DNA of 62,103 bases, filler included, from Rhabdomonas costata (GCA_019059605.1; 26 parts of 26 records of this genome joined end to end with filler, not necessarily neighbours in it); one strand, 5' to 3'. Shown: positions 1 to 62,103, numbered from the whole stretch's first letter. Notes: generated by a model from the letters alone, not told the origin. Program-made: numbers and translations.

Positions 1-1991
1 TGTTGTGTGGTAGTCGTGCGGTCTTCCTGGTTGGTTCCGCAACTCGTGCCAATGCCCAATCCATGGCTGAAATTTGCATTAGCTCGTTTGCGGTATATAT
101 CTGTTATAAATTTGGTTCATGTTTGACCGAAATCTTCCATGTGTCAATTGTGGTAAACGCAGGGTGTTGCCAAAAGTTGCTACTTGGGATCTTCCGCGTG
201 CTAAGGTAGATTTCTGTGGCAGACGCTGGTGGTGGTGACGTTGCACAGTCAGAATTTTTGCCAATTCTGTTTGTTTTAGATGTTAACGGAGAATCATCAG
301 GTAACAGCGGTAATATGTTACAAAACATTTCATCGGATTAGTTGACGTTGACATGTGTTTCGTGACTTGCTAAAGAAGAACTATACAAATTGGATCAATT
401 TCCCCCTTTTGTTAAGTTAGTAAATTTTATTAGTAAATTTGTCAAATTTGTCACTCAGATGCCGGTATTCCTCATTCACATCAAAACCTGTGACGTAATC
501 CTCTAAAATACCCTTTCTTTTGTCAACCCTGTGCTTCTACACGTCCTTTTATGGCCCACGGCCGCTTTAAAGGGTTACGAGTATTGAAACGGCGGGTCTG
601 CAGAGTGCTGCCTCACGTCAAATACTTTGGACCCAAATGGGCAATGCAGGCCTATTCAACCGCTGTCTCCAGTTTTCCGTGTCGATATGGGACAGTTTCA
701 GGCATTTAACAATTGCAATGGGCAGCTTTTTATTGTCACCGATGGTCTGGTGCTTTTTGGAGGCTTCAGCGTGGCCTCATAAGTGCTCATGATATTGCCT
801 GGTCCCATCCGCCAGAGCATATGGCATATTTTCTCGAGCAGAAAGTTCTTAAACGCAATATGGCTGTGGACTTTCCTGCCGGTAAAATGCTCCAAAACCA
901 GGTTCCACGTTCCACTCGAACGAAGCATTTGATACCAGAATATGGCCCGGGTGAAGGAACCGAAAAAAATTACAGTATCCCGTCCTTGGGGAACGCGGCC
1001 TTTGTATGCAAAGTATCTGGTCGAAAGCCAAAAAAAGCCCTGGGAATATAAATGCTCCGGGCCTGGTACATGGCATAAACAAGGAGATCACGAAACACAC
1101 CAAAAGTCAACACAACAAGGAACATGGCAAAGGAAAAAACACCCGAACCGTAGGTAAGTTGCGGGGGACTCCGCTCCGTTATTTGGAGTCCTGCCATATA
1201 CATTGGCAGCCGCACTGTAAAGCTACATCCCTGAAAGCAAGAATTTTGAAATGGGGGCTCCTTTTCGGACTGCCCTCTGACCAGTTGCTCTTTGATGAGC
1301 TGTTGGATTTATTCGTCATGAACCTTCCGGCGTGGACGCGCCCCCGTTGACGGCCACCTGTAAGCGGATTGGCGTTCCAGGGGTGCAAAATTGAGGCAGA
1401 AAGGAAAAATGGACGTTTTCACGGCGAGGGGGAATGCCTGGGGTTACATTGCAGGGTACGAATGCGTCAGAAATGTTGCGGGTAGAGCTCCTGAAAAAGA
1501 CGCTTGCCGGCCCATTCTGGAAAGACGGGCATTCATTGAAGCCTCTGTCGTCCCTGGTGCGGTGGGCTGTGTCGACGCCAGCTCGGGAAGTTATATGCGA
1601 CCAACGTCATATGACCCTCCCAATTGGAAACGCGTTGCTCTAGGGTCGTCGCTGATTTGACGCCTTCCCGTCCGAGCGGACGATGCCACTTTTTTTAGTC
1701 GTCTTGTCTGCCTGTGTCGGGTAAAATCCGGGTTTGAGGTCAATAGACACCGCGAAGGAAGGACGGCGCTTTGGCAGAGACCCCATTTTTAAATTGCACG
1801 TGCTTTTGAGTGAGGTATCTGTTCGCGTTTGTTTCGCCATCATTATCCCGTGCACACCAATCAGAATCCACCTGGAAAGGGACATCTCATTTCTCATCTC
1901 ACCGTTCTGTTGTTCAACAGCAACCAAGCTCACGAGCACCACCAGTCAAATGTGGCATAAAAGTGAGGAAATGCAACAAAGGGAAAGGGCC

Positions 1992-2141
1992 TCACAGCGT
2001 GAGCCCGTAGATGCGAGGGGGGAACATCTTGCGTCGCCTGATGGTCTTCTTCGTCTTCAGAGCCTTCTCCCATGGCTTCAGCTCACGCCTCTTGGCACGG
2101 GTGAGCTTCTTGCGCAGCCGAAGCGGCTTCCACTTCTTCCC
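1992..2141 (-). CDS. RPL35: 60S ribosomal protein L35 (uL29), terminal exon
   Basis: After a tttttctcAG acceptor the exon reads GKKWKPLRLRKKLTRAKRRELKPWEKALKTKKTIRRRKMFPPRIYGLTL-TGA, matching the eukaryotic L35 C-terminus (GKKYKPLDLRxKKTRAxRR...LKTKK...P.R.Y). Confidence 0.9.
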   Translation of the reverse strand, partial: GKKWKPLRLRKKLTRAKRRELKPWEKALKTKKTIRRRKMFPPRIYGLTL

Positions 2142-2293
2142 CTGAGAAAAAAACGAGGAATGAAGTCACCAGGTCAACAGGCGAAGAAAGGAGACGATCA
2201 TGGCAACAATCGCAAATAATATGCCATCACAGGAACGAAACGGTGACAATGGACAATGATTACAATTCACGAACGCTGACAAACCAAACCCCC

Positions 2294-2393
2294 NNNNNNN
2301 NNNNNNNNNNNNNNNNNNNNNNNNNNNNNNNNNNNNNTTAATTAATTAANNNNNNNNNNNNNNNNNNNNNNNNNNNNNNNNNNNNNNNNNNNN
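2294..2393. other. Artificial contig linker (first of 25; about every 2.39 kb)
   Basis: 44 N + TTAATTAATTAA (stops in all six frames) + 44 N, repeated through the window. Neighbouring contigs carry unrelated genes. Confidence 0.98.
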
Positions 2394-3502
2394 GGGGTTG
2401 TTGTGTAGTAATGCCATCGAGTGCGTAGTAGAATGCGGTGTTTTTGAACTTGTGTGGTGTTTCGAATCCTTTGATTTTTTTTGGGGGGGGGAATCATGTA
2501 ACGGCGTGGTATCCAGACAGCTGTTCGCAGAATGGGGGCATTCTTGATCTGATTTCCATGATTTGTCTTGCTAGCTCACCCTTTGTGTTTGCCAGTGTGC
2601 GTCTCATTAAGTTCATGAAATGAAAATGTCCATAGCGATATCGTGACTCACAGTAAAAATGCACAGCAAGATAAAAAACACGGGAGACACTACTCTGGGC
2701 CGGAAACTGGAATTGCGTATGGCGCAGTATGGCGTAACGCCATACTGCAGAAGTCCACTCACGTCCCGTACAAGCGACGGCACTCGGGTGATTATCCTCG
2801 AAAAAGCTGAGTGACAAGGGTTTCCTCTGTTTAACAATGGGGGCTCCTTGGTCCGGAAATTAAACTGCCCGAACATGCAGAGAGCGCAGTGTACCGGATG
2901 GAAGCCGCTCTCACACAAGCACACCCAGCTTGCAGTCCGTGCTGCCGTCCAGTAGATCCAGCCCGTACTCCATCAGCTCAGCCAGCTCCTTGGGTGAGTA
3001 CTGCCCGTAGAACACGAACCTCTCCCAAAGATCCAGGACTTGAATCCCGGCACAACCATGCCAGATTTCTAGGCAACAGCCCAAGAGCAAAGGGCGCGTA
3101 TGGGCGATCACGCAGATGGATGGGAGACAATTACTCCGACATTGACCATGTGTTCGGCATACAACGGTGGGGTCAAGCATTGGGTTACCCGTATTTCTGA
3201 TCTCAAAACCCCAATGCATTGGAGGTGGACGATACGAGAGAGTCCCTAACGTCTCCGAATCCTGGGTCCTATGTTTCTCTCCCGAACGTGTTAGTGCGAG
3301 TGTTTAGTGTTGCGGTTGATGGCATGGCCCTGCATCACTGGTGGAGCGGAGCTGGAACTCGCAGGAACCTGCGTCTCCAACCCCGCTGAGGAGAGTTCCG
3401 CTCCACTATGATTCTCCGAGATGCTCCATGATGGTAAGGATACTGCTATACTGCTGGCGCTTAGCAGAGACGGACGAAGGGGGGCGGGGGCGCCAAACGT
3501 AC

Positions 3503-4241
3503 GCTCTTGGTGAGAATGTTGCGCTCGTGCAGGATGGCCACTTGGGTGGTGTTGGCGGCAAGGTATTTCAAGGAGGAGGTCTTCAGAGCTTCCATGAAGG
3601 GCGTGTTGGCAACGCCACAGACCTGTGACACCGGACAGGGGCGAAGCAGAAGCCTACATGTATCAATGAAGCCGACCCGAGTGCGGAAAAGTGTAAGGCA
3701 GAATTACGATCCCATTTAGATCCCCCGCGCGCCAATGCGTCAGCGCCCAGCGCCCGTTGGTCCGCAAGGCGAAAGATTAGTCCCTAATTATATTCTTTTT
3801 CTTCGTTTGAGTGTTAACTGTTGGGCATTCACACAGGCGGGGTACACCTAGAGGATTATCATCTGTGACGGAAAAAGGATGTTCCTCTCCCTTCTTTCCT
3901 CGCCAACACGAGTCCGACATTTACAATGGCAGAAGGGCAGGGCCGCATGGCTCCCAAATGACGGCCACTGGCTTGCCAGTTGTCCCAAACCCCCACTCCC
4001 ACACGTTCGACAGGGGAGGGACCTGTTGGTCAGGGCCTGGGGTGGGCTCCGCGTCCAGCGAGAGCCAGGGCTTGATGGTGTGACGGAACCCCAGCACGGA
4101 GCCCAGCTCCCCGGGGTTGTCGATGTACACGTGGGTGGCGAGGTTGAAGAAGTTGGACTTGTAGCTGTCCGGGAGGTCGGGGTGCCGCCCCCCGGGCCCC
4201 AGCACAGCCACCACCATCTCCCGAGAGATGAACTTCTGCAC
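3503..4241 (-). CDS. Two internal exons (4241-4023, 3622-3503) of a possible IP3/ryanodine-receptor-like Ca2+ channel
   Basis: Clean AG/GT-bounded phase-0 exons. LPDSYKSNFFNLATHVYIDNPGE and KYLAANTTQVAILHERNILTKS resemble, in order, the IP3R segments [24 protein letters not shown] and EYL...EKNKLTFE. Confidence 0.5.
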
Positions 4242-7200
4242 CTATAGGAGAGAGACATTCCCACAGTGGTTGTCGGATTAAGGGGGTTTCCTGGCAAGGA
4301 TACCCCATTAAGCCCCGAACTCGGGAACGGCTCCCTTAAGAAATTACATGAAAAAGCTATGCTTCCTTGGAAAAGGTGACAGATGCCTGGGAACACGCTG
4401 GGGACAGAAACTGCACGGTTTGGCTTGAGCTCACTGGAGACGACAATGAATGGTCACCGTACAACGGAATGAACACCCTGACGAGAAAATCAATTCGCTG
4501 CGAAGCGCCGATTCAACCATTATGTGCCAGAGGTCAGTCGGCCCTCGAAGCCACCCCGAGCCATTTTTCGGGGGGTCTTTGGACTGACCAGTGGTGAGTC
4601 ACACTCCAAAATAAGCCATGAGATCACGCTAATGATGACTACGACATGATGGCTTCCAACATTCTGCATCTCAAGAACACAACACCNNNNNNNNNNNNNN
4701 NNNNNNNNNNNNNNNNNNNNNNNNNNNNNNTTAATTAATTAANNNNNNNNNNNNNNNNNNNNNNNNNNNNNNNNNNNNNNNNNNNNTGTGGGGGGGGGGA
4801 ATGATTTCAGAGGAACTAGAAAGGACCTGATGCCATCTCTCAGCAGCTTCCGGATCATAGCCAAGGATGGAGAGGCTATTGGTCCCAACCACGGTCCACG
4901 CCCCAACGCAAAGCAGAAGCGCCCAAGTTGCTGCCATTCGATTAAGGAAAACTGACAAACAGATGCAACTCACAAGGACAACGAAAATATATACAGTATC
5001 AGCACACTGGTTTGTTGTGCAAAGGGAGTTCCCCGCTGCTCGGGACAAGACTGTGGGCCTGGGTGGGCATCATAAAGCAAACCTTTTCCCCCTCAATCAT
5101 TGATCCTGAGGAGGTCCATCACTGAGGTGCTGACTCCGGGCCTTTTGTTTCTGTTTTTTTTTCACCGGGTATAAGCGGGTGGCCAGAGGAAAGAAGGAAG
5201 CCAGAAAAAAGCCCACTGAAAGTTCCCACCGATATTCGCTTCGCCTCAACCCGAAGCGAATAACGAAAAAACCATTTACTCTAATCCCCAAGCGTCCCTG
5301 ACCCATTTCCAGAACTCTGCAATAAATGAACACACAAACCACAGCCGTACATCAAGAACATGAACAACGGCACCAGGCAACCCCCTCCTTGGGGAAGGAG
5401 GAGAGCAGTGCTCCAGAAAAAAAACATTCAGCATCCTCAGAGAGACAGCCCAAGAGAAAGAGAAAGGCTCACCATAAGCACATCTGGGGGGGATACGCGT
5501 AATCTTTGTTCGAGACGCAGATGCACAAACACGCCACGGGGCGATACACGTATGATGACAGCTGAAATACTCGCGCCTACACGAGACTGGCTACACAGCA
5601 CAGAATTGGAGAAGGGGTTGCAGTCCAGAAATCCAAAGCGCTGCAACCCTTCAGCTGATTTCTGGGCAATCATCGAGAAGGGTCTCTCACAGGTAATGAA
5701 TGCCCAGCCCATGTTCGGACGCTACGGGGCGCAGCCCCGGAAGAAGGCGGTCCCGGCCTCCTCTTAGCACCTCGGCCTGCTCCGAGGTAAGGTCGTCGGG
5801 GTTTACAAACTGGAAGGGCCGGAAGTCCGCCACAGCAGTGCTCTCTGAAGCAGTGGGGAGGGGGCAGGGGACAAAAAGTTTCCGGATCTTTCTTTTGCAA
5901 AGCCCAAACCATTCCAACCCAACACAAACACCGGTCAGGATGAGGAATCGGACCCCCATGTCTTTCTATTGGAGGCCTCGTCCAAACTTCGGAACTGGTA
6001 TGGATCACTCCATGCGTTTCTAGGTGAGGGCAGAGGACAAGTTGGCTCAGGTGGCATCCAGATATACGAATACAACATGCTGGACCATGTATTGTTCAGG
6101 TCTTCAACCTCGCAATTCCATCAGTACATAGGCGCCGAAAGCGAAACGAAGTCGAAATGCTGATCTGAAGTACATCAGACTGCCCATTTACCCACTCAAG
6201 CACGAACTGTGTTCTCTGAAGTAGTGACACTCAGCAACATCAATAACTCCACCCAACCCCCTCTTGACCACCAAGACAGCAAGTACAGCGCCGTTATCAC
6301 CAAAAGTTTTCGGTGGCATCAAGCAAGAGAGAGAGAGAGAGAAAAGCGGAAGAAAACACCTTTCTGAGGAGGTCACCGAACGCAAACACAACTCCCGTCT
6401 GTCGCACTTTGAAAGTTAAGGGGTTCGGAGGGGGCAAAGTTCACCACCTCCTTTGAACCGGCGGGAATCCGTGGTATTGGTGCGGCCAAGCCAGTCGAAC
6501 TGCGGGATTTGCGCCGAGAACGTCGTGCTGCGAAAAGCGACGCAACTCTCTCACATCCCGGCCGACTTTATAGAAAAGATCTTGGGGGGTAGATTTCGTC
6601 GCACCAAAGTTCAGGACGACGGTATGATCGGTAGAGACCTAACCAATGAGAAGTATGACCTTTTTGACTTCTATTCGTTCTCGCCGTTTCTCTCTCTCTC
6701 TCTCTTTCTTGTTCTTTATCGTCCCTCCGTCTATTTTTTGATACGTTTTCTCCCTCTCCTTCGTTCATTCCCCTCCTGTTCAGGCTCTATTCTCCCCTTC
6801 ACACGCCTCTTCTCATGCCTTTCCCCCTGTAACTCTGTGGCCTCTTGTATTATTTTGTTGTAAAAAATATTACATTGCGTATCCTGAACACTCTGTGCGC
6901 TGCCTACCGTCACTGTTGAATGAGAGGAATACAAGAGAGCGAGGAATAGAAAAGCAGCGAGAATATGATATTTTGACAACAACGAAAGGAAACACTAACG
7001 CAAAGATTTATATTCCCGTCATATTTTGCTCCCAGACATAACATGAAATTTGTCCTCCGACTTATCGCAACAAACCCNNNNNNNNNNNNNNNNNNNNNNN
7101 NNNNNNNNNNNNNNNNNNNNNTTAATTAATTAANNNNNNNNNNNNNNNNNNNNNNNNNNNNNNNNNNNNNNNNNNNNTGTTGGTTGTCATGCCTTCTCCC

Positions 7201-7397
7201 ATGCAGTGCAAACAGCACAGCAACGCGGATTCTGCGAAGGCGTCTTTTTAGTTGCGCTTATCTTTGGTGAAGGTGAACCGAAGCTCACCGTTCAATACGC
7301 TCGGACCAATACCAACCAACATTTCTTTTTCGTTCACGCATGCCCTCTCCCCTCACCACCTTACTTGTTGCTCGGCGCAGTTGTCCTATGATTACGC

Positions 7398-9090
7398 ATG
7401 CAAACCGTGGGTGGATGCACAGGAACGGTTTCCACGGTTTTGGCGGATGCGATTGCTGGGAAGCGCACGGATGTCCAGCTCACCCCCAGTGAGGTGGTGC
7501 ACGCCAAGTGGAGCGCCTTTCTGGACCGCCTGCAGCTCTCCAGGCTGCTGCCCTTTCAGGGCCAGGACTGCCCCGCGTTCCCATCGATTGTCGGGACGGT
7601 GCTCTCGAAGCACGGTTAGCATCATCTTCCTGAACGCCTGCCCCATCCTTTTTCATGAATCCCATCATCTCAAAAAACTTGTCTTTGTCTTTGTTATTGT
7701 TGATGATGCCGTGATGGGTGAAAGATTGTTTCTGCATTTCCTGGATTCTTTGCGCAGACAATGTCGGATGCGGTTAACCATTGTTTTGTCTTCGAGATAC
7801 AGGATGACATACCTTTTTTGGTGCACGACACAGTAGGGCAAATCGAAGTAGTCGCTGAAAAAACCCCTCCAAAATACAAACTACTGAAAGGTTTTAAGAC
7901 AGTAAAGAGGCACTGCTCCCCCAACGCTAGAAAACTTTGCGGAGCCCCCCGCTCCCTCTCCTTCTGCGTGGATGCACTGAGCCCGCAATATGCTGTGCCA
8001 GTGCAGGGGTGAAGGAATAGGCAGCGCGAAGGGAGCCTGTGTCAAGTACGTGCACAAATGAACGTCACAGGAAAGGATGGTCTGCGGCAACTGCTGGAGG
8101 CCATGGTGAAGGTCTGGGAAACGATGAAGGAGCAGCTTGCGCCGCAGCGCAACGGGAAGCCCAGCCCGTTCCTTCTTCGCCTCCGGAGCACTCCATGGAT
8201 TGTCACCTCGGTGTGCCCCATTCTGGCAGGCGTTGCGGCCAGTCAATCATGCGCGGAACCTGATTCCTTGTGGATGATGAAAAGTCTTTGCTCTGTGCCC
8301 TGTTCGGCACCGCGCTCAGTCCACCTCCACCTCCTTTTCTTTTGGTCAGTTCTAATCGACATAGTGTGGAAAATGAGCGGTTTCCAAAATGGTTAGCGGG
8401 ATGCGAAGGACGAAACGTCAGGCATGTCATTCCTTGATAAGCCTTCCATTGTCTTGTGACTTTAATGTTGTTTGAAAGGTAGAATAGCAAAAGTCAATAA
8501 GTAGTACTATATGGACTAGTAGTACTATATATACTGTAGTAGTAGCACTGTGGAGAAGCGTCGAAAACAACCTGCTGAATGGCATAGGGGGTCACACCAA
8601 CACCGAACAAACTAAGAGAGAGAGAGAGAGAGATCTCCTCATGGCACCTCACCCCCCGTGGTGGCAGTATGGGGCATCCGGCTGTTGTGCAACAATGGCT
8701 GTGCAACAATGTGTGCAACAATGTTGTGCAACTCTGCGGTTTTGCTGTTCTTACCTCACGGCTATGGCTCCATCAGTTCAGTTCTTTTCGTTCCCTGTGG
8801 CAATCTGTGCACCCTCCACATGCCCGCCCAGCGCTCACCGTACAAAAAACAACCTCTTTTCTGTCCGTGTAACTGGGGCGAGGCGGGGACTGTGCAGGCT
8901 GGCACGGTGGTCGCTCCGGCCTCCACTGTGGTGTGGCAGCGGAGCGAGGAGGTGGTCGCGCTGTTCGGAGACTCTGGCGCAGTGCTATACTGTGCGGCAG
9001 AGCTCACGGAGGAGGTGGCCGACGCCCTTGGGGTGCATCGCAAGCCAACCGTGCCTGCCGTGCTGGCCGAGCTGCCCAGGCTTCCCAGCA
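7398..9090 (+). CDS. Multi-exon fragment of a large sacsin/NO VEIN-like protein (outer boundaries approximate)
   Basis: GC-rich exons near 7400-7614, 8021-8210 and 8898-9090. The spliced product LRLRSTPWIVTS|AGTVVAPASTVVW...ADALGVHRKPTVPAVLAEL resembles the W-x-P...LGV...P...VL repeats of these proteins. Confidence 0.4.
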
Positions 9091-9732
9091 GTACGGCTGA
9101 GATCCTTTGTGGAAACCAGGGGAGGAGGAAGAGGGGGGATGCTAACGATACCCTGCACCCTATTTCCTGCAAGTATCCTTGTTTCGTAGACTTTGTTGTT
9201 AACGTGCGGTACATGGGGCATAATCAGCAATCAACTCGCAAATCGCCCGTTGTCCACTCGACTCGCACTGCTGGGCGCTGCGGTCACATGAACGCATTTT
9301 GTACTTACCGGAAGGAAGTTCTTCGTGTCAAAGAAAAAGATACCAGAATCCGTTCCCAGCGAAGGGCGAAGGGTGGAAAGAACAGTAAGAAACGAGGAAT
9401 GGGGGCTTACGTGCTGTGGTTCGCCCGTTTTTCAAAAGTTCTGTGGCAAAAACGGGCGAACCACCACACNNNNNNNNNNNNNNNNNNNNNNNNNNNNNNN
9501 NNNNNNNNNNNNNTTAATTAATTAANNNNNNNNNNNNNNNNNNNNNNNNNNNNNNNNNNNNNNNNNNNNGATTGGAGGAACCCTGAAATCAGGCGGTCAG
9601 CGCCCCCTTTCCCCACACGCAACCCAAAAAACATCATTTAGAAAAAAACAACAACGAAAGAATGGCACGCCAGAAGCCTTCGAGCTGCAACTGCGATCAC
9701 ATGGACGGGCAGGGAGGCGGGAAGGGGCAAAC

Positions 9733-10972
9733 CTTTCCCTTTGCCTGTCATTGGAGGTCAAGTCTGCAAGCAGCGCCTGGTGTGCAACCATGGTGTACGA
9801 CATAGCAGAAAAAGGGACCAAAGGAAGGGGCCTGAGCTCAGCGTGTTGGGCTGACCACGATCCAAACTTACATCTACATTCAGAAAAGCAGCGAAATAAA
9901 TTATTGACGGCAATATCTGAAGCTTTCCTACTACCACCCAGAGGTATGTCGTGAGCTTGTTTCTCATCTTTCTTTCTTTCCTGTCCATGCGAAAACCCTT
10001 AAAACCCTTAATTCTTGTTGCTTAATTTTGGCAAAGTATAATAAAAGCGAGGACAGCGGACCGTTAATATTTCACAAACGGCATATAATTGGAAAAGGGT
10101 GCCATAGCCCAGCAGTTGGAGATCTGTGGGATGACTACTTCAGAAAAGCCACAACTGATTGATGAGCTCAGTTCCCTTCCTGTTGAGAACCCTTGTGCGC
10201 CATCGTAGAGCACCATGGCCACAATGAAATGAAGCCCTGCAATCGCCGGGTTAGCTACTGGGTCTCGTGTGAAGGGACACCAAACCACGAGGAATGCCAG
10301 GGCCCAGAGAGGACCCCCGACACGAATCCGAGGAAGCCGCCGCTGTTGAGCGTTCTGAAAGCGGGTGTCTCCTGGAGAATGAGCGAAGAATCAGAAAAGC
10401 GCGTTCTTCTTTGACTTTGGGACAGTTGTGTCTGCTTGCTCACAGCGATACACGTGTTTCCTTGTCCAGGATGCCTTGGGCTCCGCGCCCAAAGACCCCC
10501 AGGTGCTTTCATTGAAATATGTGCCACTTGTGGCGCGTGTTTCAATGAAAGCACCCGTAAGTGTCGCTGGATTTTCAGTAATGCCAGTTGATTTTTCTTT
10601 TCTAGTGCCCTAAAGGGCGGGAGGGAAATTCTTGAAACAATTGCAATAATGCCAAGTGAGCAGATACCAATTTTGTTTATTCCCAGTCTGTGCTTTGCTC
10701 TTTTCGGTCACCCGAGCGCAAGAGCAAGATTTCGATTGAGGTGCGGGCACACCGATCCATCCAAATACGGGGTCGTTGGTGCAGTTCCACACGCAGTAGA
10801 CGACCTGGCCTACCATGAACCAGAACTGGTTAAGGTGGAAGGTGGTCAAAAACGTCTGCACGTAGAAGGTCACAAAGACGTTGTTCAGCACCGAGGCAGA
10901 AAAGCTTGTCATGGCATAATGCAGAGCCTGACGGTGCAGGCGATCTCCCCAAAGAGTTCGCAGGCGCATCAT
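9733..10972 (-). CDS. MFSD13A: MFS transporter of the TMEM180/MFSD13A family, exons 10972-10753, 10371-10199, 9806-9733 (3' incomplete)
   Basis: VLNNVFVTFYVQTF...WFMVGQVVYCVWNCTNDPVFGWI, GGPLWALAFLVVWCPF, AGLHFIVAMVLYDG and HQALLADL follow the TMEM180 motifs in order ([54 protein letters not shown]). Confidence 0.85.
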
Positions 10973-12114
10973 CCCGGCTCTATCCCGATATCAAAATTTG
11001 TGGGGCCCTTATTACCCACCATATAAACTCAATCCCAGTTGGCAACTTGAGCAAAGCACATCAAAGCCAAGCCACGAAAACAAAACAATGCGGCTAGAAG
11101 AGAAACAAACTGCAACTGCCACATTTTCATGTTCGCACTCAGCGGCAAACAAAGGCATTGAAGGAGGAGGGGAAACACCCACTCAGGTGTATTCAAATGA
11201 AACAAAAAGAAGGTCGAGGTTTGTGTTTTTGTATCATTTGAGAGAAACAGAGGTTTTGTTCAACTGAGCGGGTGAGAATGTGGAAACATTCCTGTTTTTT
11301 TTTTCAAACACAAAAATATTAGTGATCGAACATCTGACCCTCTCTGCGCCAGTTACATAGAACAAATCCCGCATGCAGCGTATTGCACCCTCACTTTTCG
11401 AGCAGCTGAAATCACAACAATACAAATCCGCACAAAAACAAGTTAAGGATTAAGGTCCACTGAGGTCCACGCACCACTGCCATTCTTTACGAAAGACACT
11501 CTCCTCATCATTTTCAGCTGCAGAAAGTCCACAGTGTGCAATCGAATCATTCCAACACGAAAGTTCGAGGGGGGCCCGCCAGCCTGAACGGCGGAGGAAA
11601 ACCCTTGAGCTGCAGAAGGCGAGCCAGCTCGCTTCTCTCCCGGCGCCCCAGGGGAAAAGAACTGCGCGGCCGAAACACAAATGCAGAAGAGAGACAAGAC
11701 GCACCTTCCCACTTTTCAAAAGTGCACAGTGTATCAGGCTTTTTCGCAAGTGAAACGCAGCTGGCAACAACGTCCAACCAACGGAAGCGGTGCGAAATCG
11801 GAGCAAACTCTATTGGATGCGGCCGCGCCCACCAGCCCGAAAAATTAAATCCCCAAACACANNNNNNNNNNNNNNNNNNNNNNNNNNNNNNNNNNNNNNN
11901 NNNNNTTAATTAATTAANNNNNNNNNNNNNNNNNNNNNNNNNNNNNNNNNNNNNNNNNNNNGTGGTCAAAACGAAAAAAGAATCCTCCCGCCCCCCGAAC
12001 CGAATCTGAAATGCGTATGCAAACTTTCGAGTGTGTGTGCGTGTGTGTGTGCGTGCGTGTGTGCGCGCGCGTGCACATCGGATTAGGATAGAGGTGAGGG
12101 TGGGGGAGAGACAC

Positions 12115-13661
12115 CAGAACTCTGCGGTTGGCCTCCTCGTGGCGGGAGGAGCCTGCGTTGAGGCGGGTGAGGTCGTCCTGGCCCACACTGACGACCTGGT
12201 ACCCCGCGAGGCCTCGCAGGGCGCTGTAGAATGTGGGCTGCCCCATGGGGTAGTTGTGCGCGTTGTCCGGCACCCCGGCATGGTCGTACTCCCTACCCCG
12301 AGATACGGACAGAGCTCTCGTGGCACGATGCTATTCAAACCACGATATCAAATTTGCGATAAGATTGCATTTCACGGGAGGCCCTTTCTGACTATTTTGC
12401 GGCCCTAGCTGTTTGTAGAAGCGGGGGGAATCACGTTTGTGCGAGCATGAATTCTCGCATTGCTCAAAACAACGCAAAACACTTCAGCAAGGGAAACCCG
12501 CCAATGCAACCAAGATGTCACAAAAGCAGTTTGACATCTCTGCAGGGGAGGTGCAGCGCTTCGGTCAATCCTGCTCAGTAGAAACCCATCAGCTTTTGGC
12601 ACTCGAACACCACACTATCCATCAAGCCAGAGGAATTATGGCAACAATGAGGGAGGAGCGGCGTAGAGGGAAGGGAACGAGCAACCCGCGCACCTTCCGG
12701 AGACCAGTGAGGCCCGCGAAGGGGCGCACTGAGGGGAGGGGCAGAACGCGCGCAGGAACCTCACCCCGCGCTCCGCCAGACTCCTCAGCGCTGGGGCCAC
12801 CACAGGGACCCCCTCGTGCATCCCATCGAAGTCAAACCTTTTTCACGCACCGGCACGGCTCATCACAGCACACGCCGCACAACACAGTTCACCGGTGCGG
12901 CCTCGCTTACAAGAGGTGTGGTGACTCAATTTCTTCTGCTGGATTGACCTCGAACTGCTCTCTTATGGCAGCCCAATCGGTCCTCACTGCAAAGTGGCGC
13001 GGCAGACATTCACTGGCCGCAAACCTTTCGAGGACCGCATTGGCTGTCAGAAGAGATGTCCGTTCCGCTAATTTCCAAAAGGGCCCACTAAAATGGACAT
13101 CATCGAGAACAACCTCAACGAGTCGGGCATCACTAGCAGAATGTTGGGGGGCCGGCTTCCCCGAGGTCCGGCCTGACCAGGTGCAGGAGGTCTGCCCAGG
13201 GCAGGGGGGGATGGGGTTGTGGTGGCGGGCAGGCGAGTACGGCCCACGGAAGCACTCCGAGGCACCCTGGGACCTGGGGCACGAGAATGGGCTTGCAGAG
13301 TTTGCTCTAGAGATGCCACGGGAATAAAATCCCACGAACCAGCGAACCGTTCAGTAGATCCAAAGTACAAATGCAATGACGAAGCACTGCACTAAAACTG
13401 CTCACGTTCACGCTGCAAAGCAGGGGACGCTGCAAAATAAAAAACAGCGGTGAAACCAATTCTTGAAGGTAACAAGGAATCATGATTTGCTTAATGTTAG
13501 AGGGGGGAGGCGTTTACAATTGGACGAGAACACAAACCGGAGGGAGCGCCTGTGGAGTCTGGCGAAAAAGGTACCGTCGAGAGCAACGCCATCAACACTG
13601 TCAGTCCGGAGACCGCAGCCAGGGCAAGCGCGAAACTTACTCGTGGCAGAGCAGCGGGCAT
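12115..13661 (-). CDS. Formylglycine-dependent sulfatase with N-terminal membrane anchor (exons about 13661-13574, ..-13114, 12837-12694, 12292-12115; 3' incomplete)
   Basis: Phase-compatible GT-AG splicing gives PNILLVMPDSLR|FDFDG...APALRSLAERGVRFLRAFCPSPQCAPSRASLVSGR|EYDHAGVPDN...TFYSALRGLAGY, which includes the C-x-P-x-R signature. The first exon is less certain. Confidence 0.9.
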
Positions 13662-15000
13662 GACCACAAAAGGAACACACACAATAAAAAGAAAGAATCG
13701 AAAATCTGAAATCGAAATGAAGTAAACCCCACCAGCCAAGGGCACCAATCTAAAACAAGACACTGCGGTATTGATGTGCAAACGAGCATTCATGCGCGCT
13801 GGTTCCCTCAAAATACTGGGTGTCCCGGCTATTAATAATCCCATCAATAATGAAAACATGTTTTTCTAAAATCGCCATCACCTTGTTCATCAGCCCACTT
13901 GCATTGAGAGAGATGCTTGTACCTCCAAAGAGACCAACCTCATCGGAAGAAACACCACAGAAAACAAGAAGAAAAGGTAGTGCAAAAAAACAATGTTCTT
14001 GCGATGTTATTCACAGAGGCTGCACCCTGATTATCAAAGAACAGAAATGGGTACACTTTCTGAAACCAAGCAGTTGGAAAAAACCGAAAGTCCTCTCTTT
14101 TGTTCGAGCTACCGCAAAGGCGACGCTTTGGTAGAATCACCCGCTTAACAGAATTTGAATGAGTCACAAAACAACAGCGAGCAGCCAATCGGAGGATCCA
14201 GCATACCTTGCGGCTCAGGAAAAAACAAGTTCACAATTACACCAACCCCAAAAANNNNNNNNNNNNNNNNNNNNNNNNNNNNNNNNNNNNNNNNNNNNTT
14301 AATTAATTAANNNNNNNNNNNNNNNNNNNNNNNNNNNNNNNNNNNNNNNNNNNNACTACACACGGGAACCCCTTTGCGGCATTGGGGCACAGTCTTCTGC
14401 ATTTGAAACTGCGGCTGCTGCGCATTGCCATTCAGCTTCGCGGAGATGAGCTGTGGTCCGAAGGCTCATACGCACGGACCAATGGTTGTTGGTTGGTGCA
14501 TCTCATGTTCGCGCTGAAGTTCCACAACTATGACAGCGCCACGACCCGTACTGTTGGGCTAGTCACTCCGGGAGGTCAAAAATTACATCGAAAGTCGCAG
14601 GAATACTCTCATGCGTTCAATTGAAATCCCTTCCAGTCCCTCCTCTAATCCATCTCAATAATGAAGTGCGCCCACGGACTTCAATACCATACTTCATATC
14701 ATCTCTGCCAACCCCCCGGAAAATGGTGCAAACTAACTGCGTCTTATGGCGTCTTTACGGCGAAAAGCTAGAGTAAATCAAAAACACTTGAGAGCAATCG
14801 TCCTTTCTGCTTGTGGGGATGATGGAGGCCCAAACAGGCAACGACCTTTGGAGGGGTGGTGGCGGCGGTTGTTCATGTGCCACAGCAGGACACCGCCTGT
14901 GAGTGGAAAACAGCGACTGACTGACGCTGGAACGAGGAACCAATTCTCAACACGTGGATGCCAGACTTCACAGAAAGGCAAAAGGAAATCTCTTGTTAGG

Positions 15001-15025
15001 CCAACCAACCAACCAACCAACCAAC
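15001..15025 (+). repeat. (CCAA)n microsatellite
   Basis: Six tandem CCAA units are visible. Confidence 0.85.
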
Positions 15026-15270
15026 CGTCATCATTAAGCAGCGAAAGTCTCTGAATGGTAGAGGAGTTCAATTTCGAGAATAGTGTGCGTAGTATGAAGT
15101 AAGAGAGGGCGTTCACGCAACGAACGCGAGCCTGTGAACGTATGTGTGCGAGCGTGTGGATGAGCTCCTTGAAGGACATTCACATGGACGCAAAAACATT
15201 GCGGACAAACCGACAAAGCATTTCCGGAGGGGTTTCACTCTGGAAAGAAGGGACAACAGTGTGTTTGTAC

Positions 15271-16646
15271 CCTGCAGGAAGTCCATGACCAGGCAGAGCT
15301 TCTTGTCGGTGTAGAAGGCGTAGTGCAGCTTCACCACAAACGGGTGCTCCATCTTCTGCAGGATGTTGCGCTCCGCGGTTAGCTCCATGTCGCGGTACTT
15401 CGAGAGATGCACCAGGGACTCCTTGCGCAACACCTGTGAGGTAAACGAGGAGCGGGAAGAAATGAGAGAGGGGAACGTAGAAAAATCCCCCCCCCCCAAA
15501 GAGTTGTATATTTTTTTTGGTGGCGGTGGCGGTGGCGGTGGGGGTGTTAAACGTTCAACGTTCAGACCTGCTGAAGGCTTTTTGGCTTTTTCGGATTTGA
15601 GGAATAATCGTTGCTAAGCTTTGGCAGACAAATGGGACTATTTCAAGTCCGCGGCGCGGCCGGGTAAGGAAATTCCATGGGGTGGATGAGGCTCCTTTCA
15701 GCACTTAGCAGTACCAAACGACCGAATTGGTCATTTTTTTGGTCATGTTATTCTTCAGGGCATAGGTATTATACAAACTGTGTCAAGTGCCTGTAAATGC
15801 ATTTATCTAATCAAATGGAGTTAGATTTTTCTGCCCCGAGCCAGATATGATTTACGCGTCAGTATATTTATGATGACAGTTTGCTTTAGCAGTGGTGGGA
15901 AACCTCTAACCCCCCCCCCAAAAAAAAACAACTACAAGAGGCCCAAACAAAATCAAGAAACCATGAAACCATGAAGCTTCCGAGGGAGAAGCGTTTGCGT
16001 GTGCTGTGTGCGTGTGCTGGGCGTATAACGCGCTGACAGTTGCCTGACTGACTGCTGGTGACCGTTGCGTCTCTATGTGTGAGTGATTCCAAACACTCGC
16101 AAAAAAGTTCCTGCAAGCAAAATCGAGGCAGGTATTTGAGCTCTATTTAAAACAGTCATGATCGCTGCAGAAGGAGGAAGTGGGTGTGTGGGGGAAAGGG
16201 ACCTTCATCGCGAAGACCTCCCCGGTATCCTTCTGGCGGACCTTGAGGACCTTCCCGTACGAACCGCGGCCCAGGACCTGCGCATGCCCATTCCCACACC
16301 TTCCACCACAAACGCACCAATGCATTGAGAATACATTTTTCGGCTCAAATGATTCATCGCGAGAAAATCACCACAATGGAAGGGATCACACCGCAATGAT
16401 TTTCTGAAGCGGAAAAAGAAGGGAATGAAGATAAAACGAATGGAAAGAAGAGGCGAAATCCACTCAGGAGGAAAAACAACCCACCTTGATGATGTCAAAG
16501 TCCTCGAAGCCGACCTGGGGCACCTCCTCGCCCGTGAAGATCAGCTCCTTGGCCGGGGCACTGGTGGACTCGCGGATCCTCTTCTGGATCTTCACCCACC
16601 ACGCGTCCTTCTCGATGTCCCCGCACGCGATGAACGTGAACGTGTC
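15271..16646 (-). CDS. PH-domain AGC Ser/Thr kinase (Akt/SGK-like), exons 16646-16485, 16277-16203, 15433-15271
   Basis: PH C-terminal helix (EKDAWWVKIQ), then EDFDIIK|VLGRGSYGKVLKV...FAMK|VLRK...AERNILQKMEHPFVVKLHYAFYTDKKLCLVMDFLQG. All junctions are GT-AG. Confidence 0.93.
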
Positions 16647-19600
16647 NNNNNNNNNNNNNNNNNNNNNNNNNNNNNNNNNNNNNNNNNNNNTTAATTAATT
16701 AANNNNNNNNNNNNNNNNNNNNNNNNNNNNNNNNNNNNNNNNNNNNGTGTTGGGTGTGTGTGGGGTTTTGTTGGTCGCATGTTACTTCGTCACATGCTAA
16801 ATGTGGTAGTTCGAGTCACTCCACACCATAATGTGGTACGTGACTTTCACTTTATCTCACTCCACTACGCACGCACCCACTATTCCTGTTTTTCAGATCT
16901 TATCTGCGGCCCCAACCAAACCCGGGACCCAGATTTTTGTGAACCCGACCCCCCTCGGAAAACAAGCCCTGCAGACTGCACCCCACCAAAAAAGATGCCA
17001 TCATATTATTTTTGGGTTTGACCCCTCATTTTCCCTTCGTTCACCGTTTTGGGTTGGTTTAGTCCGGTTCATTCATCGAGCGCAGGGTGAGCACCCCAGG
17101 AAATACATCATCAAAAGACTGGATTTGAGACCGAGTGTTCTGCCCATCATCCATCCTTCCACTCGCGCCCCCATGCGTTGATAAGGGCTCGCGCGTTTTG
17201 GGGGAGAGTGAGGCGGCTGACCGCCCTGGTCCACCCAGAGGGACACAGGACCTGTTGCAGAGGAGGAGGGGGGGAAGAGCGAGATGTGAGACACAATGTG
17301 CCCCCACGCGCAAACGCGATCCACCGAACAGAATCGGAGAGATAGAGGAACCTAGAGAAGGAAGAATTCACTAGTTAGACGAATCCTTGAAAGATCGTAC
17401 AGTGTGGATTGAGCGTGCCGTAAGCGAGAGCCGAGGATTGGGTGGAAATTACTTTGCCTGAATTGTTACCTCCCTTTTGCTTACAAGCGTTGGACCAAAT
17501 GTAGGTATTGTGTTGTTCTTTGCTCCGTTCTGCCGAGAATCCTAACATAAGGCTGAACCAAGCAAGAGGAAGTGCCAGGCAGAGCCATAGAAACCAGAAC
17601 GACAGCCGGCAACCGATCGGTCGATGTATCGATCCGGCGCATTGAAATGTCAGTAATCATTCCAGGTAAAGACCATCGGGTTCGGCACAACCGGCTCCCA
17701 GTCATACATGCCGTGGCATTGGACAATAAAATGCGCACATGAAAAACTACGGGCGCATTGCGGACAAAGTGCGGCGCCGCACCGAAACCGGTTGGACGCC
17801 GCCCGTGCGTAAAGGGAACCCCATCCAACTTCAACTTCATCCTCTCCTTTAGATGCAACGACACAGCAGTGGAGAATAAGTCGTGCGGAGAACTTCATCG
17901 CGCACAAGACAAGATGAGATAATCGAAAATAGTAGAGAGTGAGAGATCCACACGATGCAGAGGACGTTGCCAGAAGTTTGGTCTCATAGAGGTAATACGA
18001 TGCTGAGGCGTGGTGGGAAGAATAGTTGAAAGAACTTTTCATGCATCAGAGGCGAGTTCTCGAGGTTGTTCTCGAGAAATGTTCTTATGGAGGGCAGATG
18101 TTGGAGAATTGGACTCAGAGTGGAATTCGGAATGGGATGACAGTAAAGTGTTGAAGGTGCTGGGATGACTTCAGGAGATTGATATGTCAGTTGACATTGA
18201 AAATGAGGGCCGAAAAGGTTGCTTGACGACTAGTAGGCCGACGTCAACGGGGGCAACGAGAACCCATATGCGATAAGGCCTTTTCAGACTCAAAGGGGGA
18301 TGTGGGCACACAGATGGCCGGAACCACACCGGTTTGCGACATAGTTCTCAACGGTGAATGTGGTCGGATAACTTGACCTTTTTATGGTCTGTGTTCAGCA
18401 ACGGGAGTTTGTTGCCTTCGGTCCTATAGGGTGCCTCTTTTAGAACTTTCGGAAGTTTTTTTTTTGGAATTTCAAGCCCTAGGGAATGCCACCGCCCAAC
18501 GACCCCAACAACCGGGCTTTCAGCGCCGAAGACCGTAAACCGACCGCGACGCGAGCCCAGCCAATGCCAAACCCAACCGCCGACATCGCATCGGCATCGC
18601 CCGGCACGACCGAAGCCCACCAGGCCCCCATTTTTTCTATGCGCAAGGCACTTGCACAGGTTTTCTTTCGGATTTTTCAAGCTAGAGCACCAGAAATTGT
18701 CTAACAAAGCCGACCCCGAACGTCGGCCCCATTTTCTGTCATGGCCACCGTCGACATGGAAGCGGATCCCGACATATCGGACTACCTGGCCCACGACCAA
18801 CACCACGAAATGTCATTCAAGAAGGTTCAGCACAATCTCCCCGAGATGAACCCTCCAACTGCTGACGGCCGATTCCAAGAAGACGAAACAGGCAACCAGG
18901 GCGCCGACATCACACAGACCGACCCTTCATCGACCGATCGGCGCCTTCCCCCAAGGACTTGGTCAACATCGACCCTCTTCTTACCGACGTCCTTCGCGAG
19001 AACCTGTCTGTACGTCATCATCCCACACCCACANNNNNNNNNNNNNNNNNNNNNNNNNNNNNNNNNNNNNNNNNNNNTTAATTAATTAANNNNNNNNNNN
19101 NNNNNNNNNNNNNNNNNNNNNNNNNNNNNNNNNGTGTGGGGGGACAACGTCAATCGACTGGGCAAAATGCACGGCGGAAATCGTGCGTTGACCAATCCTA
19201 TTCTCCTTGCGTTCGTTTGCAGGACATATTGACGGCTGCTGCTTCTCGTCTCTACTCAAAGTTGTTACATGCGCAGGTCCTTTGGATTTTTGTTTCCTTC
19301 AGAATTCTGTTCACCATCATGTTTACATTTTGTTGTTCGATCACTCTGTGTTTGCAGGCTGATAAAGACGTCACCTTCCGTTTTTTCCCTCTTCGGTGGC
19401 AGCAGCAGAAGGGCATTTTTGAATCTGGAGTACACTTCAACTTTCATGGCAATCCAAAACTTGCGCTGGCTCGCAATCTCATCAAAATTCCGGACGATAA
19501 CATGTTTGTAACGAGTTTTGTTGGTACGAGTCATTTCTTCCACGTTTCACTCTTTGATCTCTTGAATGTATGCCGAATCGCCGCTTTTTTTTCTGGTTTT

Positions 19601-19833
19601 GGCGCTGAGCGTATTGTCCACCTCTTTCAGTTATGTTTCTCCTTGAAGCCCACAACTTGGGCGTGATTAAGTTGGACAAAAATGTGGTGTGCCTAGTTTG
19701 TTTGTGTGTTGCTTTGCTATTTCCAAGCCATAAAATGACGGTTGTAAGAAAAATAAAGGGAAGGAAAGGTATCCCAATGAAGCACACAGCACTTAGCGTT
19801 TTTCGGCAGGATATGATGTTGATTGCCTTGTGT

Positions 19834-20472
19834 GGCTTCTTCGTTGCGTTTTAGTTGTGTTTCTTCCGGATGCCGTTCATGGTGGTGATGGTGATGCTCA
19901 TGGACCCACCCCTTACCGCCACTTACCGCCACAACCCTGTCGTGCAGCACGGGGGAGGGTAGAACAGATCCACACCTATGTCAGAGCAGGCGCGAACACA
20001 TGGGGCTTGACGCCCGGCAGGAGCGAACAGCACGGGCACGCACATCATGAGCACGATGACCCACCCCATGGTTGAGGATGGCATCATGGATGGGTGCTGG
20101 CTGACGGCCTGAAGGCCCCCGGGAATGGTTGGTGGGGGGCTGCCGGAGGGCTTCTTTGCGTTTTCGTTGTGTTTCTTCCGGATGCCGTTCATGGTGGTGG
20201 TGATGCTCATGGAACCACCCCTCACCGCCACAACCCTATCGTGCAGCACGGGGGAGGGCGGGTAGAGCAGATCCACACCTATGTCAGAACAGGCGCGAAC
20301 ACATGGGGGCTTGAGGCCCCGGAGGAGCACGACGACCAGCACCGGCACGAGCACGAGCACGATGACCCGCCCCATGGTTGTGGATGGCGTCATGGATGGG
20401 TGCCGTTTAGTGGTGGTGATGTTGTTCTTGCTCTTCACCCCAGAGGGCTTCTTCTTCTTCTTTGCGTTTTCC
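19834..20472. repeat. Diverged tandem duplication, unit about 300-315 bp (two copies plus the start of a third)
   Basis: ttgtgtttcttccggatgccgttcatggtggtg, cagatccacacctatgtcaga and gagcacgatgaccc each occur twice. The unit start ggcttctt..tgcgtttt recurs at 19834, 20148 and 20445. Confidence 0.9.
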
Positions 20473-20576
20473 TTTTAATTCTTCCTGCTATTCTCTGGTC
20501 GATCCCTCACAATCCAGTTGAAATTTTCAATTTGCTCGTATTTTGTTTTTTGTCTTCTTTCTGCCGCGGGTTTTAG

Positions 20577-21160
20577 GTGACTCGAGCCGCGGAAGCTGTG
20601 GTGGCTCACCACTCGCACAACGTCAATAAAAACATTCCTGTGTTCGCCTTTTGGAACGAGCTGTATCACAACGGCTCTTGGGTGACGCACCCTACTAACC
20701 TGATTGAAGCCCTTCAGCATGCAACTTCTGATGGAGAACTGCTAGGTGCAACAGCCTCACACACTCTTTTTCATTTCCCTCATGGCAGCGTGGTGTTGAT
20801 AGTTGCCCGCAACTGAGCGTTTGAAATTGAAGCATTGCAAGTTTGAAAAAGCGTAGCGGTGTTTACTAGTGTTTTTTCTTGAGCCTCTTTTCATGAATAA
20901 ATAGCTCTGCTCTCCGGACATTTGCAAGCCGCGTTCTGTTTATTTCGTGGACTGCCGCGCTGCTACTTTAATTCAACAGGAATGGTGCTCAAGGCTTTAG
21001 GACAGGGACAACTGTGGGAAAAAGTTAAGGCGTGGCTACAGTATGCCACCACTTTGGTCAAACCAATGGAAATCCCTCCCGACTCAGACGACACCGCTGT
21101 GAGTCTTGCTCTCTGGGCGACCCTGAGGCCGCTCCGGGCAGAGTTCCCTGGTGCAGTCAC
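20577..21160 (+). CDS. Two exons of an uncharacterised protein with an IPPDSDDTA (DxDD) motif (3' boundary approximate)
   Basis: AG-bounded exons VTRAAEAVV...VFAFWNELYHNGSWVTHPTNL... and GMVLKALG...MEIPPDSDDTAVSLALWATL, joined by a phase-1 GT-AG intron. Confidence 0.55.
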
Positions 21161-23090
21161 CAGGCTTGAGTGGAACGGGGTGCCCAGCTTTCGAGCTCTA
21201 TTTGGTGTGCAAACAAACAGGATGGGGAGCAAGAATCGGCGATATGACTCTCAGCTAATTGTGAATTCGCCCAAACTCCACTTCCTTTTCCTCTGCTGGT
21301 TTGCAGGCTTGCTCTAGAACGCAAACATTGAACTTCACAACCCCCTCCTATTATCGTCCAAATGTGGCATAGGTTGTCCTTTTCCGAAGGCGAAGTCCGT
21401 GGGCCAAATTAGCCGCCACAAACAAANNNNNNNNNNNNNNNNNNNNNNNNNNNNNNNNNNNNNNNNNNNNTTAATTAATTAANNNNNNNNNNNNNNNNNN
21501 NNNNNNNNNNNNNNNNNNNNNNNNNNGGGTTTTGCCTCTTCCCAGAACGCATGCCACCTTTCCTGTTATGCTTCTCAAGTTCAAAGGCTGGACTTCTCAC
21601 TACTCTCTTCTCTAGGCCTTTTTTTTTACCTGCTCCTGAGACAATACATGACAAATTTATCCGCCGAGAAACGCTACGTTCTTTTACCTTGCCAGGAACC
21701 TGTTCGCTTCTGGGGCCGCCGGCCCGCTGACGGTGGCCTGTTCGTGATCTCTGAGAGTCCTTGGTTAGAGATCCGACCCCTGCTGAACCGCGAAAGTTCG
21801 CGCATGTTCCTGGCACTTGCCGCGAGGGTGTCTCTCTCACTTTTTCTGTTTCTTTGTTACGTGGGGTGGGGTGGAAGAACATCTGGGAACAACTTGGGAC
21901 ATTTTGTGCTTTTTGAAACCTGTGAAGATTTCGCATGGAAGTATCGAACTTCATCTCGATTGTTGGCTCTGCATTTCTGTTCCTTCCTCCAAAACTCTAA
22001 ACTCTTTTTCTTTTGGGAGTACAAAGATCGACTTTTTTAGCCTGCGACAAAAACCACAACGCACACTATAACAACCAACCCCACTTGGTAGGGATGCCCA
22101 TCGGGTGCCGGTGTCTGTTTTGTGTATTGCCAAAACATGTCCAAAACCAACAGGAAATCACACCAGGTTTCTCAAAACATCCCCAAGGCGGAATGCCTTT
22201 GCCGTTGGAGGCGATTAATTGGAATCCTCTACCCTCTCCGTGTTGGTCCATAGGCTGGCAAGGGCGATGAGCGAAAGCATCATCACTGGATGTCCAGCCT
22301 CAGTGAGGTCGGTGAGCTGGTGGCACAGCGCACGCCTGCGGTCATTGAGCAGCTCAAGGGCTTCGAGGGCACCGTGACTTTTCAGGCCAATTTGTATGTT
22401 TGATGCGGTGCGGTTGGTGCGTATTTGCTCTTTGAGATTACGCCGCCCGGGATTACGCGTGTACTCTCCGACAAAGACCAGTGACGCAAAGTGCGTCACA
22501 TTACAGTTTAGGAAGCTGATGTGGTTCGCTTCAAGTCACCCAAGGACCAAACTTTTCTTGGTATGCTAAACACAACAACACTCTATGCGCTTGTTCGTCA
22601 CAGCAGTACGTGAAGCGTTTGGGAAGCAGCACCAAAAAGCAAACTATTTACAAGAAGGAACGCGAGAGAGGTCAGCGAAATAGAGCGGCAAGCCAGTGCT
22701 AACAATGCAACAAACATAGGGCACTATACGGTCATTTCTTGGAAAAACACACACCATGCAAAGCATTTGCACCCAGACGACACAACAGGTGAAATGGGGG
22801 GGTTGGTTTGTTCCGTTTGTATCGCAAGTATTGCGCTGATGGAAAAAAGAGAGAAGAGACGTGAACTTAACCTGAACTGAGAGTAAGGAGAAAAAACATT
22901 CTTGTTCACAGTAAGTGTTCACAAACAAAATGAAGGGGAATGCTTCCCTCTTTGAAAGTATGAGGTGCCACGTTGATGTCAATTTGTAAAAGAAAAGAAT
23001 TCCAAAAGCGCACTAATATCGAGCAATATGGTGGGTGCCGGGGTCGTTTGCTTACGACATTAGGTAATCTTCTTTTGGCAGGGGCACGCT

Positions 23091-23262
23091 GGCCCTGCGG
23101 CGGGACCGGGAGATGACGCTCGAGGTGGGCTCCCGGCTCACGGTGAAGGAGCTCCTGGACATCCCCAACCTCCGCACGCAGTTTGACGACGGGGTCGCAG
23201 AGGAGATTCTGGAGCAGCTTGAGGGCCTCCACGAGGGAGCTGCCTCTGGGAGGGTCTTGCCA

Positions 23263-23307
<45 letters not shown>

Positions 23308-23693
23308 GGGACACAGGGCGCCTTGGCGCGGTGTGCTGTGGCGTGTCCTTGTGCTGCTTGTTCTGCACACCTGTTGGTTTTTTGGTGCATTCACGGTGCT
23401 GCTGTTCGTGCTGGACAAAATGACGGGCATTGGAGTGAGGGTGTGCGCCGTGCCCATCCACCACACACACACACACACACACACACACGGGGAGCCGTGT
23501 GCTTTGTTGGGGGCTGGACGGCGCCCCGAGAATTGCGCGGTTGCTGTCTTCAGCGATTGCTGTCCTCCACACCGCAGTACATCTCCGTCCTATCCAGCAC
23601 GTCCATCAGCTGCGCGTTCTTCTCGACTGCCCGCCTGACCGCCTTGCTGACCGTGCGGAGGAGGAGGCCTCCGGGAGGGACAGGTCTTCTTGA
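23091..23693 (+). CDS. Hypothetical membrane protein, 3' exons separated by (CA)n-containing introns
   Basis: High-GC3 exon TLALRRDREMTLEVGSRLTVKELLDIPNLRTQFDDG... followed by a hydrophobic exon APWRGVLWRVLVLLVLHTCWFFGAFTVLLFVLDK. Confidence 0.5.
23267..23488 (+). repeat. Two intronic (CA)n microsatellites (about 23267-23305 and 23462-23488)
   Basis: Directly visible CA runs. Confidence 0.95.
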
Positions 23694-24152
23694 TCTTCCT
23701 CGACGTCACTGTCCGCTTCCCGGGCGCGCCGCGTCGCATGCTTGCTCTGCCCCTTCCAGCGCAGCTGCAGTTGGCGAGACCGCAGCCCGCTGGCGAGGTA
23801 GACCAAGCGGCGCTCCTCCTTGGAACAACCCCACAANNNNNNNNNNNNNNNNNNNNNNNNNNNNNNNNNNNNNNNNNNNNTTAATTAATTAANNNNNNNN
23901 NNNNNNNNNNNNNNNNNNNNNNNNNNNNNNNNNNNNGTTGGTGGGGGCTTTCTGGAATGTCTCTGCCCAGCGTTCGTCACAAAACTTTAAGTTTCGGGAT
24001 ACACACATGGATAGCAAGAACGGACACGGTGCTTTTTTTTGGGGGGGGGGACTGGTCGTCCACCGCTCCTGCAATCCTTCATTTAACACTGATCCAGACA
24101 GCATCCAGAAAGCACCCACAAAACTCACAGCACACCAAGTGAAGCAGAAGGC

Positions 24153-24958
24153 CTGGGTCTCCGCGGCGCGGGCGAACCCCCCGTCAGCCACCCCCACGGC
24201 CAGACAGCACGGGGCCAGCGCTCTCACGGTCCACTGGTGAGACCCCGCGCCATAGCCCGCTCGGGCGCCTACCCCGTAGCACTGTGAGGAGTGCCAGTGC
24301 TTCGCCGCCAGCCGCGCCGACGTGTTGAAGTGCGGGGACGACAGAAAGTGCACCTGTAGGCAAGCAAGCCCCAGATAAGTTCTCCCAGTAGCCTCCTGAT
24401 CGACATCCAATATATGCGACATCCGCGCGCGGAAGCTTTGGCGAAACACTTGCAGCAAGTTTGCAAGGTTCTGGGGGAATCCTGCAAACTTCTGGAATCT
24501 CAAATTCTGGTCAAAAATGTTGAAACATTAAGATCAAAATATAGAAACAGCTCTTGGGTTCAGGAACACATTTGGGCTGGGTTGATGATGTTTGCATTTC
24601 CAATTCTTCGAAAATTGGATTGGGTCATCGCCATTTGCAGCCCAGAGGAGATCCACACCCTTCTGCCCAGTTCGTCCAAAATGTCCGTCCCTTTGGCCAA
24701 AAGGGCCAGAGATAATAAGATCCCGCATAAAGTCGCCAAATAGAAGTGTACCCCGCGTCATCAGCAAAATGAGAGAGAGTTTGTGAAGTGTGTGGGGCTG
24801 CGGAGGCCAACCTGACAAAGTCGGGTGTACAGCTCAGCATCGCACACGGCGGCAGCCCACCACCTCCGGCAGGCTTGCACGGCCCCACCAAGCTCGTGGG
24901 GCTCCAAAAGCCCCAGTATAGCCCTCAGGAGCTCCGCAGGTAGTCCAGCCGCACTCAT
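24153..24958 (-). CDS. F-box/SPRY-domain protein (exons 24958-24812 and 24353-24153; incomplete)
   Basis: F-box LPAELLRAILGLLEPHELGGAVQACRRW. The later exon GYGAGSHQWTVRAL..CCLAVGVAD fits the SPRY/B30.2 pattern G.H.W.V...+.VGVA. Confidence 0.7.
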
Positions 24959-25748
24959 TGGCGTGGAAGTGCGCTTGTACGGGTGTCAAAGAGAAAGGGG
25001 CCACCTCATCAAAGTCCGACCCTGGTAATGCCCATCGAGATCCATAGCACGGGAGGCGACGCTGCCAGCCAAAAAAAGCAGCGGATTTAAGCCGTCCTTT
25101 TGCACTCAACACCGTCAGACATGCAGCAATTCAGTTCTTTTATTTGTCTCCTTTTGAGCCCGCTCGCTATTCGTGCAGCGGTTTGAAGCAAATCAAAAAA
25201 CTTCAATTAATGAGAACAGATTAGATGAGGAAATTTAGTAATGCAGCCAACGTACGCCCCGCCAGGATTACCAGAAGCTTATGACAACCAGGTCCAGAAT
25301 GCGCGGTTCACTTGCACTCCCCTTGCGTGTAAATAAGTCGGGTGATGCTGCAGACCCTGTGATGCAGCAAAAATGTGCACCCCCCCCCGGACTTCATCTC
25401 AAACCCAGGCATCCGAATCAATCTGCTGGGCAGCGGGACCAACGACGGCTGTGCACCCCACTGGGCTGCGGCAGCGAAAGCTTTGCCGGCTGTGCGCATT
25501 TTTCGGGCTTTCGTTTTTCCCCTTTTCCTTAGCTACCGGCAGTGCTTTCAGTATTCTTCTTTTCCCCCCTGAACAGAAGCGGTCCACTATGCGCAGGCGT
25601 ACCGTAACATACTCAAGATATCTGATTTCAGACAGTGTCAGTGTGCCTCCTCAAAATGAAGTTAAGGCCATCAGGAAAAGGGGCAACCTGTCAACCGACT
25701 TCCCGTAACGTTTCCCTTGCGTCAGCGTAGACATCACAACCCATCCGT

Positions 25749-26154
25749 TCACCAAACAAACTTTCCCACTACCCAGCCTCGGGTGCCCACGGTGTGCTGC
25801 TCCAGCTGTCGCACCACTCCGCGCTGCACGGCTTGCACCCAGGCCTTCGCTGGGCCCACTCCAAACTTTCGGTTCCCAGGAATCACGTCATCCAATACAA
25901 CCACACTGCCCCGGTGGGCAATTTTCCGCGCAGCGAGGACATCGGCCGTCACGTCCTCAGCACGGTGCGAGCCGTCAATCAGAAAGAGGTCAACTCTTCC
26001 AGTGCGGAGGGCGGGGCACCGGGCCAAAGTGCTCTGACTGCGGCCCTTGTGCACCACCAAGCGAGCCGGAAAGAGTTGCGACAGCCTCTGGGCAAGTACG
26101 GCGGTGTAAGGGTGCTGAAAGGTGTCAAAGCTGTCAAGGCCGGCGTGGATATTG
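25749..26154 (-). CDS. Class I SAM-dependent methyltransferase (Methyltransf_24-like), terminal exon
   Basis: LSQLFPARLVVHKGRSQSTL...VDLFLIDGSHRAEDVTADVLAARKIAHRGSVVVLDDV matches the D-x-x-x-IDGxH ... G.++++DD motifs of this family. Confidence 0.8.
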
Positions 26155-26327
26155 CTGCGGCGAGGGCACGAGACGATGTGTAGTTAGCACTTGAAATTCG
26201 GTGTTCTCTGCGAATATAAAAAACCACNNNNNNNNNNNNNNNNNNNNNNNNNNNNNNNNNNNNNNNNNNNNTTAATTAATTAANNNNNNNNNNNNNNNNN
26301 NNNNNNNNNNNNNNNNNNNNNNNNNNN

Positions 26328-27631
26328 GTTTTTTGGGATTGCAGTCCACGGTATGACTCCATCGCTGCCGAGATGTGCTTTAACCACTCGGCAAACTCGG
26401 GGAAGCAGCGGGCATACAGCGATATCACCCCCGCCATCCCAGGAACCGTAACCTCGAGGAGCTGCTGCGAGGGCACAAACAAGCTCAGGGTGGCTCCGCA
26501 GAGGTTCACCGAGGCCAGAAGGTTCCACTCCACAGGGCTATCATAGAGGTGCAGCCATGGCCCGGCCAGAACGACGTAAGGGGTGCCCGCCATTACAGCA
26601 CGAGGCAGGGCAATGGACTGAACCTCAAGCCAGCCCTCATGCTGAATTACCCCAGAGTACGGGAAGGCTGTCTGCGCGCCCAGCTCCTGCGTTTCGAGGA
26701 TGTCGGTCTGGGTGGTGCACGTCGTCACGGATCGGTCCAGGTGGATCGACCTGTGAGTCGGGGAATTCGTCGGGCTCTCTGAGCCACCCAGGGCAGCCAT
26801 GGCGCCGCTTCCAGCGGAAGTAAAGTAGCGATCCAGGGCGGCATCCCGGGTCCCGCACTGAGTGGACTTATCGGCCCGTGCAGGCTGAGAGTCCTTCGAG
26901 GCCATGGAGAAAGGACCCCGGCTGGAGCTGCCTCGGCGCGCGGTGGCAGGAATCACATTGCTCTGCACTGCCCCCTCAATGATCACCACCTTGGACTGGG
27001 GCGGGGCAACAGGGGAGCTGGCTTTGCTGCCGCTGCCGTTGGGGATGCTAAGCCCCGCGCCACTGGCCCGCCCGGGGCCATTGCGACGCGCCGTGGCTCC
27101 TACGCTACTCCGGCTGCTGTGGCGTGCGGACTCCTCTCGGGGGGAAGGTGCCACCACAGAGCCCCTGGGAATGGCAAGGACAACATCCCCGTCAAAGGGT
27201 GGGGGCCCCCCCACGCTGCCACGAGACGGCGAAAGGGAGCCCAGGCTGGCGGTGGGAAGGCTATCCGCCCCGGGCTCAGCGGTAGACCAGCCCCCCTCCC
27301 GCAGCCCGGGGTGTTCCACGGACTCGTCGGCGTCGTCTTCCTTCCCGTGGGGTGCGGTGAACTTGAGGTCTGGGATCACCCCAAAGGAGACCTTCCTTGC
27401 AGTTGCAGAGGCACTGTCCTGAGGCGAGACGGACCCGCGGCCCTGGGCGGAGGGCTTCCTGGAGGGGCCTGAGTTGTCTGCAGGGAGGCCAAATACAGGG
27501 TCCACCACGCTTCCCGCCTCCCTCGCCCCGAGCTTGGGGGAACTGGGCGCCAAGGAGGGCCTTTGGTAGCTGCTGGAGGGCACGTTCACAACGAACCACG
27601 GCACGTCTCCATCCGGGGCCTCCTTCAGGTG
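26328..27631 (-). CDS. Long exon encoding a Ser/Pro-rich region followed by a PH domain (incomplete)
   Basis: More than 430 open codons after a gtgcAG acceptor. The C-terminal part HEGWLEVQ...YVVLAGPWLHLYDS...SVNLCGATL...SLYARCFPEFAEWLKHISAA is PH-like. Confidence 0.75.
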
Positions 27632-30075
27632 CTGCACAGGTGAGAGCAGTAAAAACCAATGAGGAACAAGAATCCTGAGTTGCAAGCATGCACATTTGGG
27701 AATCCAACAATTAAACAACCGAATTAACCCGGCAATGTAAAAATAGCCTGGAAACCGCAATTCAAGAAAACCAGATCCCTAATCAATGTCCCGCACCCCG
27801 GACTAAAACAAAAAGCGCACTCTGACCCACATGTATGTTAATACAAAACCCCACCACAAAAACGCAAGCAGGAAATCAGAACCCAAGTCGGCAGAAAAGG
27901 AAGACCATGGTTACGGTGGCTGTGTTTCGGGGAGAGAATACCCCTTGGACTAGAAAAATGGAAAGGCTACCATATCACTTGCATCACCCTCTCACCACCA
28001 CATCAGTGCATTAAAAATCTATGGGTTATATATATAGATTAAGATAAACACTTTTGAGCAAAGACCACCGATCCGGTTAATTTTTTTTGGGGAGCGCTAA
28101 ACGGCATTACACCGTAATACGGTCATGGGGCGGAATATGAAAAATGACTTTTGGCCATTCCGTTGTCTTTCACGTTGGTCAGTATTGGTGGTAGGAACTC
28201 ATTTCTGGCTGGGCCACCAAAACCACAAAGGGATTCGGTCAGTTTACGGGCGGAGGCCAGCCCGCGGCGCGGCTGAGGCGGGGACGTTCCCTGGGGATAG
28301 ATTTCAGTAGTTCGTGGCGATACACCTCAAACCGAAGCATGTACACTAGTGTCTAGGTGGGCCGGGGCCCGGGATTTAGTTTCGTCCCTCGTCGTGTAAA
28401 GACGTTAAACTACCGTTAAACGCCCCCCCCCCTCAAGAAAAAAGACCGCACTTGGAAGTGGGGCTGGGAAAATCTGGTGAGCCTGCTGGCTCATCTCCAG
28501 GGAAAAGTAGGGGCACACAACCTCCCAGCTTGAGAGTAAGTACTTCATTTCAAACCACTAAAGTGAAACAGTGAACCTTAACCGAGCGAGCGAAATTCGG
28601 GCGCCAAAGGTTGTTNNNNNNNNNNNNNNNNNNNNNNNNNNNNNNNNNNNNNNNNNNNNTTAATTAATTAANNNNNNNNNNNNNNNNNNNNNNNNNNNNN
28701 NNNNNNNNNNNNNNNACCAACCCTTCCCACAATGGGGACTCTGTTGGGGGTCAGATTAGAATGGTAAGGAGGAGGCCAGAAGATGGTACTGCACGGCGAA
28801 GTAAACCTGTGCTTCATGCGTCCACGTCCGAAGCTCTGGGGTCGTCCTACCATGAGACACTTCATCCGCTCCAGGCCTGCGAGGGGCAGGAGGGGCGGGC
28901 GGTACGATGCATGCCGAACTTTCTGAAAAGGCAGGAGTGGAGGACGGTCGAGCCTCCACAGGAGGTGGGAAGTGGGGCCCCTCACGGCCTTCCACTGGGG
29001 CCGCGGCCACGGAACTTAGCTTCCCTGTAGGCGGTGCCGCGGGGGCCATCCTCACAGATGACAATAAACTGTCCGAGCCCGGAGCGAGGGATTGGGCACC
29101 CCACATAAAAGAACATGCCGAATAGCAACGGACAGAGACTCTGCGGAAAAAGAAGCAGCAACACAGGGCAAAAGATATGTCCGAGGCGACGAAGGGACCC
29201 ACGTGGGAAGCAACAAACGCTGAGTTTTCCGAACCTTGTGCTGCTGCTGACCACGCTGCGACCATACGACTCAATGTTAGTGCAAAAGCCTTTAAGCCGC
29301 TCAGCACGAGCAGTCCGCGCCTTAACACGCGTATGCTCTGATTCGCAATGGGCGAATTTCAATTATCACTCTCTCATCTCCCACCGGGTTGTATAATTCT
29401 TGAAAATCGAGTGTCAGTTTGATTCTTGAAAGAGCGTGTTGGCAAAACGAGTTGCAAAGCAATCAATATGAAGCACATCTAAACGGAGTTCATATCAATT
29501 CTATATTTCAAACGTCAACACATTCTTTGTGACATTGATTGGGACACGTTTGCATTGCAGCATGGTGGAGGATGTCAGATTCCTGAAAGAGGAATGTCTT
29601 TTTTGTTGGGTTGGCGTGGGTGCATTCAAACGGAGTGCGCAAAAAGGCAAACCTGCCCCTGAGCATGGGGGAGGTTAATTTTTGGAGGTCAGGGTTGTTG
29701 TTGTGATGGGCAGGGGATGAGCGTCTCGAAAGTTGCGGTTACGTTACGGTTTCGGTTCGGGTTACGTTACCGAATGTCGCACCGATCGTTATGAATTTCA
29801 GAATTTTCCAGATTCCACCATGACCGTCTCGACATATGAATCTCATTAAAATAAGCCTTCATACCGATCGTGCTGGGGTTCATCACAGCGGTGGAAATGC
29901 GTGACGGCGGAAATTGTTTTACCTCCACTTGGGTTAGATAGTGACGTGTCAGTAAAATTCGAAAACTTTTACACCCATCCCATCTCAAAACAAACCTCAA
30001 AGGAGTGCAAGGCAAGGTCAATGGCAACAGCTTTGGAAGATAGCGTGTCCACCAGGTGATGGGTAGCAGAAAGCG

Positions 30076-30076
<1 letters not shown>

Positions 30077-30164
<88 letters not shown>
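30077..30164 (+). repeat. (CAAT)n microsatellite
   Basis: About 22 perfect CAAT units. Confidence 0.97.
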
Positions 30165-30168
<4 letters not shown>

Positions 30169-30802
30169 TTCAATTCCAAACACGGGAATCCGCAGGTTCA
30201 TCAGCAAGATGAGAGCAATGCTATGGCAGAACAAAGAAGTCCAGCAAATAATAAACGGTCGCAACCCGTTGCTTGGACTATGGTTGACCTCTCGATCCGC
30301 TAAGGCCCCAGAGTGTACTCATCACATCTGAAATCCTGGCAGGCAGCGGCCGATAGTCCTACCGCTGGTCACTCAATCGCAGACTGAACAACAGATGAGG
30401 TGTTAGTCTCCGGTAGGGCGGTCCGCGGTTGTTGCCGTGGAGGCTTGATACTCGAGAAGGGCCTTCAGTCCGACCTTATACGTGGGAAATCCTATGCAGA
30501 TGGGCAAGAAAACAGGGGTCTCGTTTCTGTATGTCCTACACGTTCGTGCAAAACATGGCCCACCAACACAAACAGTCTTGCTAATTTCTAAAGCGAAAGC
30601 CAGCACAAAGTGTAGCTGAACTCTAGGATTTTCACTACCCGCTTCGAAGAAGTACGAAAACGCGTGATTTAGTGCAGACTTATTGAGCTGTGCTTTTTGA
30701 GATGAGGTGGACAAAAGTGGTGGGCAAAACATAAAGAAGCAATGAACCCAAAAACCTGTTATGAAACGGCTCCTCTAAGAAGCATTCAAATCTTCAAAAT
30801 AC

Positions 30803-30918
30803 CAGCCTTTTGAGCTGCTTGTGCGTCCGCCAGGCATAAAGAGATGGTGTCACCGTGCAGCAAGATGACATTGTAGCGATGACCAACAAGTACCCCATCA
30901 ACGAACGTCCCGTTGGTG
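30803..30918 (-). CDS. Exon encoding the C-terminal half of an FHA domain
   Basis: AG/GT-bounded exon reading (S)TNGTFVDGVLVG...VILLHGDTISL, the FHA signature STNGT(F/Y)V...L..GD.I. Confidence 0.8.
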
Positions 30919-32470
30919 CTGGTTGATAAGTCACACCGTGCATGCCAATGGTCGTGGAACTTCAAAAAAAAGCTAAAATTAATCGAAGGTGAACAGTTCA
31001 GAGGAACCNNNNNNNNNNNNNNNNNNNNNNNNNNNNNNNNNNNNNNNNNNNNTTAATTAATTAANNNNNNNNNNNNNNNNNNNNNNNNNNNNNNNNNNNN
31101 NNNNNNNNGGTTTTGGGGTCACGCTTTCTGGTGAGAGAAACTGATAGAAACTGTTAGCTGTCCCTCTCGCCCCATGGCGGTGCGAAGCGATTTTTTCCGG
31201 TTTTTTATATTCTAAGAAACCTTACTTTCTCATTGACGATGGAGCAACCGTGATGCTGCTCGAAGGTGCGGAATCGTATGCAGGCAGCAAAATCGAAATA
31301 AATTTCACCGATTGTAGGAAAGGAAAAGGCATATTTTACGGCAAAAGCAGAAAGCATAAGGCGAAATGCGTGTTGCAAAACCAGAAAACTTTATGCCGCA
31401 TATCGGAGTTTATGCTGCTCACGGGTCCATGAGCAAGATTCGTCTCACTGGAGTTGCGATGCTGCTGTCTTTTTCTTTATATCGCCTGACTGCGGTGCTC
31501 AGGGCTGGCCTCATGACCTGGTGAATCACGGGTTCTCAAGGGGTCTTCTGGGACTGCCGTGCTCCGTCTGCGTCTGCACGGTGAAAGGTGAAAGGTGCTG
31601 GGCGTTTTTTCCGCTCTGAGAAAAGACTTCGCCCACCTACCCCTTCCCCCGCGAAATTGAAGCTGCACCGTTGTGACGACGACGACGATAACGACGACAA
31701 TCCTCTCTGCCGACAAAACAAATTCGCAGATTGATGGGAATGAACACGAAAGGGACAAACCGCGAGTTAGAGGAACCCTCTCTTCCCTCTTGGCAAATCT
31801 GTATTCATGGTGTTTACCCTTCTTGCATCGGCGAGCCTCTTGCCAGTGCTTGACTTCGATTTGTTCAGCAAAGAGGTCTTCAGTAAGTTCAGCAATTAGA
31901 TTGGCAGCACTCAAGTTTTCAAATGCACAGCTAAGATCTGTGGTGGGTGGAAGAAGGGTAAGCTGGGAGTCGCAATCCCTTAAACACGGCAGATCCCAGT
32001 CTGATTCTGGGTCCCGACAGGGATTACTCGCGCAGCGGCAATAGGCTGAGATATTTTTTTGGTTGCATTTCATTGATGATTTGAGTTTTGGAGCGTTGCA
32101 CGCGTTGTGGGTATGACCGCTAACAAACGAACGATAAAGTGACTGAGCAATAAGGCGAATAAACGTATACCCAGGCGGAACCTCATGGGAACGTCAAGGA
32201 TCCATGGCACCAGTGAATGCATCGCAAAAAAAACAGTTTCAGGGAGACGATCGGCGAATTGGGAATGTGGCTTGAGAAGAGCTCGTGTGAAGGAAAGGCG
32301 GAGATAGTAATTTATTGAGCCATGGATCCCTTTTTAACATGTGCGTGGCTCGGGGGGGGGGGTGCGACCCTGGCTTCGTTTTTCTGTGTGCCCCCAGCGT
32401 GTTCTTTTGGTGTTCGATTATTCGTGTTCGATATTGACCCCACTTTGAGTCTTGGGCCTGCGCCCAAACA

Positions 32471-33250
32471 ATGGCCCGGGGTAGCAACCACTGGGTTGCT
32501 GTGGTAGTGCTGGTTGTGGTGGTCTCGTACTACCTGCTGGGTGACCTATTTGCGGTATCCTCGGAGGAGGAGGTGACCTGCGCCTCCTTGACGGAGTGCG
32601 GTGCCGGGCGTGCTCCAGCCCCGGACCGGCTGTCCCGGAGGTGCCAGCTTTTCCCATGCAGCCCCGAGGAGTGCTGCATCACTGTTGTGCAACTTGGCAC
32701 CGTTCCTCAACCAGGTTAGTGTGACACGCCTGCAGACTTATCGCCATTTTGGTTTGACCTGATTCCTTGCTACGCTTTCTTCGTTGGTGTGCGGTATGTT
32801 TTTGCGAAGGGCTCAAAAGGAGCTCTGGCCGCGCTTCTCCAACCAGAATCGTGTGTCAAGGGAAGAACTTGAATTGCTTCTTTTTGGCACATTTGAAGAA
32901 GCTGAAATTTCACATGTTCAAGTATGTTCGTATGGAAATGTTTCAGAATATTAATTGTAAGATGGGCAAGTAGGTCACGCAAAACCATATCGAAGAGTCA
33001 GAGACTCTCTTCTGTGCGTCGACCTTTTCGATTCCCTCCTTTGAAGAGATCGTGATGATCTGTGAGCTTGGTGGTTGCGCTTTGTTGATCTGCGTTTTTT
33101 TTTGGGGGGGGGTGCCAGTTGCGGCGGAAAGGCTGCAGCGGCCGGATTGTAGCACTCTACCCTCGTGTTGGCCTCAACTGCCGCTGCGCGAGCCCTCGGC
33201 AAGAAAGTGCGTCGGCCCTCGGTGCACGCCAGAGGAGTGCTGCGTGGAAG
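32471..33250 (+). CDS. Type II membrane protein with 6-Cys repeats (exons 32471-32714, 33119-33250)
   Basis: N-terminal TM segment WVAVVVLVVVVSYYLL. Each exon holds one C-x4-C-x11/13-C-x4-C-x-PEECC module and ends at a phase-1 GT donor. Confidence 0.7.
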
Positions 33251-33499
33251 GTGATGGCTTCTCAAGTTTCTTTTTGTATTGGGAGGGAGCCAAAGGCTCG
33301 GATCAGGTTTTCCCTTTCCTGCCACGTTTCCTGGGAAGAGTGAAATGGCTGCCGGAAGGGAGTACAGTACGCCTTTGCCTCGTTTGTAAAATCCAAAAAN
33401 NNNNNNNNNNNNNNNNNNNNNNNNNNNNNNNNNNNNNNNNNNNTTAATTAATTAANNNNNNNNNNNNNNNNNNNNNNNNNNNNNNNNNNNNNNNNNNNN

Positions 33500-34040
33500 G
33501 TGGTTGGTGGAGGCTACACTGCTGAACTCGTAGTGCTGTTCTTGTGTTTCTGTCTTTTGGGATCATTTTTCAACATTCGTGGTCAGTTTGGTGCTTGTGT
33601 GTGTGCCTGGTGTGTACTTGTGGTGTGATGTATGTGTCGGGGTTCGGTGTAGGAATTTGGTTTGTGGCTTGGATTCTAGTGTTGGTGTTGTGCTTTCTGG
33701 TGTCGGTTTCTTGGTTCTGATGTTAGTGTTGCTGTTGGTTTCGGAGTGTTGTGTTGGTGTGGAGTGGATGGTTGTAGTGGTTTTGATGCTGTTGGATTTT
33801 GAGGATCTGTGGTGCAATGGTTGTCTTGGAGTCGGAGCGTGGTTGTAGTGGAGCAATGAATTTTGGTGGTAGTAGTTGGATGTTGGTGGTAGTGGAGCAT
33901 GCTTTTGGTTTCGTGGTTGATGTGAATGCTGTGGAGTGATGCTGCGTGTTTCCGACACTCTGTGTAGTTCTTGAGTTCTGAGTGCTGCGTGTAATGTGAT
34001 ACAAGTGGTGGTTGAGTTGTGGTGTAGTGGTGAACATCAG
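33500..34040. repeat. G/T-rich low-complexity tract
   Basis: Strong strand asymmetry with degenerate TGG/TGT/GTT units. Confidence 0.75.
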
Positions 34041-35181
34041 CATGTCTGTAGCTATGTATCAGCATGAATTTAGAAGATGATAGAATAGAGGAACCACCAG
34101 ATGCCATGATGAATCCCTTACATCAAACTCACGTTGAATGGTTCTGACATAGTGAGAGTGAAGAATTTGAGATGAATCCTTCACTTTTACTGCTGGTGTC
34201 TTTGTGACATTCCCAATCCATATGGCTCCACTTTGTGACCCATCCTACGTGTAAGAGTGAGAGTGTAATGGCCTCGAAGATAGAAAGAGGCAATTCCTAC
34301 CTGCGGTGCATTCCACTACTCTTTCATGTCTTTGATACGCTCATACATGCCCTCTATAAAACACTGGTGTGGTGGAGAATGGATGTAGAGACCTAAATTG
34401 TCAAGGATCATCAGGAACATGGCCGATTCAGTTGTCACATTCACACTCACACTCGCTACGCTCCTGTTCGTGTTATGTTTCTCTGACGACACACCCGTTC
34501 ACATTCACTCCCTCAGGTCGTTTATGTTTTCTCCTGTTATTCTGCATGTTGTACGTTTCATTCACACTCACTTCGTTCCTGTTTATGTCACGCTCTTACT
34601 TGCTGCGCAATGTCCTCGTGTTCATGTATTGAGATCCCAACATAGTGGAAGTGGTAAAAATGAAGATTGATGAAGGGGTGATTAGTATGATGATGGTAGT
34701 GATGTATGGACGTGGGGCCCCCGAGAGAGTTTACCAGGTCTCTGATCACTTCTTTCGTTCCTCCTACATGTGATAGTAACTATCACACTCGCTACGCTAC
34801 TGTTAGTTTTCATGTTCATCTCTTGTGTGAGAAGAAGAAGATACTTTACTTCCTCACCAGATACGCTCGTTAGACCTTCCATCCCCTACCCACACTCACT
34901 GAGGTCATGTTTGTGGGGCCCCCACGATCTGCTGTGCTGAGTTAGTGAAAATGACTTTGCATTTTCTATCCTCCTACTCGCTACTACGCTCGCGTCATCA
35001 TGGTACTGTTCTACTCTCGTTCATTCAACCCAAACTCAAGAAGGATGTTAGAAATCAGACGTAGTCACTCTCCACCTGACAGTGGTAGGGTTCTCCTCTT
35101 TCTGTTGATTACGTGTTCACATTTGTTGTCACATAAAACTTTCATAAATATTGGTTTTTTTAAACTATGCCGTAAAAAATC

Positions 35182-35790
35182 GGCAATAGTTTGGCTATTG
35201 CACCCCCCCAGCAGTTTGGATGAAGCACCCCCCACTCCACATCAGTTCGGCTGAGGCAATACACCTCCCCTGGTAGGTATTAAATGTGCAAGGCCACATA
35301 ACCAGAGATAAGCTGGTGGGGGGGCTCCGCCCCCCACCCCCCCGTACGTGCATTGCCTCCTAACTCCATGCCATCACATCATCATGATCAGGAGCTCCCA
35401 GATACATGACAGTTACACGACAGTTTGTACTTGTTGCAGAACTGTTTGTGGCACATAATGTCGTTCACGTACCGAGACATTGAAGACATATGCGCGACGG
35501 AGCACAACTTGATACGATGGCTGCAAGAATCCGGCGTGGTTAAGGCTCCGGAGCAGTGCCGGTGCGGGAACGAGGAGTTGAAGCTGTCCAACCGGAAGGG
35601 GAAGACAGTTTTTTGGTGTATGTACCACCGATGCAATGCGACGTACGCGGTGGCGTCCGTGTTCGGGAGGAAGAAGAGAATTACGCTGGGAAACATCGTG
35701 AAGATCGTGTATTTCTGGGCGATGAAGACGCCCTTCAACACGATTGCCATAATACGTGGTATTGGCCTTGAAGCACTGAACCCACACCCC
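35182..35790 (+). mobile_element. Merlin / IS1595 (ISXO2-like) DNA transposon, 5' part; transposase ORF from 35458 to contig end
   Basis: MSFTY...LIRWLQESGVVKAPEQCRCG...KGKTVFWCMYHRC...SVFGRKKRITLGNIVKIVYFWA matches the Zn-ribbon/HTH N-terminus of Merlin transposases. Candidate terminus GGCAA at 35182. The DDE domain is beyond the contig end. Confidence 0.7.
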
Positions 35791-37634
35791 NNNNNNNNNN
35801 NNNNNNNNNNNNNNNNNNNNNNNNNNNNNNNNNNTTAATTAATTAANNNNNNNNNNNNNNNNNNNNNNNNNNNNNNNNNNNNNNNNNNNNTTGTGGTTTT
35901 GGTTCTGGTTCGTGGGTGGTGAGCGTTGGCGTTGGTTTTGCTTCTGTTCGGGTTCGCGACGTATTCTTGGATTCTGACCTTGGATGTTGTTACCAGAGTG
36001 GACGGCTTCGGATCAACGATAAGGGTATCCTTACTCAAGTCCTTCAGCTACGCCTTAGAGTCTGGGTTGGGTGGGGCGAGTTGTGTGATCACGCCACTGG
36101 TTGGTCAAGGTTGCATAACCCCATCTACAACACTATGCGTGGGGGATAAGCACAGGACGGGTAGTCGGCCGTGAGGTTCGTACCGCCATCCCGCATCCCA
36201 CGTGTAGCCATAGCTTAAGTTATGGTTCCTCACCCACCATGGTAGCGCGTGGTATGGTTAAACCGAGGCTGTCGTGGTAGCATTGGCAACCATAGCAGTA
36301 GTAGGGTACAGCAGTGTGGTAGGACACTGTTGTATGGCCATTGGCACCACAGTACCGATGCGTCTATGCCAACGTAGGGGCTCTGTTACCCTATTAGTAG
36401 TGTATACGTGTATGTGCTGACTCATGTTGGTCTTGGCGTAGGTCGTAGCATAGTGCGTTAAGGTTACACTTAGCCTCTATGTGTGTACCGTACCAAGCCA
36501 ACATTAGGGTAAGGTCAACCATGGCATAACGTCAACCCAACTGGGCGTAACACACCCTGTAATCCCATCCACTGGTTGAGGCGATGTTGTGTTATGGGCA
36601 TGGTGTCATGTCTTGGTGAGTTGGCATGGGCGTCACAACCCTGTCAGTCTTCCGCTTCAAGGGGTGATGTCATGTTGTGGTGGCCATGGCCTCCAACCCT
36701 GTGCATGGGTCGTGGCGTTACAACCACGTAATTCTTCTGCGTTGGGTCTGGATGGTGTGGTGGACTCTGCCCTTCATGACGGCTTCAACAACGGTCATAG
36801 CATCATCATCCCTCGTCCACCCAACCTTGGATGCTGTTGTTGTGTGCCGATGTTGATGTTGAGCCAACCACTACCGGTGTGGTGGTCAGCACAGTAAGGG
36901 CATGTCCTGTTGTATGTCCGATGCTGTCGTTGCCATCCTCCGTGGCGACGTGTTAGGGCATATTCCCATTGCCTCATCTCTTCTCTCTTCGCGTGGGAGT
37001 GTCACCGCTTCTTGTGTCGAGGGAGGATGTTGGTGCGTAGGGTGTGTGTGCTGTCATCGTAGTGGTTATGGGCATTGGCACATCCAAGCCATCCACGCCC
37101 AGCAACCCACCGAAGTCAGCCCGTGGGTTCATGGCCGTGGCAAAGGTCGGAGTGAGCGGAAGCACCCTATGGTGGAGAAGCGAACGTAGAGACACGTGTT
37201 GATGCTGTTCGTTCCACCGCCATGAGGCGCTTCCACTCACGAACCCAACTCAGAAGAGGGAACTCAGACGTCGTCACTCCGCGACTGACGTCGGTACGTT
37301 CCTCCTCTTCATGACGTCGTGACTCTCGGTACCTCGAGTCCCTCCTCTGTATGATGGTTCACTCCACCGCTACGATGGATACCAGCGCTGACTGAAGTCC
37401 GGCTTTGCACATTCCTCCACCAGAAAAACTCAACAGCAAATGCCGACCGAAAACCTCACCGGAAAACTACGATACGGTGCATGGTCGCCCACAATGTAAC
37501 CCGACCCCACCCCAGCAGAAGCCGCCCCCGCCACACCTGCAGCAGCGCCGAAACACTTGCGCTTCGAGGCGCCTCACCCTGTGATGTTGTACACTGAAAG
37601 CAGCAAAGAGGAAACGCAGAGCTCGCAGCTCAGC

Positions 37635-37838
37635 TCAGCCCCGCTGGGGCTCGATGAGGATCTTCCCCTGAGTGGCTTGCTTTTTGTACTCCTTCAACCC
37701 CAAGGGGGCTTGGGCCAGAGAGTACCTGGCGCGGTAGTCTGTGCGGAGGTCCGTGGTCAGCAGGGCTACCACGCGGCGGTACACGGAGAGCATCCGCAAG
37801 GGGCCACCCTCGGCCAGCCAGAAGGGCAGGTACAGCCC
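37635..37838 (-). CDS. Terminal exon of an MDR-family (zinc-type ADH/quinone oxidoreductase-like) enzyme
   Basis: After a catAG acceptor: GLYLPFWLAEGGPLRML...LLTTDLRTDYRARYSLAQAPLGLKEYKKQATQGKILIEP-QRG-TGA, with the typical MDR ending GK(I/V)L+.P. Confidence 0.7.
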   Translation of the reverse strand, partial: GLYLPFWLAEGGPLRMLSVYRRVVALLTTDLRTDYRARYSLAQAPLGLKEYKKQATQGKILIEPQRG

Positions 37839-38283
37839 CTATGTGACATGACAAACCGACCCTTTCTTTCACCCGCTCCTCTATAGTTTTCTGCTCTATT
37901 TTATGATGTTTCTGCAGTTTACAAACTGTCACAGCCCAAGGGTTGTACACAACCCATGGTAGTGCAAATGGCAACGAGTTTGTGATGTACTCCCCGGCCT
38001 TCCCCTGAAAACCGGAAAACGAAAGTTTCCGAAGGAACCTCAACATTGCGGACATCATATTAAGTAGCATACTTCAAAGCATCACATACACTTCAAAACT
38101 TTTACCAGTTTGCTTAATAACTTGTCTCCTTTCCTGATATATGATAAAAAGGCCATCAGATTTAAAACCCACAACACCAGACANNNNNNNNNNNNNNNNN
38201 NNNNNNNNNNNNNNNNNNNNNNNNNNNTTAATTAATTAANNNNNNNNNNNNNNNNNNNNNNNNNNNNNNNNNNNNNNNNNNNN

Positions 38284-38763
38284 AAGAAGTGTGGCGCAGG
38301 ACAAGCCCACTGAATATACTGCAACATTGAAGCTCTCGTACAAAAGAAGGCTCGTCATAACCTGGAAAAAGACTAACTGCCCCACGTACGAGTTGTACTG
38401 GAAACCGCCCCGGGTGAAAAGGGATACCGGTGCCCAGAACCAAATGTTGCCCATTGAGATGGTGCGAGGCCACGTCATCGATTTGGTGCGAATGAATACC
38501 GCTATATTTACGACAGAGGAAAGGGTGACCCAGAAATAGTAGCCCATAGCGATCATTGCCGCGGTGGAAAAGGCGAATCTTTGGGCCCACCACCCCAGAA
38601 CCCCGACGGTGAGTGGGCCGAAACTCCCCACACACAGAATGAGAAACAACGTCAGCTTCTGACGCTTGAGGGTGGCGGAGTCTTCGGCATGACAAACGTG
38701 ACGCTCAACCCAGAGAAGCCCAGCGGAGACTTTCATATGCAATTTAGGGCGATCGTCAGTCAT
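38284..38763 (-). CDS. Polytopic membrane protein N-terminus, possibly the membrane anchor of an adenylate/guanylate cyclase
   Basis: 160 open codons from ATG with about 5 hydrophobic segments, plus EDS..LKRQK and GGF..S patterns. No catalytic domain in the contig. Confidence 0.45.
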
Positions 38764-40039
38764 AATGAATCTCTACTCTCACATGAAAGAAGTGTTAACA
38801 GGACAGAAAAAAGTTAAGAAAGGGAAAACCGAGGAATAGTAGCCGCACTATTCAATAGCAAAGCAGAGTTTGCATAGCTTGGGTGAAACACGTGCCTTGC
38901 TGAGAGTCAGAGCAAAAAGACGGGTGGAAGTTGGAGGATGAACCAAAATGTTAAAAGCGAGCATCCAAACGCGCAACTTGACGACCTGCTACCACGGGTT
39001 TTTGAGGGGGGATGGGTTAAACGAAGTTGTTCCCCTCCAAGAAAACACATTGGGCTACTCTTCGCTGTCTCACCGCTTGCCAATCTTTCCCTTTTATCTC
39101 ATCTTTAGTGCTTGACATTTTACATTGCCCCCCAAAAATACTCTGGCACAGTTTTAGTACCTATTGAGCATTTAGCAACCAGTGTCCACCGCGCGGAGTT
39201 GGTGGTGGTGGTGGGGTGCCAAACCCTACGGTCAACAACAGAAACGCTGGCCCTTTATTCAATGTGACGATGCGCTCCTCGGGGTGGCGTCTCCCTCCGG
39301 GTCGCTTCTGTCATCATTTGTTTTCGCCAGTGCCAAGCTAGAAGGCAAGAGTACCCTTGCCGAGCACCCCCACGGCAAAAAATTTTTTTTTGCAATTGCA
39401 AAAAAGAAAGCCGGCCGGGACAGTGCGAACTCTGCAAGAGTGACCACCTGGGCTGCATACGGTCCCACCGATACCCAACTACTGGGAGAGCCAGCGTATG
39501 GGCACATTCAAGCGTGCCGTTTGCTCATTGGTGCCTCCTCCCGAAGCATGCCTCGAAAGTCTGCGCCCACTTGACTTGCACGGGGACCACCTGCTGAGCT
39601 TTCGGAAAGTTCATTTTTGGGACCTCCTGTTGGTCACTCTGCTCACTTGGGGGCTTCGCGCTGGGAAGCTTGTTGGCAAATTTTTTTATAGGGGTGATAG
39701 AAATTTTTAGACATTTTCGGCGGCTTAGGAGGCGTTGCACGTGTTTTCTTCATATCACCGCCATAAATTTTTTAGCGGTGATAAAATTTAACAAATTTTT
39801 AAAGCAGTGACATTACTGAGTGTAATCATTTTTTTCGATTGCAGGGCCGCTGGATTTGTTGTTCTTCTAGGGGGGCTTGGCATCCCCCCGATAACCCAAC
39901 CCCAAATTGCCTCCTGCTCCCATCCGCTTCCCGTTCCTGTGCACCTGATGGCCGCAAACGCCTGGGCTTGCGGGCTTCATTGGCCTGGGCTCCTGCTGGC
40001 TTCATTACCTCCTGCACCAAAGGTGGGCCGGGGCCCCAC

Positions 40040-40574
40040 CGAACCCGCAATGGTCTCGGCCTCCCTCCGCCGCGCAGTGATCGCTTCGGCTGCCGAGCAC
40101 AACCCCGGCAAAGCGGCCAGGCTTCATTCTACAATTCGTCCCTGCCGAGAACGCCCTGGAGCAGCTGCAGGTTCTCCACCTCCCTGGTCCCGCAATTACG
40201 GAGGGTCTGCCGCCCGCCGACAACGTGGTCGGTTTGTCCCCCAATGCGGTTCGGGAGGCCGCCCTATCCTTTGCCCAGGCTCCTCAGCAGGACCGTCGGG
40301 GTTCCGCCCCGTCTTCCTCCGGGAGCTGCTGCGATGCGGCCCCACCCAGGTGCAAGACTCCCTCCTTCGGGCGCTCACTGGGGTGACGAACTTGTTCGCT
40401 AATGGGAAGATTCCCCCCCTCCCTGGCACCTTTCTTCGCGTACGCACGCCTGATTAACTTGCAGAAAGAGGGAGGGGGAATCCGACCCATCGCGTGGGTG
40501 AGACGCTGCGGAGAGTGGTGGGAAGGCACTCCTGAGTGACCAGTCCTCTTATTTGACTTCCATTCTGGCCCCCC
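40040..40574 (+). mobile_element. Frameshifted non-LTR retrotransposon reverse transcriptase, CRE/SLACS-like clade
   Basis: GSSAGPSGFRPVFLRELL...LLRALTGVTNLFANGKIPP/SLAPFFAYARLINLQKEGGGIRPIA/VGETLRRVV/GKALL covers the N-terminal RT motifs typical of CRE-type elements. At least three frameshifts. Confidence 0.85.
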
Positions 40575-40865
40575 NNNNNNNNNNNNNNNNNNNNNNNNNN
40601 NNNNNNNNNNNNNNNNNNTTAATTAATTAANNNNNNNNNNNNNNNNNNNNNNNNNNNNNNNNNNNNNNNNNNNNGGGGTTGTGGGGAGCCTTTTTTGTAC
40701 CGACTACCGCCTTATTTAAAATTTCACCGGAAAATCCCTGACCTGTGACTTGGATGTTGCCCGAGTTTTTCTTGCTCCCAGTTCCCGTGCAATAAGTGTA
40801 GAAGGGCTGTAGTAGTGTATGCGCTTTCGTGCGGCATCTGGCTGCGGGACGTGAATGGTACGCAG

Positions 40866-41525
40866 GCTTCTTTTCAGAGGTCTGAGACCTCCCAGGTGGA
40901 TTTGCAGCCCCCGATGCCTGCCGTCCCCAGCCCCGACCTGTGTGAGCTGGACACCACCGACCTGCTAAGGAAGATTTATGCCCCAGTGGAGACCCCACTG
41001 GAGCTGCGGTACGTTACCACTAGTCCTGGAGCCGGTCGGCATCGCCAGTACGTTTGGGCTCGCTGTGCCCCATCTCTGGCCGCAAAACCCGTCCCACCTC
41101 GCCAGCATCAGCAGCAGCAGTCAGTGCACGGACTAGGAGCAGGGGCTGAAGCCTCTGGTGAGTCAACTCACGACGACAGCTTCCACCACCATGTCGCCGT
41201 GCTGGCCTTTGCCAGTGACTGGGTACTTCACACAGCTGCCCGGCGGCGGGTCACGTCCCCCGAGGGCGCCGCGAGTGGTTCAAGGCTGCGCCTCGGGATG
41301 ACCGCCTCCCTGGATCACTCGATGTGGTTTTACCGGGAGTTCAGCACCGATGACTGGCTACTCTTCGAGGTGGAGTGCATGGAGGCCCGCGGGGGTCGGG
41401 CCCTTGCCTGGGCTCGGGTCTTCCGGCCCACCGACGGAGCTCTGGTGGCGGCAGCCGCGCAGGAGGGACTGCTTCGGGTGGGGCCCGGAGAGGAGGCTGC
41501 TTCGGCGCCTCAAGCCAAATTGTAA
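40866..41525 (+). CDS. Acyl-CoA thioesterase II (TesB/ACOT8-like), terminal exon
   Basis: ASFQ...PMPAVPSPD...PLELRYV...QYVWAR...HVAVLAFASDW...ASLDHSMWF...DDWLLFEVE....GGRALAWARVF..DGALVAAAAQEGLLR-...TAA after a cgcAG acceptor. Confidence 0.93.
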   Translation, partial: ASFQRSETSQVDLQPPMPAVPSPDLCELDTTDLLRKIYAPVETPLELRYVTTSPGAGRHRQYVWARCAPSLAAKPVPPRQHQQQQSVHGLGAGAEASGESTHDDSFHHHVAVLAFASDWVLHTAARRRVTSPEGAASGSRLRLGMTASLDHSMWFYREFSTDDWLLFEVECMEARGGRALAWARVFRPTDGALVAAAAQEGLLRVGPGEEAASAPQAKL

Positions 41526-44500
41526 CTTTTAGGTGGAAGGGCTAAGAGGTTGCAGCGCCGGATGCCGTGTGTGGTAGGTAATGCATTTTTGTTTTCCGAT
41601 GATGGTGTGGTGTGCCCACAGTGAGCTCGGTGACGAGGGTGAGGAATGGCACCTCATGAAACAGCGCGGTGGTGGGGGAAGTGAACATTACCGCTTCTAA
41701 CGGAAGTATTTGACAACTTTCTGCTCCTTCTTGTTGCCGTTTGAGGAAGCGGAGAACCGCTGGATTCCACGTGTCGTTATGCCCGCCGGATTTATAGGGT
41801 GGTGTTTTTCCTTTGACCATTGTTTTTGCCTCGCTGTCTTTCTCTCCCCTTTCTCGCATTTGCCTTATGCCATTTCAGCTGCATTTTTTTCGGGTCGAAG
41901 GGAGGCCAGGACGATGGCAGAGGACTCTGCCAGCTCTTCGGTCCAGCCCATTATGACCCAGGGAGGCTTTTCCGCGCTGTTCCAGCACTGGCAGCCTCGT
42001 TGTGTCGCCGTGGAGGAGGGAGTGTCGAGAGACCCTAACCCTTCCTCTTCTTCAGGCTCGTCTTCGTCTCTGGAATCCGGATCGAAGTCCTCGTCAGGTC
42101 CAGGGCTTCTGTCCCTGCTTCTACCCCTGTCCTCCCGGCCTTTCTTATCTTCTGCTGGGGTGCGGCTCTCGGTTACCCATGCCACCTTCAGTCCTATGAC
42201 CGGTGCCGCCGGGGTGGCCTCGGAGATCCTTCCGGGGGGCTCTTCACCATGGAATGGGTGTGTGGTGGCGCCAGGGCAGGGTCGGTGGGCCCGCCCTTCG
42301 AACTCACGTGAGCGACGTTGGTCCGCGGTTGCCGTGATGTACGCCGGCCCACGGACCCGCGTGGCAGAGTGGGTACCTGGAGGAGTGTACCATGGGGCCT
42401 CAGGGGATGGCTTGCTCTTCGTGACAGCATCAGGTGCCCCCCCTCCACGTTCGTCACGGTTTATATCATTGTTGTGTGAATGTGAACTGTTGGCCAATTC
42501 CCTGGATCCCCCTGTTCTTCTATTCGCTCACTTGTTTTAGTCAGGAGCCGACGGTTTCAATCAGGATGCGCCACATCACGTTGTAAACAAGTACCCGCAC
42601 CACCCCCGAGCCAACAAATCTTTATCACAGCGTTCAAAGCTCCATTTGTGACGTACGTAGAGACATCCGGGTCTGAGAATGATGTCCCTGGCACCGCGTC
42701 GGTCGGTCGCTCTGCTGACTTCACTTAATCCGCCGGAGCGATATCCACTCCGCACTGCCCTCTGCCGGTGGCTTTTTGAACTTTGCAGGGGACGACTGCT
42801 TCTGTCCCCCTTGGGCATCCTCGGCGCAGCCACCACCAGAGGGGCCCCACCTGCTGCTGTGGTGCACCGGGACTGTCCCACAGGAGGGCCCGCGGCCCAG
42901 CGCCCGGGCATCCCCCACGTCTCCTGCAAGGAAGCGCAAAGCCTAACAGCCGCCGCCAAAACACANNNNNNNNNNNNNNNNNNNNNNNNNNNNNNNNNNN
43001 NNNNNNNNNTTAATTAATTAANNNNNNNNNNNNNNNNNNNNNNNNNNNNNNNNNNNNNNNNNNNNGGGTGTGGGGGGTGTGGAACTCCGCTGGAAACCGC
43101 TGCACCAGCTGGTCGTGCAGCAGCACGTCATTGCGGGCGTAGTAGTCGCGCTCCTCCTTGTAAAGCTGCACAAACTCCCTCTCGATCGGATGCACCTGCA
43201 AGAGGGCCGCGTTAGGACTCTTCCTCCCAATATATGCGCCGCTAACGCATTTCCTGACTGTCTTAGCTGGAGCATGGCCACAAACCAAACAAATACCGGT
43301 GAGCGTTTTATTTTCCGCTGACCCCGCTGCAAAGCATGCTTCCAACCCCTGGACAGCTTTCTGGAATATCTGGGCTGAAACTGCTCGTCTTTAGCATGAG
43401 ATGGACATTGAGGGACAACAACAACAGGGAGAAATGAGACAAAATAGTTTCCTTTCCACGCGATGGGCCATCGGAAAGCGTTGCAGTCACAGAGCAGAAA
43501 TCAACAAGGAACGACTTCTTGGGGATGACAATCATAAATAGTACAGGTCATCACAAAGAGGATGATAATAGTAATCACGGTAACAAGCGATCGCAAGGCT
43601 ACAATCTATAAAGGCCCGAAACCCCAACAGGGCGAGATCAGAGATTCCTAGTGTGGGGGAGCTGTGCTTTTAGTCAAGGTAGGGCTAATGTCACATGCCA
43701 ACAGTGGCCAGGGCTAACGTGTGGTCGGGCTTTGGCAGACGAGTTGCGAGATGCGGGAGATGCGGGAGATGCGGGCCCTTGGAAGCTGTGAAGTCATTTT
43801 AGAATCGTATGATCCGCTGCAGAAAAAAGAAAACCACAAATAACCGTTATCAGTGGTGACAGCTGCCAATAATAACGGTGAAGGTTACCTCGGGTATCAC
43901 CACGGGGCCCCGCTGCAGCACCACGGCGACCTGGGTCACCGCTCGCAAGCCGCCACGGAGCGGCCCTTGCAGAGCTCCGCCCAAAAGGCGGCCCGCCACC
44001 CGCCGCATCGGCTGCTTCCCTCCAAAGGTATGAAGCACTAAAGCGGGCGAGAGAAAGGGTGGAAGAGGGAAGAAACAATGGGGCAAACTGTCGAACAGGC
44101 GAAGTGGCGTGGGGTGAGAATATGGTGGCAGGAGATCAACGCAGTAGCTGTGCAGTGCAACGCCATACCCTCAATCTTAAAAACAATGGCGTTCACGGTG
44201 AGCTCAGCACCAAATTGACTCCGGCACTGGTTGTTGGTCCCGAGTGCTACTTCCGCAGTGGCTGAGTTGGCGGTTGTGACTGAAATTGCACACCCTCCAT
44301 CCCGCCATCATAATAGCAATTGAGTTAATGTGGTCCTGGTGGTCACGAAGCCCACACCAATGCCACCAGGAAAGTTGTGGCTGAGTTCTAGTTCGAGGAT
44401 GGCACTGAAGACTCGGTGGAGGTCCTCATTTCCTCCCAAGGATAAAAACGAGAATACACCGGACGAAATTTCGAGCTGCCCATTTCCCCGCCCATGACTT

Positions 44501-45671
44501 CGCGCTGTTAGGGCGTGCCTTCCCCAGGCCCTCACCCATTCAAACATGTGGGGTAACCAGCGCTCTTCAACCGCATAAGCCGACGGCAAACCAACATGCG
44601 CACACCATCAAGCTGTTCCCACGGCTATTCACAAAAGCCAGTTTGCACGAGACGGCGGAAAGGGAGGGGGGAGGAAGGGGGTAAGACAATCTCTGTCGCA
44701 AAGACACCCCGTAACTTGCTTTCACCACAGCCAAGACCATGGGGGAGAAGACAGCCCCAGTGCTCAGCTGCAAGAAGCAACCCACGCGATGCCCAAGGAC
44801 AGGCCCACACCGACCTTGAAAAGCTAACACCCCCGCAACTGTCCAGCTTCACTTCTTAAAAAGGACAGTCCGCAGGGGGAGAGGGGGGCGGACCGAATAC
44901 ACCAAAGCGATGGAGAGGAGGGAAGAGGATGGGGGAGTAACCATCCATTTCCAATCATACAACATCCTAAAAGTCCATACAAAAACTGGGAGAAAAAAGG
45001 GAGAGGGAGTGAGAGAAGGCACGCACAAGGGCGTGCCACCGCAATGCGCAAAACCATGCGCACATAACAAAAAAGATACAGCATGAATGATAGCAACATT
45101 CCTTAAAACCCCAATCCCCCCGTCACCATGTCCCTTCCTTAACAACAAAAGCCGAAAATGGCAGAGAGCAAAACAAGGGAAGCACGAGAATGCCGGCGAA
45201 CCCTCGAGTGGGGAGGTATAGAATACAGGAAATCCAGAAGCAGTCAATAGCAGCAGACAGTGGAGCTGTGGAAAAAGCGGATACCCATTGTTCGCCACAC
45301 CCCCAGCACGCTGCGCCCGAAGAAAAACAAGACAAGTCATTGCAAGCCCAACCACCNNNNNNNNNNNNNNNNNNNNNNNNNNNNNNNNNNNNNNNNNNNN
45401 TTAATTAATTAANNNNNNNNNNNNNNNNNNNNNNNNNNNNNNNNNNNNNNNNNNNNGGTACACCACCGAGTCCCCTTCTCCGGTGACCTTGTAGTCCGTG
45501 CCGCACCTTTTTTTTGTGCAAAATCCATTGGATGCGAGAGATTCTTGTTACACTGAGAGTAGAGACTTGGAGCTTCAATGCAGTTGTCTGGTCTGCGGAG
45601 CTCTTTTACCCATCGTTTTTACCATTAAAGTAATTCAATTACGCCAAGAGCAAAGGCGCAAATGAAAAAGC

Positions 45672-45794
45672 AGATGACAAGGCGGACGTTCCAGAGGGGG
45701 GAAAAATCTTCGCAATGCTATCTGCAGGACGTTCATTGAGACATTCCAATCCTTGCAACTCAACGTGCTCGTTCAAGTCAGAATGCCCACTCAT
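45672..45794 (-). CDS. PITH-domain protein, first exon
   Basis: MSGHSDLNEHVELQGLECLNERPADSIAKIF...ALSS matches the PITH N-terminus (DL...I.....ECLNE...L.SD.DEQL). The next exon was not found in the contig. Confidence 0.75.
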
Positions 45795-48700
45795 GGTCAC
45801 AAAGAGAAAGGGCAAAATATGAACCTGAAGAAGCCAAAGACAACAAGCACGCAACCATAATTCTTCTTAAAACGTCGCCGCTGCAGAGTTGTGGTGTTCG
45901 AAAAGGAGACGGAGGGAGGTGCGGTAACATATTGTAAACGGTGTGGAACGTTGGACGAATGCTTTCGGGCTTCCTCAATGCCAGCACAGCTGCTTCCCAA
46001 TCGTGGTAGAAAAATCTCCGAAAAGTCCCAACGTGCCAGACAGTGGTGAAGTGTCACAATCAGCAGAAACAGGAAACATCAAAAGATTTTCTGCCTGCTC
46101 TGATAGTTTTGAAGCAAAATTGTACGACCGGGTATGGTCAACGCTCTGCTGCCTTGAACTGCTGAAACTGTTCCAACGAACTTGACAACAAACATCAAAA
46201 GTTTAGGTTTTGAAAAAGCTACTGAAAAATCCAAAGCAAGGCAGTGCAGTGACAGCCACCGCAGTGCCAAAAAACGAAACACAGTTCAGCAGAAATTTGA
46301 TCTGCAACACGCAATATGCTTGCCTGAAAAAGCATGCAAAGAGTAATGCTGTACAACACGCAAGTCATACAGTTGCACAATATATCTGCAAAAACAAACC
46401 TACAATGACATGGTACACTGAATGGCACTGCACATGACACACGAGGGAACAGAACCAGGCTATTAAACAGCAAAAGGAAGAAAGAAAACAGAAAATAAAT
46501 GCTCTGTGCAGGAAGGTGTTGAGTTTGACTTAAGGAGCATTGGGACGGGATTTTTTCCGTCTGCTTCACCTTTACGGTGGGAGGTGAAGGAGGCTCAGAA
46601 AAGCCGAATCGATGCTGCATGGAGTCATCGATGAAGGATGCCACGACACGAGGGGTGAGGTACACAATGAAGATTTTGCTGCACCCGGAAGGCAAAACAT
46701 CTGCCCGTCCCGCAATCCGTTTGCCCTGTACGCTGGACGGTTCTGTACTATTGCAGTCCATGGAACAGTTCGCAATGAATCTTTTGGGGCATGGCCAAGA
46801 CGCTGCTGTAAAGACAGACTGTCTACCTAAGGGTTTTGCCTTTGCTGCATGGTAACGCTGAACTGCGGCCTCAATTTGCGATTGGGAAGTGGACAATATA
46901 AGGAGTGCCACTCCACTAGGGCTTAATCCGAAGCACAGGAAACGGCTGAGCGCGGGTCCTTGCACCCCGGGCCAGTCACTTCCATTTTTGGCGGCTCATG
47001 TACATCGCCATGGACAAGTTTATTTCAGCCACCCAGGAAATGGTCAATAATCGTTGCCAAGGTTTACAACAACCGTGGCTTCACAGGGAAGGACATAAAA
47101 CCCAGTTGCTGCGCTTTAACCCTGGTGTTTCGAGCATTCCTACTGCCTTTCCGCAAGTTTTCTTACGATCCCTACTCTGTTACAAAATATCCAGTTGGGT
47201 GGTAATTTCCGGAAGTACTTTTTATACCAAAAATCTGTCTGAAGTAAAGAAGTGTTCGCCTTTTGTCACAAACCCATGCATCCAAAATTGGGTACTCGCA
47301 GCGATATGTTGTACAATCTTGTGCCGTTTTTGCCCGCTGCAGCTGGAGGGGTTGCAGGGGCACCACTCCTCAAAAAAGAAAAAATGAGGTGCACCCCGTC
47401 CTGAACTCCGTCTGTTATTCACAACCAACAAGGAAGCACTTCTGCCTGTCCAATTACACATACTTGTGGAGTCCCCAATGACGAAGATCTCGGAGAGTCT
47501 CTTTGGAGATTCGGCCTCATCCCCGGAGGACACCCGGCAGCACCGGATCAGGGGCCGAAACACGGCCCTCCACAGAAGGCTGATGCACTTCGCGGAGGGG
47601 TGCATGCAGTCGTAGTACGCAGCACGGCAGCACGGAGAATCCGAAGCCTGGAAGAACCTCAACATTGGGAAGCTTCTGCACCCTGAGGGAGGAGGGTGGT
47701 GAATGGACATGTTTCAAAGGGCGACAACATGTCCATCCACCACCCCNNNNNNNNNNNNNNNNNNNNNNNNNNNNNNNNNNNNNNNNNNNNTTAATTAATT
47801 AANNNNNNNNNNNNNNNNNNNNNNNNNNNNNNNNNNNNNNNNNNNNGGTGGTATGTTTTCGGAGTTTTTCAGAGGAAGAAGGATGCATCCACAGTGTTTT
47901 TCCAGAGTTTTCACAGGTGAAAGAGACGAGGAGGCCGAGATTTCAGAGGATTTTCACAGACAAGGCCTCAGGGCATGCAGGCGGAGAATACGGACAGTGT
48001 GGTGTATTACAAAGCGGCCGGTTGGAAGGTTATGGTCCCTTCTTTTGTATAGGATTTCAAATTTTACGTTAGGTGTTGGAGAAATCCAAAAGTTCGTCAG
48101 GTCGTTTGTTTTCCGGAGTGTTTTTCTCGTTGCTTTTCGCCTTTTGTTGTTACAGAGGTGCCCTAAAAGAACCACAGAGGAGCCGGAGGACAGAGCCTAG
48201 CGGAGATCAGGAGGGCCCGGCAGAGGGTACGGAAAAGACAACCCGATAAAACGAAAGGGCTAAAAAGCCTGCGGCCTTCTCCAGTCTGTCTTTCCTTTCG
48301 TTGCGCTTGCCCTTTCGCTGCCATGGGAAGGCTTTATCCCAATGATCCAAAGTAAAAACAGGATCTTGAGAGGCGGGCATTATGAAAGGATTGACGCGAC
48401 GAACTCCGCGCTTCCTTCCCTTTGCAATCTCCTCTCGTCCCCTTTTGTCTGCGATCGCTGGGGCGGCCGTGGCGTGTGTTCCCTTAGCGGACGAATCTCT
48501 TTTAATCACACTCTTTTCCAATACCCGTGTCCTGAGTTGGTCGGTTCTCTTCCGCGGTGCCTCCTTTGCAGCTGATGGGCGTGCCCCCGTATTCTTTTGC
48601 TTGCTTGCCTCTGATTCTTTAATCCTTTATGGTGCCTTTTCATTTTTTGTCGGTTCAACATCTGTGTGCTGGGTATGTGCCGACAATTGAGATCGCCCTG

Positions 48701-50732
48701 CCTACACTCTCCCTCTCCCTGAGCTCGCCCCTCTTCTCCTTTTTGTTTTGTGTGCTGCAGCCTGGCCTGCTCTTCTTGTACTGCTTTCTTGATTTGTATG
48801 CCAATTTCTCGGGGAAAACAGAATAAAAAAATGCAGAGGGTTCAGGAAATGTGGGGGTCGTGCGGGCCTGGGCTAGAGCAGCTGCTGACCACGTTGTTCT
48901 GTTCCTTTGGTTTGTTTGTGCAGAGCTGTGTGCGGGAGGATCACGAGTGGGAAATAACTGGCAAAACCCTGCTGACCCTTCTTGTCCGCTTTCTCCTAAT
49001 TGTGTGTTGCTGAATGTGCGCTTGCGGACGGGGACGTGTGCGCGTCCTTGCGTGTGTGCTATCCCCTCCGTTGCTTTCTTTATGCATGGGCGCATGGCCG
49101 CACGTGTGCACTCGCACGTGTGCACTTACGGTGGCTAACGGTGGGAGGGGTGCTGGCAAGCCAGCCGTGTGGGAGAGGCAGCGTAGAGAGAGACGAGAGA
49201 AAAATTCGCACTCTTACCGAGCGCAAGCAGAAGAGGGCAGTGCTAGAAGAAGTTGAGCAATAAGCATTTCACCGGACATGTTAAAAAGTGGTTCACTTGG
49301 CACTTCGTTTCGTTAATTTGCTAATTCTGTGAATTTAGAAAACTGCCAAATAACAAATATTAAGAGCTAAAGAGCACAGTTAATTCCGGATCGAAACTCT
49401 CGTCCCCATCACAACCTCCCAGAAACAAGAACTTCCTGGCAACAGATCACAGTGATTTTGCAACACACGTCCTGCGTTAACTGGCCACTGATCAGATTTA
49501 CACCGCAGCAGCGGGAGCGGGCGCCATGCCAATTCCACGGCCGCGACCTGCGCCGGCCTAAGGGAAAAGACAATAAGAGACAACGCTGATGCTCACATGA
49601 AGTTCTTTTTTTTAAAAGAACAGCATTTAACAATCCTGGAACAATCGCTTTGCAAAGCCGAGTCATGCACTGTACCACTGTACCTGCGCACCGCCACCTA
49701 TATCTTTCAATTCGGTAACCTGAGCTTCTGGGTCGGCCTAGACTCGGTACGCAGACCTGCAAATGTCGGAAAATCGAACGCTGGCCCCTTGGTCTGTGCG
49801 TGCTTCTTTAAGAGCGCAACAACTATCAACTGGAGAAACTGAAGGGCATCGAAAATGGAAACGGTTACGGCATATGAGCTTTTGTCTTTCTACGCAAAGA
49901 TCAAAATGCTGTCTGCGAAACAGAAAAAAAGCACCAAAGGGCAGGTTTCTGGTCAATGAAGCGAGCTGTCAGCTGCAGACGGGAAACAAGCACTCGAAAC
50001 ATTTTTATGCTACACATGTAAAAAGGGGGCTCCTGTACCCAAACGTCACTCACCTTCTCTCTTTGCTTTATGATTAGCACTTTTTGTATCTTGTTTAAGA
50101 GATTCTTCCTTCCACCAAACCCCAAACACCCAACACANNNNNNNNNNNNNNNNNNNNNNNNNNNNNNNNNNNNNNNNNNNNTTAATTAATTAANNNNNNN
50201 NNNNNNNNNNNNNNNNNNNNNNNNNNNNNNNNNNNNNAAAGGGGAGGGAGGCATTGCCGGGGGGAAAGCACCTTATTAGTATTCGTATTATTTCTGTGTG
50301 CGCGTGTGTGTGTGAAAAGAGCACCTCCAAAATTGCACCTTTGACCCACAACATTGGCTACTTTTCGCATTTCTATCGAAGTGGACGCTGCTGCTCCCTT
50401 AGGGCCTGTATCCAGGGCTTCAGTGTGTTGCAAGAAACCCCACATGCGTGCAATCAATGGTTTTAATTTCAGCTACAGATGCAAAAGTGCAATCGCTAAA
50501 ATAAACTGGAATGAAATTCAGGGCCACACGTCGCCTCTCAGGGAAACTTCCCACCACTGGTCCCGCATCGCTCCTCCCCTCCCCTCGTGGCGACCACCGT
50601 TCGCTGGGTAGTTGGCGTTTTACAAAGCAATGGACAAATCCCTCTGTCCACAAAATCCAAAATGAAAAGCAAAGGTGCGCAGGGATGAGCCTGCGTCCCG
50701 TATGATGTGCCTTGATAAATGCCCCAACCCAC

Positions 50733-51488
50733 CTTCAGAGTGTTCACCAGGACATAGCGGGGAAGCACTCTCCGGTCGCGAAGATCCGCGGGAACCAGCT
50801 TCTCGGCGGACTCCACCTGTGAAAAACACAAGACTGAGCCATCGATGCTCCTACAGGGTTTGGGGGCTCTATTCTGTCAGAGAAAAATGGGAACAGTGTG
50901 TGAGGCAATTTGTGAAACATGGTCTCAAGATTTAATCAGGTGTGGCTCAGGCTCACTCCACCTCGGCTCCGTGCGTTGTCGTTGTTGTGTGGATCGCACG
51001 GGCGCACTTTTCCCAATGAGGAAGCAGCAGCCTGCCCGTGAAGGATTTGGCACCCCAAAAAGGCCCCATAATTTTCGCAGTAGTAAAAATAACGCCGTAT
51101 CAAGTGAAGAAAAGGACATGGGTGCGCAGGGTTGCCTTTTTTTCTTGACACCTGCTTCAAATTTTTTGAATCCAATTTTCAAATTTGCGATGTTACGTTT
51201 CCTTTTACGTTTTGACTCTGTAGTAAGTAATTTACTGGGTCCAGTGGCTCAATAGACCTGGGGCTCACTCCTCACTCAGTGCAGGGGAGAGGGTGAGGGG
51301 TGAGGGGAATGCCTTCTCCTTCTTGAGGAGGAGCTTCAGGCCTTGCTTCAGGGCCTTGCCGTACTTCTTAGCAAACTGCTGGCAAAGCCCACGTTCTCGC
51401 TTCAGGCCCTTCCCGAAAAGAAGCTCGTAGGCCAGTACCTGGATCATCTCCGGCCACCAAAGGGGGTTCTTCTCTAGAACACCGACCT
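50733..51488 (-). CDS. NSUN5: NSUN5/Rcm1 rRNA m5C methyltransferase, exons 51488-51313 and 50816-50733
   Basis: QVLAYELLFGKG...KYGKALKQGLKLLLKKEK|VESAEKLVP......LPRYVLVNTLK parallels the NSUN5 motifs KVLVYELLLGKG and LPRFVRVNTLK. Confidence 0.8.
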
Positions 51489-52779
51489 CTGAGGTGGAAG
51501 CGAAAACTTTAAGCTAACATCGCACCACCTTATAATGGAACCGTTCACCGAGCATCGAAACTCCGAATCCCTGCACCTTTCAACACGCGAATCCCCTCGG
51601 AAAAGGTAGTATGTTATGCATTACGTGTATCCACTTATTGCACGAGATCCGCGAATCTTCAGTGTGTGTACGTGTGTGTGTGTGGGGGGGGGGGACGTGG
51701 AATCAAGCGACTCCTAAGGGGTGCGGTGAGATTTTCGGTGCGCCCCCGTCTTGTGAGGAAAACGACGACACGCGAACCAGGCCTTCCACTTTGATGCCGG
51801 GCGTGGAGAATGGAGCCGCCACGGGGGTGCCCGTGGCGGTGGAGAGGAGGTCCTGGCGAAGGGCAATTGCTAGCTGGTCTCCGGGACAATCCTTGAGCAC
51901 TCCGTCCAGCAGCACCAGCGCCTAAGAGAGAAGAAGGCGTCCAGAAAGGAAGCACCGGTTCGACAAAACTTTGCCTTGGAGTAAATACTGGGGAACTGTC
52001 CGGAGCTCAAGCGGGCCGCTGTCATACGTTCGTAAGGTACGATTGCCAGATGCTTTCGAGCACCCCGCCCCCACAAAACTTCTGCAGTGACCTAACTGTT
52101 TCCCGGTCCTGACACACTGCTCCTGTGAGGAACACCAGGGCAAACCAAACAGAAGACCAGACCTTCTCTGACATGCCCTGCAGGGCTAAGGAGAAAGCCT
52201 GCTCGTACTCCGAAGGCTCGCCCTCCTCCTCCTTCAAGGTGTACATCCACTCATCGTCCTGGGACTTGGCCTTGGTGCCGAGAAGCTGGTAAAGTACCGT
52301 CCTGCGGAATCGGGTTAAGACCAATACTCACATAAGAACAGGCAACTCCCTCCCTCCAGCAGGGCATTTACATTCTCTGCCATCCTGTAAATTGCTATGG
52401 TACTAGTGCACTTGGTGGCTTGGTGTCCTGCAACGCTCTCAGTTGAGGTGAGGTGGTACCCGGGGCCACCGAGCGGGTGCACAGGGATGGGGGGGGGTTC
52501 CGTTCCTTGTTTTCCTTCCCCCCACACNNNNNNNNNNNNNNNNNNNNNNNNNNNNNNNNNNNNNNNNNNNNTTAATTAATTAANNNNNNNNNNNNNNNNN
52601 NNNNNNNNNNNNNNNNNNNNNNNNNNNTGTGGTTGGTGGTTGCCAGTGGCACCAGTGGTGTTGCCTCTTCTGTAAGGTACCAGCTACTTCCGCAAGCCAC
52701 ACTGAGCTTCCTCCCGGCCGGATCCTGCAACGCGACTGTGTCTCAGCTGGGTCCTAAAGCCCTTGTGTTTGGGTAGTCA

Positions 52780-54917
52780 GTGGTGTTCACTGGATCTTCG
52801 GGTCCGAATGGGCCTCAGATTCAGGCAGGCATCATGGCGGCATTCTCGGCGCAGAACTCTCGTGGTGGGATCTATGGACACATGTTGCGCTTGGTAAGCC
52901 TAGATGACGGCTACGTCGTCAGTCCCGCAGTTGCCAACACAAAGGCGCTGATTTCTCGGGGAGTGTATGGGCTGATTGGGTATTACGGCACCTCCATTTC
53001 GAACAACGTGGCCCCATTGGCGCTGCAAGCGAAGATCCCATACATTGCGCCATATACCGGGACAACTTCAATCCGAGCGTCTGGGACCTATGTTGTGAAT
53101 CTGCGAGCGGCGTACCCGGACGAGGTTTTTGCGTTGGTTCGGTATGCCACTGCGACCCGAGGGCTCAGTCGGATATCAATCTTTTTCCAGAACGATGCCT
53201 TTGGGATGCAGGGCTACGACGCCTTGGTAAGGGCGCTTGCCGCGATCAACCTGAACATGCTCAGCAATGGCTCCTATGCGACCAACAGCGTTGTTGTGGT
53301 CCCGGGCCTCTCCGCCATAGTGAGCAATGCTCGGCCCTTCACACCAGAAGCGGTGGTTGTTTTTGCGGTGGGACCTCCCGCCACGGCGTTTATTCAGGCG
53401 GCTCAGGCCACACTTCCTGCTTCCACACTGTACCTGTGTCCTTCTGCTGTTGGAGAGGGTTTCATTAGCAACTTTCAGACAAACTACAGCAACATCATCA
53501 TCACTCAGGTCACCCCACTTGCCACCGACACATCTTACAAAGCTACGGTGGACTACCAAGCTGCGATGCTGAAGCAGAATCCAATGTTTCAGCCCTCCCT
53601 GGTGTCCTTTGAGAGCTACATGAATGCCCGTCTCGCAATCAGTGCACTCCTTGAGGTGGCCGAGAACGAGACGCTGGAGTCCACTGCTTTGTTGTTTGCT
53701 GTGTTTGCCACTGGCGAGTTCCTTTTAAGCAGGGTTCACATTGGGCCCTTTTCTTTTTCCTGCAACCAAGGAATGAGGCAGGTCTGGTACTCCTACATTG
53801 ACAATGGGAAGTATGCTGCCCTTCCCAATGAAACTTTCACCTTCACCAGTTCCCCTTGCATGAGCGATGTGGGGGTTTTCAGCACAAGCTTCCTGATCTT
53901 TGGGCAATCTATTCCGCTGACGGGGCCGTCAGGTGGAATCGGGCAGGCTATTCAGAGCGGGGTGCTGGCTGCCTTCACGGAGCAGAACAGCCTCGGAGGA
54001 GTCTCGGGGCATCGCCTGCAACTTTGGTCGCTGGACGACGCAGGCGATGTGAGCCGAACGGTTGCGAACACACTTCAGCTGGTGCAGCGGCAGCCGCTTG
54101 GACTGATCGGCTACGTCGGCTCGGAGGCGACGAATGCGGCGGTGAGCACTGGGTCTGCAGCTGGAGTTCCCATGCTTGGTGCAATCTCTGGGAATGGAAG
54201 CGGGAGCATCCTTCCCAATGAAACTTTCACCTTCACCAGTTCCCCTTGCATGAGCGATGTGGGGGTTTTCAGCACAAGCTTCCTGATCTTTGGGCAATCT
54301 ATTCCGCTGACGGGGCCGTCAGGTGGAATCGGGCAGGCCATTCAGAGCGGGGTGCTGGCTGCCTTCACGGAGCAGAACAGCCTCGGAGGAGTCTCGGGGC
54401 ATCGCCTGCAACTTTGGTCGCTGGACGACGCAGGCGATGTGAGCCGAACGGTTGCGAACACACTTCAGCTGGTGCAGCGGCAGCCGCTTGGACTGATCGG
54501 CTACGTCGGCTCGGAGGCGACGAATGCGGCGGTGAGCACTGGGTCTGCAGCTGGAGTTCCCATGCTTGGTGCAATCTCTGGGAATGGAAGCGGGAGCATC
54601 CTTTCCAACCCTTACGTGGTCAACCTTCGAGCCCGATATTCGGATGAGATGAATGCCTTGCTGAACTACGCGACATCGACCCTGGGGTTGACCAGGATCA
54701 GTGTCTTCTACAGTGGAGATGTCTTTGGTTTCGAGGGGATAGCCTTGGCCAGCGCTGCCCTGAATGCCATCAATTTGCGCCCTCTGAGCAATGGGAGCTG
54801 CAGCGGCAGCTGTGTTGAGGTTGTTGGTGGACTGTCTGCGATAGCGAACAACGCCCGGGCGGTGCTCCCCCAAGCGGTGGTTGTGTGGGCTTCCTCTGCA
54901 GAGGAAGCCCACCTCAA
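52780..54917 (+). CDS. Intronless receptor ectodomain with tandem type-I periplasmic-binding-protein (Leu-binding-like) domains, resembling euglenozoan receptor adenylate cyclases; possibly pseudogenised
   Basis: 713 open codons with repeated FGQS..LTGP...G..IQ.G+.AAF..QN..GG+.GH.L.L.SLDD.....V.NT..L....GLIGY.G...VVNLRA.Y.DE units, many N-x-S/T sequons and a signal-like upstream segment. In-frame TAG at 52774. Confidence 0.8.
53821..54600 (+). repeat. Near-perfect in-frame 390-bp tandem duplication
   Basis: 53821-54210 and 54211-54600 are identical except for one synonymous change that I could see (GCT/GCC). Confidence 0.95.
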
Positions 54918-56899
54918 NNNNNNNNNNNNNNNNNNNNNNNNNNNNNNNNNNNNNNNNNNNNTTAATTAATTAANNNNNNNNNNNNNNNNNNNNNNNNNNN
55001 NNNNNNNNNNNNNNNNNAGGAATACCCTGGGGTTCGTGAGCGAGTGGAGGCAGCTTATGCTGGGGGAACGAGTGAACCACTGCACTTCTGGGAGGAAGGA
55101 TGCGAAGGTAGCGAGCATCCTGACGACCAGCTATCTACTCCACTCTGTCGGCATGCCCCTCGGTCCCTCGGGTCAGCCTCTCCTCTTCTTCTTTCTTCAC
55201 TCCTTAGGGCCCCCACGAAACGCAGTGAGTGGGGATTGGAGGCATGAACGTAGTGAATGCCGACAGGATACAGGAACGAGGGAGCGCAGCGACCGAGTGA
55301 CAAGCAACATCTTCTGTATCTGTGAGGGAGCGTAGCCGCACCGCGGTGGAGCGACCGAACCACTGCATTTAGGAGGAGATGCTGACCGTAGGGAGGCATC
55401 GACGACATCAACATCTTTTACCCCTAGAGGCTCATCGTCGCTCCCCACCATTTAAGGTGGTTCGCTCCTCTTCACTCCCTCAACCCCAACAGCCTATACG
55501 TGTCACTTCCCTCGCTCCCCGACTCACATCGGTACGCTCGGTCCGTCCTTGGCGTAGCCGTAGAGGAATACACCCCTTAGGTTTAGGCTTACGTTGAGGC
55601 ATTGGGTGTGGTTGGGGTGGCATCCTTCCATCTCTCCATCCCTCTCACCTCTACATCGGGGGATTGCTGACATCCATCCTTACGGGTAGGAACATCAACC
55701 ATCATCCCTTCTGTAGCGATGGTGGGGTGGTGGAAGGCATCAGCGTAGGGATAGGGTTAGCGTCACTTCTACCATCAAGGCATACACCCTGAGGCTTCAG
55801 CGTTACCTTAGCGTATCCCTAACGCTTTACCAACCACTGTACCCGGAGCAGGTGGAAGGTATGGGTGTTCCAACCGCATACCAGCTACGTACCAACAGCA
55901 TCAACGTGTTACCATGGTCGCTCCACCACCATAAGGTGCCTTCGCTCCCAACGCCACAACGTCAGCATGTCGTCGTTCCACCACCCTAAGGTGCTTCCAC
56001 TCCTCCCCAACAACATCACCCTAACATGTCGGGCTCGGCGCCCTCCACTTCGGATGTTTGCCTTGGGTGGGTTTGGCAGCTCTGGGTACGGTCAGCACCA
56101 GTGGGAGTCACGCACTCTTTCTAAGGGTAACGCTAAGGCTAACCCTGTAGAGGTGTGTGGCATGCTCGTATTCCACCGGTACATCATCGTGGTGGTCCTT
56201 CTACGCGTATGTCTTACCTCCTACGCTACTACAGTAAGGGTGTGTGTTCCCTGTGTGTAGGTAGGGTGCATAGCTGACCGTAGCGTTACTGTCACCACGA
56301 TGTCACCTAACACATAGCCGTATCCTTCACCACGTACTATGCGGGCACCCAACCACTGGAGGCTGTCAGTCATTGCCACTACGCGTGGTTAACCGGGACA
56401 GCTCACCTCCATCAGGATCCACCGCTAGCGTGTGAGGTTGAGTAGTGTGTGCTACCGGTCCCTCACTGCCTTGGCGTCACCGTCTGTGGGTTTATGCCAT
56501 AGCCTAGCATCCATCACTAGGTCTTTCATCTGACGCCCAACTACGCCAGGTATCTCACTGTGACTCCCCACGCATAGGGTCCACGCAACACGTATTTCCA
56601 GGCGAACCTGATGACAACGTAGATCGTGCGCCTCAGCTCAACTTCACCATATGCGTCCATTGGTTACTGGCCTCGTGAGCAACGTCCTTGTTGTATTCGT
56701 GTGTGAGTAAAGTGCAACGTCCCTTGATCGCAGCCAGGCGCACCTGCTGTCATCAATGTCACGCTTGTCTGCTACACCTCCACTTAGTGCTTGATCGTAC
56801 ACAAGTGCGCTCCGGTCGTAACCGTCACTGGGTGTTAATTCATCTGGGAAATCCCGAGGGAAGTCCTTGAAACCGAATGCAGAGAACTCCGAAGAGTGA

Positions 56900-57072
56900 G
56901 ACCGAAACCCAAACCCAAACCCCAACCCCAAACTCCGAACCCCTGAAATCCTCGACTCGGGAACACTAACACTAACCCCAATACCTAACCCCTAACCCAG
57001 AACCCGAAAACCTAACCCCAGAACCCAAACCCAGAAGACAAAAACCGGATGCCAGAAACCACGAAACCAAAA
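56900..57072 (+). repeat. Degenerate telomere-like C/A-rich repeat tract
   Basis: Irregular AAACCC, CTAACCC, CCTAAC and GAACCC units. Confidence 0.6.
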
Positions 57073-57960
57073 ACCGCCCGGGGGTGCAGGTAGAGGTGGA
57101 CCTAAAAAGATGTATCCTCCCGGCGCCAGACATAAATACCAAAACGAAAATGCAAGACACCTAAAATCAAGAAAAGGGGCGCCGGGATGCATGTGGAGAT
57201 GGGGTAAGGGTGCACCCCCGGGTAAGGAAATCTAGGTCCCCCTAAAGGTCGATGGAGGGGTGGACGTGAGGTGGGATGGGGGGTGCAGGTCACCTGGGCT
57301 AAAGGACCTCCATACCCCCCTACCNNNNNNNNNNNNNNNNNNNNNNNNNNNNNNNNNNNNNNNNNNNNTTAATTAATTAANNNNNNNNNNNNNNNNNNNN
57401 NNNNNNNNNNNNNNNNNNNNNNNNGTGTTGTTTGATTGTACACAAATTCTCCGTGGAGGTCAATCCCGTTGGAGCTGATGAAGAGTTTTTTGTTAGTTAC
57501 GCTAAATTGGACGGACGCACCTTTGTTTCCTCCTCCTATCGGAGGATATTAAAGGTCTGATGTGGTTAAGAAGGTGGAGCTGAGCCCACCGCCAAGGTGG
57601 CCGACAATGTTTTCGTACGTTGTTGGTAAAGAAGTTGAGAGGGTGGTGTAATGTGGTGGTGTAAATGAAGCTTGGAGAAGTTTGGTCGATTGAGCCGTAA
57701 AGATCGCAAGCTTCAATACATCAATCGCCAATTCCAGAGGGCTCCATAACTGGACCCAGTTCACAATAAAAAGAAAAGAAAAAGAAAAAAACAAAAAAAA
57801 AGAGAGAGAAAACAAAAAAATCAAAAGACTAAAACAAAGCTGTGAACCAACTCTTTAAGCACTCTTTAAGCAGATCTGGGAACTGTTATCCTCCCAGATA
57901 AGAGAGATTAGAGAGTGGAGAGTGGGTACGATGCAGAGAAAGAGAGGGAGAGGGGAATAC

Positions 57961-59148
57961 CTCCCCGGCCTGGCTGTGGGGATTCTTGTCCGGGTGCAGC
58001 AGCAGGGCAAGCTCCCGGAACACCCTCCCGATCTCCGCGCGAGACGCCGTCTTGGGCACCCCCAGCAGGCGGTGCGGGTCGGTCTCCAGGAGAGCGTACC
58101 CCACCAGGTGGCCCTGCAGAGCCGGCAGAGGCACCGCGGCAGGGTCCACTCTGTCCCACACAGAACCAACCAAGATCAAACACCCATTCACCAGAAGCGA
58201 AGCACCCTCTGCTTGCTCGGATTTCCCAACTCAGCACAGCTCCCACGCGGCACAGCTTCGCTGAAGTTGCCCTGGGCGCAGGCAAGGACGAGCTCACCAC
58301 CATGTCTAGGGTATCCTGGCAACCCCTAAGAAGCCTCGCGGGGGAGTTCGGTGGGATTTTCGAGGGATGTGTAAACATTGTGGGTGTTTTTTTTTAACTC
58401 TGATTACCCCCTTTTCTTCTCGCCCACTTGAAATTTCCTTCCCCATTTCTCATCACCATACGCCACCATAGTGCACTTCACCTCCGCGCCTCGTATCAGT
58501 CAGCGCGCGATGTGCTCAACACACATACATGCCCACACAAACATTTATGCACACAATTCTGCTTTTCTCCCCTCTCCTCTCCCGACGCATTTGTGCAGCA
58601 GCGCTCTGTGCATCTGTTTCTCTGTGTGAGCATCCCTTGGAAGGGAATGACTAAGAAGCCTTCTGAGTAAGGTAGATAACTCCGCAAACTCAGAATCCAT
58701 GCTTTTCAGCTCTGGCCACGCCAAAGCAAATGTAAAAGCCTAGGCACGTGGGGAAGCCCATCGGCATTTTGGAGCATTCCCCAGGACTTCCCAACGTCTT
58801 CCCCAGCGGAAATGCATTCCATCCATCAAAAAGCGCTGAAAAATTGGGGCGCACAGGAGACTTTACTTTTTTGCAGAATAGAAACAACGCCATCAGAATC
58901 AGATGCTCCTAGCGCTCATTGGGAGCCACTTTCGGGAAGCAGGCCATAAAAGTCAAGACTCAGGTAAATTGTTTCTCCATACCGGTGTCGCACCACTTCC
59001 ACCAGGTGAGCCAGGGCCCGGTTGCCCGGGTCGATCCTAGCCTTCTGCTGCAGAAAGGACAGCGCCCCACGGTAGTCCCGACGTTCCAGGCATCGGTACC
59101 CAAGGTCTTCCATTTCTTTTTCGAGACACAATGGCGGACAATGGCGAT
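57961..59148 (-). CDS. TPR-like plus DnaJ (J-domain) protein, several exons, incomplete
   Basis: DPHRLLGVPKTASRAEIGRVFRELALLLHPDKN is a J-domain with the HPD motif. The upstream exon LGYRCLERRDYRGALSFLQQKARIDPGN is TPR-like. Confidence 0.8.
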
Positions 59149-61228
59149 CTTGGGGAAGGAACACCCAAAGCGGTATGGAAGGTGGGTGGGCGGGAGTCAC
59201 CGCATTATGAGGGAGAGAGGACACTGTCCTCGGAGGAGGAGCGAAGGCAGAGTCGGCGGTGAAGGAAAAACCGGCCCTGCCGAGATGGAAACAAAAGCAC
59301 ACTCCACAGAGAAAAAAAGGAAGCAAAGGCTAGAAAGGGCTGCACGGAACGTCAGTAGAATGCTTTCCCACGCAAACCAAACATCGGAGTCCTAAACTAA
59401 CAGGGTGGTCTGCTCGGTCTCGCTCCTTTAGGCAGAGATTGCGCACTGTCTGTCGGATGACTTTTTGTTTTCTGCTGTTCCCAAACCATCGTCAACAAGG
59501 AAGTCATTCGTGGGGGTATACACTGTCTTCGGCTCTCACCTCTGGGCTCTCGATGGAAGAGGATGGGGAGGGCGTGGCAGAGACTGAGCGAAGGGCGATA
59601 TTTTTCACGAAAAGCCAGTGACGCCGGGCAAAACGTCGACGCGCTTGCGCACACTCCTCCCGGTGCTTCGGGCGCTCCTCCCTTCCTGCTTCTCAAGGTA
59701 CGGCACACCTCAGCNNNNNNNNNNNNNNNNNNNNNNNNNNNNNNNNNNNNNNNNNNNNTTAATTAATTAANNNNNNNNNNNNNNNNNNNNNNNNNNNNNN
59801 NNNNNNNNNNNNNNTGTGTTGGGTGTGGGTGGTTTGTGTTGTAGCCCGTGAATTCATGACGTGCTTGTTGTTGCTGTGCTATTGCGGGGGTCCTCTCGGG
59901 GCGGCTCCGCCAGCTATGATCACCGAAAATTTTTTTCGGTCGGTTTTCTTTCTTCGTGATGCCGTGCTGTTGTGCTCTTTATGTAAATAGCAATAGTCTG
60001 TTCTTGTATAAGAGTGGAGGGAGCTGCCGAAGTGTTTGACTGGGCTCCAGTCCACCTCTCGTCCATTGTTCGCGCTGCCTTGCAAGCTGCGGGATACTTT
60101 TTGGCGGACTGTTGGACAGTTTCTTGGCTCAATGCTTCTTGCTCTGGAGCAGAGGAGGTCCACCCAACGATCCATGTAGTGCGGTAATTATGATGTGAAT
60201 CTCGTTTCCTGCTGTGAGACGAATAGTCTGTTTGTAGTGTGATATGCGAACTACGTATATGAACTTCGGAGGATGTTTTGATAGTGGTAGGAATGGATCA
60301 CCAATCAATATTCACTAAAAAATATCCCAGCGGGCGCCGAAACTTGGGGGGGGGGTTACTTCCGCCCTCCTTCCAACAGTTCACTCACGCAACTCCACAT
60401 CATGACCTCATCGCTATATATATCGCCCGCCTGACCATGTGTTGGGCTCATCACACAACAGGCCAAGGTCCACCGTGTGCTTCACGGGTCTCAGGCGTAC
60501 ATGCACGCGCAAAAAGTCACCCTGTCAGAATGCCAACGGAATCATGTTTGTGCCGTGTTCCCAGCAGGATGTGAGACTGGGGCAACTGGTACTCGAAGAA
60601 TATGGCGCAACCTCTGTGCTTCAATGGTTCATCTTTTTGGGCCAAGCTTCACCGGCGACTGGGAGTTATGCACCCCTACTCAAATCCCATCTGAGACCAT
60701 CGGCAGAAATATAAGGCGAAAATACGGATCGTCACAGACTAATCTCTATTTGATGCTCACCTCAGTACGGCTCATATACATTTGAGGAACGTCGTGCCTT
60801 TGTAATGATCTCCAATGGTGGCACAATAGTAGCCTTTCGTGCACAACTGCAAGGAACAGGAGGTGTCGCCAATTCCGAGCACTTTGAGAGCTGTCCCCTT
60901 CAGGGATCTACATCAGCTCAATCACGGAAACCGGCAATCCTTAATGCCAGTATGTGCTGCACGATACGAAAGAACACGTTTTCCCCAAACGGTAAGAAGT
61001 CAAGCAACGTGTCCATATTCCAACGACCCTCACCTCGCCACTGCGCTCCCCCCTCCCTCTCCTCATGCCCGCATGTCTCCCTGTTAATTCCTCGACCTCG
61101 ACCGTTCTTCTGGTGTTGACTTTTTCGTCTCAGGAGCTCCCTTGTCCTTAGCCTGTTTTGTTTCGGGTTCCCAGCCGACTCTTCCCCGCACCGCGACGTT
61201 CTGTATCTCTCCCCCATCACAACAAAAT

Positions 61229-61588
61229 ATGGTGGGCCACTCTTTGCCTCGCTGGGTCAAGCTCTCCGCCCAGCTTCTTCTGCTGGGGTGCGTGGTGTGC
61301 TACATGCGCTACGATCCGGCCACGGGCGGCGAGATCCCGTCTTCCTCCGTGCTTCTTTCGGAGAAGGAGTTTACCGAGGTCCTGGGCGGCCGCAAGGGCT
61401 CCGCCAAGGCCGGCTCGTGGGAGTCCCTCGTCAGCAAGCGCCGCACCGCCGAAGCACAGCAGGTCATCCCATGGGCCAACATCTACAGCTACATCGTCAA
61501 CAACACCATCAAAGTGTGCGGGCCGTACCTGGCGCCGGCCAACCCGCTAGTGGTGGGCAACGTCACCACAACTGGGACGATGCCCCAG
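61229..61588 (+). CDS. First exon of a hypothetical type II membrane protein
   Basis: ATG preceded by pyrimidine tracts ending in AG, TM segment QLLLLGCVVCY, high GC3, and a CAG|GT donor at the end. Confidence 0.6.
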
Positions 61589-62103
61589 GTCGTGTTGCTG
61601 TTCTGTGGGGAGTTTGTACCCTTATACCCAGAGCCGAAGCACTATATCTCTGGTTTCCATGGTTGTGCTTGGTGTAAGTCATCTTGGATGCCTTTGCGGG
61701 TTGTTGCCTTTTCGAAAAAAAAAATGCCTAAATAGGGAGACTTGATCCGTTAAAAAAGGTATAGAAACCTGAAAAGAAATAGAATACAAACATTTTGCAA
61801 ATGCGAGGCTCGCAGGGATTCAAAAAGTTCCCCGAAGGTCATCATTGAATTATTGCTGTCCGCAGCGCCTGAGATTAGGCGCAAGTCCCAGTGCTGTGTG
61901 CGCACCAACGCTGTTTACGGATCCCAGTGCGTGTGCACGTTATTGAGAGCCTACATTTCGCCCGCGGCGGCCCCCCAGCTCCGCCAGTGATCTGGTGGTT
62001 GGGAGCCCCGCCAGAGGTTTTTTCCAGAATTTTGAAATGATGTGTCCTGGTACCCTCGAGAGTGTGGTTTTGTAGAGCGTAGACCTGCTTCGAGAAAACC
62101 ACC

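Follow-up and report, generated by a model that had tools for sequence, protein, structure and literature searches.

The window analysed here, 62,103 nt in total, consists of 26 contigs of Rhabdomonas costata, about 2.29 kb each, with the same 100-nt spacer (44 N, TTAATTAATTAA, 44 N) between neighbours. It is a length-sorted set of contigs from a very fragmented assembly, and features are unreadable across the spacers; the draft genome has an N50 of 1194 bp and 51.6% GC, and was obtained from whole-genome-amplified DNA (Soukal et al. 2021, PMC8219788), with which the make-up of the window agrees. The fifth contig of the 26 (9570-11861) carries three exons of a transporter gene, the two introns between them and the 5′ part of a third intron (Table 1). 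The gene model was obtained by tblastn of three proteins against the window, with the borders read from the sequence. Intron 3 is simply cut short where the contig stops at 9570, because the window is made of short contigs joined by spacers. An earlier annotation of this DNA without database searches (hereafter the sequence-only reading) had described intron 1 as GT-AG and intron 3 as having a GT donor, and both were read in this form at their borders.

The translation of exon 2 matched three proteins: RCo046500 and RCo046501, both at 100% identity, and a 494-aa relative (P0003) at 63%. The RCo identifiers denote R. costata proteins predicted with TransDecoder on a Trinity transcriptome, and are not genome-derived (PMC8219788). 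The match of the exons to these transcriptome-derived proteins at 100% identity places the gene in a euglenid host. P0003, a full-length euglenozoan relative, generated 103 protein matches, which include many vertebrate proteins named transmembrane protein 180 or MF13A; the vertebrate 'transmembrane protein 180' matches had E values of about 1e-50 to 1e-27 across about 95% of P0003. Pfam MFS_2 (PF13347) was hit by RCo046500 (P0001, E = 5.3e-10) and by P0003 (E = 5e-16). Given the names of these relatives and the MFS_2 match, 'MFSD13A/TMEM180-like', which is also the identity assigned in the sequence-only reading, is a fair name for the gene, resting on similarity and not on reciprocal-best orthology.

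Table 1. Coordinates of gene parts, putative terminal stem arms and alternative borders on contig 9570-11861 (window positions; ^ marks a junction)
Feature	Coordinates	Strand	Description
Exon 1	10753..10972	-	Start Met to ...GWI-G; tblastn with RCo046500 (P0001), 100% identity, residues 1-74
Intron 1	10372..10752	-	381 nt; conventional GT-AG, GTGTG...pyrimidine-rich...CCAG; 3′ 25 nt 76% pyrimidine
Exon 2	10199..10371	-	Ends ...LYDG (GATGGC), nucleotides ...CTCTACGATGGC at 10199
Intron 2, very probably nonconventional	9807..10198	-	392 nt; GC...CT borders; mRNA-equivalent: 10197-9806, 10196-9805
Exon 3	9733..9806	-	Starts AMSYTMVAHQALLADLTSNDRQRE / GCTATGTCGTAC at 9806
Intron 3, 5′ part	9570..9732	-	GTTTG donor at 9732; leaves contig at 9570
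5′ arm of terminal inverted repeat	10163..10194	-	AAGGG, 8-nt loop, AGGAAGGG, AA, CTGAGCTCA
3′ arm of terminal inverted repeat	9812..9840	-	TGAGCTCAG, GC, CCCTTCCT, 5-nt loop, CCCTT
In-frame GT-AG alternative, unused	9832..10190	-	Inside terminal stem; would add AQGPLPLVPFS, 33 nt = 11 codons
Register 0	10198/9807	-	GC..CT; C^G and T^G; spacers around AAGGG/CCCTT 4 nt (5′) and 5 nt (3′)
Register 1	10197/9806	-	CA..TG; G^C at both junctions, downstream exon starts with C; spacers 3 and 6 nt
Register 2	10196/9805	-	AC..GC; C^A and C^T; spacers 2 and 7 nt

When the three exons were joined without 10198-9807, their translation was identical to the first 155 residues of RCo046500, in which LYDG is joined to AMSYT as predicted for this junction, while retention of intron 2 led to a stop at codon 175. 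The sequence-only reading had described this removal as gap-free against TMEM180; when both models were aligned with 25 homologues picked throughout the hit list, from euglenozoans to vertebrates, all 25 were gap-free across the junction. It had also pointed to a possible canonical route, from GT at about 10190 to AG at about 9831, and a GT at 10190 and an AG ending at 9832 are indeed present and in frame. The 11-residue insert that this route would add is absent from all 25 homologues and from both R. costata proteins containing exon 2. As the sole in-frame GT-AG pair, it predicts residues missing from RCo046500, so that conventional borders do not explain the product; the 25 nt before the internal AG (9833-9832) are 48% pyrimidine, versus 76% before the AG of intron 1. 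Together, the match to RCo046500 and the lack of the insert in homologues point to a transcript without exactly 10198-9807 or an equivalent segment.

RCo046501 (P0002) contains exons 1-2 and then passes from LYDG straight to a segment located about 95 residues further on in relatives, and the downstream DNA of that segment lies outside the window. This protein may represent either an exon-skipped product with the same 5′ border or a transcript-assembly artefact. Because it joins the same exon end elsewhere, either processing is non-uniform at this locus or the transcript assembly is imperfect. Alternative transcripts have been described for 3 of 7 curated nonconventional (NC) introns of R. costata (PMC8219788).

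On the minus strand, intron 2 starts with GCACAAGGG after ...GATGGC and finishes with CCCTTTTTCT before GCTATG (longer ends: 5′, GCACAAGGGTTCTCAACAGGAAGGGAACTGAGCTCA; 3′, TGAGCTCAGGCCCCTTCCTTTGGTCCCTTTTTCT); all coordinates and strings given for it in the sequence-only reading were correct on re-reading. As GC is repeated at the 5′ start of the intron and the start of the 3′ exon, three border pairs give one mRNA (registers 0 to 2 in Table 1), and a fourth border, one nt upstream on both sides (GGT for GGC), would encode identical residues. A GT/GC-AG border pair was found in none of the three registers. Consistent with the earlier claim that the intron lacks an AG acceptor and has pyrimidine^purine at both junctions, no AG is located at or next to the 3′ border, and register 0 has C^G and T^G. 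A pyrimidine at the 3′ ends of exon and intron and a purine at the 5′ ends of intron and downstream exon are described as the rule for NC introns (PMC3935182, PMC4770533); register 0 satisfies all four purine/pyrimidine rules at both junctions, a trait that is frequent and not universal.

The ends of intron 2 had been reported to be complementary over about 30 nt, and both arms were confirmed at the positions given in Table 1. A repeat search detected an inner inverted repeat of 19 nt with 89% complementarity (9822-9840 versus 10163-10181), and an outer 5-nt pair, AAGGG/CCCTT, is formed by 10194-10190 with 9816-9812. The interrupted stem comprises 5 + 8 + 9 complementary bases, to which the fold adds four pairs between blocks one and two. 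Pairing of the first 45 nt of intron 2 with its last 45 nt gave a duplex of -41.4 kcal/mol, a value attained by none of 2000 shuffles of the 3′ arm (mean -19.9, sd 3.4) and by 8 of 5000 random 392-nt spans of the window (mean -18.3, sd 6.5); the terminal duplex of GT-AG intron 1 in the same gene reached -9.5 kcal/mol. Folding, which the sequence-only reading had suggested as a check, showed that only the termini are unusual. The fold of the whole intron is unremarkable (z = -1.06), and exon-exon flank pairing over the junction (-7.5 kcal/mol) is within chance, being equalled by 411 of 5000 random spans; the signal is therefore confined to the intron termini. A continuous helix running through the cut sites was considered and dropped, as the same exon-flank pairing does not exceed chance. 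Intron 2 has a GC content of 43.6%, versus 55.7% in the exons. An 11-nt perfect direct repeat, GCTTTTCTGAA (minus strand), was also observed inside intron 2 at 9879-9889 and 10139-10149, about 50 nt from the 5′ end and about 70-80 nt from the 3′ end, and may be due to chance.

NC introns are described as having no polypyrimidine tract (PMC11282704). Intron 2 departs from this descriptive trait, its last 25 nt being 88% pyrimidine with no AG following, because its 3′ end is complementary to a 5′ arm rich in purines. In the predicted fold, the pairing of AAGGG ends with G10190, T10189 lies in the adjoining internal loop, and the AG at 9833-9832 is within the paired palindromic block CTGAGCTCAG. 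The pairing of G10190 and of the AG, the loop position of T10189 and the weak pyrimidine content before the AG may explain why the canonical sites appear unused in this model.

Present in the DNA and absent, at protein level, from the mature transcript-derived product at a defined junction, and having noncanonical borders and a strong terminal stem, 10198-9807 (minus strand) is very probably an NC intron of the R. costata TMEM180/MFSD13A-like MFS transporter gene, situated between two conventional GT-AG-type introns. This agrees with the sequence-only reading, which had assigned it to the euglenid-type NC introns with paired termini; RCo046500 carries LYDG^AMSYT, and the host exons are euglenid at 100% identity.

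In E. gracilis, knock-in experiments indicated that terminal pairing is required for NC splicing (PMC12501133), and conventional introns are removed before NC introns in Euglena (PMC6221363). A circular NC intron product has been cited (PMC11282704, PMC12621601), and an RNase III-like or tRNA-splicing-like cut-and-ligate pathway has been proposed (PMC12621601); no publication naming the NC-splicing machinery was found in our literature search. By analogy with Euglena, conventional introns 1 and 3 would be removed first by the spliceosome, after which the machinery would recognise the terminal helix of intron 2 independently of U1. With the two junctions brought together by the terminal stem, cleavage would occur at C^G and T^G, a few nt outside the helix, and the exons would be joined with the intron leaving in circular form. 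Neither the GT nor the AG in the interior, both of which lie within the stem region, would be used.

For the divergent introns of Fritillaria, spliceosomal removal, with a terminal stem aiding juxtaposition of the sites, has been proposed. Removal of intron 2 in a similar way, by a U2-type spliceosome acting at non-consensus sites that the stem only juxtaposes, is very improbable. It would be in keeping with the 3′ pyrimidine run (88% over 25 nt) and with the GC that begins register 0, an allowed 5′ dinucleotide, and neither PMC12501133 nor PMC12621601 attributes NC splicing to an established machinery. An AG is, however, neither at nor beside the 3′ border, and the 5′ end GCACAA is unlike the GTGTG and GTTTG donors of introns 1 and 3. 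Euglena NC introns, moreover, are described as being without U1 complementarity and as leaving after the conventional ones, as circles and not lariats (PMC11282704, PMC12621601, PMC6221363).

A second allele or paralogue, free of the interruption, might instead be the source of the mRNA, the contig copy holding a transposon-like insertion that is never spliced and has a 2-bp GC target duplication. The terminal inverted repeats and the GC direct repeat at the borders are compatible with this explanation, since such a direct repeat makes the 'spliced' sequence equal to the empty insertion site, and the assembly is incomplete, with 43.5% of transcriptome reads mapped (PMC8219788). Nevertheless, the flanking exons are 100% identical to RCo046500 across 155 residues, and neither the exons nor the element was found a second time within the window. 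Border direct repeats are also normal for true NC introns, 84.4% of E. agilis introns being slidable, and such elements were spliced in the Euglena knock-ins (PMC12501133), which makes an unspliced insertion very improbable. That the functional mRNA uses GT 10190/AG 9832, the RCo046500 junction being a minor form or an RT or assembly artefact, is hardly credible, as the pair exists and keeps the frame but its insert would interrupt a conserved gap-free segment and occurs in neither the two R. costata exon-2 proteins nor the 25 homologues, and the sites themselves have 48% pyrimidine before the AG, with G10190 and the AG paired in the predicted stem and T10189 in its internal loop.

Taking 10198-9807 as an NC intron, we compared it with the Euglena NC introns (Milanowski 2014/2016 model; Nomura 2025 code). 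The two are alike in their euglenid host, in the lack of GT/C-AG borders, in a terminal inverted repeat of the junction-juxtaposing kind, in a border rendered slidable by a short direct repeat, and in a gene that also holds conventional introns; in register 0, they further share pyrimidine^purine at both junctions and CA at +4,+5. Published descriptions of NC introns have CTG at -8 to -6 as the pairing partner of CA or CAG at +4 to +6. Genetically, the Euglena code was defined as 5′-N3CDG-/-CH′GN5-6^R, with a strict 5′ spacer and a 3′ spacer of 5 or 6 nt (Nomura 2025, PMC12501133). Unlike these, intron 2 is without a CAG/CTG core: a regular-expression search for N3-CDG/CH′G-N5-6^R found no match in any of the three registers, in which +4 to +6 read CAA, AAG or AGG, and CH′G was absent at -8 to -6 and at -9 to -7 in every register. 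The stem of intron 2 (5 + 8 + 9 complementary bases) is also far longer than the 3-bp core, and its 3′ end is pyrimidine-rich.

The spacing differs between registers. In register 0, the partner of CA at +4,+5 is TT (-7,-6) and not TG, and the first helix, AAGGG/CCCTT, is displaced inwards by one position on the 5′ side and opens at +5/-6 (spacers 4 and 5). When slid by one (register 1), the helix is at +4/-7 and the 3/6 spacing is regained, but an A-U pair takes the place of the first C-G pair, and the purine rule is broken by the C at the exon start. Register 0 is favoured by the purine rules and disfavoured by the spacer rule. The earlier statement that the pairing register is shifted by one (+5 with -6) from that of Euglena thus stands for register 0 alone. 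Sliding the border by one gives the 3- and 6-nt spacers of the Euglena code; the 'shift' depends on the border chosen, given the freedom of 0, 1 or 2 nt that the direct repeat of GC allows.

Among the NC introns of E. agilis, 61.2% carry the code (PMC12501133); since about 39% of them are also off-code, an off-code example is not remarkable in itself. In E. gracilis, single motif changes or the addition of one nt to the 5′ spacer abolished splicing (PMC12501133). In intron 2, the junction-nearest helix opens with A-U and not C-G, together with a 5′ spacer of 4 nt or else a pyrimidine as the first base of the downstream exon; each of these lies beyond what the E. gracilis knock-in assay accepted. 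The code was defined in phototrophic euglenids, to which R. costata, as a primary osmotroph, does not belong, and it is conceivable, though doubtful, that it splices NC introns by a code other than N3-CDG/CH′G-N5-6^R. If this were true and typical of the lineage, the machinery would read helix geometry and not the CAG/CTG sequence, and a comparison of R. costata with phototrophic euglenids would narrow what the enzyme measures.

A MITE origin has long been proposed for NC introns (PMC3935182, PMC12501133, PMC11282704), and the sequence-only reading had suggested a MITE-like element turned intron. Intron 2 fits this hypothesis in being short, non-coding and lower in GC, and in having inverted repeats at its ends and a 2-nt repeat at its borders. 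The direct repeat flanking it is GC only, however, and at 2 nt is too short to tell from chance. BLAST of intron 2 against the 62-kb window returned only itself, its own inverted arms and chance matches of 10-15 nt, and a search of the window for the 19-nt repeat core, in which up to 3 mismatches were allowed, gave 2 matches, which were its own arms (0.12 expected). The copy searches, covering 62 kb of the approximately 107-Mb assembly and hence a weak test for a MITE family, gave no support to the proposed origin, with which the inverted repeats, border repeat and low GC agree. Introners, i.e. MITE-derived introns of Micromonas, dinoflagellates and others, are similarly short, non-coding and lower in GC, with terminal inverted repeats and possible target-site duplication; unlike intron 2, which is noncanonical and has no second copy in the 62 kb, they are multi-copy and spliceosomal, with GT/GC-AG sites partly made by the insertion. 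An Rfam search of the contig (E <= 1) gave six matches, none of them in intron 2; five were sub-threshold miRNA-like matches in a hairpin of intron 1 (10502-10555), which is 54 nt long and near-perfect, with 26-nt arms and a 2-nt loop.

NC introns belong to the textbook peculiarities of euglenids. In R. costata, 105 contigs with read-supported noncanonical borders and 7 curated NC introns were reported in 2021 (PMC8219788). As this class of intron has already been reported in the species, intron 2 is a good further example and not a new phenomenon. It shares with the seven curated introns the species and the transcript-versus-contig type of evidence, and with some of them alternative transcripts (here RCo046501); the curated example named in the main text is a different one, located on contig NODE_718 with transcript TR27401 and encoding a hypothetical protein (PMC8219788). 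Noncanonical introns of hemistasiid diplonemids are also euglenozoan, without GT-AG and with strong end pairing, but belong to another class of Euglenozoa, and their ends are described as G/C-rich (PMC12621601).

The class, its presence in R. costata, the hypothesis of transposon origin and the puzzle of the mechanism are all in print, and intron 2 opens no new question. Unless already listed in Supplementary Tables S4-S6 of PMC8219788, it adds one well-supported NC intron, in a conserved transporter gene, to a very small set from a primarily heterotrophic euglenid. It is also a natural off-code variant, with strong pairing, no CAG/CTG core and ambiguous spacing, and variants of this kind would be useful in the Euglena knock-in assay for asking whether the motif is needed or the helix alone suffices. 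For annotation, the in-frame GT-AG hidden in the stem would lead a conventional gene predictor to add 11 residues in a conserved segment.

A script-based scan of the whole window for inverted repeats gave no second NC candidate with coding flanks that could be verified without transcripts, and no second NC intron was identified by Pfam searches of ten long ORFs of other contigs and inspection of the borders of one three-exon gene. The latter (51268-52304, minus strand) has two internal introns that look conventional by eye (GT...pyrimidine-rich...AG), and its tested exon generated no Pfam match. Inverted-repeat or palindrome pairs at 9416-9464, 23941-24119 and 57077-57222 are located within a few bases, or within about 100 bases, of contig ends and may be artefacts of whole-genome amplification. 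Perfect inverted repeats of 13-14 nt, with arms 1.2-1.7 kb apart, were observed in four contigs (17613/18928, 32027/33179, 50794/52277 and 38598/40292) and exceed chance by a rough reckoning; as one arm (52277-52290) lies in an exon, these repeats are not simply intron termini. An uninterrupted ORF of 713 aa (52777-54915, plus strand) spans nearly a whole contig and matched Peripla_BP_6 (E = 5e-67) and ANF_receptor, and represents a receptor-type gene without introns or else a contaminant. In addition, an ORF at 40749-41522 (plus strand) encodes an acyl-CoA thioesterase C-terminal domain, and a short exon at 16146-16367 (minus strand) encodes the start of a protein-kinase domain.
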